A stretch of DNA of 64,000 bases from NCBI GenBank assembly GCA_951406725.2, contig OX597834.1, positions 620,001 to 684,000 on the forward strand. The letters are read 5' to 3'. The position numbers and the translations under genes are program-made. This document shows positions 1 to 64,000 of the stretch, piece after piece. The DNA is from Octopus vulgaris. Lineage: Eukaryota. The notes below the pieces were generated by a model, which saw only the letters and a program-made list of their open reading frames with translations, did not search any database and was not told the origin of the DNA. Positions within the stretch are counted from its first letter, which is position 1, and each line of letters opens with the position of its first letter.

Positions 1-699
1 AATATTTTAAGATATATAAGGATATTAGGTTATGTAAACAAGGAAAAAAGCAAACGGTTCTGAAAATCGAAACAGGTTTACACAACTATAGTGCTGAAAT
101 TCAATAAGATCCTTTTAAAATCTAGAATCAAATTAAATTTACTCAGTTATGGAAATTAGTTTCAAACACAGCAAATAGATAATATAAAATCGATTATTAT
201 AATTTGACCTAAAGTCCTTCTTATGGAGTTAGAAAAACGTGAAATCATTGTCTTCCGTTTCTATTTTGGTTTGTGAGAGAATTTACACTTATCGTCCGTT
301 TCGTTTGACAGTTGAATCTATTTTGATGGAATTATCAAAAGATGATATCAGAATCTTTAGAAATGGCGCGGCTAGAGGTGGCACCGAATTCATGATTCAA
401 TTCAATTCACAGACAACAGTTGATCTCTTATTTCAGTTTTAATCCGTCCGAACTGCCCCAATCAACGATGATTCATTGACATATGGTGGCGTCTGTAACG
501 ATTATTACAAGTCAAGGACATATGGCAGACAGGAGACAGTTTTGAAATGAAATTCATTAGAATATTTAACCTTGACTATTTCCATGCCGAATTCTACTTT
601 GAACTGTATTTTGAGTCTACTTTGTCTTTCATCATTTCAGAAGAACAATATCAGCAGCAGAGTCTTATTTTATTTTAATTCATTAAACATCTTTAAACG

Positions 700-900
700 C
701 ACGGCATCGTCTGCTGCCAACACACACACACACACAATCTCACAATATATACAACGGGATTTGGCACAGCTTCTGCCTACCAAATTTGCAATGTATTGGT
801 CAGTTTGAGCTATATTAAAATCGTTCAAAGTGCTACGCGATTGGGTTCAACTCGAAACAAAATATTTGTGAAGCGAACTTATTAACGACATTCTTCTGCC
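700..900 (-). mobile_element. Degraded 5' half of tRNA-derived SINE family A
   Basis: Reverse complement resembles the head and body of the full copy at 19406-19824 (ttcgagttgaaccc B-box-like, tttggtaggcagaagctg). Confidence 0.5.
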
Positions 901-1149
901 TATTGTAGAAAATGCCAAATACCTTGAAGCTAAGTTAGTGACCAGCTCAGTAAAAGACAGAGAATGAAAGGCAATTAAATGGGGAGCATACCCTAAATAA
1001 TCATAAATTACCAAAATTGTAGAAGTTTTCCTTAACGGACAGTATTAAAACCAAACTCATTTTCGCAACAGTTGCCTTTGTTGCATGGTTACAACATATG
1101 ATAGGAAAAACTGCTAGATTGAATGCACAGCTGTCTGCTACGAATGGTT

Positions 1150-1900
1150 CTTCACATCATTTAGAGGAGAAGCATCGCCAATGTAGAACATCATGAAGGT
1201 TTACAGAAATTAACTGAAAAACGGTTTGCACTCAATAGGGCACCGTGATCAACAGGCTCAAGAAGAAGCTTGAAATATAATGCTATGGCGGCACCGCCAA
1301 ACCTTAGATAGATGAATTCATGTCAACGTGACATCGTCTTGAAGACCAGATCAAATATAAGTGTGGCGATGATCGATCAAGACATCCGGAAAAGAGATGT
1401 CTTCCGTGTTTGGCTGAAAGAATGGCTGAGATGAGAGCGAGATCGTCAATTTATTGGATATATTATCTCAACGAAATGGTGTTTCTAAGCAAAAATTAAC
1501 CACCAGTTTCCTATGTTAAACAACCATTAATCTGGTCAGGTTTATCAGTTGATGGATAATTAACGAGTTTATGTAATACAATAATCTCTGGTTGGTGTCA
1601 GTTGGTCTCATAAAACTCTCTTGAGATGAAAGTCTGGCTGCAAGCAGAGACAGAAAATTTCAACGTAAAAAGCATTCAATTATAATGCCATGTCGTAGCT
1701 TAATGCCATGCTGCAGGCCAGGGCAAACGCCTACGGGAAGTGAACAGAAGTATTGGGTTTCGATTTTCGACAGCAGATGTTTTTGAAATCAACTACATTT
1801 TATTTCTCTTGGATTGTATTTCCGTGTGTTTACCATCGTCAACATTTTGGAAAATTAATAATCTTGTGTGTCTATTTAGAAACAAATGGTGAAATTTAAC
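1150..1900 (+). mobile_element. Possible highly decayed Tc1/IS630-like transposase remnant
   Basis: Short peptide traces such as IWSGLSVDG and NEMVF with many stops; no TIR identified. Confidence 0.25.
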
Positions 1901-2167
1901 ATTTGATATTTTTGGGGCGAAAATATTCCTTAGTTTATGTTGAATGTAAATGTTATGTGGTGGTCCTTTTCCACTGTTAATTTTATAATATCTATTTTAT
2001 TTTTCTCTGTCATGACATGTACTCGAAAGTTACACTTTAAACAATTTCAACTATGAAAGGACATCGACGTCTTTAACATAATGAAACAATGTTAAAAAGA
2101 TGTTTGAAGAACATTTCAAAATCGTCAATTTCCATCCGTTCCCCACCCAGTATTCAAGCACATTCTA

Positions 2168-2509
2168 TAGGGTGGTCGTAAAGTCTTGTCAACCCCTACC
2201 GAGGAACACTATAATAATATCAAACACATGTACCAGAATATCCAATTGTTGAAGGACGCTGTTTTCGGTAGCCATTGCGACAATCACCAAAGCACAGCAT
2301 CGTAAAATATCGCAGAGGGCATGGCGCCGCATCATTTTGTGCCACGAAAATGATGGTGCTCATACAGACCTTCACGATGTGTGACAGAGTTAGCGTCAAT
2401 GAAAGGGAACATAGTAAAACCAGTCAAATATGTTTGATATTATTATATTGTTCCTCTATTGTTCTTATTACTTTTCGGTAGGGAGTGACAAGACTTTCGG
2501 ACCACCCTA
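2168..2509. mobile_element. MITE / non-autonomous DNA transposon with long imperfect TIRs
   Basis: Left end tagggtggtcgtaaagtcttgtcaacccctaccga pairs with right end tcggtagggagtgacaagactttcggaccacccta. Inner IR gaggaacactataataatatcaaaca / tgtttgatattattatattgttcctc. Flanks cacattcta / tacattcta. Confidence 0.85.
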
Positions 2510-3974
2510 TACATTCTATGAAATAGATTTTGTCGTAAAGAAACAAAGAAATTTGTGTTTATTCTTTTAGAATTACATTGCAATCTAAGTCACCAGGGTA
2601 GGAATAACTCCTCTAAAGTTTGAGCAATACAAGAAAATATTTCTCAAACTCAAAGCGTTAAAATTATGTAACTGGAAATTTTGTAAATTTACTTAATTTC
2701 AGTAGGTATCGGGGATATTGTGTAATTAAAGAGAATACAGCAATGATTGTTAGTGTTTATTGTCAGGACCCGCCTAGTTAAGTCGGTGGAGGATCTGAAG
2801 TGAATCAGACAAAATTCTTGCGATATTTTGTTATAGTCCTTTGCATTCTGAGTTCACCGAGGGTCAACTTTGCATTTCATTCGTCAGAGGCCGATAAACT
2901 ACTAGACATAGCTGTGTAGTTACGAAGTTCACTTTGTAATCATATGGTTCCGAGTTCGATCTCCCCGTATGGCAACTAAAGCGAATTAATTTTTGACATA
3001 GGTTCGCGTTGACCAATCCCGTAAAAGTGCTAAAGGTAGAATTTAACCCCAACCAATGTTCCTCACACAGTTTTAAATTATGGTATTTGATGATTCGTGG
3101 ATTATTGGAGGCGGAATCGAACTGAGTACATTTGCGGACCCAGTCCAGACACAGAATATGGAAACAGATTTTATATTTTCTTTCAGAATGATCTCGAATA
3201 ATTGCTATGGGTCTTAAATCCTTCGCTAAGTTTTCTATTTTCTATCAGCAGATAATCCTTTATCCTGATATTATGCAACATCGAGGATGATTCATATCTT
3301 GTTATAATGAAAACAACCACTAAAGCAGATATTTCCCCAAAGTTTAAAAAAATATTTGTTATTTAATTTCACCGACAAAAAGAAGGGAAAATGTTACTCG
3401 ATACTTTTGTTGCAACGGTTTTCTTGCATCCAGCTTCGTTTCAGGCGACTTTGTTGTACAATAATCTCGTCGTATTAAATTTCCGATATTCTTAACAAAT
3501 AACTGCTCGCCTTCGCCACCATCTCCAGCAATAAAAGTCTTACAAACTTGGAGAAGCAATCCAATGAAGAAAAGCACTCGACAAAATCAAAATTCTTATT
3601 CGATAAAAATATTGCGGAAAACGATTCCTTTAGTCATATATCAAAAACAATGCAGGAAAGAAAAAGAAAAGTTGTAGAGCGAGTGCAGCAACATAAAAAA
3701 GAAATATTGAAACAAAACAAAAACAAGCAAGGAATATTACAAGAATTGTTTGAAGATGGAATGTAAAATATATTTTGTCAATTGTTTCAGGAAAAGAGAA
3801 AAAAATTAATTATGAAGTAGTCATTGCTACAAGGAATGGTCTATTATTGGAATATATCTGAGTAGCTTGATGTCAGTGAAGAATGGTGAATAACCTTTAT
3901 AACAGTTTCCTATTAAGCCAGCTCTAAGATAAGTGTAGGCACGACTACCAAGTTAACACGTTTGTTTTGAAATT

Positions 3975-4210
3975 TTATGGTTTTGGGTTTAATCCCATAG
4001 ATTGACACCTTGGGCAAGGATCTTTTACGTTACCCTTCCATGAACCAAAGTCTTCTGAGTGAAGTTTCTGACACAGAAACCTTCTGAAAACCCGATGGAG
4101 CAACAGTGTATGTTTAGAGGTGATCGGATCGATCTCTAATATCCCCAAATTTAGTAGAGTCCCGTTTGTGGCAGACATTTAGACTAGGTTACTAGTTTAT
4201 GCAACGTTCT
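3975..4210 (-). mobile_element. Decayed L1/Tx1-type ORF2 C-terminal (zf-RVT-like) remnant
   Basis: Peptide ...VFRRFL...DPCPRCQ resembles the clearer fragment at 12856-13170. Confidence 0.35.
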
Positions 4211-5180
4211 TCCCTCCCCTTCGAAGTCACTGTAGAGGGGCACGGGCACAGCCCTTACTTTTCTGACCGAGCGATGAAACAGAATTGATATCGCAACTAA
4301 AGGCTTGTGTGATATGTTGAATATATCTGTTCAGTTTATTAACATTGAACCAAGACGACTCTTGCAATTCTCCAACCTGAATTGACACTCTGAATTTTGA
4401 TCACGGCACGATTTGATCTCAGAGTATAGAGAGTTGGAACAAAAGCACAATAAATTTTACTCTCTACTCACTATCTTACATATATTTAAGTACAGTTTTT
4501 AAGATCAACAGATGCAATGATATACGTCTGGGGTAGAGGATAACGTTTCACTGAGTTGAAACAGATATCTCGAAGTTTTACATTACAAAATAAAGAAATT
4601 TCTTACTACGACATAAAATATGCTTTAATAAATATCTAGAACATCTGCTGGCATCTTGGAAAAGGACTTCTACACGGCTGCTCAACTTGCTAGAAATAAT
4701 AGTCAAATCTGCCATAATTCACAATGTAAGGCTTTTACAGAAAAGAAGGAAAGGTCATTGGACTATGAAGTTCTTCGATCCTTGTGTGCAGCGATACACT
4801 GATAAATAAAGCAAGACTGTCATGCTTGGAACGCCTTAGCTAATCTACTACTACTAGTTAATGTTACAAAAGAAATTAGGGAAGTAGTAAGATGTTGTGG
4901 AGGCTACAGTTTATTCATCCGGTTTATGGACATGTGACTTTTTTATGGTTTACTGAGACAAGGAGGAACAGTAGCAGCTATTGTAGTTTTAAGGGACTCA
5001 GTTGCAGGAAGCATCAGACTGGAAACCTAAATCTAATACATACAACAGACTGGATTCCGCTAAGGGTATTCAGAGGTCTGAAAGCGGTGTCAAACCAGGA
5101 GAAAGATTAAGTGTACAAGAACGATACCCCAACTACAAGGCTTCTACAGAGTCCAGGGCGCAATATTAATTAATGAATTT

Positions 5181-5385
5181 AAGGCGGGGCGTTTGCATGC
5201 CGGTCAAAATGCGTAGCGGCATTTTGTCCGTCTCTACGTTGTGCTTTCTAATTCCAGCGAGGTTGACTTTGCCTTTTATCCTTTCGATTCGATAAAATAA
5301 GTTCTAGTTGAACACAGAGTTTGATGTAATCGACTTATCGCACATCTAAAATTACTGGCCTTGTGCCTAAACTTGAAGCCAATAT
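5181..5385 (+). mobile_element. tRNA-derived SINE family B
   Basis: aaggcgg head, gaggttgactttgccttttatcctttcg core, ggccttgtgcc tail. Confidence 0.8.
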
Positions 5386-6180
5386 TAATAAATGACCAGG
5401 GAACAGGAATCATATAATCAACTTCATTATTTTACACCGTTTTCTGCAATAAAAAAGTGCAGATCTTATATATTTAAAGAGAAACGTACATTTCCTGTAT
5501 TATATCTTTTGGACCATCTGTAATTCAACGTATACTGTGGCGTAAAATCAACCTGAATTTATTTCTGACTAATGCCAATAATGTAAAGTGATAGTAAAAG
5601 TACTTTCCAGTGTCTAGGAGTGCAGAGAGCTTTTATAATAACGCCACATGTTACTATTGACTATGTTCTAAGCAGTTTGATCGATTATTATCTCAGACTC
5701 ACTGAAACAGGGCTAAGTCATAAAAATGTACAGTTTACACTAAGTATTGGCAAGTATGCCTATTATGTCTAAAGCTTGTAACATTCACTCTGTAATTTAC
5801 ATAGAATGTGAAGTAGCAAGATGTAAATCAAACTAGAAAGGAGACAAGGAGAGAAAAAAGATTGAAGTTTGTAGGTTACGGAGCCGAGAGTAGAGTCAAC
5901 GTTGGTAGAGAAGTAAAGACAACATTAATGGAATAAATCTTAGGTTAGTATCAATTATGTGTAATTATTTTGTATTCCATGGAAGGATGAAAGTCCACAC
6001 CATCAATCAGGCCTTCATTTGAAACTCTGAACGCAGAAATACGATAATAAATACTGGAAGATATTTAATCCATCATTCCTCAATATTTGTCGTCTAACAT
6101 CCATTCGAAGCTATTTCAGTTTATAAAACAAACACATTTTGATCGGAAATAATTGCTGTCTTGGACCCCTGCTTCGGAGC

Positions 6181-6214
<34 letters not shown>

Positions 6215-6218
<4 letters not shown>

Positions 6219-6395
6219 TCCTTCATTCCTTATTAAATTCTTAATTTCAGGGGAAGGAAAAGAAGCAGAGGGGATTAGATAAACCCCACAGCTCGATTGG
6301 TTCTTTATATTATCGATCCCTGGAGGAATGAAAATAAACTTGATGTTAGAAGGATTTGAACACACTGGCAGAATGATTAGAGCGTCGGACAATGC
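6215..6395 (-). mobile_element. SINE family B, degraded
   Basis: Reverse complement of the family B core (cgatccctggaggaatgaaa, atttgaacac). Confidence 0.6.
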
Positions 6396-6429
6396 CTCAG
6401 AATTTTCAATTATTACACAACATGATAAT

Positions 6430-6790
6430 TTGACCCGCTAGAAATAGCAGCCGTATCTCCCTCCAAGCACACCTCAATGACTCACAAAACGGCATTTTGG
6501 GTAATGTGAGTTTGTATTTTATTTACAATGGAAAAAGGAGACAGGGGGGGGGTCATGGCTGAAGTGTCTTTGATCCTGTTTGCTGGATCAGCGGTGACCT
6601 ACAACCAAACAACTGATTGAAATAGTAGCCAAACTTCCCTCAAATCAAACACAACATTCTCAGAAAGTAACAACACAATGGAGAGTATTTACTCCAAGAT
6701 TCTCACAATAGAATGGAAGTCATGGTTGGAACGCTGTTGATCATGAATCTACTCAATTATTAGCGACCTAGAGCTAAATGCAAAAAAAAA
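6430..6790 (+). repeat. Two tandem copies of a dispersed repeat (gctagaaatagcagcc...ggtcatggctg...tttgatc...gacct tail)
   Basis: Same motif chain recurs near 4680-4850, 16960-17290, 27040-27120 and 49835-49960. Confidence 0.6.
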
Positions 6791-8095
6791 AAGAAGAAAA
6801 AATAACAGCAACAGTTAACAATCAATGTGTATTATTAAAATATAGAGAATACAATCTTATCTGAACTTAGAACCCAGATTAAAGAAAATTAAGAATATTT
6901 TGGCGATGCTTATTTCTACGAGTTTCCAAAACACGTTCGTTTTTCACACCGGTATTTACTGCTTTCAATTATCTGTTTGTTGACATTTTGGCTTTACAAG
7001 TGCAAACTTATATCTGCATATTTTCTATAACACTTTCTGCGACATTGTTCTGTTGACTCTGCATGGTTTATGTAAAACATAGGCTTTACAGTTGAAAACA
7101 TTTATATAAACTTTGACTTGACTGAGAACTTGGAATTTTAAATTTGAACTCTCTATGTCTGAATATTGCTCTATGTTAACTTAATTATTATTGAATTATT
7201 CCACCAACAAAATCTGAAGAGGCCCATATTTGACTGGATGTCGGAAATAAAAGACAAATTGTATACAATTCATTACTTTTGATATCCTTATAAAGAACTT
7301 TTTCACATACCTGCATTTGGTCACCCCTCTCCATAATTAGAACAGGCATGGTTCTAATTTAACAGCTACCAATCAGTTAACAACTATAAACCCCAAAACA
7401 GATACTTGTCTCTGATTAAACAGGCATTTTTCAAATTAAATATTTTTCTGATTAAACAAGCGTTTGTTAAATGAAGCACATTTTCCCTCGATCGCATTGC
7501 ACGTTTTTTACAAACTCATTAAGGATTTCTCACTGTTAGCAAATATCTTAAATCATTTGTTGCATTCCCTGTTGAATTCTGCATTATTCTAAGCCCACAA
7601 CTACAAACTCCACACCATGGTATTATACTACCATAAGATCGAAAGAGGTAGCTTTTCTGTTGGTAGGAATGAACAGGAAAACTATTTGTAATCTATTATT
7701 GTTGCGTGTGATATGGAGTTTCCATGGGAGACCGTCATGGGGCTTCCCTTTCGCCTGACTTCAGCTATTGTTTTTATAAGACACGATATTGTCGGCTGCA
7801 GACAAACAAATTTACTAGGCTTAGCTGGTCACTAGATACGGACAAGTTTGAATATATCTCACTGTTATTACAAAGCGAGGGAAGAAATATCACAAAGCAT
7901 CTTCTCAAACTCAAATTTGTATATATCTATTTAACTATATGTTAATAGATGGCGTTGATAACTACTAAATTTACATCACTGTATGTTATATAGAACAATA
8001 TAATTGTATTACTATATACCTAGTCTAATATATAAAAAATATATACACTTATACATACGTAGATATAATACTATAGCCATGTCACTATATAATTG

Positions 8096-8134
<39 letters not shown>

Positions 8135-8929
8135 ACTATTTTATATAAAATAATACAATCGTAAGTTTGTAACTTGTAATAAGTCACTTGCTGTGAAATA
8201 CAGACAATTCACGCGAAGCCTCATAAATAAAATGTCAATTTAGCTAAAAGCACATCCACCACTAAAATTGCTATTTTATCTCTAAAAAAGAATACAGAAA
8301 TTGAGTAAACCGGAGGTGGTCTACGTCGGCAATGATTATATAAAAATGTTCCTGAGGTTCGATAATTTTGTAATATGGAAAAGTATATTGGATACTGAAT
8401 TTAAAAAAGTGAAATTCTCTCTTTGTCAGAGATAGAGGGCAGCTCTTCCCTAAGCTTCAGATCCCTAATCTCATGATATACTGTCTTACTTTTTCTCTCA
8501 GATTAAGCGGCAATCCCTTAAATCCCTCAGCTTCTTCGAATACTCACAGCATCCAAGCTTATTCAACTCAACAACTTTGCTATAATGTACCATCTAGCTT
8601 TTACGCATTTAGAGTAGATTTTGTCCGGTGTATGAGTGGGGGGGATATATATTTAGATTTATATAGAACATGGTTTGGAAGTAATTAAAAATAATATAAA
8701 TTGCAGTTTATATGTTAGCAGGAAGGTTGTGAATTAAGATTTGAATTATTAAGCAATACATGACAGGTTTCAATATTGATTTCAGCAACGTATTACAGAT
8801 GTTTATGAATAGAAATTCATTTCGAATGCTACACACTTCCAGTAGATAATTTTGTTATGTGAGAATGGTGAAAATGGACGTTAATTTTTACAGAAGTTGC
8901 AGGAATGAGTTACTGCTTTTGGCGGTTGT

Positions 8930-9400
8930 TTAGTTAAGCACATGCCTTATATTGGGACCAGCTGAGGAGTTTTGTTCGAAACAGATATTATATTGATACA
9001 AAGGAGGTTCTAGGTGTGTAACTCTATGGTAAATAAGTTGAAAAATGACTTTTGGCTTCAAGTTACGAATCCATTCATTGTTCCATGTCCACGTGACTCG
9101 TTGAATTTCGTTTAGTCCACGCAACGACACGAAAATGGTTTGAATTGGGAAACTTGACTGAAACTGTGTTGTAACTGCTATGAAACTCCTCTTCTGTCTC
9201 CAACGACTGCAGTGCTAGTCTGTAGAATAAGGTAGGTGTACCAAATCATGACCAGTAAATCGGCCCGCAACAACTGTTTGTTGCTGTCATATGAAGTGGT
9301 TAACTGAGAACCGTTGAGATCGGCTCTGTGTAGAACTGAAGTAAATTCTTTTGGAAAGGGAGCTATCAATGAAAACTGCTCTGAGAAATGCAAGAACGTG
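8930..9400 (-). mobile_element. Possible decayed mariner transposase remnant
   Basis: Traces resembling WVPHEL/VTxDEKW (GLNEIQRVTW..NEWI) and HPPYSPDLAP (HLPYSTD*), but rearranged. Confidence 0.3.
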
Positions 9401-10578
9401 CCTTTCCTTTATAATAGCGTATTTCGGGAAGAATTCGTTGTTTACCTTAGTACATCCGTCATCTTATTTTGGCTTCTATGGTGGTACTATTAAGATGTGT
9501 TCCATCCACAATAAGGATGGTTCAATCCTCGTCGTCAGACCACTGTCGATAAAGCAATTTTCATGTTAATAGAGACAGTTTCGGTGACATCACTTTCTCT
9601 AAAAAATGTTAGGCTCTAACTTTGTACCTCGCCATATAAATAAGATGGTCGGCGTCACACTGCTGCTGGTTCTGCTCACAGTGAGTCGGCATTGGTGTTA
9701 TTGAATCACCATAATCTGCAAATCAAAATGTGTGACTGCTAGTTCATATCACCGACACACCAAGAATTATTGTATTTTTCTTGGTCAAAAATAAGTCGCA
9801 AAGTTCCTGCATATACAACCACATACACACATACACTACACATATACACAAACGCACACATACATTACACACATGGTAAATGATCGATATTTTCTATTTC
9901 ATATTGATTTCTTACTGCCCTGTTCCTGTGATCGATAACTTAAGTACACATTGATATGTTCTGAACAACTACCTAGACTATTCCCTGTTAATTAAGGCCA
10001 TTCATATAAAACCTTTCAATTAAGATATTTTAATTAAGACCCCCTTAATTAAAACTGATCAATTAAGACTTATTGATACAAATTCTACATAAAATGTAAT
10101 GAAGACAAACATCAAATTTTGTCGTTCATATTTTGCTGCCGCAGTCAGTTTGTAAATGGTTGAGAGGATACATCAAGCACCCATCCCCCACTGTCTTGAA
10201 GGGCTTCTAAAGGGTACAGTTAGCGTCCCTTCTACCAAACAAAACTGATAAAAACAATCATACACACTATCTTGGAGGAACCGCATATGTCACTAATTAA
10301 AGAACTGAATTCCACTCAATATTGATTCCAAACCGTTATTGATAGCAATTGGTTCGGGATTGTCTGATTTTCTCTCACGATTCAATATAATGCCTTGACA
10401 GAAATGCTAAAGCGTCGGAGAAATCATCTTTTGGTATTCACCTATGGCCCTTTTCCCGCTGAGTTCTAATCTATATTATAACCCAATAAGGAAGCAGCGG
10501 ACAGTCTTGGAGACCTAGAATCTATCTCATAACAAATATTTGTATGTGATACAAAATATTTAATTATACCTGCCTTCT

Positions 10579-10637
<59 letters not shown>

Positions 10638-11579
10638 CACAAAGCTTTGGAAAGCTAAGTAACCTATTTCTTTTTAAGATTTTAAAATCTTAAAATTTTA
10701 AATATTTTAATGAGTCTTATTGTATTATTTTGTATACTATATAAATACTGATTGTTATGTAATGATTTAGCTGTTGAAGTTATGTATATAATTATATAAT
10801 TATTAGATTTTAATTCTACGTTTATTTGTAAGATTTTACTTAGCCAAAGAGATATATAGATCGTTAATAGTTATACGATTTTTTAAAGTTAGGTTTGTGG
10901 TTTTAATTTGATTTAAATTTTTTTTTAATGTATCTCATAATTTTGATTGTATAATGCCCTACTGTGAAATTTGGCAGACGGAAACCGTGTAGCATCCCTG
11001 CGGCTTGGTTAGAAGAATTAAATCATCGTCTGGTCTTTGGATGGCCTTAATGTAACTCACTCTGCTGTAAGGTTCCAGGCCAGAATTTGAATCTAAGAAT
11101 AAATCTCCTTCCTCCTCCTACCAGTCTTAAAGACACCCCCCCAGCCAAAAAAGGTCAATGACGTTGCCATTCCCCCCTCTGATTAAGTCACAAACATTCT
11201 TTTAAAGATTCCGACTTCAACTCCTTGTTGCGGTCAGTGTTTTCAGTGGTCTAGTCGATGTTGTTGTTGGTGGTGGTGATGGTGCTGAGAGAGAAGGAAA
11301 ACCAATCCACATCAATGCAATTGTTTAAAAAAAATTAAACTCGTTCTGCAGGAGCAACCATAGAAAATATAATTTTGTAAAAGCTTTAACCGGGAAATGC
11401 TTTCGAGAATAGAACTGAAGAAATATATTATAGTAGAGAGTACCTTTAAGAAAAACAACGAAATGTGTATGATTGGCGACTGTCTGTTTCGCGATGGAAT
11501 CGTTCGGTTTCAAGGCACGGTGTCCGTCAAGTCATTTACTACACCAGTAGGAATCTGATACTACAGAAATAGTCATGGA

Positions 11580-11720
11580 TTTCCGTCGTATGACGACGAG
11601 AATTAAGTTGTTTGATTATCTGAATTACCTACTCCTGAATTAAGTGATTTAGTATTCCACAAACAGTTGTGCCTTTAACGTAAGCTTCCGATAGGGTCAG
11701 CGTAGCACAGAGTGTGACAA
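11580..11720 (-). mobile_element. 3' part of SINE family C
   Basis: Reverse complement similar to the tail of the SINE at 36122-36368. Confidence 0.5.
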
Positions 11721-12124
11721 TGCTGCAGAGTTCGAATTTTGGGTACAAACCGGCTGATGAGTTTCAATGCAGTTTCCATCAATCCGATTTCATAAGGCAT
11801 GAATTTTTTCAACTGTTCCTCCACTGAATGTCAACGAGAGAAACTGAATCTGGCAGAAATACACGTTTCTTTCCAAGTTTAAAGTTTTGTTAATAATAAA
11901 CCGTTGAATGTTTGCATTAGATTTCACCCTCGATTTAATGAGTCGACTATAATTTCTTGCTTCTTCACCGAATCCTTGTTCTCTCATCTCTAAACATTTT
12001 AATCTTTACTGTACATTGTAAGTTGCATCATCGGGACTCGTATCTGGTTCCCGAGTTTAAGCTCGTATCTGTCACACGGCAGTGCTATCACTATAACAAC
12101 AAAAACTGTACTACTACTATTAAA

Positions 12125-12326
12125 AATTTCAAATTTTAGCTCAAGGCCTGCAAATTCGGAGGAGGGAGGCTACTTAATTACAACAACCCCACTACTTGAC
12201 TGGTGCTTATTACATCGACCCAGAAAGGATGAAAGGCAAAATGAATCTCTGCGGAATTTGAACTCAGAACGTAAAAGCAGTCGAAATACCGCTAAGCGTT
12301 TTGTCCGGTGTGCTAACGATTCCGCC
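12125..12326 (-). mobile_element. SINE family B
   Basis: cgacccagaaaggatgaaaggcaaa...ggaatttgaactcagaacg...gctaacgattccgcca. Confidence 0.85.
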
Positions 12327-12415
12327 AATAATAATACTGGATTCATGATTTCAACTAACCTCCCCACTCCTCAGAATTACTGACCTTCTACCAAAATTTC
12401 ATACCATTATCAAGA

Positions 12416-12852
12416 TCTTTCCAAGTGCAGTGAATTGGCCGAATTGTTAGAGCGTCGCAAAAAAAGACGTGACTTTACTGCTGCTCTTTATATTCTGAGT
12501 TCAAATTCTCCCGGTATCGTCTTTGCCTTTCATTTTTTCGAGGTCGATGAAGTCTACTTGTTGAGTATTGGGGGCTGATGTAATCAACTAGTCCCAACAC
12601 CCCACAAAATTTCCGGCCTTGTGTCTATAGTAAGGATTATTATTATTATTAAGGCGGTGATGTGGCAGAATCGTTAGCACGCCGGACTAAGTGATTAACG
12701 GCAAACGTTCTGAGTTCAAATTCCGCCGAGGTCGACTTTGCCTTTCATCCTTTTGGGGTCAATAAATTAAGTACCAGTCAAGTACTGGGATCCATGTGAT
12801 AAACTATCCTGCTTCCCTAAAATTTCAGGCCTTGTGCAAATTTATAGAGAAT
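12416..12852 (+). mobile_element. Tandem dimer of SINE family B (junction in ATT tail near 12650)
   Basis: Two consecutive head-core-tail units separated by (att)n. Confidence 0.85.
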
Positions 12853-12855
12853 TAG

Positions 12856-13170
12856 TGGTGGGGAAGTGCGACGACGTTCTTGGGGCGCCGACGAGATCGA
12901 ACTGGCTCGTCTGTTCCGGAGGACTTTCCGGCCGGGAACTATCATGGATGATTTTCAGATGTTCTTGGCCTAGCAGTGCTACCGAGGGGTGTGCTACAGA
13001 TTTGAGATAAACTCTACAGGTATGGATGTTCTGTCAGACGGACTTGTCCGAGGTGCACGCAGAGTGGCAAAACCGTATGGTGCACGCCCTCGTTCAGCGT
13101 CCGGCCATCGCTAACTCGTGGGGTTATGTTGAACAGCTGCTGTCATGTGCGGGATAGATCTGTCTGTTGG
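12856..13170 (+). mobile_element. L1/Tx1-clade LINE ORF2 C-terminal fragment (pseudogenised)
   Basis: Frameshifted translation ELARLFRRTF...QCYRG...DKLYRYG...TCPRC...HALVQRPAIANSWGYVEQLL fits the C-terminal CxxC...HA...W region of L1/Tx1 ORF2. Confidence 0.7.
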
Positions 13171-13489
13171 TCGTGTCTGTAGGTGACAAATTGGTAGAAT
13201 CGTTAGCGATTTGGACAAAATGCTTAGCGGTATTTCTTCCGGCTCTTTACGTTTTGGGTTCGAATTGCACCGAGGTCATATTTGCAATATCCTAATAACG
13301 TATAAGTGGTTAATCAACTACATACCATAGTAGGTATTTCGGGTTTTCTTTTTAAACACTTTCAGAACATTTTCACTGCTTAGAAACAATAAGGGTTCGT
13401 TCTTTATTGTTACTAACAGCAGAGGGCGCTTCAGTGACAGAAATTGTAGAGAGTTACACTTAATTCATTGCCATGTTTTATTTATTCTT

Positions 13490-13640
13490 TTTATTCTTTT
13501 ATTTATTTCACTCGCTGAGCCGAGGTCATGTTGGGACACGAACTTGAAGGGTCTTAGTAGATGATACCGACCTTGTACTTATTTCATCCTGGTGCTCATT
13601 GTAATTGACTTTCTTCTATCGAACCGCTAAGTTACGACTC
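13490..13640 (-). mobile_element. SINE family A 3' half, degraded
   Basis: cgaaccgctaagttacg and 3' tail similarity. Confidence 0.55.
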
Positions 13641-14129
13641 ACAACATAACGCAATAGATACAGAATACTGATGAATCGGCGAGAATATAAACATAAATAC
13701 GAACGAACAAATGCACATACTCACACAATACACTCGACACGATTAGAATAGAAGATAGGACTCAATACTTGTGTAGCGGAGCAATGTTTTGCCTTTCAAA
13801 CAGTTGAAATTTTCACAGTGACTGGTTGTTTGGTACTGTACGGAAATTTTGGGATACTGCAGGGAAGGTTCCCACCCTACGAGACAGGGCTTTTAGTCAT
13901 TATAAGACATTGAACTTGCCAATACCTACAATTATGTGGAGGTGACAGGGGGCGCGTGTGCATCTACGTAAATGTATTTATGATATATTGATTTGATTGG
14001 GATTGCAAATTTCGCCTTTAACGAGCATGTTAACTGGATGAATAAGACGTTAATGGCGGATCTTAAAAATCCAAATCAATGTAGACAACAATAACCTTTA
14101 CTGATCAACGATACCAAATTATATGTACA

Positions 14130-14153
14130 TGCACGCACGCACGCACGCACACA

Positions 14154-14204
<51 letters not shown>

Positions 14205-14395
14205 ACATACAAGTATGTATGTATATATATATATATATATTCACATTTACAGAAGGCCTATTAATAGTTTCATGGTTTAAGACACATTAAATTGGCAGAT
14301 CTATATAACATGCCATCTGTTTGTCTCACTGGATAGATTACCTTTTTGTTGAATCTACCTATAATGTTAAGTCTGTTTATCTGTCTGTCTGTCTC

Positions 14396-14445
<50 letters not shown>

Positions 14446-14790
14446 GCTAATCCAAAACACGAAAAAAAACAACCTGCAAAGTATTAAAAGATGCTCAGGA
14501 AAGGAAAGAAAGGGTGTTTTACGTTTCGAGCAAAGCTCTTCTTCAGAAAAAGGAGACAGAGGAAAGTCCAAGAGAAAAGAAAGACGGAGGGGAAAACTCG
14601 CCAGCAATCCATATGTAGTTACAGTCTGGTATGTACACATACATACGTACGTACGTACGTACATACATACATACATACATACATACATACATACATACAT
14701 ACATTCACACACACACACACACACACATACATACATACATACATACATACATACATACATACATACATACATACATGCATACATGCATAC
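14130..14790. repeat. Microsatellite cluster (CA)n, (TA)n, (TACA)n
   Basis: Direct reading; explains ORFs 14377-14888. Confidence 0.95.
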
Positions 14791-15306
14791 AAGGTAGGAT
14801 TGCAAGCAGTTTCTATCACCAAAATTCTTCTCGAGGTAGCAGTACCGTAGAGAGGAATTTCACCAGACTTCTTGCAATCGAGAAGTGAACCGTTTAATCA
14901 CATGGCCATTTCTGCTTCCAGGTTCACCTTAACTAACTGACTCTACTCTTCATCGTTCTAGGGTTACTAAAACACATTAATTAATATATCAAGCAACTAC
15001 ATTCGATTTTACCCACCCTTGTGTATTTATGATCTAGCGGCAATGATAAACAAATCGATAGTTTTACTTACCATTCTTATAATTCCCCAATATATAAATA
15101 TCCAATAATTTCACTTAATCAAATTATATTGAAAAATCTAAGTTTTTATGGCCGTCTTTTTTTCCATATTGTATATCATAAAACTCAATTTTATCCCAAT
15201 AAATACCACCAGCTAAAATATATACATCTCTACTCAAACGTACAGCTTTCTTACTCTGTTAAAAAAATTTATTTTTATTTTCTATCATTTTCCTACATCT
15301 ATAAAA

Positions 15307-15461
15307 CAACACACCAGTTGACTTTTGGCAAATAAAATTTAAAATTTCTTTTATGATAAAAACCCCCACTTATCTGAAACGGAATATGCAACTAAAAGAA
15401 AGCTACGAAAGCTATCAACAAAATAAGCAAATAAAAAGAGAGATAGGAAGTTCATCTGGAA
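15307..15461 (+). repeat. About 155-bp near-identical direct repeat, copy 1 (copy 2 at 16678-16832)
   Basis: caacacaccagttgactt...agagataggaagttc present twice with only a few substitutions. Confidence 0.9.
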
Positions 15462-15769
15462 TTTTCTTATATTCCATTCTTTACCGACGAATTTTGTTTG
15501 TTTTGCTATCGAATTTCAAATTGATTTTAAATTTCCACATGATAGATTACAATCAGTCAGGTAGTCACTGCATTTCTTTGATCTGTCAACTTAATGACTG
15601 AAGTGCATTTTCATAATTACACTTATGTGAATATCTTGGTAATTTGTTTCATTTTCGATTTTGTTATTGGGGATTTTTTTTTAATGGATATATTTGTCCT
15701 CGTTCTTTATTTCTCCTCCTTTCTACCTTCAAAACTGTAACAGCCTATACGCATGCGTACATTTATAAA

Positions 15770-15955
15770 CGCATGTGTGTGTGTGTGTGGTTGATATATA
15801 TATGTATGTATGTATGCAATATATGGAGAAAGAAACACGTGTGTGTGTAAATATATATATATCTATGTGTGTGTGTGTGTGTGTGTGTCTATGTATTTAT
15901 ATATATCTATATCTATCTATCTATCTATCTATCTACCTATCTATATATGTATGTA

Positions 15956-15986
<31 letters not shown>

Positions 15987-16060
15987 ATGTATGTATGTAT
16001 GTATGTATGTATGTATATATATATATATATCTATATCTATCTATATATATATATATATGG
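15770..16060. repeat. Compound microsatellite (TG, TATC, TATG, TA)
   Basis: Direct reading. Confidence 0.95.
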
Positions 16061-16237
16061 TGGTTGTCTACTCCTTATACAGAATCTGACCACCTGTTGT
16101 ACTTACACCTTAGATCCATCATGGCGTCTGATGTGGCTTTTTAAACCAGACAATGTTTTGAAAAAATACCCACTGAGATTGCACATGCATACATCGATAC
16201 ATACATACGTGCACACATACGTACATACATATGTATA

Positions 16238-16442
16238 TTCTTTTAATCTTTTACTTGTTTCAGTCATTTGACGGCTGCCATACTGGAACACCACCTGTAG
16301 TCAAACAAATCGACCCCAGGACTTATCATTTGTAAGCCTAGTACTTATTCTATCGTTCTCTTTTGACGAACTGCTGAATTACGGGGACATAAACACACCA
16401 ACATCAGTTGTCAAGCGATGGTTGGCGGACTAACAGACACAG
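16238..16442 (-). mobile_element. SINE family A 3' half
   Basis: cttttacttgtttcagtcatttgac...cgaccccagg...ttgtcaagcgatg. Confidence 0.85.
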
Positions 16443-16459
16443 AAATATATAATATATAT

Positions 16460-16960
16460 ATTGTTATATTTCGGAATGGTCATATTGCCAGTTTAGCCAA
16501 TAAAAACACACGCACTATATATTTGGTGTTATTTTGTTTCAGTGTTATTTATTTTTTACATTAATCTTAATCTTATTTCGGCCAGAGTTCTTTCGTCACA
16601 CTCCTGTGACCGCATCAGTGGTCCTTTGTTTTCTTCAACGTATGTGACAAATCTTACTGCATGTGCCGGATTTATCCAACACACCAGTTGACTTTAGGCA
16701 AATAAAATTTAAAATTTCTTTTATGATAAAACCCCCCACTTATCTGAAACAGAATATGCAACTAAAAGAAAGCTACGAAAGCTATCAACAAAATAAGCAA
16801 ATAAAAAGAGAGATAGGAAGTTCGTCTGGCATTCCTTCCACAGATATGAGGAGTTCGAGTAAAATCTGATGATTTTTCCTCTTTCAGGAACGGCTTGGTG
16901 CATTGGTGAACGACCGGCAGGACAACCCATTGAGAGATGTTACACATGTAACGGTACTGG
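16460..16960 (-). mobile_element. Penelope-like element terminal (pseudo-LTR-like) fragment
   Basis: Contains a hammerhead-like motif followed by AATAAA and ends at a TA run. Confidence 0.5.
16580..16624 (-). ncRNA. Minimal type I hammerhead ribozyme-like motif with variant core
   Basis: Minus strand GGACCA-CUGAUGCG-GUCACA(GGAG)UGUGAC-GAA-AG(AA)CU-C-UGGCC. Confidence 0.55.
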
Positions 16961-18607
16961 TAATTCTCTTAGAAACAATAGCTAACTATTCCGTAAATCA
17001 CATTTTAATATTACCATCTTAAAACAATCCAACGTAGTCTATCACTTTTTTAGAAATAGTCACCAAGTATGATTCGAATCACACCTAGAATTTACGATCT
17101 GAAACTGGGTGAACTAAGTGGTTATTAAATGATAGAAACGGCAATAAAATATCCTTTACTAATAACGCATAATATTTAAAATAAAAGTAGGGGTCCTACA
17201 TATATTATGACCGAAATCAACAGGATGGGGTACGATGGAACACATTTCATCATAGGTCTTCTCTATAATAGCTAACGAAATACTAAAAACCAAAAGCCAG
17301 GCATGTTTTTTTGTCTCTTAGAGAGAACGATGTCTGATTCTTAGGTCATCATTTACATCTTTGTAAAGGGTACTCAACTACTTTAAGTGCTTCGACTCAA
17401 AAGGCTGTGTGATATTTAGACAGACAACTGACAAAAATTAGTGCCAATGCATAAACCAAATGTCTTTTTGGATAATGTTTCAAATTTACACCCGGGGTAG
17501 ATTATTCGCCGTGGAAGAAGCCTATTTTTGCCGATTTACTAAAATGTCTTTGATCCAGTCTTTATAATTATCTAGGAAATGACAATTCATTCGAACAGGA
17601 ATGGAAGGTATTTCATAAGTGATAAAACATAATAATAACCGCTCCCCGCCGCTCGTATAACACTCCGCAGAACATTCAGTTCTCGGTCGAAGATATCACT
17701 AATTGTCTAATGGCCTTTTTAGCAACAAACTAAACAAGACAAAAAGATTTACAAATTAATATAAATTTTTGAAATAAAGTAGGAACAACACAAGAGCAAA
17801 ACGATTCTGTCTTTGGAAAATACAATGTTTCGATTAGTTGCAGATATCAAGCGGAGTTTAAATACATTTTATTGATGGCAATTTTATTATCAGTGACTGA
17901 CAAATTGCTTTCTACAGTTCGGAATTTTTGCAAATGGGTTATGATAAGGATGGAGTAAAACATAAATGAGATCGGTTCACAGTAGGTTATCCAGTTGAGC
18001 AATACAGTTTCCGCAGTTAGAAATTAATTAGATAAAACCTAACCAAGGAGGTTTTATTTTTGCTTTATAACAACAGCGTTTTTCGTTTCAATTACTAAAA
18101 TGCTTTTAGGAGTGACATGAATTTCGTTTCATTGAGTTTTATTATGGTGATAAAATATAAAAAAAGGTACAAAAAATAGCTGAATATTATAGCGTGATTG
18201 TAGTATTAAAAATGGTGACAATCAAAATTAGCGACCGACTTTCACTTATAAAGCTGGATCTCGTGTAGTTAGACAAGGGTTGACGTTGTTCTTATTGCTG
18301 TTTAGACTCAGATCAACTCTAACGGAACAGACTTCTGACCAACGGTTGTCCATCAATGGACATTTTCAAGACATTGTGGATCTAGGTGTGTATTATCTAA
18401 TGTGTACAGCCTTGTTGCATAACCCTAGGTCAACCGTGATCAACAAAATCCGTGACCAAAGGAATTTTATCTGTGGCCATCCCGGAACTGCATTACCAAA
18501 CATGCCCTCCGTTTTTCGATCGTAGGTTACGATTAAAAAGTAGATTTGGCTGCTATCTTTAGCAGAGCGAGTTATCATAAAGACAGTTATTACTGATTCA
18601 GTAAAAG

Positions 18608-18827
18608 AAGGCGGTGAGCTGGCAGAATCATCAGCGCGCCGTGCAAAATGCTTCACGGCATTTCGTCCGTCTTTATGTTCTGAGTTCAAATTCCGCTGAG
18701 GTCAACTTTGACTTTAATCCTTTTGGGGTTCGATAAATTTAGTACCAGCGGTGTACTGGGGTCGATGTAATCGACTTGTACTCGCTCCAAAATTTCAGGC
18801 CGTGTGCCTAGAGTAGAAGGGGTTATT
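18608..18827 (+). mobile_element. SINE family B, near full length
   Basis: A-box-like tggcagaatcatcag, B-box gagttcaaattcc, central gtcaactttgac...ggggtcgatgtaatcgact, tail. Confidence 0.9.
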
Positions 18828-19405
18828 GATTGGGTAAAGAGAGTTTTATTATTAGTGAAGTGGAAGGAGTACAAGGACCCCAACAGGGCTTCTGAGACTA
18901 GTGGGAGGGGGAGGGGGAAAGGGTCAAGGAAGATTTCTTCAAAGCAGGGACCAGGCTTGAATGCTTGTAACACAGTGACCCCTCTGCTCCCTAAGGTTAT
19001 CCAAGGGTCAGGGGAGGGTTAGACCAAGTGACGAGTTAAATCTACTTTGTGGATGGAAAGTATGAAGATCACATAATCACAGTTCCTTACTCCGAGAACA
19101 AGACGCTTTTGTGCCACCGTTCTAATGATTGTAGAAATGGATGGACATCAGCGAGAAACTCGGAGTAAGAAACAGTGCAAATAAACAACGGTAGCAGATT
19201 AATTAAACTATGGCATCAAGGGAGTATTCGCTTTCTACACAAAACGGGCATGCGAACACACACACACACACACACACACACATCTCCCTCTCTCTATGTA
19301 TTATACACACACATGAACACACACACATACATGTGCTTGTGCGTGCGTGTGCATACATGCATACATGTTTGTTTATACATATGTATGTATATACGTACAT
19401 ATATA

Positions 19406-19576
19406 GGCGCAGGAGTGGCTGTGTGGTATGTAGCTTGCTAAGCAACCACATGGTTCCGGGTTCAGTCCCACTGCGTGGCATCTTGGGCAAGTGTCTTCTG
19501 CTATAGCCCCGGGCCGACCAATGCCTTGTGAGTGGATTTGGTAGACGGAAACTGAAAGAAGCCTGTCGTATATATG

Positions 19577-19607
<31 letters not shown>

Positions 19608-19824
19608 ATTTGTGTGTCTGTGTTTGTCCCCCTAGCATTGCTTGACAACCGATGCTGGTGTGTTTACGTCCCCGTCACTTAGCGGTTCGGCAAAAGAGAC
19701 TGATAGAATAAGTACTGGGCTTACAAAGATTAAGTCCCGGGATCGATTTGCTCGACTAAAGGCGGTGTTCCAGCATGGCCGCAGTCAAATGACTGAAACA
19801 AGTAAAAGAGTAAAGAGTAAAGAG
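19406..19824 (+). mobile_element. Full-length tRNA-derived SINE family A with internal (TA)n/(TG)n
   Basis: A box tggctgtgtggt, B box ggttcagtccc, cttgggcaagtgtctt CORE-like motif, tail gactgaaacaagtaaaagag(taaagag)n; matches 54510-54899. Confidence 0.92.
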
Positions 19825-20050
19825 CATATATATGTATGTATGTATGCGTATGTATGCATGCAAGTGTATATGTGTATAGACATACACGATTGTCTACAAA
19901 GGATAAAACCTTACGAAATAGGTGAAATATTATTTCTTTGCACGACTGTCATAACGGTGCTTGCACAAATTATTTGGAGATATATGTATATATATGGATG
20001 CATGTATATATGTGTGTATATATACATATATACATATGTATGTATGTATG

Positions 20051-20087
<37 letters not shown>

Positions 20088-22083
20088 ATATATGTGTGTG
20101 TGTGTACATACATACATGTGTACATACATATGATTATATAGACATATCTACAAATCTTTCTACTCTTATACAGAATGTTAACTGTGGTTGTATTTCCGTT
20201 TGGACAATTGATAATAAAACATATTCCTTTCCATCAAAACTGAAAGAAAGTCGGTTGTAGAATTGGTTCAACCAAAATATTATGAATGAAAAATTTAATT
20301 TCGGTTTGAAATCAGGAATTGCCAAACGGCGTTTTTAACTATAACATTCTACACAAACGTGTAATTGTATTAATACATTTTATAAATGCGCCCGAGTGAA
20401 TAATTTATATAGTTTTAATGAATTCAAGTTATTCTTGAGAACATGAGATATAACGTTCCACTATCGATTATTCAGTATCTTTAGAGACACTTTGGTGGGC
20501 AAATTAAAATATTGGCTCTTATTTCCCACATACATTTGCTCTTGTCTCATCTTTCTTCCATTTTAACTACCAGCTACCCAGAAAACAAGGTACAAATGCT
20601 CTTTCATGGACAAATGGGTTTGTATTTTAGCCTGAAATCGTTAGTTAATGTTCTGTCAAATATTCATAGAGAGTGTGTTTAAGAATTTTATAAAAGACAT
20701 ATCGATACAAATTTTTGTGTTTAGTTCGATGGAAGTGGATGGAATTGAAACTTGAATGCTTAAAATCAGATTATTTACAAAATATTTTAAATAATATATA
20801 TTTGGTTAAATGTCTACCGATCTCTAAAGTGCAATCTGAGAGAAACCGATAGATTGATAAATCGATACGTAGACGGACAGACAGACAGGTAGGTAGGTAG
20901 ACAGATAGACAGGTAGGTAGGTAGGTAGATAGAGAAATTAAAATAAATTAGAAGAGAAAGAGAATGCAATATGAAAGCAAAATATTATAATGCAACAAAG
21001 AATATATATTGACAAAAACTGTTTCTCTAGAATTTAGGAAATTCTTACAAGATACCAGAATATTCTAACAGTGGTAAAATTATTCTTATAGTTTAAAGAA
21101 ATAAACTCTACAAGAGAAATATTCTGAAATTGCCCACAAATGGTGGGAGCACTAACAAATGTCTCCAGATTGACTGTTACTGGCGGGAGAACAAACAAAT
21201 TTCGTTCGATAAAATTTCTTCCTAATAAAATTCCAATATGGCTCATAAGAAATATGCGTCTGTGTTATAAAGGGATTATTTCCTCTTACTTAAATTTTTA
21301 GTAGGAAGAAAGCTCTACAAACTTCTAAGGTAGGTTTGTCCTGAGGATATTGTGTTGCTACACAAAACAATGACCATATCAATCGATCTGTCTATCTATT
21401 TATACACACACACACACACACACACACAAAACAAGACCTATATGCTAACTTCTCTGTATTCTAGGCTGTGTTAAAACCGTCGTATGGGGCATTATTCATT
21501 GCAAATATTAATCGATGTGAATTATTTCCTTCAGCTCCTATCGCAGTATGGAATGGAAAGAAAAGCTGTATCAAGTATAATAATAAAGTTACTTTATTAA
21601 CAAGTATACGAACTACTAATGGAGAATTCTTAAATTTAATATGGTCAGGAATTTGTGGAAATACATAAGACTGTTGCAAATGGCATAGTGAAGAGTTGGT
21701 TATAAAGTAAGGATAGGACGGATCATAGGGAAGAGAGCCAAGGTGTATGTTTAAGCGTTTATTTTGGAAAGAGTTTTATGTAAGGAAAGGGGTTTTATGT
21801 AAAAGGTACATACTGTGGTATCAAATTAGATGTAAGGTTGGATTTAGAATAGATTTGCATGGGTTGGGGATAATACAACATCTGTTTCGGTGGGTGGATT
21901 ATCATATATATCAGAAGAAGAAGAAGAAGGAGGGGGAGGAGAATTATTATTATTATTTGTAGCTAAACTATTAACACACTTTGCAATGTGTAATTATAGC
22001 TGCTCTCTGTCACCTCTTTTCACCCTTTTCAACGAATGCTAGAGCGCTCGAGCATTGTACAATAAGCTGCTGCTGTTGCTGGT

Positions 22084-22084
<1 letters not shown>

Positions 22085-22114
<30 letters not shown>

Positions 22115-22171
22115 GTGATAATAATAATAATAATAATAGTCATAGTAATAATAAAAATAATAATAATAATA

Positions 22172-22202
<31 letters not shown>

Positions 22203-22229
22203 TTATTATTATTATCATTATTATTATTA

Positions 22230-22261
<32 letters not shown>
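22085..22261. repeat. (AAT)n tract abutting an (ATT)n tract (inverted triplet junction)
   Basis: Polarity switches near 22203. Confidence 0.95.
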
Positions 22262-22263
<2 letters not shown>

Positions 22264-22673
22264 GGCGGCGAGCTGGCAGAACCGTTAGCACGCCGGACGA
22301 AATACTTAGTGGTATTTCGCCTGTCGCTACGTTCTGAGTTCAAATACCGTCGAGGTCGACTTTGCCTTTCATCCTTTCGGGGTCGATAAATGTAATGGAC
22401 TAGTTCCCTCCCCCCAAAATACAAGCCTTGTGCCTATAGTAGAAAGGATTATTATTATTGAGGAGGCAAGCTGTCAGAATCGTTAGTACGCCAGACGAAA
22501 TGTTTAATGGCATTTCGTCTGCCGTTACGTTCTAAGTTCAAATTCCGCCGACGTCGACTTTGCCTTTCACCCTTTCGAAGTCGATAAAATAAGTGCCAGT
22601 GAAACACTGGGGTCGATGTAATCGGCATATCCCCTCCCTCAAAATTGCTGCCCTTGTGGCAAATTTGTAACCA

Positions 22674-22674
<1 letters not shown>
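22262..22674 (+). mobile_element. Tandem dimer of SINE family B in (ATT)n
   Basis: Units 22262-22459 and 22460-22674, with (att)n before, between and after. Confidence 0.9.
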
Positions 22675-22711
<37 letters not shown>

Positions 22712-25474
22712 ATTATTATTATTAAATCTAGCTTCAATTTCTTGGAGTTGAAACCTCGATAGACTTAGTATCATTTGGTTCTAGTTCTGGTAACTCGATT
22801 ATTTAATTACATCAAATTACATTAGTAACAAAGCATATTCTTCGAAATTTTCGAAACTATTTAATTTTCTGCTGAAATCGAATCGCAATTAGAGCCGATG
22901 ACACTAAGCAGTTCCGAAAGTTGGAGAGAAACGTCAAGACTTCATCAGAATGAAATCTTCAGCTACGAAATTAACGTCAATCAGCTGTGCAAACACCACA
23001 TCACGTCTTGCACTCAGATCAGTTGGCTTCCACAATCTCCAGTTCCTATTCATACCATTCTTTAGAACCATATTCCATACATTTCAGATTTTATACCACT
23101 TATTTGATGAAATATTTCCGTATTTCAAATGTAAATTTGTATTTTATTTCTTTCCTTTTTTAAAGGTGGAATCATTTTCAAGAAGGTGCGAAAAATGACT
23201 CAGTGATTTTATGTATATATTTGTTTGTTTATATTAATTTATTTTCGACTTTTTTTTTCTAAAATATACTTTTATTTCAAATATAAACGATGAATAATAT
23301 TCATTTTATGAAGTAACAAAATTAAATTTTAATTATATTCGCTCCATGTGTGATAAATTACTATTTCAGGAGAGAATTCTTTTTTTTTTTAATTGGTAAA
23401 TAAATTAATCAAATATTTTAGAAGATTTAGAATATTTTATTAGAAGACAGTTCTTTTGCTTGAGTGTTTTGATTATCAATTTCTGTAGCTCGCTGTTAAA
23501 ATAATCCATATCCTCTGCTTTATGCTATTTATATTTAATGTGCTCGCAGATAATGTGAAGTAGCAATGAACACCACTTGATCAAGTACTGACAATCTTTT
23601 AAACATGCAGAACTAAAAAAATACCTCATTAAAACATAACATAATAAAGTGGGTAGAGCATCAGATTGACTGTATTGTGGTATCAGTTGTGGGTCTCCGT
23701 GCTTTGAGTTCAAATTCCACAAAGACTACTTTTCAAGCATTTTTCTCTTCGTTATAAAGTAGTTTCCCATTACAAGCGCAGCACTCTTTTTCTCGTTCAT
23801 GCAATCAAAGTTTAAAGGGTTGATAAGATGACCCGCAACCTTTAGAGGAAGTACGATAGTTACTGGCTATTGACGCCAAATCGTCCTTAATTGCCAGCGA
23901 CGGCTGCAGTCTAATTATAAGAGAGAAGGGTGAAAACATGGTTGTGTTAAGAAATTCCTTGTTAACCACCTGTTCTCGAGTTCGATCTCGGTGCACAGCA
24001 ACTGATCAAGTGTTTTCAAGCACAACTTCAGATTAACCTAAGCCATGAGAATGAACTTCAGTGAGTGGGAAACCTGGTGGAGTCCAATCAGGTTGGGGGT
24101 AAGGAACAGTACTTTTATCTCGAGTACATAGAATTAACAACATCGCCGTCTCTGGCGTGCATTTAGCAAACTATACACAGTTGCAAGCGCTTAGACCAGG
24201 TCTCCGAAGTGAGGGTTACTTCCCCCTTTGTCTTACCTATAAAAGGGATCACAGGTGTAGCTTTTCCTTCTTTGACTTAGTAATAAAAGTAAAACTTGCT
24301 ATTCGGATAAAGAACGCAATACTTCACGAGAAATCTAAATCAAATATCTTTGAATATTGAACATTTTTATGGAATGGTAAAGATTGCAGGGACAACATGT
24401 GGGCTGAGAAGTCTGAAATGCAATCGTTTAGTCTCGATTCGGTCCTGGCGGGGAGCAGCAAGGGTAAGTGTCTTTAGTTGTAGCCTGAATTGAGAAATTA
24501 GACGGTAACAACAAGGAAAAAATCATCGTGTGTGTGCGTGTGTGTGTATACGTATTTATGTGTGTATATGTGTGCATATTTCACAGATTTATAGCGGCTA
24601 CGAAGCCAAGAAGTGGTGCTTTAGGAATGCTATCCCTTGAGATATTTTTTATGCATAGAATTGAAAACCCGGATTTGTCCCTCATCTATCTGAAACCTGA
24701 AACCCAACGACGCTATAGTTCACTTCTAGGAATATACAATGACAAATACACCGATTCTCTGAAAACGCTAAAGTAAAATATCACTAAAAATAACGTTAAA
24801 AGTCAAAGGTTAAGCAAAAGTTAATTCAAATTGATAATTACTCGTGAAGAGAGGAAATTTTCAATTTAATGATTTGTTACCGGCAAGAAAAGGAGAAAGG
24901 ACCACTAAGTGATGAATATTTTAGGAATGATTAAAAATAGAATGTGAACATGCAGTGGGAAGCGAGCCTGATGTTTAGAAGTAAAGAATGACGACCAGTT
25001 CCGGGCTGGTTAGGCGTTACCAGCGATGCATAGTCTGAAACGAGTTTAATAGGGACGAGAAGATGTATAGAGTTTTAAGCATTTTACATATGAAAGTCTT
25101 CTAAGTCTATAAATCCTTGGGACAGGAGCCATATTTTATTACCTTCAATCGACTAAATTGGTAATTTTAAAATTTAGATACAGATATGTGAAAGGAAGCT
25201 ATGAGAACAACCTTGTAGTACTAGATACAAGGAGATTGTAGCAGCCCTTTATTACGAAGCACTGAATATATAAGAGGGAGCTTCGGTTTCCCTGTATTAC
25301 AGGGTAATTATTATGTGAGAGGCAGCTATGGTAGCACTATATTACGAGGTGTAGACTATCTGAGACGGAGCTATAATTAATACTAACGTTTCCTTGTTGG
25401 AAGGATTCTGAAATTTCTTTACATATAGAATGTTAATGTAAAATTATTTGGCAAAGAAACGTTTGTGCGTATGT

Positions 25475-25518
<44 letters not shown>

Positions 25519-27499
25519 ATAACTGGTGTAGCTCTGGTGGCATTTTCAAGGTACCTAGCTGTGATACTTAGTAGGGTTGACCTGATAAGTTAAAGCCTCG
25601 AAGGTGCAGCCCCAGTATGGTCACAGACGAGAGACTTAAACCAATTTGTTACCACAGAGAAATAGGTCTGGGTTAGCAATAGGGTTGGGCGCGAGAGAAG
25701 GAACTACCTAAAGCTCCCGCTAGTTGAAGAAATAAATGCAACTGCTCACATTTCTCTAAGAAGATATGTTACGTTTCTGATACAAACTCTTTAGATTTAT
25801 TAGTTTATTGTAGAGCTTTCTTTTAACTTAGACACTTTAACAACAGATCTAAAGAACTTTTTAAAATACCTTCAATAAAATAATGTGGTTATCAGAATGT
25901 TTAAAGTGGTATGGATATCAGTTTGATCAAATTGATTTATTTTGTTGTGAGAACTGCAGCCACACAGCTGTAGTTTATACAGGCTTCCTGCGTGATAGGT
26001 AAACATCACGACAGAAACACCGTAATTAGCGATTCGAGGTAACATGTGTTGGCACGAAGGCAAACACTCACACGTCAGGTTCACTCAACGCTTTTAATCA
26101 TTTATCGAACATTTTAACCATTTCATGTGGAATTGTCAGTCAGCGCTCGATATTTTTATTGTAAACTAAGTGAATTTTGATCGATTAATTAATGTTTGAA
26201 CTCTGTCCAAATTATCAGATTCAATCAATTGCCTCAGTAGTTAATGCCAGAATCCAGAACGGAGGTCTTGCATTAAATTGTTTGAACACATTTAAAGCAG
26301 GCATGAAATGAAAAATAATCTCTTTTTCTCGTTTTCACGCTCCTATTAGGAAACATTGGTCTCTACCGAAGTGAAATTCACTCCAAAATCTTAGAATAAG
26401 TTTCGTAATACTGAGTCAAAACAAAACCCTAGGAAATTGCGAGAAAAAATCGATAATTTTTTTATTTAAGGAAGAATTTGCCGTTAAAGGAAATGTAAAC
26501 GTAAAGCATCAGAATTTTAGTATTAATTAGTATTAATTACTGGTCGTTTGAGATAGGTAATTAATTAAGCTTTACAAGATTGATTCACCACTAATGAAGC
26601 TTTCCCATTTTGTTAGTAATAAATTCTAAATGTTTTCTGAAACAAAGACATTTGATATCGATCAATTTGGATCAGGTTGATCTGAAGTAATGGGAGCGGT
26701 GGGAGGGGTGTATAGAATTTACAAATTGATGATGATATTGAGACAATAAGAGAAAGTTCGCTAGTATTGATGAAAATTCGATCAAAGTGATCACGTTAAA
26801 AACACAAAATGTTAGAGCTTTTATAGATTACAACTTTAGTCTGTTACTGATTTTAGTCCTTAGATTGTGACCATACTGGGGCACCCTATTGTTTCAGTGT
26901 GTCGTATTATGCACAGACATACCTATATACACAACTCTAATCTTTCGTCGATGTCTGACACATGGGAGAATAATGCAAACACCTGCAAAATCCCTTTGAA
27001 AGCGAGATTTTTTCTGTGTTGAACACTCCCTAACGCAAAAGAAACGGTATGTTCATGGCTAGGATCATTGATCCGTTCAATTAGGACTGACCTGGGGCCT
27101 ATTAATAACAGCAACAATCGTTGCATTCAGCTTTAGGACTGCGACCAAGCTGGGGCACAGAAACATACATGGCCTGAAGGGTTACAACAACCACTCCATT
27201 ATAAGTATTCAGGTAGAGTCCGATGATTGGTTTTAACCTGCGAGTGGATTAACTGTAGGACCCCATAATATCAGATAAAGGTTAGAAAATCTTCTAATTT
27301 CAGGGTAAAATCGAGGACTTAAAAGAGAAATTTGCTGCCTTGCTTCACTGAAATATCGGCGGAGGCAGGTCATAGAATATGGTTGTCTCAACACAGCTTG
27401 GCCATCGCTTGTAGCAATATTGTCAGTGTTTGGGTTGTTGCTGTTGATAAGCTAATAAGAAAATCTTCGAATTTTACAGCTATTCTGAACCGGATACAC

Positions 27500-27850
27500 A
27501 AACTGGTTTAGTCCAGCCGTGGTCACTCGCAAGTGGGTAAAGTCTGGTCGTTTGTACCATGCTGTCGATTACCAATCTTCACAAACCCCTGGGCGATACT
27601 GTATGACGTCCCATGACTCGTACGACCGGTTGCTCCCTTGTCTTGCCATAGTGTATACTTGGCCATTGAGATTATAACATTATCTCCGAACGAGATACCG
27701 GTTATTGGCATACAGCTGGGTGAACCAGAACAGCACGAAACGAAATGTTTTGTTCAAGAACGCAACTCACCTTCCCGGTCCAGGAGTCGAAACTACGACC
27801 TTGCAAATGTGAGTACAACACCCTAACCACTCGGCCACGCGCTTTCACAT
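27500..27850 (-). mobile_element. tRNA-derived SINE
   Basis: Minus-strand head gtgaaagcgcgtggccgagtggttagggtgttg...gtttcgactcctgg; CORE-like ttcttgaacaaaac. Confidence 0.8.
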
Positions 27851-28847
27851 TATCGATATTTTAGATCACCTGTGAAGTCGCTCTTCTCTCTCTTGACTCA
27901 GCTGATGTGTGATAGATGTGGCAGAATTAACGACACCAGAATTTAACTGGTATAACACTGTCAGCTGAATAACCTGGAAGAATGTGAAATGATGTGCTTG
28001 GCTGAAGGACACGACGCACCTCCAGGCCCAGGAACTGAACCCGAAGTCCAAATTCTTAAACGCTTGACCATACAGGGTGACTCAAGTTATAATATTTAAG
28101 GGCAAACAACTCTCAAATTAATCCCTTTCTCCAACATTCTCACCCCGATGTATTTTAAAAACTGGTAAGTAGAACAGTGTTTTTCTACTTCACCTTCCTG
28201 CAATAGTGTCTCTGGAATCTGAATAAACAGATTCTCAAAGTGACAACACTAACACGATTCCATTACAATGAAATCGGTCTTACAAAAAAATTACGTGTGA
28301 CCTACTTTGAGAGATCTCGGGCGTACATAATTTATCTTGTTCTGTGTTGAGAAAATTAAATTAGACTAGCATAAAATGTGTTTCACTGACCTGTTCAGAT
28401 CAAACTATTTAAGAAATTAAACACACACATACACATATGTAGAAACACCATATAAACACACATGTATGCCTAGACCTCTATAGAAATTCCAGCTGATGGC
28501 TTACAATAAAGTTACATGGGCGGGTAGCGATTGAAGACTGCGTTCCGTAACACAATTACAGAGAATATTTCCCATTAATCCATAAACTGAAAGACACAAT
28601 GTTTTAACTGTAATGTGTATTAAAACGTCGACAAACACACTGTGTATAAAAATGTTACTTTACAATACCGTTCGTTGTAAAATTTCTCAGTCAACTTGAA
28701 GCTATGTCACAGAAGCAGAAACTCACCTAAAATTAGAAACAAACAGTAAAAAATTACATTACGTTATGAAGATTATGGAATAAGACTGATTCAGACATAT
28801 TGGTTCCTCAAAAATAACAATAAGATAAATACAAGACACACACACAC

Positions 28848-28903
<56 letters not shown>

Positions 28904-29221
28904 GTATGAACATAGAACAACATGAGAAAATATATAAAACCGACACAGAGTATCACAAATATGCATATTGTGTTTAACTTTAGTTTACTGAAAATGTATT
29001 ATGAATGATAAAAATACATTCCATTAAGTTTCTTTGCGTGTGTGCGTGTGTGTGCGCGTGCGCGATAATGTATGGATACCTTTGATAGGCCACTTACTGT
29101 CGAACTTGTCCTGAGATAATATCTCTTATGGGCTTATATATATTGTGCTCTTTATGCATCATCTCCATGAGAGGTACTTTCATTTCAATACTCACTGAAT
29201 TTTATGTGTGTATATATATAT

Positions 29222-30660
29222 ACCGGAGTAAATACATAAATGTGAAACAAGGTGGTAAAGAGAGTACTCAAATACCAGTGGTAGAGTAATATGCTTTATT
29301 TAAAGCAGCAGAAAATTCAACAAAACCTGTTACTCTGAGTTTCCCGTTGCCGTTCATCGGACAGTTTTTGCTAGAATGGAACCGATATGTCAATTCTATC
29401 CAGACTATTACAAAGATGAGCTCAAAAATATATATATATATATATAAATTATAAAAATTATAAAATTCGAGGAAAAACCTTACATTGAATAAAATACATA
29501 TTGACCTTAATGAAGGAAATATAATTAATACATGGAAATTGAAATGCATTAAAAATCTGCATTAAAATATAACACAGCAATACATATTCATATTAAAGTA
29601 TACGTATATATCAACATACATAGAATAGATGCGTGCGAACCCCATACATATACAGACGTATAAATATAAAGCTAAAATATACACACAGATGCATGTACAC
29701 ATATGTATACGCAATCTAGTTCGCACGCAAGCTAAAATCATGGATGGTTAAGTATCGTTCGTATTTACGAAGCAAGGCTTAAGACATGAGTAAGTGAGGG
29801 GGGCGTAAAGTTTTATGACTCTATACATGTATCGTATAGTTAGAGGAAAAAAACGAAAGAAAGGAAGAGAGAGAAAAAAGAAAAAGGGGGAAGGAAAAAA
29901 AGAAAAAAGGAGGGGTGGGGAAAAATGAAATAAGAAAAATTATGTATACAAGCTGTGTAACCTCGTATATTGACACATATATAGAGAAATAAGTACACAA
30001 ACAGACAAGTTCAAGTGGATACACACACATACAGTCGTGTATGTGTGTGCTTAAGCACAAACATACGCTCACTTACACATACACAGAGACGTATGCTTAC
30101 AAATACATATTCGTGGCTATACACATATTTACATCAAAATTCTAATTTTTGACAACATTGCTTTTAAAAAAATGGTGAGTGTAATAATGAGAATTATACG
30201 AAAGACATGTAAAATATAACACCCTATTTCGGATCATCTATAAATTAAAAATCAAAGTAAGCCTATACAATATAATAACATGAAATAAACTAAGCCGAAG
30301 GTTTTTCCTAAGAAATATGTAGCAATATAAACAAAATAAACAAAATATATGCATGAGACTTTGCTATACGGAATGGAATCTGCATAGCGCGAAACAAATC
30401 CATCGTTGCGTTTACATACTAGTCCAAGAATCAAAATCAAAATTTCAAAATCAAAAATACAAAAAGACAAAATATATACTCTATCCATATGGTATATTTA
30501 TGTTTGATATTTTAAATTTGGCGGCGTGCCTGCATAAGTTTATCAGCTCACTTCTTTGATTCAAAGAATTATTGTCTTTGAATAAAATATAGAGTTTTTC
30601 TAACAGGCAAAGATTGCATTTGAAATTATTCTTGTGTGCTCCATGCCTGTATGGTGCCGC
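29222..30660 (-). mobile_element. Penelope-like element 3' fragment: GIY-YIG C-terminus, long 3' region and hammerhead-bearing pseudo-LTR
   Basis: 30660-30481 translates AAPYRHGAHKNNFKCNLCLLEKLYILFKDNNSLNQRSELINLCRHAAKF...*. HHR at 29327-29364, AATAAA at 29295-29300, ends in (TA)n. Confidence 0.8.
29327..29364 (-). ncRNA. Minimal type I hammerhead ribozyme
   Basis: CUGU-CCGAUGA-A-CG(GCAA)CG-G-GAA-ACUC(A)GAGU-A-ACAG: stem I, GNRA-capped stem II, palindromic stem III, GUA cleavage triplet. Confidence 0.75.
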
Positions 30661-31376
30661 TCTGTCCAGTCAGATGCCAGTCAGACCAAGATTAAGTTCA
30701 CATCTAACTGTTGCAAGAAAAAATTTCTTTAGTGATAGGAATGGTAGTATAGTAGGTTAAGGAAGCAGATTAGCTGGAGAAAAGAACAGAAGGGGAAAAA
30801 AAAAATTTGGGGATGTAAAAGGACAAAGACAGATTGACACTAGAAAGAAGGGTCAGTCTATTTCTATGGTGACAGAAAATTTAGGTCAGTGTGGGAGGAA
30901 CATTAAATTCTTAAGAGACCGTAAGGTTGACCAAACCTTGCTTTCAAATGAAAGCCATCAGAATTTATAGTAGAAGTTAAGAGAAAGGGAGATATAAGGA
31001 AAGAAATAAGAGGGTCTTAGTTTATCGGCAGAGAAAGATACAGTAAGAAAATCAAGGTTAACACTAGAATAGAAGGCTATTAATTTTAATTTTAATTTTT
31101 ATTTTAACTTTTATTTTTATATGGTGAGAAAGAATCTAGGTCACTATCTAGAGGTCAATTAAAACCAATAGCAAATGGTAGGGGAACAGTACCTATTCAA
31201 ATTGATAGTGAAAGTCAGATTATAACTGGGGGAATAGTTTTACATGTTAAATTTAGAATAGAATTGGGAAAATGAGCAATTCTATGATTTAAGTAAGGTT
31301 AATTTAGTTGACTATAAAATCAATTAAAAGTTGGCATAGTATATTTTCTATTTATTATTATATAAAAAAGATACAG

Positions 31377-32180
31377 TTAGAAAACAATAGGAAAACCTTC
31401 AAATTTCCATTTGAAATATTTTATAGTTCTGAGTTTTGAATGAATGCAAGAAAAACCTAACTCTAGACGATTATTTAGTAGATTTTTATTTTTTCTATAC
31501 TTTAAAATCTCGTAGGTCTCCATAGAACAGAGTTGACAGCCTACTCTATTATTTCTGTAAGGTATTGCCCTTCTAACTATTTCCCATTTTAGGTTATATT
31601 TAATATTATTAGTTTTGAGTTCCCAAATTTTGCCTTATGATCTAATCGGAAAGAGGAAAGATGATTGTTAATTCTCTGTTTAAAATTAATAGAACAACCG
31701 ATGTAAAAAAAGTTACTATTAGTAGTTATTATTATTCATTTATAGATTACATTTTGGACTGAACAACGACTTGATGCCGGACAATTTGATCTAATCCTAC
31801 AATTGCAACTGGGGGGATAATTTCCAGATTTGGAATCATTTAAGGACAGTTCTCTCACATTGCTGTTATTCAAATTATTATAAATATTATTTTCATTATT
31901 ATAGGTAATATTGTTATCCAAAGTGGGGTTACTATTCATTGATCCATTCACATCTAACATAACAATACCTCTATTATCTACATTATTGATATTGCTGTTA
32001 TTATTATTTGTATTTATATCAAAGTTATTACTGCTATAGATATTATTGCTATCATCATTTTTGGTATTATTTTTATTTATATTATCCCTATTTTTATCAT
32101 TATAATTATTTCTATTAATATTATTGATATTATTATTATTTTTATTTTTGATACTATTATTACAATTATTATTGCTATTC
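31377..32180 (-). pseudogene. Penelope-like element GIY-YIG endonuclease with Asn-rich linker (pseudogenised)
   Basis: CNCRIRSNCPASSRCSVQNVIYK*IIITTNSNFFYIGCSINFKQRINNHLSSFR..., then a frameshift, then WELKTNNIKYNLKWEIVRRAIPY...CQLCSMETYEIL...LLNNRLELGFSCIH. Confidence 0.88.
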
Positions 32181-32228
32181 ATATGTGTATATATATATAT
32201 ATATATGCATTTATATATATATGTATAA

Positions 32229-32272
<44 letters not shown>

Positions 32273-32381
32273 CATACGATATAGTGTGTATTTAAACACG
32301 TAGAGAATCCACTTATAGGGATTCTACGAGCTAGAAAGAACAGCTAAGTTCTATGACCACAAAAATTCGGGATAAAATTCG

Positions 32382-32481
32382 NNNNNNNNNNNNNNNNNNN
32401 NNNNNNNNNNNNNNNNNNNNNNNNNNNNNNNNNNNNNNNNNNNNNNNNNNNNNNNNNNNNNNNNNNNNNNNNNNNNNNNNN
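32382..32481. other. Assembly gap (100 N)
   Basis: Direct reading. Confidence 1.
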
Positions 32482-35400
32482 TCTCTCTCCGTCTCCCGTC
32501 GCAAGGAAAGAAGGTCTCTCTCCGTCTCCCGTCGCAAGGAAAGAAGGTCTCTCTCCCTCTCCCGTCGCAAGGAAAGAAGGTCTCTCTCCCTCTCCCGTCG
32601 CAAGGAAAGAAGGTCTCTCTCCCTCTCCCGTCGCAAGGAAAGAAGGTCTCTCTCCGTCTCCCGTCGCAAGGAAAGAAGGTCTCTCTCCCTCTCCCGTCGC
32701 AAGGAAAGAAGGTCTCTCTCCCTCTCCCGTCGCAAGGAAAGAAGGTCTCTCTCCTCTCCCGTCGCAAGGAAAGAAGGTCTCTCTCCGTCTCCCGTCGCAA
32801 GGAAAGAAGGTCTCTCTCCCTCTCCCGTCGCAAGGAAAGAAGGTCTCTCTCCGTCTCCCGTCGCAAGGAAAGAAGGTCTCTCTCCCTCTCCCGTCGCAAG
32901 GAAAGAAGGTCTCTCTCCCTCTCCCGTCGCAAGGAAAGAAGGTCTCTCTCCCTCTCCCGTCGCAAGGAAAGAAGGTCTCTCTCCGTCTCCCGTCGCAAGG
33001 AAAGAAGGTCTCTCTCCCTCTCCCGTCGCAAGGAAAGAAGGTCTCTCTCCGTCTCCCGTCGCAAGGAAAGAAGGTCTCTCTCCGTCTCCCGTCGCAAGGA
33101 AAGAAGGTCTCTCTCCCTCTCCCGTCGCAAGGAAAGAAGGTCTCCCGTCGCAAGGAAAGAAGGTCTCCGTCTCCCGTCGCAAGGAAAGAAGGTCTCTCCT
33201 CTCCCGTCGCAAGGAAAGAAGGTCTCTCTCCCTCTCCCGTCGCAAGGAAAGAAGGTCTCTCTCCCTCTCCCGTCGCAAGGAAAGAAGGTCTCTCTCCGTC
33301 TCCCGTCGCAAGGAAAGAAGGTCTCTCTCCCTCTCCCGTCGCAAGGAAAGAAGGTCTCTCTCCGTCTCCCGTCGCAAGGAAAGAAGGTCTCTCTCCGTCT
33401 CCCGTCGCAAGGAAAGAAGGTCTCTCTCCCTCTCCCGTCGCAAGGAAAGAAGGTCTCTCTCCCTCTCCCGTCGCAAGGAAAGAAGGTCTCTCTCCGTCTC
33501 CCGTCGCAAGGAAAGAAGGTCTCTCTCCCTCTCCCGTCGCAAGGAAAGAAGGTCTCTCTCCCTCTCCCGTCGCAAGGAAAGAAGGTCTCTCTCCCTCTCC
33601 CGTCGCAAGGAAAGAAGGTCTCTCTCCGTCTCCCGTCGCAAGGAAAGAAGGTCTCTCTCCCTCTCCCGTCGCAAGGAAAGAAGGTCTCTCTCCCTCTCCC
33701 GTCGCAAGGAAAGAAGGTCTCTCTCCCTCTCCCGTCGCAAGGAAAGAAGGTCTCTCTCCCTCTCCCGTCGCAAGGAAAGAAGGTCTCTCTCCCTCTCCCG
33801 TCGCAAGGAAAGAAGGTCTCTCTCCCTCTCCCGTCGCAAGGAAAGAAGGTCTCTCTCCCTCTCCCGCCGCAAGGAAAGAAGGTCTCTCTCCCTCTCCCGT
33901 CGCAAGGAAAGAAGGTCTCTCTCCCTCTCCCGTCGCAAGGAAAGAAGGTCTCTCTCCCTCTCCCGTCGCAAGGAAAGAAGGTCTCTCTCCCTCTCCCGTC
34001 GCAAGGAAAGAAGGCCTCTCTCCCTCTCCCGTCGCAAGGAAAGAAGGTCTCTCTCTCCCTCTCCCGTCGCAAGGAAAGAAGGTCTCTCTCCCTCTCCCGT
34101 CGCAAGGAAAGAAGGTCTCTCTCTCCCTCTCCCGTCGCAAGGAAAGAAGGTCTCTCTCCCTCTCCCGTCGCAAGGAAAGAAGGCCTCTCTCCCTCTCCCG
34201 TCGCAAGGAAAGAAGGTCTCTCTCTCCCTCTCCCGTCGCAAGGAAAGAAGGTCTCTCTCCCTCTCCCGTCGCAAGGAAAGAAGGTCTCTCTCCCTCTCCC
34301 GTCGCAAGGAAAGAAGGTCTCTCTCCCTCTCCCGTCGCAAGGAAAGAAGGTCTCTCTCCCTCTCCCGTCGCAAGGAAAGAAGGTCTCTCTCCCTCTCCCG
34401 TCGCAAGGAAAGAAGGTCTCTCTCCCTCTCCCGTCGCAAGGAAAGAAGGTCTCTCTCCCTCTCCCGTCGCAAGGAAAGAAGGTCTCTCTCCCTCTCCCGT
34501 CGCAAGGAAAGAAGGTCTCTCTCCCTCTCCCGTCGCAAGGAAAGAAGGTCTCTCTCCCTCTCCCGTCGCAAGGAAAGAAGGCCTCTCCCTCTCCCGTCGC
34601 AAGGAAAGAAGGTCTCTCTCCCTCTCCCGTCGCAAGGAAAGAAGGTCTCTCTCCCTCTCCCGTCGCAAGGAAAGAAGGTCTCTCTCCCTCTCCCGTCGCA
34701 AGGAAAGAAGGTCTCTCTCCCTCTCCCGTCGCAAGGAAAGAAGGTCTCTCTCCCTCTCCCGTCGCAAGGAAAGAAGGTCTCTCTCCCTCTCCCGTCGCAA
34801 GGAAAGAAGGTCTCTCTCCCTCTCCCGTCGCAAGGAAAGAAGGTCTCTCTCTCCCTCTCCCGTCGCAAGGAAAGAAGGTCTCTCTCTCCCTCTCCCGTCG
34901 CAAGGAAAGAAGGTCTCTCTCCCTCTCCCGTCGCAAGGAAAGAAGGTCTCTCTCCCTCTCCCGTCGCAAGGAAAGAAGGTCTCTCTCCCTCTCCCGTCGC
35001 AAGGAAAGAAGGCTCTCTCCCTCTCCCGTCGCAAGGAAAGAAGGTCTCTCTCCCTCTCCCGTCGCAAGGAAAGAAGGTCTCTCTCTCCCTCTCCCGTCGC
35101 AAGGAAAGAAGGTCTCTCTCCCTCTCCCGTCGCAAGGAAAGAAGGCTCTCTCCCTCTCCCGTCGCAAGGAAAGAAGGTCTCTCTCCCTCTCCCGTCGCAA
35201 GGAAAGAAGGTCTCTCTCCCTCTCCCGTCGCAAGGAAAGAAGGTCTCTCTCCCTCTCCCGTCGCAAGGAAAGAAGGTCTCTCTCCCTCTCCCGTCGCAAG
35301 GAAAGAAGGTCTCTCTCCCTCTCCCGTCGCAAGGAAAGAAGGTCTCTCTCTCCCTCTCCCGTCGCAAGGAAAGAAGGCCTCTCTCCCTCTCCCGTCGCAA

Positions 35401-35734
35401 GGAAAGAAGGCCTCTCTCCCTCTCCCGTCGCAAGGAAAGAAGGTCTCTCTCTCCCTCTCCCGTCGCAAGGAAAGAAGGCCTCTCTCCCTCTCCCGTCGCA
35501 AGGAAAGAAGGCCTCTCTCCCTCTCTCGCAAGGAAGAAGGCCCCTCCCTCTCCCGTCGCAAGGAAAGAAGGCCTCTCTCCCTCTCCCGTCGCAAGGAAAG
35601 AAGGTCTCTCTCTCCCTCTCCCGTCGCAAGGAAAGAAGGCCTCTCTCCCTCTCCCGCCGCAAGGAAAGAAGGTCTCTCTCCCTCTCCCGTCGCAAGGAAA
35701 GAAGGTCTCTCTCCCTCTCTCCCTCTCCCGTCGC
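32482..35734. repeat. 33-bp minisatellite array, roughly 100 units (TCTCTCTCCCTCTCCCGTCGCAAGGAAAGAAGG)
   Basis: Direct reading; 11-aa periodicity in overlapping ORFs; 31- and 35-bp variants. Confidence 0.98.
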
Positions 35735-35777
35735 ACTGTAAGATGCGTGTAAGAGTTTATATTATATATATTATATT

Positions 35778-35978
35778 TCTTTTACTTGTTTCCATCATTT
35801 GACTGCGGCCATGCTGTAGCACCACCTTTAGTCGAGCAAATGAACCTCAGGACTTAGTCTTTGTAAGCTTATTGTATCGGTATGTTTTGCCGAACCGCAA
35901 AAGCTAAGTTACGGGGACATAAACACACCAACATCAGTTGTCAAGCGATGTTAGGGTGATAAATACAAACAAACATAC

Positions 35979-36025
<47 letters not shown>

Positions 36026-36089
36026 GGTGAGTTTCAGTTTCCGTCTACCAAATTCACTCAAGGCTATGGTCGGCCCGAGGCTACAGAAG

Positions 36090-36091
<2 letters not shown>
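35778..36091 (-). mobile_element. SINE family A, head missing
   Basis: Reverse complement of the family A tail and body, with internal (TA)n. Confidence 0.85.
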
Positions 36092-36121
<30 letters not shown>

Positions 36122-36125
<4 letters not shown>

Positions 36126-36368
36126 AGGCGCGTGGCTTAGTGATTAGTGTATTCTGCCCATGATCGTAGGTCGGGAGTTCAAATCCCGGCGACGCGTTGT
36201 GTCCTTGAGCAAGACACTATATTTCCCATTTCACACTGTCACACTGTGTCACACCAATTCTCTTTGAGAATTACGTGAAGAGTACACCGATCTGTGGAGT
36301 GTTCAGCTACTTGCACGTTAATTTCACGCAACAGCTGGGACCCTCGTTGTCGTAACCGACGGAGTGCT
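36122..36368 (+). mobile_element. tRNA-derived SINE family C
   Basis: gtgaaggcgcgtggcttagtg...gagttcaaatccc, CORE-like gtgtccttgagcaagacact. Confidence 0.85.
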
Positions 36369-37477
36369 TATATGTGTGTGTGTGTGTGTGTTCGCATAAG
36401 TATTCATATGTATACATGCACACATGTGCAAGTACACACACACAGACACACACACACGCATATATACGAGATAGATAGATAGATAGATAGATAGATAAGG
36501 TAGGTAGGTGCATATCTACACATGTGCATGTGTTTAACAATTTTTGCAAAGATAATTGCGTAAAATAATAAAGGATATAAATTCAATAATCATTCCAGAG
36601 AATAATGTACAATTAACAAATATACACTGAGTAACCGACGTGTGTGTGTTGTGTATGATGAATTATGTACTGTCAAGTATATTTGTTGAAATAACTGGTG
36701 TATATATGTGAAATAAAGCATTTTTAAGTAGTTGTTCGAAGTGTAATTAAGGTTTAAATTCCATTTTTTTTTATGATCATGAAAAATACTCATTCGAAGA
36801 GAGAAGATGCAACGAGAAGCAGTTCCTATTGTCTACCGGATCAGCACAAGAACTATTATAGCAATGAGACCAGTGAACTCTCTTCATATTAGAAATTCAC
36901 ATGTTGCACCTGGCAGCAGGATAATAAGAAAACAATTTTGAAAAAACAGGCAAAAATATTAATTTATCTGTGTTAAAGAACTGTTGGTGATGATGTATTC
37001 GATAGTTACTTTGTGTCAGAGCTTTGTTTATCAAGAGAACCTTTCTTCTTTATATGGAGACGTTTCGGCAGGATAATTTTTATTACATTTCTACTGGCGG
37101 CACCTCATCAAACCCAACCAAAACAGATACCCAATTTTTTTCGCGAGAGTTTCTCAATTCTAAATAAGGGCATGTCCCCGCTCACTGTTCGCTAATTTCA
37201 GCGCGAGATATCGATAATTCATAGGAATGACATTTCATTTAAAACACCAAGAAAAATCATTGACATTTTTAATGGTTTCGGAGATAGACAATGCGTCATA
37301 ATTTATTTTGTAGACACCCACCAAATGTCAATAATAGACACCATGCACGCGCACACACATGTAAGCATACATGAATACAAACATATAGAAATATACATGA
37401 GTGCATGTTTGTGAATATATATATTTCATCATCTTGAACCGTTAATCCCTACAGTGTTTTCATTAACCGCCTTAATC

Positions 37478-37645
37478 ATGGTTTCAAATTTTAGTAAAGC
37501 CAAGTAGTTTTTGAGGGGCAGGGGAAGTCGATTACATCGAAAGGATGGAAGGCAAAGTCGTCATCGCCGGAATTTGAATAGAGTATAAAGACGTATAAAA
37601 AGCTGCTTAGCATTTTGTCCGGCATGTTAATGATTTACCAGCCAC
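37478..37645 (-). mobile_element. SINE family B, internally deleted
   Basis: agtcgattacatcg, aaggcaaagtcg, ggaatttgaa, cttagcattttgtccggc. Confidence 0.75.
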
Positions 37646-37770
37646 TGCACACATTCTACGTAAAGTACTTTCAATACAGAGAAAATAACTCCAAAACAAA
37701 CCACAACACAGACACATAGAGCTGTGCTTTTTAGGACAGTGCAAACACGTGATAAAAGTAAGACTACTGA
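37646..37770 (+). mobile_element. R4/Dong-like LINE extreme 3' end
   Basis: AHILRKVLSIQ C-terminus plus a 3' UTR matching 61790-61880, ending in (AAT/AAC)n. Confidence 0.6.
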
Positions 37771-37794
37771 ATAATAACAACAACAATAATAATA

Positions 37795-38150
37795 GCAGGC
37801 CTGGTTTAATAGTAGTAGATAAAGAGAATAGAAAATGCTACAATCCCAAATGATGAAAAAAAATCAATATGAGAGGTATAGAAAAATAGCGAAGTGTCAG
37901 GACCTGGCCATTGAATTACTGAGACTATGGAAACTACAATGCATCCCAGTAGTTATAGGTGCATTGGGAACTATCCCTAAAAGTTTGAACAGATGGATAG
38001 AGGAAATAGGCATCAAAGCCCAGTTTAATACAGCCCCGGAAGACAGTGTTGTTAGGGACAGCCAGAATACTTAGGAGGGTTCTTGATATCTAAGGCTACT
38101 TGTTGTACCCCGATGTCAATTTTTTTTCCAACCGTCTATATGAAAATAAT
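37795..38150 (+). mobile_element. R4/Dong-like LINE 3' fragment (restriction-like endonuclease)
   Basis: RPGLIVVDKENRKC...KCQDLAIELLRLWKLQCIPVVIGALGTIPKSL...KTVLLGTARILRRVLDI*; flanked by (AAT)n. Confidence 0.88.
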
Positions 38151-39480
38151 GATAATAATAATCACCATTGTTGTTTGTGATTTGTATGATGCCCCTCACA
38201 CATATGCTACAGAAAGTGACCTCGGGGTACACCTTGAAAAGTGAAGGGGGTGTTTTAGTTAAACGTTCAGTAAGAAAGTAATTAATAACTTTTGGAAACA
38301 AAAAATTTAGGGCAAAAACCCAAGAGCAGATAAACATCCGTCAGGATGAATAATAAGAAGAGTCTGATTTAAGTAGAAAGTATGAGGGGAGGTGATTGGT
38401 ACTTTATCTTATCGTCCAGGAAAGGCTTTTAAAAAAGCCAAAGTTGTCCTCAACTAGCAGAAATCAGAAATCCACAACACTTCCTGTATGCAGGCTTTAG
38501 TTGGTGTCGTGGAACACTTAGAAATTGTCAAATACCTTTACGGAAATAAGCGTGTATCCCTGCAGATGAGCCATTTAAACGCGGAAAGTCAAATATATTC
38601 CTTTACTAGAATGGCTTTAAATTTTCGACGGGCAACTTTCTATTTCCAATGTCTTTGCCTCTCAACGTACTTCTTCACATCTTTCAGTCATTTAGTATCG
38701 CCACGTTTGAGAAATATTAGTAGTACATTGTTGATATTTACAGAAAATATAATCAAACATATTTTGCGCTGCCTGTCTCTGTCTGTCTGTTTCAGTCTGA
38801 TAAAAATTCCATAGTAATTTTTTGAGCATTGACATTTCCTAAGACTGCTGGAGGTGCGTTTCAGTACCACACACCGTTTCATTCTATCATTGTTTCTTTT
38901 TCATCACTCTTCCTTTTTTCTGTCTTTCTTTCTTTCTTTCTTTCTTTTTGCCTTATTTATTTTTGTTTCATTTATTTCTGTGTTCATTATCTTTCTTTTT
39001 CCTCTTCTTCTTACTGTTAATGTCGTTGTTCTTGCTGTTGTCATAATTATTGCCGTTGTAACTGTCGATATTATTGTTGTTCTTGTCGATTTAACAAGAA
39101 GAATACTATTAATAATAATAAGTGTTGTTATTATGGTTGTTCTTTTTACAACCAAAAACATTCTTCGGCTGAAACCTGAATTTGTCCGTTGCTAAAAGAA
39201 GAAATAAAAACAGCCACCAAACCAACCAACCAACCGAACAGCCAGCTAGCCAACCAATCAATAAATCTGCTATCGTGATCTGTTAATCAATGTTGTTCTC
39301 TAAATTATGATGAGAATTTCTTGTCATATCTTTGCTTAATTAGAAAATTAAAATTAAAACGTTTGCAAAGCAGCTTTAAAAGCCTATTTAATTGCAAAGA
39401 GTTTCCTTTTCTGATTTCAAAGTTTGATAACAAATAAGAATGTTTCTTTTCCACATTTCAATAATAATAATAATAATAAT

Positions 39481-39810
39481 GTAGTCGCTCGTGGACAAAC
39501 CATTTAGACGAATTCGATAAAGGCAAATATTGATAGAACAGATACAGAATTTGTGGGAAATGAGATGAAAATATTAACCAATTTTAGTGATTGCAGTAAG
39601 CTAGCCTAAAAAGAGTGTAAAAGCAGGCGTGATTGTGTAAGTAAAGCAGTACATTGGCATGATAACCGTATGTGTAAATTCAAAGCAGCAGAAAGGTGGT
39701 ATGGAAACGAGTCAGAGGCTGTGATAAAGAATTATAAGATTTTATGGGACTTTCCCCATAAAAACTGACAGCGGCATTGAATCCAGGAAACTAAATATTA
39801 GAAAAGACAA
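39481..39810 (+). mobile_element. R4/Dong-like LINE fragment (CCHC to REL region)
   Basis: RICGK*DE...CSKLA*KECKSRRDCVSKAVHW...RWY...KILWDFPIKTD; starts right after (AAT)n. Confidence 0.75.
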
Positions 39811-40709
39811 AATAATTAAAGCTGTAAGAATCCTGGCGAAACTTCCAGTCACATGGAACTGAATTATACATTTTACGCGCCTCAATACGCTTTTGTGTTG
39901 AAAATTCATCACAAGGCATGTGTTGATGGGGGCTGATGCTATACAATACAAATGTCCAAGGTCCCACGAACGGGGTCTGCACCAGAAACCACGTCGTTGC
40001 TGAACGTATTTCTTTACCAATGAGGACTTTTCTTTCTCAATAAGACGCAGAAGAGTCGAAGTAAAGGGAGACAGTGATTATATTGGATCGAGCGAGGAGA
40101 ACAAAAGGAAAGGGCTAATGAGAAAGGAGATGGAAAGCATATATGATATACGAAGTCCTTTTGATAGAGGTGAACCTCCAATTATAGCCAAGCAAAGAAC
40201 CTCATACATCCAAGTTCATCCTCACCGCCAACGACACGAGCCCTTGCTCAAGGATCTGCTCTCCAAACTACAGGTGCGAGCTTAATGTAATTCCATTCCC
40301 TCTTACAATTTTCGACGAATAAAACAAGCCTATCTTCGATTATGTAAACTAAGCAGCCGTAGCTGTATGCGTATGTGTGTAAGTGTGTGTTTGAGAAAGA
40401 GAGAGAGATAGAAAGATAGTGAGTCAGTGTGCTTATATATTTGCAAGCTTGTATCTTACCTGGCGTTTATAACCGTCTTCGCTCTATGTGGTGGATAGTG
40501 AGGCAAGTTAACTTACCTGCAAATGGAAAGTAAAATTGTAATTAGACTAAATATAAGGGATAATACAATTCATGTATTTACATATATAAATCCATATGGA
40601 TGTGTAGATAGACAGACAGACAAACAGAATCAGACAGACAGCCCGACAGACATAAAACGGTATAGGAACACAAGTTGACTTAATGTGTATATTTACACAG
40701 AATATCCCA

Positions 40710-41300
40710 TTATCACAGTATCGGCTAGACCGCCAGATGTTTTACACCACTGTTCACAATGCGCTTCCAATTATGTCTTGACGGAGCTATTCTTTTCCAT
40801 CATGACTCAAATTGCTTGATTAAATCTTCTACCTATCGCCGTTTAAACCTTCCAAGCAACCTTTTCCGATCTCTTACATACCACTCGGCAACTGCACGGG
40901 TCCACCTCTTGTTTGTGAACCTTGCAACATGACCAGCTCACCGGAAATTGCGCTTTAGCTACTCTGCAACCACATCGTTCACCCTGCTCCATCCTCCAAT
41001 TATTCCATTGCGAATGTTCTCTCTTTTGATGCTCCTAGCTTGGATCTTTCCATGGCCGTTTGCGTCGTCGCCGATCGAGGTTCTAATCTCTTCCAAGTAG
41101 TCCACGTCTCACTTGCGTGTAAAGGTGGAGGTAGGACGATGCTATTAAAGAGTCAGGTGCCTAGGGCATTCTCTAGCTTTGTTTGGAGCACATTATTGAG
41201 TTAAATGCCTTCAACCATGCCATTTTCTTCATTTTGCCCGCGAAACAAGATGAACTGTCTGTACCACAGCAAGTGTACTCAGGTGAAAAGAATCAATCCA
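40710..41300 (-). mobile_element. RTE-clade LINE 3' fragment
   Basis: Minus translation FR*AGHVARFTNKRWTRAVAEWYVRDRKRLLGRFKRR*VED matches the RTE C-terminal WAGH...RW...W.PR..KR..GRP..RW motif. Confidence 0.85.
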
Positions 41301-41622
41301 GAAAAATGGGTTGATGTATATCTACGTCGATGTATATGTACGTAGAGGACATAATGTATGTTGTTTCCTTCTGGACGAATCCACGTAAGCTTAAATATTG
41401 AACGATTCTGGGCGTGAAAAAGATCACATGATCGAATTGTGTCCACGGATTGGGTGACAGTAAACAATGTTTTGTGTCTAGACAACTGGGGTTGTCTCAG
41501 CATACATATCTTGACGCATATTCACTGTGCTAAGTAGATGAACTCTTTTGCCTCCTAAATTCGCTTCCCATCTCTATACACAAACTCACCCCGCCATGTG
41601 TGTGTGCGTATGTATATATATG

Positions 41623-41822
41623 CGAAGGGATGCTGAAAAGTTCCTGCCTTTGGGTAAAAGAAAATACAGGAAAATCAGTTATAATTTTATTCAACATATT
41701 CTCCTCTCAGATTCAGTCCTTCAGCTTTTCTAGACCCAGTAAAAAAACTCAGAAGTTTAAGCCTCCATCCAAGCCTTTCCCGATGCCCTTAAAACCAGGA
41801 ACTTTTCAGCCCCACCCCCCCC
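41623..41822. mobile_element. Mariner-type MITE
   Basis: TIRs gctgaaaagttcctg / caggaacttttcagc in TA context. Confidence 0.75.
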
Positions 41823-41854
<32 letters not shown>

Positions 41855-42000
41855 AATTCAATCGTCAATAATTTTAACTGAGGGTGCTTAAGAACACCTA
41901 CATTGCAAGAAATAAGAGTTAGAAACCCATAGAAATGCAAGGGAGCACATTTTCATATACTGATAGGGGAGATAACCGCCACATAGCTGAAGCTACAACT

Positions 42001-42047
42001 ACTGGACTGGATTAATTTCATCTGTAAATCGCAGACTCATCAGCAGT
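42001..42047 (-). ncRNA. Type I hammerhead ribozyme (stem III degenerate)
   Basis: ACUG-CUGAUGA-GUCUG(CGAUUUA)CAGAU-GAAA-UUAAUCCA-GUC-CAGU. Confidence 0.7.
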
Positions 42048-42185
42048 GACAACTCCATCGCCGAATAGCTTAGCTAAATCCACACTGTTAGTATATATAG
42101 TTACCATATAAATTTATGGCTGACTTAGCGGAGTGCTTATGTGAAAATTAGAAAATAATGTACACCATTCGTTGATAGAATCGTC

Positions 42186-42232
42186 ACTGCTGAAGAGTCT
42201 GCACATTACAGATGCAGCTCGCCCCGTCCAAT
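42186..42232 (+). ncRNA. Degenerate hammerhead ribozyme copy
   Basis: ACUG-CUGAAGA-GUCUG...CAGAU-GCAG(mutated GAAA)...GUC-CAAU. Confidence 0.5.
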
Positions 42233-42819
42233 GATTGTAACTTCGCTTATGGGGCATTTATCTCCCCTTTCAGTATACCAAAATGCGTTTCCTTGCAGTT
42301 CCAGGAGTTTTAACTTATTTCTAGCAATATTACTGTTACCTAACACATTCAGCCGCATTTAGCGACGATTGGATTTTTCCTTTTTGGTTTTATGTTAGGT
42401 ATTGCTGCCTACATTACAGTACATGCATACATACATACATACATACATACATACATGAATATATGCATATCGTGATTTCTTAAAAGTATAAATTGCATGA
42501 AAATAAGCAGTATTTAGATTTGTGTTTCTGCATATTTCATTTAGAGAAACCACAGTCGCACAGGGACACTCACATACATACATGCATAGATACATATATA
42601 TGTTAGTGAGTGGACAAACGAAAGAAGGGGACTCAACTAACTTATGGGAGGGGCGTTACATGCATGGATCAAAACTGTTTGATTCAAACTCGCTGGTACT
42701 CTTGAGTTTCAAGCGGGATGCTAGTCATCAGCCATTCAAATTCAAAATGGCTGACGTTTGAAACTCAAGAGTTCCAGCGAATTTGAATTAAACTGCTTTA
42801 ATCCATATATATTTTTTTT

Positions 42820-43010
42820 CTTTTCCTTGTTTCAGTCATTTGACAGCGGCCATGTCGGATCACCGCCTTCAGTCGAACCAGAACTTATTTCTTGTAAGCC
42901 TAGTACTTATTTTATCGGTCTCATTTTCCAAACCGCTAGGTTATGGGGACGTAAACACACCAACATCGGTTGTCAAGCGATGGTGGTGGTGGTGGGAAAC
43001 AGACACACAA
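42820..43010 (-). mobile_element. SINE family A 3' half
   Basis: ttgtttcagtcatttgacagcggccatg...ttgtcaagcgatgg. Confidence 0.85.
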
Positions 43011-43018
43011 ATACGCAT

Positions 43019-43050
<32 letters not shown>

Positions 43051-43782
43051 TATATATACGTATGATTGCATGTGTGTGTGTGTGTGTGTGCGTGCGTGCG
43101 TGTGCATGTGCCTATGTACGTATAGGCTTCTTTTCTTTTATAATTTCTTAGAACTCTTTCCAAAAGAGAGGAGCTGGTTGCTAGCGAACAATCGAAGCGA
43201 CATCAATGAAACCCAAGCTTTCCTAGGTTCATCTGGACCTTTTAATAGCACAACCGATTGTACTAATCAGTGTGGAAGCATACGTGAATTCATACTCAGG
43301 GCCAGTCGATTCCGACAGCTCTCCTCTCTCATTTTATGCACATCACTGCACATAACTTCTTCTCTGTCCCAATGTTATGTATGCACATGCGAGATTTCTT
43401 TTTATGGGCATGGTCCACCAATATTCTTTCTGTTCGTATATGCGTGTATATGTGTGTATATGTTCGTATGTGTGTATGTAACGAGAGGTAGACGTATGCG
43501 TTGATATATATATACATATATATATATAGGAAGAGAGAGAGAGAGAGTCAATGACAGTAAGATATGCATGCATACATACTTATTGATTAAACAATATATT
43601 TTTTTTTATATTTCCTATTTAAATTGTTGCATGAGGAATAGGTTCGTTGGTAACACTTTCGGTGTCAGCTGCCGGGTAGTTGTGTAATGTCCTTCACATA
43701 CATTCGACATAATCTATATTTATGGCTGTTTTATTGATTCCCTGTCTCAATATTTGCTTTAGGCGATCTTCTGCTCTTGAGA

Positions 43783-43829
<47 letters not shown>

Positions 43830-44177
43830 CAAAATAAGCAACAGGATATCAAGTATTAGTGCAGTACGATTGTTTCAAGCAACTTCATTTAATTGAACAA
43901 TGCAATCATTACATCAATTTAAACCCAGCACTATCTTCAGCTGCACAAAAAATATATGGAACTCCAACAGGTAGGGTATATTAATATAATTTGTCTTAAA
44001 TATTTTAACCGAGCAAGAAGTTGTAAGACATTCATGTTGTCGTTATTGTAGCGAGAACTAGCTCAGTTGACTGTATCGGAAAACAAACAGCAAATACGCG
44101 TTATTACACAGAGAAGAACACATCCACGGTGCTGTGGAAGCTGTCTATACACATATATGGAAACCCTGTCTATACAC

Positions 44178-44208
<31 letters not shown>

Positions 44209-45267
44209 TGTATGTATGTATGTATATGCATATATGTGTATGCATATATATATACACACACATACACAAACACACAGAACCATGTATATTAGATGTTGAA
44301 TAATGAGAATGAGTTCTCAATATCGCATCGGTGGATAAAATTTCTTTTTGTATTAAGGCTACCGTTAGTTTATATTTAGAAAATATTTTAATATCGATCA
44401 CAGGGAAGAATAGTGTTCCTCTCCATCCACTTATCTATATCTATATCTCTATATATATATACACATAAATTTATACATACAGACAATAGTTCGCAAATGA
44501 TTTGAACTTAAACTCCGAGTCGTTGTGGAGGACTGGGTCTACGGGATCAAAGATAGCTACATGAAAAGTAATCCAGGTGAACTGATATCGAGATAGTGAT
44601 GCAGATAAACATGATTAGGTTTGATGTATATAAATTACGTATATACATATAGATACTCATAGATATGTTTATATCAACGTATTTTGATTTTAAAAAACTA
44701 GATATATTCAGAAGACGAAACACGTGCATAGATATTTATATATTTTGACAAATCCATTTACTTTTAAATGAAGTATAAAAAATACAGAAGACTAAGTGAA
44801 GAATGCTTATGTAGCTTATGTAAAAGTTGTAATGTCCATAATTAAAAGATGAAATGTGCAAAAAGAAATGGATATGCAACCCGTAGATGGCTGCATAAAA
44901 CCAGTTGCATTCTACAGGAGGGAGAGATTGGTTGATAACAGTTGATATCGTGGTGCGACTTTTACACCATTTGAACATTACAACTATTACGTAACCCCGG
45001 GATCCTAGAAACAACAGTCGAGTTTTAAAAACTTGACTTCTTCCCTAAGTCTTCTGTATTTTCATACACCACGTAAAACTAAATGGTCAATATATATAAA
45101 TAACATGTGTGTCTATCCTCTGAATATGTTTAGTCTCTGTATATATATATATTCCTATATATGTGTGTATATGTATGTCTATTTATATATTACGTACATG
45201 TGTAATATATACGTCAATTATATATACTAAGTCCTAACTCTGTATCTGCATCACTATGTCTATATAT

Positions 45268-45676
45268 TGGGTCATCCCATAAATAATGCGGTTTTTTAAA
45301 TTGCATGATCTAAAAGTCAGAGTGGGGATGGGATAAACTACCTGCATCAACTTGTTATAAAAGCAGGTAGTAATTTTACCTTGTCCTTATTCTTAGTGCA
45401 AGTTTTGAAGAGTGCAGTTCGATTTTAATAGTTATTCTTTCAAAGTTATAATGAAAGTGACAAAGGAGCGTATACGGCATATTTAGCTTTTTGAGTTCAA
45501 TAAAGGCAACAACGCAACGGAATATGCGAGGAATATTATGAGGATCGGACAATAAGCGTAAGCCAGTTCCAACGGTGGTTTCAGAAATTCGAAACAGAAA
45601 CAACAGCCAAGAAGATGAGCCTCGCCGTGGAAGATCTGTAGAGCTCGACGAGGACGTCCTGCAAACCCTAGTGGAT
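45268..45676 (+). mobile_element. Mariner transposon 5' end (TIR plus N-terminal HTH), truncated
   Basis: TA + ttgggtcatcccataaataatgcggtt; MKVTKERIRHI*LFEFNKGNNATEYARNI...QRWFQKF...EDEPRRGRSVELDEDVLQTLV. Confidence 0.85.
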
Positions 45677-45930
45677 GACGGTATGTGCATTTCTGATCAC
45701 GAGCAGAAGTAGTGGGAGAGCATCATAATCAGGTGTTGAAAGAAATTCTTTGGAGTTTGAATATTTCACCTCTGGAAACGCGGGCCCCACCAGCAAGGTC
45801 ATGCAGTGTTTATCTTCATATGAGCTCACCATGTCGTGCACATACGGGTGTGATGCATTCGCCTGGTGCACCCTTATCAAACGGTTAGTCCTGACGGGTA
45901 TATTGGGCTTCGTATATTCGTGCCCCTATA
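45677..45930 (+). mobile_element. Dispersed repeat / SINE-like family D (internally deleted copy)
   Basis: Aligns with 60920-61298 (ccaccagcaaggt..., gatgcat..gcctggtg.accc.tatca.acg...ctgggcttcg); ends in AAT. Confidence 0.75.
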
Positions 45931-45949
45931 ATAAAAATAATAATAATAT

Positions 45950-46395
45950 TACAAACCAATGTGACTCCTTTATCAAGGCTCGGAGACCAGATATTGTTGC
46001 GGTAGATAAAGGAAAAAGGAAACCAAGATTAGAGATACCCGAGGATTCACGCACGAGTGACGCAGAACTGGAAAAGACTATTAAAAGACGAAATTTCAAG
46101 AGTATGAGGAGAGTGTCTGTCATTGCAGTAGTTGTAGGGTCACTCGGAGCACTAAGAACGAATTTCGAGAAATATGTCAAAGAAATGGAATTGGCATGAG
46201 AGCAGAGCAAGCCCAAAAACCTGCTCTTCTGGGGACAGCTAGGATTTTCAGATTGGTACTTGGATGTTGAATGTCTAGCACGATAATTAACAACCAAGTA
46301 TCAAAGCTTATAATGTGCGGAAAAAAATCCTGTCAAACCTCTGTCCCTTCTCATAGAACCTACCAAAACAAACAAGACCGAGCATTCTGAGAAGT
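45950..46395 (+). mobile_element. R4/Dong-like LINE 3' fragment (REL endonuclease)
   Basis: CDSFIKARRPDIVAVDK...IPEDSR...ELEK...VIAVVVGSLG...AQKPALLGTARIFRLVLGC*; AAT/AAC flanks. Confidence 0.88.
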
Positions 46396-46457
46396 GAAAC
46401 AACAACAACAACACTAATAATAATCTCTACATATGCTACTACTAATAACAATAATGG

Positions 46458-46605
46458 GAGGAGGGGATGAGTCGATTACATCGACCCGAAAGGATGAAAG
46501 GCAAAGTTCACCTCGGTGGAATTCGAACACAGAACGTAACGGCAGACGAAATACGGCTACGCATTTCGCCCGGCGTGCTAACGTTTCTGCCAGGTCGCCG
46601 CCTTA
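46458..46605 (-). mobile_element. SINE family B
   Basis: Core and head in reverse complement, within ACT/AAT repeats. Confidence 0.85.
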
Positions 46606-47081
46606 CTACTACTACTATTACTACTACTACTATTAATAATAATAATAATAATAATAATTGCATATTACAAATTTAAATTTGAAGTAAAGATCAACCATTA
46701 CATATCAGGAAAAGTGATCAGCTGATCAGATGTGCAAGCAGTAAAATGGCAGAATTACAATGGCAACATAAAATGAGATTATGTAGCGCATTAGTAAACA
46801 AAATTGCAGTCTATCTGCGTGTGTAAGCTGTCTTGTGTGTGAGTGTGTGCCTGTTTCAAAACGAAATAACATCTATTTAAGGCAATATTCTCAATATATG
46901 GAAATGCATCCACGTTTTTTTCCTTCTCTGAAGAATACCTCTGAGAGTTTTCAACCAGATGATAACAGGACTACTGTTGCAACAGTCATTGATTTCAATA
47001 AATAATTAGATATGTACGCATGCATCATGTATGTGTGAGCATATATACACACATGTGCTTGTGTGCTTAACTCTCTCTCTC

Positions 47082-47123
<42 letters not shown>

Positions 47124-47281
47124 CCGTTGTGTTTTTGTGCTGAAGGGTGTGAGAGTTCTTGTTCTCTCCTTGTTATACTGCTTTTCGTAAACCCCAATAT
47201 ATTCATTTGGTCACGTGTCTAACTCAACCAGTATTTTGTGACTGTTTCTCTCCTTATCACCCTGCATATACATATATATAT

Positions 47282-47312
<31 letters not shown>

Positions 47313-48363
47313 GCGTGTGCGTGTGTGTATAAATAGATACGTACATACATACATACAAACATACACACATACGTGAAGTTGGCATGTATATTTAGTGGTG
47401 AAAATAAACAATCTACTTTATAACATTAATTGGATTTCAATGATATCAGCGAGACGTCTTTAAATTAGTAATTAACAACCATATGTTCATTAATTCCAGT
47501 TACAAATGTAGAACATATTGGAGTCGAAACGATGAAAAATAAAGTAGGTCGAAATAAATTATAACACTTCCGCCATATATGGTTGGATATGTCTCCGGGG
47601 CAAACTCCTTTCCATATTGGAAATGGCTGCTACTATCATGTATTAAATGTTAACTTTTAGGCCAGAACGAGGCGAAAGAGAGACATGGCAATAAACCTCA
47701 AATGAACAGTTTCTTTTCACTATTTTGATACCCCACCCGCCACTGTAACGTCGTCTGTTTCACCAATAATGCCATAGAATAGTTTCTAGCATATTTTATA
47801 ATTAATGAAGAATTTATTCTACACCATATTCAGTTATAAATACATATATACATAACACACACATTCATGCATATATGCATACATAGTTATATAAAGGTAT
47901 GGCTATGCGTGTGTGTGTGTGTGTGTGTGTGTGAAAGTATAAGAGTGTTATGCATGTGTTCGCTACTAACATCTCCATTTCTTTGTGGTAGAAGGTCCAT
48001 GCAATGCGATTATCGTAATTGCACAAACACCACACAGTATCAGATACAAAGAGGAAGCGAAATCAGAATGAGGTCTTTGGAAATCATGACTATCCAAATA
48101 TTTTTCACCTGAATTTAAATATATCTTAATAGTTTTGTAATCTCGCTTCAATTTGCTTCATAGGTTTAGTTTATATATTTAGGTGGGAAAACGTGTAAAC
48201 ATTATACATATATGTTCCTATATTTGTCCGTTTCTCTATTCACCTTATTACTTTCTTTGTGTGTGTGCCTATGCGAGCGAGTGTGAGTGCGCGCGCGTGC
48301 GTGTGCGTGTGTATATTGGACGAGGTTTATACAGAGTTCCTATCTACGAAAAGTCATACTGAC

Positions 48364-48408
<45 letters not shown>

Positions 48409-50179
48409 ATGATGTCTATTTTATACAATAGTAATAATATCGTTATTATTATCATTATTACTACTCCTATTATTATTATTATTATTATTATCATGTTCAA
48501 ATATATGTTTTCCTGTTATTTGTGAATTTCTTACGCAATGATATGTATGTGTGAGTGTGTGTGTGAGTGTGTGTATGTGTATTTTATACGTGTGAGTCTT
48601 TGTGTAAATGTTAGTATATCTGTCTATGATGTGTGAATGAATATGTATTAATATGCGTTTATGTATTCACGTATTCCTGTGCGTAGTATTTCTATCGATA
48701 GGTCGAAGTAGGTTTGGTATTTGCAATGGAAAATGTTAATGTCAAGCCGCACTCCAGCGCCAGAGTGCCTTACTCTCTATAACCTTCTTCTCCGTTCAAA
48801 ACAATCTTGATGCATCCATGTTGAAAACAGCTTCAGCAGCCTCATCTACAAACGATGGAGGAGTGGTGGGATCATTAAGAATTTCTTCGTTCCATTATAA
48901 ATAGAAAGGGAACCATAATAGTGGCTATTGTCTGCGAAATAGCAGTGGACGCAACTGCTATGGAGAAGCTCTTAAATGGCTATCAAATTAGTGAGTTCTT
49001 TCCTAGTCGAGTTTATCTCTCCGTTCTCTAAAGCATTCTGCCGTGTTGCTCTGCTGTTCGAAAACCTACGTCATTCAATGTTTTACACGGAGATCATGCT
49101 TTACGCAAGGTGTTTGTTAGCATCTTGCGTAAAATGTCAATTTATGATTATCATTTAATGATAAAATAATGACTGGGAGAAAATGGTAGAAGAGCTGGTG
49201 CTGCGCAAAAAAACCCGGTGAAATGGGCGCCAACATATTTCACGTAGTGAGTGAAAGAAATTTGATTACAATTACAACAGCTACAAGAAGATCAACTTTA
49301 ATGGTAGGGAAACGGGGAGAAACAAACTGGAAATATAAGTTTGCAGAAGTTATTTTGAATTGAGGTATTTTTGGTAAAGAAAGTTTGTTCTTTGATAACG
49401 TGATTAAAGATGCCAAAATGTTTCGTTAGCGTTTAGCCTTCATCAGTAAATCAATGAGTCTCTCTTCAATGACCAGAGATGATATATTGTTTTGTGAATA
49501 AATACTTGTGTAATAAATTAGTTTTGTAATAAATTAATGGTTAAGGAATTTACAAAGTGTCGCTTGCTACCTGAGAAAAAAAAAGGTATGTGAAAAATAA
49601 AGATATTTCAATTAATTAATAATTGAATCATAACGAAGAGTAAAATCATTTTGATTAATTCTGCTAAAAAAAAAGCATAATTTCGAATAAAAACGTATTT
49701 TGATTAATTAGAAATGAGGCTAATCGTTAAGCGTCATTGCGTGTGTAATAAGTAAAATTACATATTTCATTAAATTTACATCAACAGCGTTCACTTATTT
49801 GGATTAAGGCGAATAAAAGAGGGAACATGTAGTGGCTAGACCTACTGGAAATAGCAGTCACGATCGCTTCAAATTAAATCTCACATATTAAAGGGAGAGG
49901 ACCTTTAATTTAGACATAAATGTCTGTGAATATATAGGAGAAGGTCATGGCTGGAATGTAACAACATCGACAACAATAACAGCAACAACACAACAGCAAA
50001 AACAACATCATCATCAGCAACAACAGCAGCAATAACAACAGCAACAGCAATATCAACAACAACAACAACAATAATATTGTTTGTTCAAATCGTTGGTAAT
50101 ACGAAGAGCTAAACAGCCATTGTTCATTTGATCTTGTATTTAAGTGCGTAGCGAAAGAATATGCATAGGAGCGCATGTT

Positions 50180-50590
50180 AGTGTGTGTGTGTGTATGCAT
50201 GTGTGTGGGTGTATGCGAGTATGTATGTATGCGTGTGTGTGTATGTGTCTGTGTGTATGTGTTTGCATGCATGTGTGTGTATGCATGTGTGTATGTATGT
50301 GTGTGTGTATGTGTGTGTGTGTGTATGCGAGTATGTATTATGTATGTATGCATGGGTTTATATTCATGTGCGTATGTGTGTGTATGAATGTGTGCGTATG
50401 CATGTGTGTGTATGTATGTGTGTGTATGTATTTGTGTGTTTATGCGAGTATGTATGTATGTATGTATGTGTTTGCATGCATGTGTGTATGCATGTGTGTG
50501 TATGCATGTATGTGTGTGTGTGCATGTGTGTCTATGTATGTGTGTTTGTGTATGTATGTGTGTGTATATATGCATGTGTATGCGTGCGTT
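50180..50590. repeat. Degenerate (TG/TATG/CATG)n microsatellite
   Basis: Direct reading; explains ORFs 49910-50731. Confidence 0.95.
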
Positions 50591-50626
50591 CCGGGACACA
50601 GAGTTCTGAATACCACGAGACAACCC

Positions 50627-50829
50627 TGTCTATCAAAGGCACAGGGCCTGACATTTGATGGGAGGGGATTACATCGACCCCAATGTTTTACTGGTACTGA
50701 ATTTATCAACGCCGAAGGGATGAAAGATTAAGTGGACCTAAGTGGAATTTGAACTCAGAACGTAAAGACAGACGAAATGATGCTAAACATTTTGCCCGGC
50801 TCGCTAACGACTCTGCCAACTCGCCGACT
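50627..50829 (-). mobile_element. SINE family B
   Basis: aggcacagggcctgac...gattacatcgaccc...ggaatttgaactcagaacg...ctgccaactcgccg. Confidence 0.85.
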
Positions 50830-50986
50830 TTTTATATCCGAGATTAATAACTACTTATTTCAGCCGAGAAGATGAATTTCAAGAAAGTTATAAGCCATAA
50901 CTTGCATGATGAGCTTGCATACACATGGAAGAAACTCAGAGTAGCAAAAGCCTGACTCGACCAAAATAATACTCAAATACAGCCCC

Positions 50987-51024
<38 letters not shown>

Positions 51025-51210
51025 TATATATGCACATTCACAATAGTAATTATATATATACGCAGTAGAGATATGTGCATGTATATATTGAACATATCGA
51101 TACACAAAGTGAGCGATTGACAGTTACAAGAATAGCGAAACAGACAGAGTGATACTCTCAAATACGTGCATATAGAGAGAATTAGAGATACAGCGAGAGA
51201 TTTTGGCGTG

Positions 51211-51256
<46 letters not shown>

Positions 51257-51738
51257 TTATGTATGTAGGTAGAGAGAAAAACAGATAGTGGTTTTAAGTA
51301 TGTTAGTGTATAGATGAGAGAACTGTTAATTGCTCACGAGTTGAAATCCGACATTTATTTCCTTCTGTATTTTTAGACTGCAATAATACGAATTGGTTGC
51401 GATATAAATCGCCATTATTCCATTGTAATACTCATCAAATTATTTGGAATAACGATCTAAAAGCTACACATTCCGCGTAAAATTCTCGTTATTCCGTGAT
51501 GTAAAAAAAAAAAGCTACGAACGACGTTTCCAACAACAACAAAAACGGTGGCAACAACAACAGCACCACCACCACCACCCACCAAGAACTGCAACAACAC
51601 GAGTGAGCAAAACAGCTGAATAAAGTATATAACATTTGAATATATGAGACTCGTGTAAATGTGTTATTTAAATTGTAACGATCGGCATATTTCCAGCTTG
51701 TTGAAGCGGGAGTTGGCAGAAAACTGGAGAAGATTTGG

Positions 51739-51872
51739 AGTTGGTGAACAATAAGACTCTCAGGAGAAGAGGTATTGTATTGATTTCAGCTGTGTATGTG
51801 CCTAATCAAATGAAATATCGAAAGAATTCAGGTATACACGCCCTAAATATCAATGACCGTGTGAATAGGTTT
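51739..51872 (+). repeat. Diverged direct repeat, copy 1 (copy 2 at 59821-59954)
   Basis: Shared blocks tattgattt, tgcctaatcaa.tgaaat, aattcaggtat, caatgacc, gtgaa.aggtttt. Confidence 0.75.
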
Positions 51873-52449
51873 TCCAAGTAGCTACATTGTAGACAAAACA
51901 GTACTTCAAGTGCCAACATCTTATGGTGGGGTTTTTTAAGCATCATGCATGCTGGTTATATATCTATCTATCTATATATATATATATTTATTTATTTATC
52001 TACCTACCTATCTCTTTGTCTATATCTATCCGTATTATATCTATACATCTATGTCTGTCTATCTATCCATCTGTCTATTGGTCTATCTATCTAGTGAACT
52101 GTCTTGCCAGATATGTGTGTGTGAATTCCAAAAATTTTCTTTAAAACGTGTTATGCACGTGCAACGTTTTCTGCCAAACTTTCTTCAAAAATTGTGCAGT
52201 CCTGAAAGGGCTATGGTAGTGGTACTGAAGTTTCGGTGTCAGCAAAATGTTATAAGCAAAAAGACATTCTTGCTGCCAAGCAGACTGAGTTAGGCAGACT
52301 TTGTAGTTAGTAAAGAAACTAAAACGAATTCTAACGGAGAATTCTTTGTAGAGAATTATATTCTGGGATATTATCGAAAATAACTGATGTTTCTATTAGA
52401 ATTTGTAAAGTAAAAATGCAATCAATAAGACATCAGGAGGAATAAATAT

Positions 52450-53330
52450 TGAACGCGTTCACGAATTTTGAAGCAAATCCCGTTAAAAATGCGTGATTGG
52501 GATTGGAGTAGGGAAATAAAAGCTCCAAAGGTACTTATAATTCCTTGAAATGTTCAATTTGAAACCGAATTTATTCATATCTGGTCTTGTTGGTCACTCA
52601 ATGGAATTTCCAAATGAATCAGATACCATTCAGCAAAAAATCTTGATTTATAAAAAGTTTTCCATCTCTAGAAAATGTGTCAATTATAAAATGGCAATGA
52701 AGATCAGCTCCACATGAGAAGGTGAGATAATCTTATGTTTGAAAGAATCTACCAAACTGACATTAACATTAAGGAAATGGACAGGCTTATTGTCCAGGGA
52801 GAAGCTTAGTCCTTTCTTTCATAGGATGTCAACTTCGGAGAATTCTTGAACTTCTAGATGAAATCCAGTGGGGTTCATCTTCATTGCCATTTGGTAATTC
52901 TGAAACATCTTCTGAAGGCGAAGATAATATTTAATAAATCAAGAATCTATGTCGTATGGTATTTGGTATACCTGTATTTATCCAAACTGACAATAGTTCC
53001 TAGCCATCTGGAAGATGACATATTTGCCTATAGTGCAAAAAGGTGGTATTTCCTTTAGCGATGTGAAAAGACAGACGTAGACAAGATAGACAAAGATTAT
53101 TGCCATGGTACTGAACTGCACTTAACTAAGAAACATTGATGTGATAGTTACAGTAAAACATGACAATCACTTGCTCTTCGGCTCATTAACAAAGGACATA
53201 CTCCTTATTGAGATCACAACTCACACTTTAAACAGTTGGTTTTTCAGCCCAAATACCTTCTAAAAAGTTGACATGTCATCGTGTTGCAACTGTAATATAT
53301 CTTATTATATCAAACGTTTACAAGTCAATA
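52450..53330 (-). mobile_element. Possible decayed hAT (Charlie/Buster-like) transposase
   Basis: Ordered weak traces resembling HC..HQ, RWL, LAF..D...LN..L and F..PF motifs; many stops. Confidence 0.35.
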
Positions 53331-53701
53331 TAGTGTCTTGTTTTTGTATAAACATTGCAATGTTCTCATTTAAATGTTTATCTTTACAGATTTTCTATAG
53401 AATTCAGACGTAGCACTGAAACTACGACGTTTCATATACGAATTGTTTACATTCAATTATTTGTATAAGAACCATCGTCACTTTCGGTGCTGGCTCTGAA
53501 TTCTATGGAATTAATACACAAGATTTGTAGACATACAGAGTTTCATCAATGGGCATTTGGATTTCTGTCTGGATAAGCATTTATTATATCTATTGGTACA
53601 TACGACAGTTCTGGCTTCATTTCTCGACGTTGTTACCATGTTTGCTATATCGTAATAATTTCTTTTCTGGCAGAGGTACAAACAGAGACGCACAAACACA
53701 A

Positions 53702-53756
<55 letters not shown>

Positions 53757-54509
53757 GATACGCACACACATATATATACATACAAACATATATACATGCA
53801 CTCACATATATATACACACAAATATACATGCAAACACACATACATAAGTGCAACAAATAATAGAAAAAGAGAACACAGGACAGCGAAATAAACTTCAAAC
53901 ATTAACTTTGTTAACGTTTATGGAGAAAACTCACCGGAAATCCAGCAAATACGCTACACTTTACCTAATCGCTCTAGAAATTATTCACGTAAATTTTACC
54001 AAAATTATTATAAAAAACAAACAGATGTTTCTTGTTTTTAGATAAAGCAACAGGAAATCGATGAATCGATAGATAATGCTTAAATGTAGCGCAATATCGA
54101 ATATGTAACCGCAAGTAAGCTGACGGGAGGAGTTCGTTTCGCCAGTTTGCAGAATCCGTAGAGGTTGGTGTTGATGATCTGCTTTAAAGTAAATAAGTAT
54201 TTGCTCGTCTACATCGTTTGTAATGGAATATGTTATGTGGTTCGATGTTTTCAGCAAGAGCTATGTCTATCGCGTCGATTGTCATCGGGAATAAACAGTT
54301 GCGGGCAAAATATTTAGCATTCACTGTCATAGTGCTGGAATGGCATTCACTGTCATAGTGCTGTACTTGATGCACCCAGAGTTAAATAGAGCTCTTCTCC
54401 TCGAAGAGAAGTCCGCCAATGCTCATGAATGTCCTGCATTACACACACACACACACACACACACATATATGTATGTATGTATAATGCAGGACATTCATGA
54501 ATATATATA

Positions 54510-54899
54510 GGCCTGGCTGTGTGGTAATGAGCTAACTTCTCAACCAAATGCTTCCGGTTTCAATTTCCTGCTGCGTGGTATTTTGCGCAAATGTCTTCTA
54601 CTATAGCCTCATAGCGATAAAAATGCCTTGTGAAAGGATTTGGTAGACGGGAACTGAAAGAAGCGCGTCCTATATATGTATGTGTGTGCGTGTGTATGAA
54701 TGTATGTATGTGTCTGTGTGTCTGTACCCACGTCATCGCTTGACAACCGATAATGGTGTGTTTACTTCTCCGTAACTTAGCACTTCGGCAAAAGAGAGCG
54801 AAAGAATAAGTTACAGACAATAAGTCCCGGGGTCGATGTGCTCCACTAAAGGTGGTGCACCAGCGTAGCCGCCGTCAAATGACTGTAACAGGTAAAAGA
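54510..54899 (+). mobile_element. SINE family A, full length
   Basis: Colinear with 19406-19824. Confidence 0.9.
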
Positions 54900-54939
<40 letters not shown>

Positions 54940-55096
54940 TATGTAACAGAACGACCTCGAACCCACAAGAGTAAAAAAGAGAGACAGAGACAGGCAGAAA
55001 CAAGGAAAATGCCCCTTATATTTGAATATTACGCAAATATTCTTTTAAAAAACTTTTCTTTTAATTTTTCCAAAATTTAATTGTTTTCCATGCTTA

Positions 55097-55132
55097 CAGT
55101 TGAAAAAGTCTTAATGACTGAAACCGGTACTG
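55097..55132 (+). ncRNA. Degenerate minimal hammerhead ribozyme
   Basis: CAG-UUGAAAA(mutated CUGAAGA)-AGUC(UUAAU)GACU-GAA-ACCGGU-A-CUG; all stems intact. Confidence 0.55.
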
Positions 55133-55655
55133 AAATGTTTTTTATAAAATCATTTCAGCATTTTCTACTTTGTCTTTTTTTCCATATACAAACATTATGG
55201 ACATTATATCATAGAAGCCAAGTTAATATATGAGTGAAGATTCTGTCAATACTTTTATGTTGCGAGGCATATAAAGGATGGCTTAATATTTCGGACATTA
55301 GTTCTTCATCAGATAAAGAAGACGTGCGAAAAGAAAACGTGAAGAGAACAAATGAAAAGAAGGCTATACACCTGTAAAACTTAAGTTTCCTTCAAAATGG
55401 AAATGGTCGGAAATTAGAATGAAAAATAACACAGATTCAAACACAGAGTGGGAGTGGTTAGGGAAAGATGATGAATCAATGTACCTGTGAATGTGTGTGT
55501 CTGTATATGTAGCATTTTTGTAGTGATTACATATTTGTGCATGTAGCAGTGTTGCTTCAGAGGAGGCGAGATGTGAGTCCGTTCGATTGATTTATAGGCG
55601 GCTGTAAATTTAGAGTATCCATGTAGGAGTTTATTATCTGTGTGTATATATGAGA

Positions 55656-55712
<57 letters not shown>

Positions 55713-56068
55713 CATATATATGAGTGGGGTGTATAAATATATAAATATATATATAATATATATGTACATATAATATACATGTATACAAAGATGGAGAATA
55801 CATATATCTACGCACACATACATACAACCAATATTCACACACACACACATTTTAATTTGTGAATTATTCGTTCATGTGTGTAAGTATATGTATGTTCATT
55901 GGTAAGTTTGGTTGAATGGATAGATGGATCGATGGACGTTTGTGTGTGGGTGTACATATAATATATATATGTATAAATACGGAAATGGAGACATGTATAT
56001 ATCTACACACAAACACACACTCACATGTATATATGTGTGTGTACATATGTGTGTATATATATATATAT

Positions 56069-56109
56069 ACTAGCATTATGACACGGCATTGCCGGGTCAT
56101 AGTGCTAGT
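56069..56109. other. 41-nt hairpin with ACTAG/CTAGT ends, Helitron-terminus-like
   Basis: actagcattatgacacggca-t-tgccgggtcatagtgctagt directly after (TA)n. Confidence 0.55.
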
Positions 56110-56318
56110 TTGGTATAAATGTAAATAAAAAATTTAGGGTAATAAAACATACAATGACATATTAAAAAGACGAATTAAAATTCCAGAGAAAAATACAGAA
56201 AAGATAAATATACAAATTTACAAAAATGCATAAAAATGCACCAATTAATATGAAACATATCATATATTTAAAATTGACACTCCCCTCGTCAGGATGTTTT
56301 TTTACACACAACACATCG

Positions 56319-57924
56319 TTTCTTTATTACCCATAAAGGGCTACACAGAGGGGACAATACAAACATTGGGGATATAAAATATTACAATTACATAAATATG
56401 GAAAATGAAATATGAAAATGAAAAGTGAAAGTGATGCTAACGGCCCCATCCGCTAGCATCACTTACCTGTCCTTCATACTTTATCCTGAATGTAATACAC
56501 ATTGTGCTCTATTTTCATCTCAAATCTCTTTTCCATTTCTGTTATTATCTCGTCATCTATTTCAAATCTAAACAATTTATAGTTTTTCTTTTTACATTTT
56601 TCCACGAATTCTTCCATACGTTCTTCCGAGATTACAGCGTACCTATCACTGTCCTTGTCACACCAGTGATAGTCTTTCAATATTTCTTTTACGTCTTTTT
56701 CCCTCGAAATACCTAGAAAATTGGGCCTAGGTTTTTTTTGCGGTATCTTGTCTGTTTGCTTCTTTTTTTTGTTTTCTTGTTGGTGGGGAGCGGGTGGGCT
56801 CACCGTCTGCAGGGGAAGGGTGGATCACGGAGGGTGCGGGTGGTGTTGGGGTGGATTGGGGTTCAGCACTATTTATTTTTTCCTTCTTTTCCTCCTTCTT
56901 CTGCCTTCTTCCCATTCTTTTTGTACCTCCTCCTCTTCCGTTGTGACATTCTCCGTTGATTTCTGCTCTTCCTCGTTGGCCACTACCTCTCTTTGAGGTT
57001 TCGCATCAATTTCCTTTGATGGGGGAGGGCAGTTAGCTCTTATGTGACCTTTCAGGCCACACTTGTAGCAGCGTGGAGCTCTGCCCTCCACCCACACTCT
57101 CATAATAACACTTCCCGTTCTGATATTCTCAGTCAATTGTTCCAATATTTTAGCTTCAGCTTGCAAGTTTAATTCCAAAACTGCACCCTTCCAGCCTCCT
57201 TCATCTTTCACTGTAGCATGGAGGATGTCAACTTCTTCCTCACATCCACTGATTACGGCTGCCACTATCCACCCTCCGTCAACATTAGGAGGTATCCCCT
57301 CCACCCAGATATGAGGGCAGAAGGAACACCTTTTCTGTCTTCACCGTTCTCGCTGCCATTTTCCTCGCCACACTTTCATTCTTGAATTGGATCTCCACGG
57401 TACCGAAACTTATGCCTCTTGCCAAGAATATTATGTCTTCTTCCGTTCTTTTTAATGCTTCTTCTATTGTTTCCATACCGACGACTTCTGTTTTCTTTTT
57501 TCCATTGGCTTAAACCCGGCACGTGATGGTCCTTCGTCCATGCCACTCTCCTCGTTTTGGTGGCGGTGACAACTCCACTTCACCGCCGACCTTTTTAATA
57601 ATTGCCTGGTAGCTTGGCAACTTGGCCAAGTCTATTTCTCTTTCCTCCGTTCTTGTCGCTCCTGCGTATGTGTTGCCTAATTGCTTGTCCATTTTCTTTA
57701 TCGCCTTTCCAAGTTCTTCTTCAGAAGTCGATAAATCCGACACACTTTCGTACATACTTCTTCTGGCCATCCCTCCCTTAGGGAGGGGCAGCCCACTTCT
57801 TCCTTATCTGTCTCAACACAGACAGACAAAAACCCAAAAAGCCGTGTAACAATAACGTTTAATGATAAAAATTATCAATCAACAATTAAACAGCAACTCA
57901 CAGGTTCAAATAAGAAGCACAATA
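56319..57924 (-). mobile_element. ORF1-only non-LTR retroposon (HAL1-like) with 15-bp TSD
   Basis: TSD acacacaacacatcg (56304-56318) / acacacaacacatag (57925-57939); single gag-like ORF; 3' hairpin, U-rich UTR and AATAAA; no ORF2. Confidence 0.8.
56474..57770 (-). pseudogene. L1/Tx1-type ORF1 (gag-like) with CCHC zinc knuckle, disrupted by one stop and frameshifts
   Basis: Track ORFs 57510-57770, 57285-57476, 56873-57304 and 56474-56803 join into about 430 aa; RVWVEGRAPRCYKCGLKGHIRANCP; basic RRRRKR patch. Confidence 0.85.
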
Positions 57925-58369
57925 ACACACAACACATAGCACACGGAAACAAATGCACAATTACATACCTGCTACATGCGAAAGACCAGACATTACGTAC
58001 TCCCAAAAATTCTCATAGATACTGAATGCTACTTTATAAGCATATAATTCAATCTAGCAGCTATAGTAACTGGACTAATTCACTTCTGCACTCAATTAAA
58101 TTTTTTCATCTTTTAATTTCTCCCATTCATGCAAAGCCACATATTCGAGTTCAAGTCCTTGATACATTTTATACTAATTGCTATTTTTTCTTTTAATTGT
58201 TATATTTCGATTTAATTACCATTTTAATAAAATAAAATATATTTAATTACTACTTACTGTATTTAATTCAATTATTATTATTACCTCTAACTTTTATTGC
58301 AATTTTTATTTCTAAATTGCATATGGAATATATGCGTACAATATATTTTTATATGATGTTTATATATTT

Positions 58370-58674
58370 ATCACGTGATCACGTGACCGACCAGATCATC
58401 AGACGTTGTTACACATCGCTGGTCACAATGCGTTCGCATTGCTTTAGCCTTCTATGACGCCACCCCGCTGGCTAAGCGAGCAGGCCAACAGAAGAAAGAG
58501 TGGGAGAAAGAGTGGTGAAAGAGTACAGCAGGGATCACCACCCCCTGCCGGAGCCTCGTGGAGCTTTTAGGTGTTTTCGCTCAATAAACACTCACAACGC
58601 CCGGTCTGGGAATCGAAACCGCAATCCTATGACCACGAGTCCGCTGCCCTAACTACTGGGCCATTGCGCCTCCA

Positions 58675-58676
<2 letters not shown>
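58370..58676 (-). mobile_element. tRNA-derived SINE with RTE-derived 3' tail
   Basis: Head gtggaggcgcaatggcccagtagttagggcagc...ggtttcgattccc; tail similar to the RTE end at 40710-40770; terminal (cacgtgat) repeats. Confidence 0.85.
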
Positions 58677-58738
<62 letters not shown>

Positions 58739-58914
58739 ACATACAATAGAGAGATGTTTTTGTTTCACTTTTAACACGTAATACTGAAATAGTGGAGAAG
58801 ATATGATATTGCTGTGGGCTCGCTCTAGGCAAGAATTTAAACATTTTTTTTTGCACATGACACTACATGGACCCTAAGTTAGGCATTCTCAGTTTTATAT
58901 ATATATATATATAT

Positions 58915-58965
<51 letters not shown>

Positions 58966-59553
58966 AATTGAGATAGGGGTTGTAAATGCAACCCCCCATG
59001 CGATAACATATATCCAATATACTGCCAGTGAAGTACCCAACAAAGTTAATACGTAAATGTAAAGAATTGCGATGCAATTATTTCATTTACTGTATTATAT
59101 GGGCAAAGGTAAAGTGATTTACCACAAATTCATAATACAAAATAAGAAAATGGAGAAATACATCGAAATCAAATATCAATTATATAAGTAAAATAAGACA
59201 TACTTATCTGCATCGCCGAAACAGCTGTAAGATGTAGTCTATATTTATATTTATGTGTACTTATATTTACATTCTCTTATACATATTCTACTTATTGTAT
59301 AACATTACTCTTTTATGTACACTCCTTTATTGTACACTGTTTTGTTCTACATCATTATGTTTAACCATATAGTTTCTTATGTGGTGGTTTAATAAAGTAT
59401 GTGATTAAGTATTATCTGGTAATTGATATTTGATTTCGATGTATTTCTCCATTTTCTTATTTTATATATATATATATAAAGAGAAACATGCACACAGACA
59501 CACACTCACATGTATATATGTGTGTACATGTGTATATATATATATATATATGC

Positions 59554-59629
<76 letters not shown>

Positions 59630-59820
59630 ATTATTTTCAGCGTAAACTAGAGAGCTAACTCTCATTCACACATTGAAATGTATAAGAATAGAAATAAGAT
59701 GTTTCCAGTTTGGCAAATATAGAGATCGTGACGTAATATCGACCAAATGGGTTTTACCTCTGCCTGCAGTCGTCCGATCTCCATCTCAAATTAACGTCCA
59801 TACTTACAATCGAGATTGAT

Positions 59821-59954
59821 AGTTGGCGAACAGAACAATGAAAGCGTGAGCCGAGGCGTTCTATTGATTTGCCTGTGTTTGCCTAATCAAGTGAAATTTC
59901 CAAATAATTCAGGTATGCTTGCCTTGAATGTCAATGACCCAGTGAACAGGTTTT
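59821..59954 (+). repeat. Diverged direct repeat, copy 2 (see 51739-51872)
   Basis: Same shared blocks as copy 1. Confidence 0.75.
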
Positions 59955-60230
59955 AAAACGGAGCAACTTTATAGCAAACAATAGGTGCCATTGAGGATGG
60001 TGATGATGGCGGCGATGTTGGCGGTGGTGTTTGTGGTGGCGGAGGAGGAATTTACAGACGCTGTGTCAGTTCATTTGAAGACATCGTTGTCAAATAGCGT
60101 TAATACATGTTCATACAATTATAGATTCGCACTTCTGGGTTATTGGTTCTGTTTACCATGTTCATGTTGCCATTGTTAGTTAAATGTTTAAATAAAATCA
60201 AACTTCGCTTAGCTTGTTCAGTTCGCACTT

Positions 60231-60270
<40 letters not shown>

Positions 60271-60389
60271 CTGCTTTTTTTTCACTTCTTCCTCCTCCCC
60301 TTTTCTATCTTCTTCGTTACAACGTTATGTACAACACACGCCACGAATATATTCTTGTGTTAGTGTACTACTACTATTAATAATAATAA

Positions 60390-60568
60390 TCGTTTCTACT
60401 ATAGGCAAAAAGCCTGCAATTTGGGGACGGGGTAGGTCGCTTACATTGACCCCAGTGTTACAGTGGTACTTAACATATCGACCCTGAAAGGATAACAGGC
60501 AAAGTCAGCCTCAGCAGAATTTCAACTCAAGCATTTTGCTCGGTATGCTAAGAATTCCGCCAGCTCAC
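60390..60568 (-). mobile_element. SINE family B
   Basis: Reverse-complement core and head in AAT context. Confidence 0.8.
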
Positions 60569-60573
60569 ATCGT

Positions 60574-60838
<265 letters not shown>

Positions 60839-60879
60839 AGATGGGCTACAGAAAATATTCTGCTCAATAACAGATTTGC

Positions 60880-61298
60880 ATGTCAGTTGCTTGACCATAA
60901 CCAGTTGAGTATGTCCCTTGGTGGCTGACTATATGTGCATCTCTGATCCTGATCTGAAGTAGTCGGGGAGCAACACCTAGCCATGTGTTGAGTGGAATTA
61001 TTTGGGGTTTAAATAATTCAACTCTAGAAACATGTCTGTTCCATTCAACATCATTAAACAAATCTTATTCAGGGATCTTTTGACCTAATGGGTTACTCTA
61101 CCTGAAGATAATTCTAACTGGGCACCACCAGCAAGGTAATGTGCTATTTATATTGAGATGAGATCACCATGTCGCGCACATATGTTTGTGATGCATGTGC
61201 CTGGTGTACCCCTATCAGACGAGTAGTCATGATGAGTATACTGGGCTTCGCGTATTTTACCCATCGTCACTTTGATGGTCTGCACTGCTCTCTTACTC
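60880..61298 (+). mobile_element. Dispersed repeat / SINE-like family D
   Basis: Longer copy of 45677-45930; flanked by (AAT)n. Confidence 0.75.
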
Positions 61299-61365
61299 AA
61301 TAATAATAATAATAATAATAATAATGATAATAATGATAATAATAGTGATAATAATAATAATAATG

Positions 61366-61410
<45 letters not shown>

Positions 61411-61417
61411 GTAATAA

Positions 61418-61479
<62 letters not shown>

Positions 61480-61497
61480 ATAATGATAATAATTATG

Positions 61498-61558
<61 letters not shown>

Positions 61559-61570
61559 TAATAATAATAT
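61299..61570. repeat. (AAT)n/(AGT)n microsatellite
   Basis: Direct reading. Confidence 0.98.
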
Positions 61571-61689
61571 CCTTCACTCGTACTACGACCCTGAGTGTGT
61601 CTCGGCAAGTGTTTGTAAGAAACGTGCAGATTAAAAGTAAATAACAGTAATAATAATAATATGTATAATTAAAAAACATTCAGATAAAT

Positions 61690-61880
61690 ACATAAGCAAA
61701 ACACGAATGTATATAACAAGGAAAATAGCACAACTAGGCAAAACACTTTCCTAGGCAAAACACTTTCAATAGAGTGAAAATAAGAGCACCACAACAAACC
61801 ACAGCACATACCCAAGGCACTCAAAGCTGCGCTTGGGAGGGCAGTGAAAGCCACGTGATAAGAATAAGACTACTGAAAAA
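61690..61880 (+). mobile_element. R4/Dong-like LINE extreme 3' end
   Basis: KIAQLG...KTLSIE* plus a UTR matching 37690-37770. Confidence 0.55.
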
Positions 61881-61907
61881 TAATGATGATGATAATAATG
61901 AGAATAA

Positions 61908-62512
61908 TGACACCCGAGTCTGGAACTAAGGGATTTAAATTGTAACATTTTTTTGGTACTTTCCAGTACATACAGAACTAGCCATCAACGTCAATAAACC
62001 GGTTATAGTTGTTAAAGACCAAAACTATAGAAAGCTTGTTTATTGATCGAAACGAATATTTTCTGTGATCATAATATCTCAGCAAAAAGAATTTGACAAG
62101 CTCAGAAAAAATATAAAGATTTGGTCATTGAAATTGGAAAACAATATGGCATCTCAATGCGGTTTCAGTACCAGTGATTGTAGGAGCACTAGGAATGATA
62201 ATAAAAAAACCAGATTGGAAATTATTTAAGAATGATCCTTGGCTTACCATCCAGGCAAGAAGTACAAAATATTGTTTTAACTGAGAGGTCCCACATTGTC
62301 AATGGGAAAACGATTAATACCCATGCATTATATTTTTCTTAATAGTTACATTTTTTAAAATTTTCTTTACATAATTTCATTTTATTTTCAAAATGAACAA
62401 TTTGGTACGTTTAGTTTTATGGCCTATCAATGTTTACAGTGGGTTCCTTTGTCCCAGGGGTCGGGAAGACACTCAGTAAGAAATGGAAACAAAATTGAAA
62501 GAAGGAAAACTC
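61908..62512 (+). mobile_element. R4/Dong-like LINE 3' fragment (REL endonuclease plus UTR)
   Basis: WYFPVHTELAINVNKPVIVVKD...LLIE...CDHNISAK...YKDLVIEIGK...SVPVIVGALGMI...QEVQNIVL. Confidence 0.8.
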
Positions 62513-62523
62513 ATAACAATAAT

Positions 62524-62900
62524 AATCCTTTCTACTACAGGCATGAGGCCTGGAACCCGGGGGGATGGATAAGTCGATTACATCAACCCCAGTGCTTGAC
62601 TGGTGCTTACTTTATCGACCCCGAAAGGACGGAAGGCAAAGTCGGCCTCAGTAGAATTCGCAATCAGAATGTAAAAACGGATGCCCAACGTTTTAAAGAT
62701 TCTGCGGGCTCGCTGTTTTAATGATAATAATAATGATTTCAAATTTTGCCACAAGGGCAGCAATTTTAGGAGGAGATAAGTCAATTACATCGACTCCGGT
62801 GTTTCACTGGTAATTAATTTATCGACCCTGAAAGGCAAAATCGATCTCAGAACGTACCGCTAAGCATTTTTCCCGGCGTGCTAACGATTCTGCCACCTTA
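62524..62900 (-). mobile_element. Tandem dimer of SINE family B
   Basis: Two units (62524-62720 and 62733-62900) separated and flanked by (AAT)n. Confidence 0.85.
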
Positions 62901-62924
62901 ATAATAATAATAATAATAATAATA

Positions 62925-63213
62925 ACAAGAGCACTGAGAAAGCGCAAACCTCCGCCAAGGTAACACCAATGTCCTCTCAACGATCAGCTGGAGAGGATTT
63001 TTAAAACAAGAATATCTGAAAGACCGCTATCAAAAGTTCTGGAAAAATAATCCAGAATTCTTGTCCTGTACCAGATTGTTCCCAAAATCTAATCAGTTCG
63101 TGCAGGTACCAAGGCGAAACATCCCTGAAAGTTTCATCCGAATCCATCCAGCAGTTCTTGATATATTTTGTCCACGGACAAACAATCAAACGATACCTCT
63201 GCCTTCGCTAAGG
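62925..63213 (+). mobile_element. Non-autonomous Helentron/DINE-like (HINE-type) element, putative
   Basis: aacaagag start, acctccgcc near the 5' end with acctctgcc-ttcgctaagg at the 3' end, aaaatctaatcagttc and aagtttcatccgaatcc body. Confidence 0.5.
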
Positions 63214-63475
63214 AAGAAAGACAAGTCGATAGATATGAGAGGTTAGCTTGGGAATTTAAGCAGTTTTGGTCGCTGAAAAAGCCGATGGTAGTAACAATAA
63301 TTGTCTTGAGAAGCACATGCAACAAATAGGGGCTACAGTAAGGGTGGAACACTTGCAGAACCGCTGGAATATTCCGGATGGTGCCCGAAAAATAAGGGGT
63401 GTTACTTTAAACTCACTGATAGCGAGCAGCTGATACCGTAGTACATCTCCAGCGTTAGAAGCTGTGCAAAGACAA

Positions 63476-63477
<2 letters not shown>
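63214..63477 (+). mobile_element. R4/Dong-like LINE 3' fragment
   Basis: ERQVDRYERLAWEFKQFWSLKKPMVVTIIV...IGATVRVEHLQ...; ends in (AAT)n. Confidence 0.7.
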
Positions 63478-63545
<68 letters not shown>

Positions 63546-63547
<2 letters not shown>

Positions 63548-63753
63548 CTGCTCATATCCTACGCAAAATACTTTCTATGTAATCTCAAGTTTTAAAATAA
63601 ACATAATTTTCTTATGGTTTTTTAGACATTCACTAGTACAACACTATGTACAAAACCAAATATATGGCACCCTAGGCATAACACCAACATGAACTTCCAG
63701 CTTGTTGTCTCTTGAGGTCTCTGGGTGAGACTTGGAGCTAGCATAAGTCAAAC

Positions 63754-63757
<4 letters not shown>
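63546..63757 (+). mobile_element. R4/Dong-like LINE extreme 3' end
   Basis: TAHILRKILSM* plus UTR, between two (AAT)n tracts. Confidence 0.65.
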
Positions 63758-63807
<50 letters not shown>

Positions 63808-63810
<3 letters not shown>

Positions 63811-63887
63811 TAATTGTTATCGCCATATTAATATGGCATTCTTATAGATATAAGAATGCCATATTAATATGGCGATAACAATTAATT
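63808..63887. repeat. Perfect 80-bp palindrome (39-bp arms, GA loop)
   Basis: Arms checked base by base. Confidence 0.97.
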
Positions 63888-64000
63888 TCCAGTAAACGCT
63901 GCCGTAATCTCTTTTATAGAGACTTAGTAATTTTAATATTTCTATTATTGAAAACAAGTGGATGTATTCCACTGAAACTAGGTAAATAGAAACCTTCGAA

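What the first reader, a model, noticed from the sequence alone, without database searches (positions are those of the whole stretch)
56304..57939. Complete ORF1-only retroposon (HAL1-like 'half-LINE') with TSD, zinc knuckle and 3' hairpin
Seen: a 1.6 kb minus-strand unit bounded by a 15-bp direct repeat with 1 mismatch. It has about 150 nt of leader and one ~430-aa gag-like ORF (RRM-like region, CX2CX4HX4C knuckle, acidic/basic/Pro-rich linker, then a distinct ~80-aa C-terminal domain), followed directly by a hairpin, a U-rich UTR and AATAAAGAAA. No endonuclease or RT is present. Established: target-primed reverse transcription truncates from the 5' end and so loses ORF1 first; ORF1-only elements with TSDs are known as HAL1, mainly in mammals and sporadically elsewhere. 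Inference: this is a cephalopod family that keeps its own RNA chaperone and borrows L1/Tx1 ORF2 in trans. L1/Tx1 ORF2 remnants occur at 12856-13170.
Basis: partly seen in the sequence, partly recalled or inferred. Interest (0 to 1): 0.8.

Follow-up and report, generated by a model that had tools for sequence, protein, structure and literature searches.

The report
Octopus ORF1-only retroposon, decayed copy
A 1.6-kb jumping-gene copy in an octopus-type genome carries only a broken RNA-binding gene and no copying enzyme, and related copies share this layout, so it likely belongs to a family that borrows the enzyme from a full-length LINE, a kind already known from mammals and insects.

Summary
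The insertion is real. A 1.6-kb minus-strand unit lies between 13-bp exact (15-bp, one mismatch) repeats, and contigs of 4 of 4 runs laid show the empty site. It encodes no endonuclease or RT. Relatives are open at three of these four breaks. The protein is a type I LINE ORF1p: a model of a homologue shows two RRM-like domains, followed by one CCHC knuckle. All 12 species-named homologues of 30 looked up are Octopus. Contigs about 98% and about 84% alike carry the same C-terminal-domain/stop/hairpin junction, so this is a family, not a one-off deletion. Tail, knuckle, Pro-rich block and hairpin are shared with far more abundant relatives whose linker and C-terminal domain differ. Best reading: a HAL1-like ORF1-only retroposon mobilised in trans, likely by an L1/Tx1 ORF2p. 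The partner was not found, and no dN/dS could be run. The kind is known (HAL1, HeT-A, Ag-Sponge); my searches found no cephalopod example in print.

The parts
57925..57939 (-). 5' copy of the target-site duplication (13 bp exact at 57925-57937; 15 bp with one mismatch)
   Evidence: empty-site joints 56302->57925 in X1 (4 contigs), X13 (1), X4 (2), X5 (3)
57771..57924 (-). 154-nt U-rich 5' leader (internal promoter inferred, untested)
57510..57770 (-). ORF1 piece 1: N-terminal region, ends in a premature stop at 57512-57510
   Evidence: a sense codon is read there in most laid contig depth of all four runs (table 3); weak match to P0006
57300..57509 (-). ORF1 piece 2: first RRM-like domain, cut at its end by a 23-nt deletion near 57300
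   Evidence: 14 homologue matches; model of homologue P0108; X4 record 20 has 23 extra letters in 57198-57462
57074..57299 (-). ORF1 piece 3a: second RRM/ferredoxin-like domain
   Evidence: 53 of 150 listed hits match this part alone
57026..57073 (-). single CX2CX4HX4C zinc knuckle
   Evidence: Pfam PF00098 E 2.9e-4; high-depth shared module
56865..57025 (-). variable acidic/basic linker, with a frameshift in an A-run near 56880
   Evidence: joints 56865->57052, 56866->57007 and 56874->57021 show it replaced in relatives
56764..56864 (-). Pro-rich block conserved at DNA level across subfamilies; G-rich (G4-type motif at 56832-56861) on the + strand
   Evidence: loose ends at 56763 and 56864; 25 of 33 residues identical to P0003
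56474..56734 (-). C-terminal domain (~86 aa) ending in TGA at 56476-56474; subfamily-specific; extra base in the A-run near 56732
   Evidence: fold unresolved (pLDDT 48); no family hit
56429..56464 (-). 15-bp hairpin with a 6-nt loop; its 5' arm holds an overlapping stop/start TGATG (56461-56457)
   Evidence: shared module
56317..56428 (-). U-rich 3' UTR, weak terminal stem-loop (56349-56321) and AATAAAGAAA end (56328-56319); no poly(A)
   Evidence: terminal stem-loop z -2.0, 7 of 200 shuffles as stable; highest depth bin
56304..56318 (-). 3' copy of the target-site duplication
57940..58340 (.). host repeat (AT-rich, multi-copy, unclassified), part upstream of the insertion
   Evidence: contig depth well above single-contig depth, and empty-site joints to 56301-56314
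56110..56303 (.). host repeat, part downstream of the insertion

Best explanation
This is a full-length but decayed copy of an octopus family of 1.6-kb retroposons that encode only a type I LINE ORF1 protein (two predicted RRM-like domains, one CCHC knuckle, a variable C-terminal domain) and are likely copied in trans by the ORF2p of an autonomous LINE, most likely of the L1/Tx1 group. Shown: the insertion with a 13-15-bp duplication into a host repeat, the absence of EN and RT, the shared junction in other copies, and the decay of this copy. Inferred: Pol II transcription from the leader; the master's ORF1p coats its own RNA; a borrowed ORF2p recognises the conserved 3' tail and primes reverse transcription at a nick. 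Because the unit is short, copies would often come out full length. The family likely arose by internal loss of ORF2. The stop/start overlap plus hairpin at the end of the ORF may be a relic of the parent's ORF1-ORF2 junction (speculative).
For: Empty site: joints 56302->57925 in 4 of 4 runs, plus 56301->57925, 56302->57928 and 56314->57941. Shared junction: X4 record 17 (56447-56762, 7 substitutions + 1 gap, 27 letters past the junction) and X1 record 1 (56441-56763, 45 substitutions + 6 gap letters, about 84% alike, just over 31 letters past it) run from the C-terminal domain through the stop into the hairpin. The best-supported loose ends just 3' of the hairpin (56426 in X1 and X4, 56402 in X5) are U-rich on the element strand, not coding, and joint 56363->56426 links hairpin to tail. 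Loose ends just 5' of the hairpin, read by hand from 30-letter consensus ends, are open in one frame in 4 of 4 runs. They end E-[NK]-Q-R-T-G-K-stop, and the X4 one repeats the window's N-V-Y at the same offset, so they look like other C-terminal domains. Frame kept in diverged copies: 15 of 18 listed ORF-region contig pieces with 20 or more substitutions have gap totals of 0 or a multiple of 3 (some are the same locus in two runs). Protein: 239 hits at E<=0.001, 21 at 1e-10 (many are unrelated multi-knuckle proteins); model pLDDT 83.5, top Foldseek hits tandem-RRM proteins; Atlas neighbours are CCHC proteins and ZCCHC3-type RBD clusters at 0.90-0.92. RRM+CCHC ORF1 variants in non-mammalian animals are described as consistent with Tx1 (PMC5203782). 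L1-Tx1 has 13 recently active families in O. vulgaris (PMC13282606).
Against: No autonomous partner sharing the tail was seen; no genome is held, and the window's ORF2 remnant lacks the tail. There is no poly(A), and the duplication does not start with the A-run typical of mammalian L1 targets (recalled). Type I ORF1s occur in several other clades (PMC4120745). The protein homologues have no DNA context, so some may be ORF1s of autonomous LINEs. Only two listed contig pieces reach the hairpin from the C-terminal domain, and only one passes the 31-letter rule. Tables were cut (884 loose ends, 3921 pieces, 30 joints not shown). One relative (X13 record 12) also lacks the 23 nt, so not every copy is coding-competent. 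No dN/dS was possible; the 29 variants classed were 24 non-synonymous, 1 stop and 4 synonymous, which reflects decay of single copies rather than selection on masters.
Confidence: 0.62

Rival explanations
1. The same ORF1-only element, but derived from and mobilised by a LINE outside L1/Tx1 (I/Jockey/R1, L2, CR1, RTE or Dong-R4).
For: Type I ORF1 is reported in I, Jockey, R1, Tad1, plant L1, L2 and CR1 subgroup 3 (PMC4120745). RTE, Dong-R4 and CR1 are all recently active in O. vulgaris. No partner was identified, and there is no poly(A).
Against: The type I ORF1s of Jockey, L2 and CR1 in that paper have three knuckles where the count is given; this one has one. The octopus RTE elements have a single ORF (PMC9115989). 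Atlas neighbours include ZCCHC3-type RBD clusters, which I recall as Tx1-ORF1-like (not confirmed; search found no paper).
Confidence: 0.17
2. The unit is a retrocopy of a short transcript of an autonomous LINE in which ORF2 lies downstream of the AATAAA; transcripts ending early are copied by the element's own ORF2p, so no independent family exists.
For: The unit ends at a polyadenylation-like signal. No loose ends beyond 56317 were listed, so what follows the tail in other copies was not seen.
Against: There is no poly(A) in this copy. The tail bin is the deepest of the stretch, as for a true element 3' end (depth is only a hint). A 143-nt U-rich spacer with a terminal stem-loop looks like a 3' UTR.
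Confidence: 0.1
3. A one-off internal deletion of ORF2 in this single copy, during or after insertion.
For: This copy has suffered at least one other deletion, at a 7-nt microhomology near 57300.
Against: The same C-terminal-domain/hairpin junction stands in contigs at about 98% and about 84% identity in different runs.
Confidence: 0.04
4. A processed pseudogene of a host gene family domesticated from ORF1 (in the manner of L1TD1 or ZCCHC3).
For: Several homologues are annotated as Octopus genes. ZCCHC3-type clusters are Atlas neighbours.
Against: There are dozens of lineages at a median 30% core identity, mostly short or broken gene models. DNA modules are shared at very high depth. There is no poly(A). 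One homologue sits inside a Helitron gene model (P0087).
Confidence: 0.04
5. A gag remnant of an LTR or DIRS-type element.
For: The CCHC knuckle matches nucleocapsid knuckles.
Against: No long terminal repeats. The folded core is two RRM-like domains. The 13-15-bp duplication and LINE-like 3' end do not fit.
Confidence: 0.02

Closest known systems
HAL1 (half-L1) of mammals
   Same: Non-autonomous LINE derivative that encodes only ORF1p; arose several times (PMC5753468 passages); ORF1 coding kept for 29-44 Myr in guinea pig (PMC3627910 passage); TSD-bounded.
   Different: ORF1p here is type I (RRM-RRM-CCHC plus an extra variable C-terminal domain), not the coiled-coil/RRM/CTD type of mammalian L1; no poly(A); cephalopod host; parent LINE not identified. 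The original HAL1 paper (PMC2923044) was not held.
HeT-A (Drosophila, Jockey-derived)
   Same: ORF1-only, with an RRM+CCHC-type ORF1 lineage; depends on another element's RT (PMC5786205 passage).
   Different: HeT-A is telomere-specific (PMC5537684, search listing only); this copy is interstitial with a TSD. One knuckle here against three in Jockey-lineage ORF1s.
Ag-Sponge (Anopheles, CR1-derived)
   Same: ORF1-present bipartite non-autonomous LINE made by internal deletion.
   Different: CR1-derived; no sequence comparison was made here.
Tx1-clade LINE ORF1 (type I ORF1p variants)
   Same: RRM + CCHC organisation in non-mammalian animals (PMC5203782); Tx1 elements often insert in other repeats (PMC4494074), as this copy did.
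   Different: No ORF2; target specificity not shown, since the tail is far more abundant than this host repeat.

Membership tests
ORF1-present non-autonomous LINE (HAL1/HeT-A/Ag-Sponge kind) | Encodes an ORF1p and no EN/RT between true element ends | tested here: met
   ends fixed by TSD and empty site
ORF1-present non-autonomous LINE (HAL1/HeT-A/Ag-Sponge kind) | Multi-copy, with the ORF1-3' junction shared between copies | tested here: met
   X4 record 17 (about 98%) and X1 record 1 (about 84%); only the latter passes the 31-letter bridging rule
ORF1-present non-autonomous LINE (HAL1/HeT-A/Ag-Sponge kind) | Distinct TSDs at several loci | not testable with these tools
   no genome held; contigs break at repeat ends
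ORF1-present non-autonomous LINE (HAL1/HeT-A/Ag-Sponge kind) | 3' end shared with an autonomous LINE | tested here: inconclusive
   tail is very abundant, but no RT-bearing holder was seen
ORF1-present non-autonomous LINE (HAL1/HeT-A/Ag-Sponge kind) | ORF1 kept by purifying selection | tested here: inconclusive
   15 of 18 diverged pieces frame-preserving; no dN/dS; this copy is dead
Mammalian HAL1 proper | ORF1p of L1 type II (Transposase_22) | tested here: not met
   RRM-RRM-CCHC fold; Transposase_22 not among the Pfam hits shown for window pieces or alignment members
Mammalian HAL1 proper | Poly(A) tail as in L1 (recalled for HAL1) | tested here: not met
   unit ends AATAAAGAAA directly before the TSD
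Type I LINE ORF1p | At least one RRM immediately upstream of a CCHC knuckle | tested here: met
   predicted on homologue P0108 with 56-row alignment A1; Foldseek best E 1.1e-5 to tandem RRMs; VIA Z up to 9.1; knuckle in window
L1/Tx1 clade | RT phylogeny | not testable with these tools
   the element has no RT and the partner was not found
HeT-A | Telomere-specific arrays; three-knuckle Jockey ORF1 | tested here: not met
   single interstitial insertion with TSD; one knuckle
LTR retrotransposon gag remnant | Long terminal repeats | tested here: not met
   longest end-to-end direct repeat is the 13-bp TSD

The most novel reading that the evidence does not exclude
Octopus genomes hold an old, large radiation of ORF1-only retroposons: dozens of lineages at about 30% protein identity, together perhaps a thousand or more copies. 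They keep fixed DNA blocks (knuckle, Pro-rich block, stop-codon hairpin, 3' tail) while replacing or rapidly evolving the linker and an unknown C-terminal domain between them. This would be a long-lived protein-coding parasite of LINEs with a cassette-like effector domain, far more diverse than mammalian HAL1.
Probability: 0.3. Interest if true: 0.7.

Novelty: new member of a known kind. Interest (0 to 1): 0.45.

Why it matters
ORF1-present non-autonomous LINEs are known from few lineages (L1-derived HAL1, Jockey-derived HeT-A, CR1-derived Ag-Sponge; PMC5786205). An octopus family would add a mollusc case and probably a Tx1-type parent. It would support the idea that keeping one's own RNA chaperone is a repeatable strategy. 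It also matters for annotation: many 'CCHC-type domain-containing' or misnamed Octopus gene models are probably such elements, and RT-based LINE surveys miss them. If the C-terminal domain really is swapped or fast-evolving between fixed DNA blocks, it points to a host or partner conflict worth testing.

Tried and rejected
No whole genome is held, so the BLASTN-and-consensus test could not be run. No second copy lies in the window. Word-index protein searches were blank: knuckle piece, C-terminal domain, and alignment A1 among 1092-3115-aa proteins. These are weak negatives. No EN or RT Pfam family appeared on the 19 + 66 search hits scanned; this is nearly uninformative because ORF1 and ORF2 are separate ORFs. 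C-terminal domain: Atlas scores were 0.85 or less and phage-like (rejected). The single-sequence model had pLDDT 48 and was not fold-searched. It showed no similarity to homologue tails by phmmer or BLASTP, so its fold is unresolved. Logan contigs encoding homologues are 2.3 kb or shorter in 12 of 13 clusters; this fits 1.6-2-kb elements, but such contigs are short anyway, so I did not count it. No RNA holder was listed, and X13 is only guessed to be RNA, so expression is not shown. The search for related loci could not use A1. A tail-motif scan gave one chance match in an unrelated prokaryote-like contig, L001, and none in viral contigs. Rfam gave only sub-threshold miRNA matches on flanking microsatellite. 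No significant fold was found for the Pro-rich block on the sense strand (z -0.4). Target-site specificity for the host repeat was considered and is not supported, as tail depth far exceeds flank depth. Contig depth was used only as a hint, since the tool warns it is no copy number. No paper linking ZCCHC3 to Tx1 ORF1 was found. Earlier scan notes by sequence, by cephalopod words and by place were empty.

Full report
1. Observation. On the minus strand the unit runs from 57924 to 56317 (1608 nt), between two exact 13-mers at 57925-57937 and 56304-56316. With two more bases the repeat is 15 bp with one mismatch. Such a match at this spacing occurred in 7 of 2848 control positions, and 2 of 2184 outside microsatellites. 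Leader (154 nt), knuckle, hairpin (z -5.7), U-rich UTR and AATAAAGAAA are as described, and no EN or RT lies inside. The claimed single ORF is not intact. ATG 57770 to TGA 56474 spans 1297 nt in five pieces, with a stop at 57512-57510 and frameshifts near 57300, 56880 and 56732. There is no poly(A).

2. Insertion. No genome is held, so I laid contigs of 4 of the 24 listed public runs on 56080-58340 at 80% likeness. All four show a joint from 56302 to 57925, with 4, 1, 2 and 3 contigs, and further joints fall within a few bases. The site without the element exists and holds about one copy of the repeat. The flanks are themselves a multi-copy repeat, so these empty sites are probably paralogous copies of the host repeat, not proven orthologues. 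No run held more than 0.43 of the words, so this exact locus was not found near-identical in any listed run.

3. Family. Seven listed high-depth pieces differ from the window by about 1-2.5% (31 substitutions in about 1750 letters, my sum; pieces overlap between runs). Others differ by 15-19% (table 8). At 0.0036 per Myr, the rate used in PMC13282606, 2% is roughly 5 Myr; this is a rough inference. Most laid depth reads a sense codon at the window's stop. Contigs in all four runs lack the extra base at 56732, and X4 record 20 has 23 more letters across 57300, where the window has a 7-nt microhomology. No listed row addressed the break near 56880. The junction from C-terminal domain through stop into hairpin is carried by X4 record 17 (about 98%, 27 letters past the junction) and X1 record 1 (about 84%, passes the 31-letter rule). 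Of 18 listed ORF-region pieces with 20 or more substitutions, 15 have gap totals of 0 or a multiple of 3, and 9 have none. This suggests frame-keeping in relatives, though some pieces are one locus seen in two runs and 3921 pieces were not shown. The 29 variants I classed are mostly non-synonymous, as expected for decay of single copies.

4. Modules. Depth is very uneven (table 2; a hint only, not a copy number). In X1, X4 and X5 the C-terminal-domain bins stand at about 140-150, 57-62 and 550-575, against single-contig depths of about 10-22, 4-14 and 42-65. The knuckle bin stands at 20,993, 5,389 and 70,674, and the tail bin at 42,497, 16,873 and 114,955. The tail bin includes the TG-rich TSD and may be inflated. 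Loose ends and joints cluster at 57070, 57020, 56864, 56763, 56474 and 56426. So relatives share knuckle, Pro-rich block, hairpin and tail, while linker and C-terminal domain differ. Joints 56474->56765 and 56475->56764 put the Pro-rich block and the hairpin on one contig with an unknown stretch between. Read by hand, the loose ends 5' of the hairpin are open in 4 of 4 runs and end E-[NK]-Q-R-T-G-K-stop at the TGA inside the hairpin arm (56461-56459). One repeats the window's N-V-Y. Those 3' of the hairpin are U-rich. Both fit ORF1-only relatives. Ten residues cannot exclude that some are ORF2 ends.

5. Protein. phmmer with the middle piece gave 239 hits at E<=0.001. Of the 150 listed, 53 match the RRM part alone; the rest are mostly knuckle-only matches. 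Of 30 proteins looked up, 12 carry a species name and all are Octopus (sinensis, bimaculoides, vulgaris); 18 have none. Median core identity among 54 rows is 30%, and the window's nearest row is P0003 (59%, support 100/98; 96 columns only). An AlphaFold2 model of homologue P0108 (pLDDT 83.5) has two beta-alpha-beta-beta-alpha-beta domains. They match tandem-RRM proteins by Foldseek (best E 1.1e-5) and RRM/ferredoxin-like folds by VIA-align (Z up to 9.1). This is type I ORF1p as defined in PMC4120745 and PMC5203782 (passages). The C-terminal domain stays unexplained.

6. Mechanism. Shown: insertion with duplication, no enzyme, shared junction, decay of this copy. Inferred: an ORF1-coding master is transcribed, packages its RNA with its own ORF1p, and is reverse-transcribed at the target by a borrowed ORF2p that recognises the conserved tail. 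L1/Tx1 is the most likely donor, given the single knuckle, the clear 13-15-bp duplication, the ZCCHC3-type neighbours and recent L1-Tx1 activity in O. vulgaris. It is not shown: the remnant at 12856-13170 does not share the tail and gave no Pfam hit. The TGATG overlap followed by a stem-loop resembles the UAAUG plus downstream structure that couples ORF1 and ORF2 in SART1 (PMC3894237 passage). It may be a relic of the parent's junction; this is untested.

7. Known systems. It works like HAL1, HeT-A and Ag-Sponge (PMC5786205, PMC5753468, PMC3627910, PMC3414825; passages). It is not a member of mammalian HAL1 (wrong ORF1 type, no poly(A)) or of HeT-A. Searches listed no paper on ORF1-only elements in cephalopods. 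PMC13282606 (parts 1-2 of 3 read; its one supplementary file searched) does not mention them. Term searches of PMC10294476, PMC8967140 and PMC9115989 found no such passage. I could not see Bao and Jurka 2010, Repbase, Dfam or that paper's Zenodo library, any of which may already list such a family. Four unchecked earlier notes of this scan report ORF1-only elements in other genomes, so the kind seems to recur.

8. Verdict. Observation partly confirmed, interpretation partly supported. This is a new member of a known kind, interest 0.45. The larger claim, an old modular radiation of ORF1-only elements in octopus, has about 0.3 probability and would deserve 0.7.

Noticed in passing
window 57079-57601 and 57776-57954 (run X13, records 12 and 15): One contig lacks the same 23 nt as the window but not its stop. 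Another runs 30 nt past the element's 5' end into the same flank. Both are 4-5% diverged; probably the orthologous filled site in a related lineage.
   Followed up: partly
window 56461-56429 (minus): Stop/start overlap TGATG in the 5' arm of the hairpin. Relatives appear to end their ORF at this stop, five codons after the window's; possible relic ORF1-ORF2 coupling site.
   Followed up: partly
window 56764-56864: The Pro-rich block is more conserved (DNA modules; 76% to P0003) than the domains around it, and has a G4-type motif on the + strand (56832-56861); it may be a cis element.
   Followed up: partly
protein P0087: Gene model in which a family ORF lies between Helitron_like_N and PIF1 domains, with no RT domain; possibly an independent insertion into a Helitron.
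   Followed up: no
protein P0111: A family fragment is fused to the start of a SNF2/GRF-zinc-finger gene model; likely an annotation merge or an exonised copy.
   Followed up: no
window 56069-56109: Near-perfect 41-nt palindrome with CTAG at both ends (z -9.3), resembling Helitron 3' ends on both strands (resemblance recalled).
   Followed up: partly
window 56110-56303 and 57940-58340: The unclassified AT-rich host repeat is relatively much deeper in runs X4 and X5 than in X1, hinting at a lineage-specific expansion.
   Followed up: no
window 58370-58676 (minus): Sequence that looks like a tRNA-derived SINE just upstream of the host repeat (by eye).
   Followed up: no
window 32482-35743: 3.2-kb array of a ~33-bp satellite next to a 100-N gap, giving long open frames in all six frames.
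   Followed up: no
window 45729-46300: Degenerate frames that read like the C-terminal nuclease region of an RLE-type LINE (motif recognised from memory).
   Followed up: no
window 31736-32323 (minus): Asn-rich frame ending in a Cys-rich motif reminiscent of Penelope-like element remnants (by eye).
   Followed up: no
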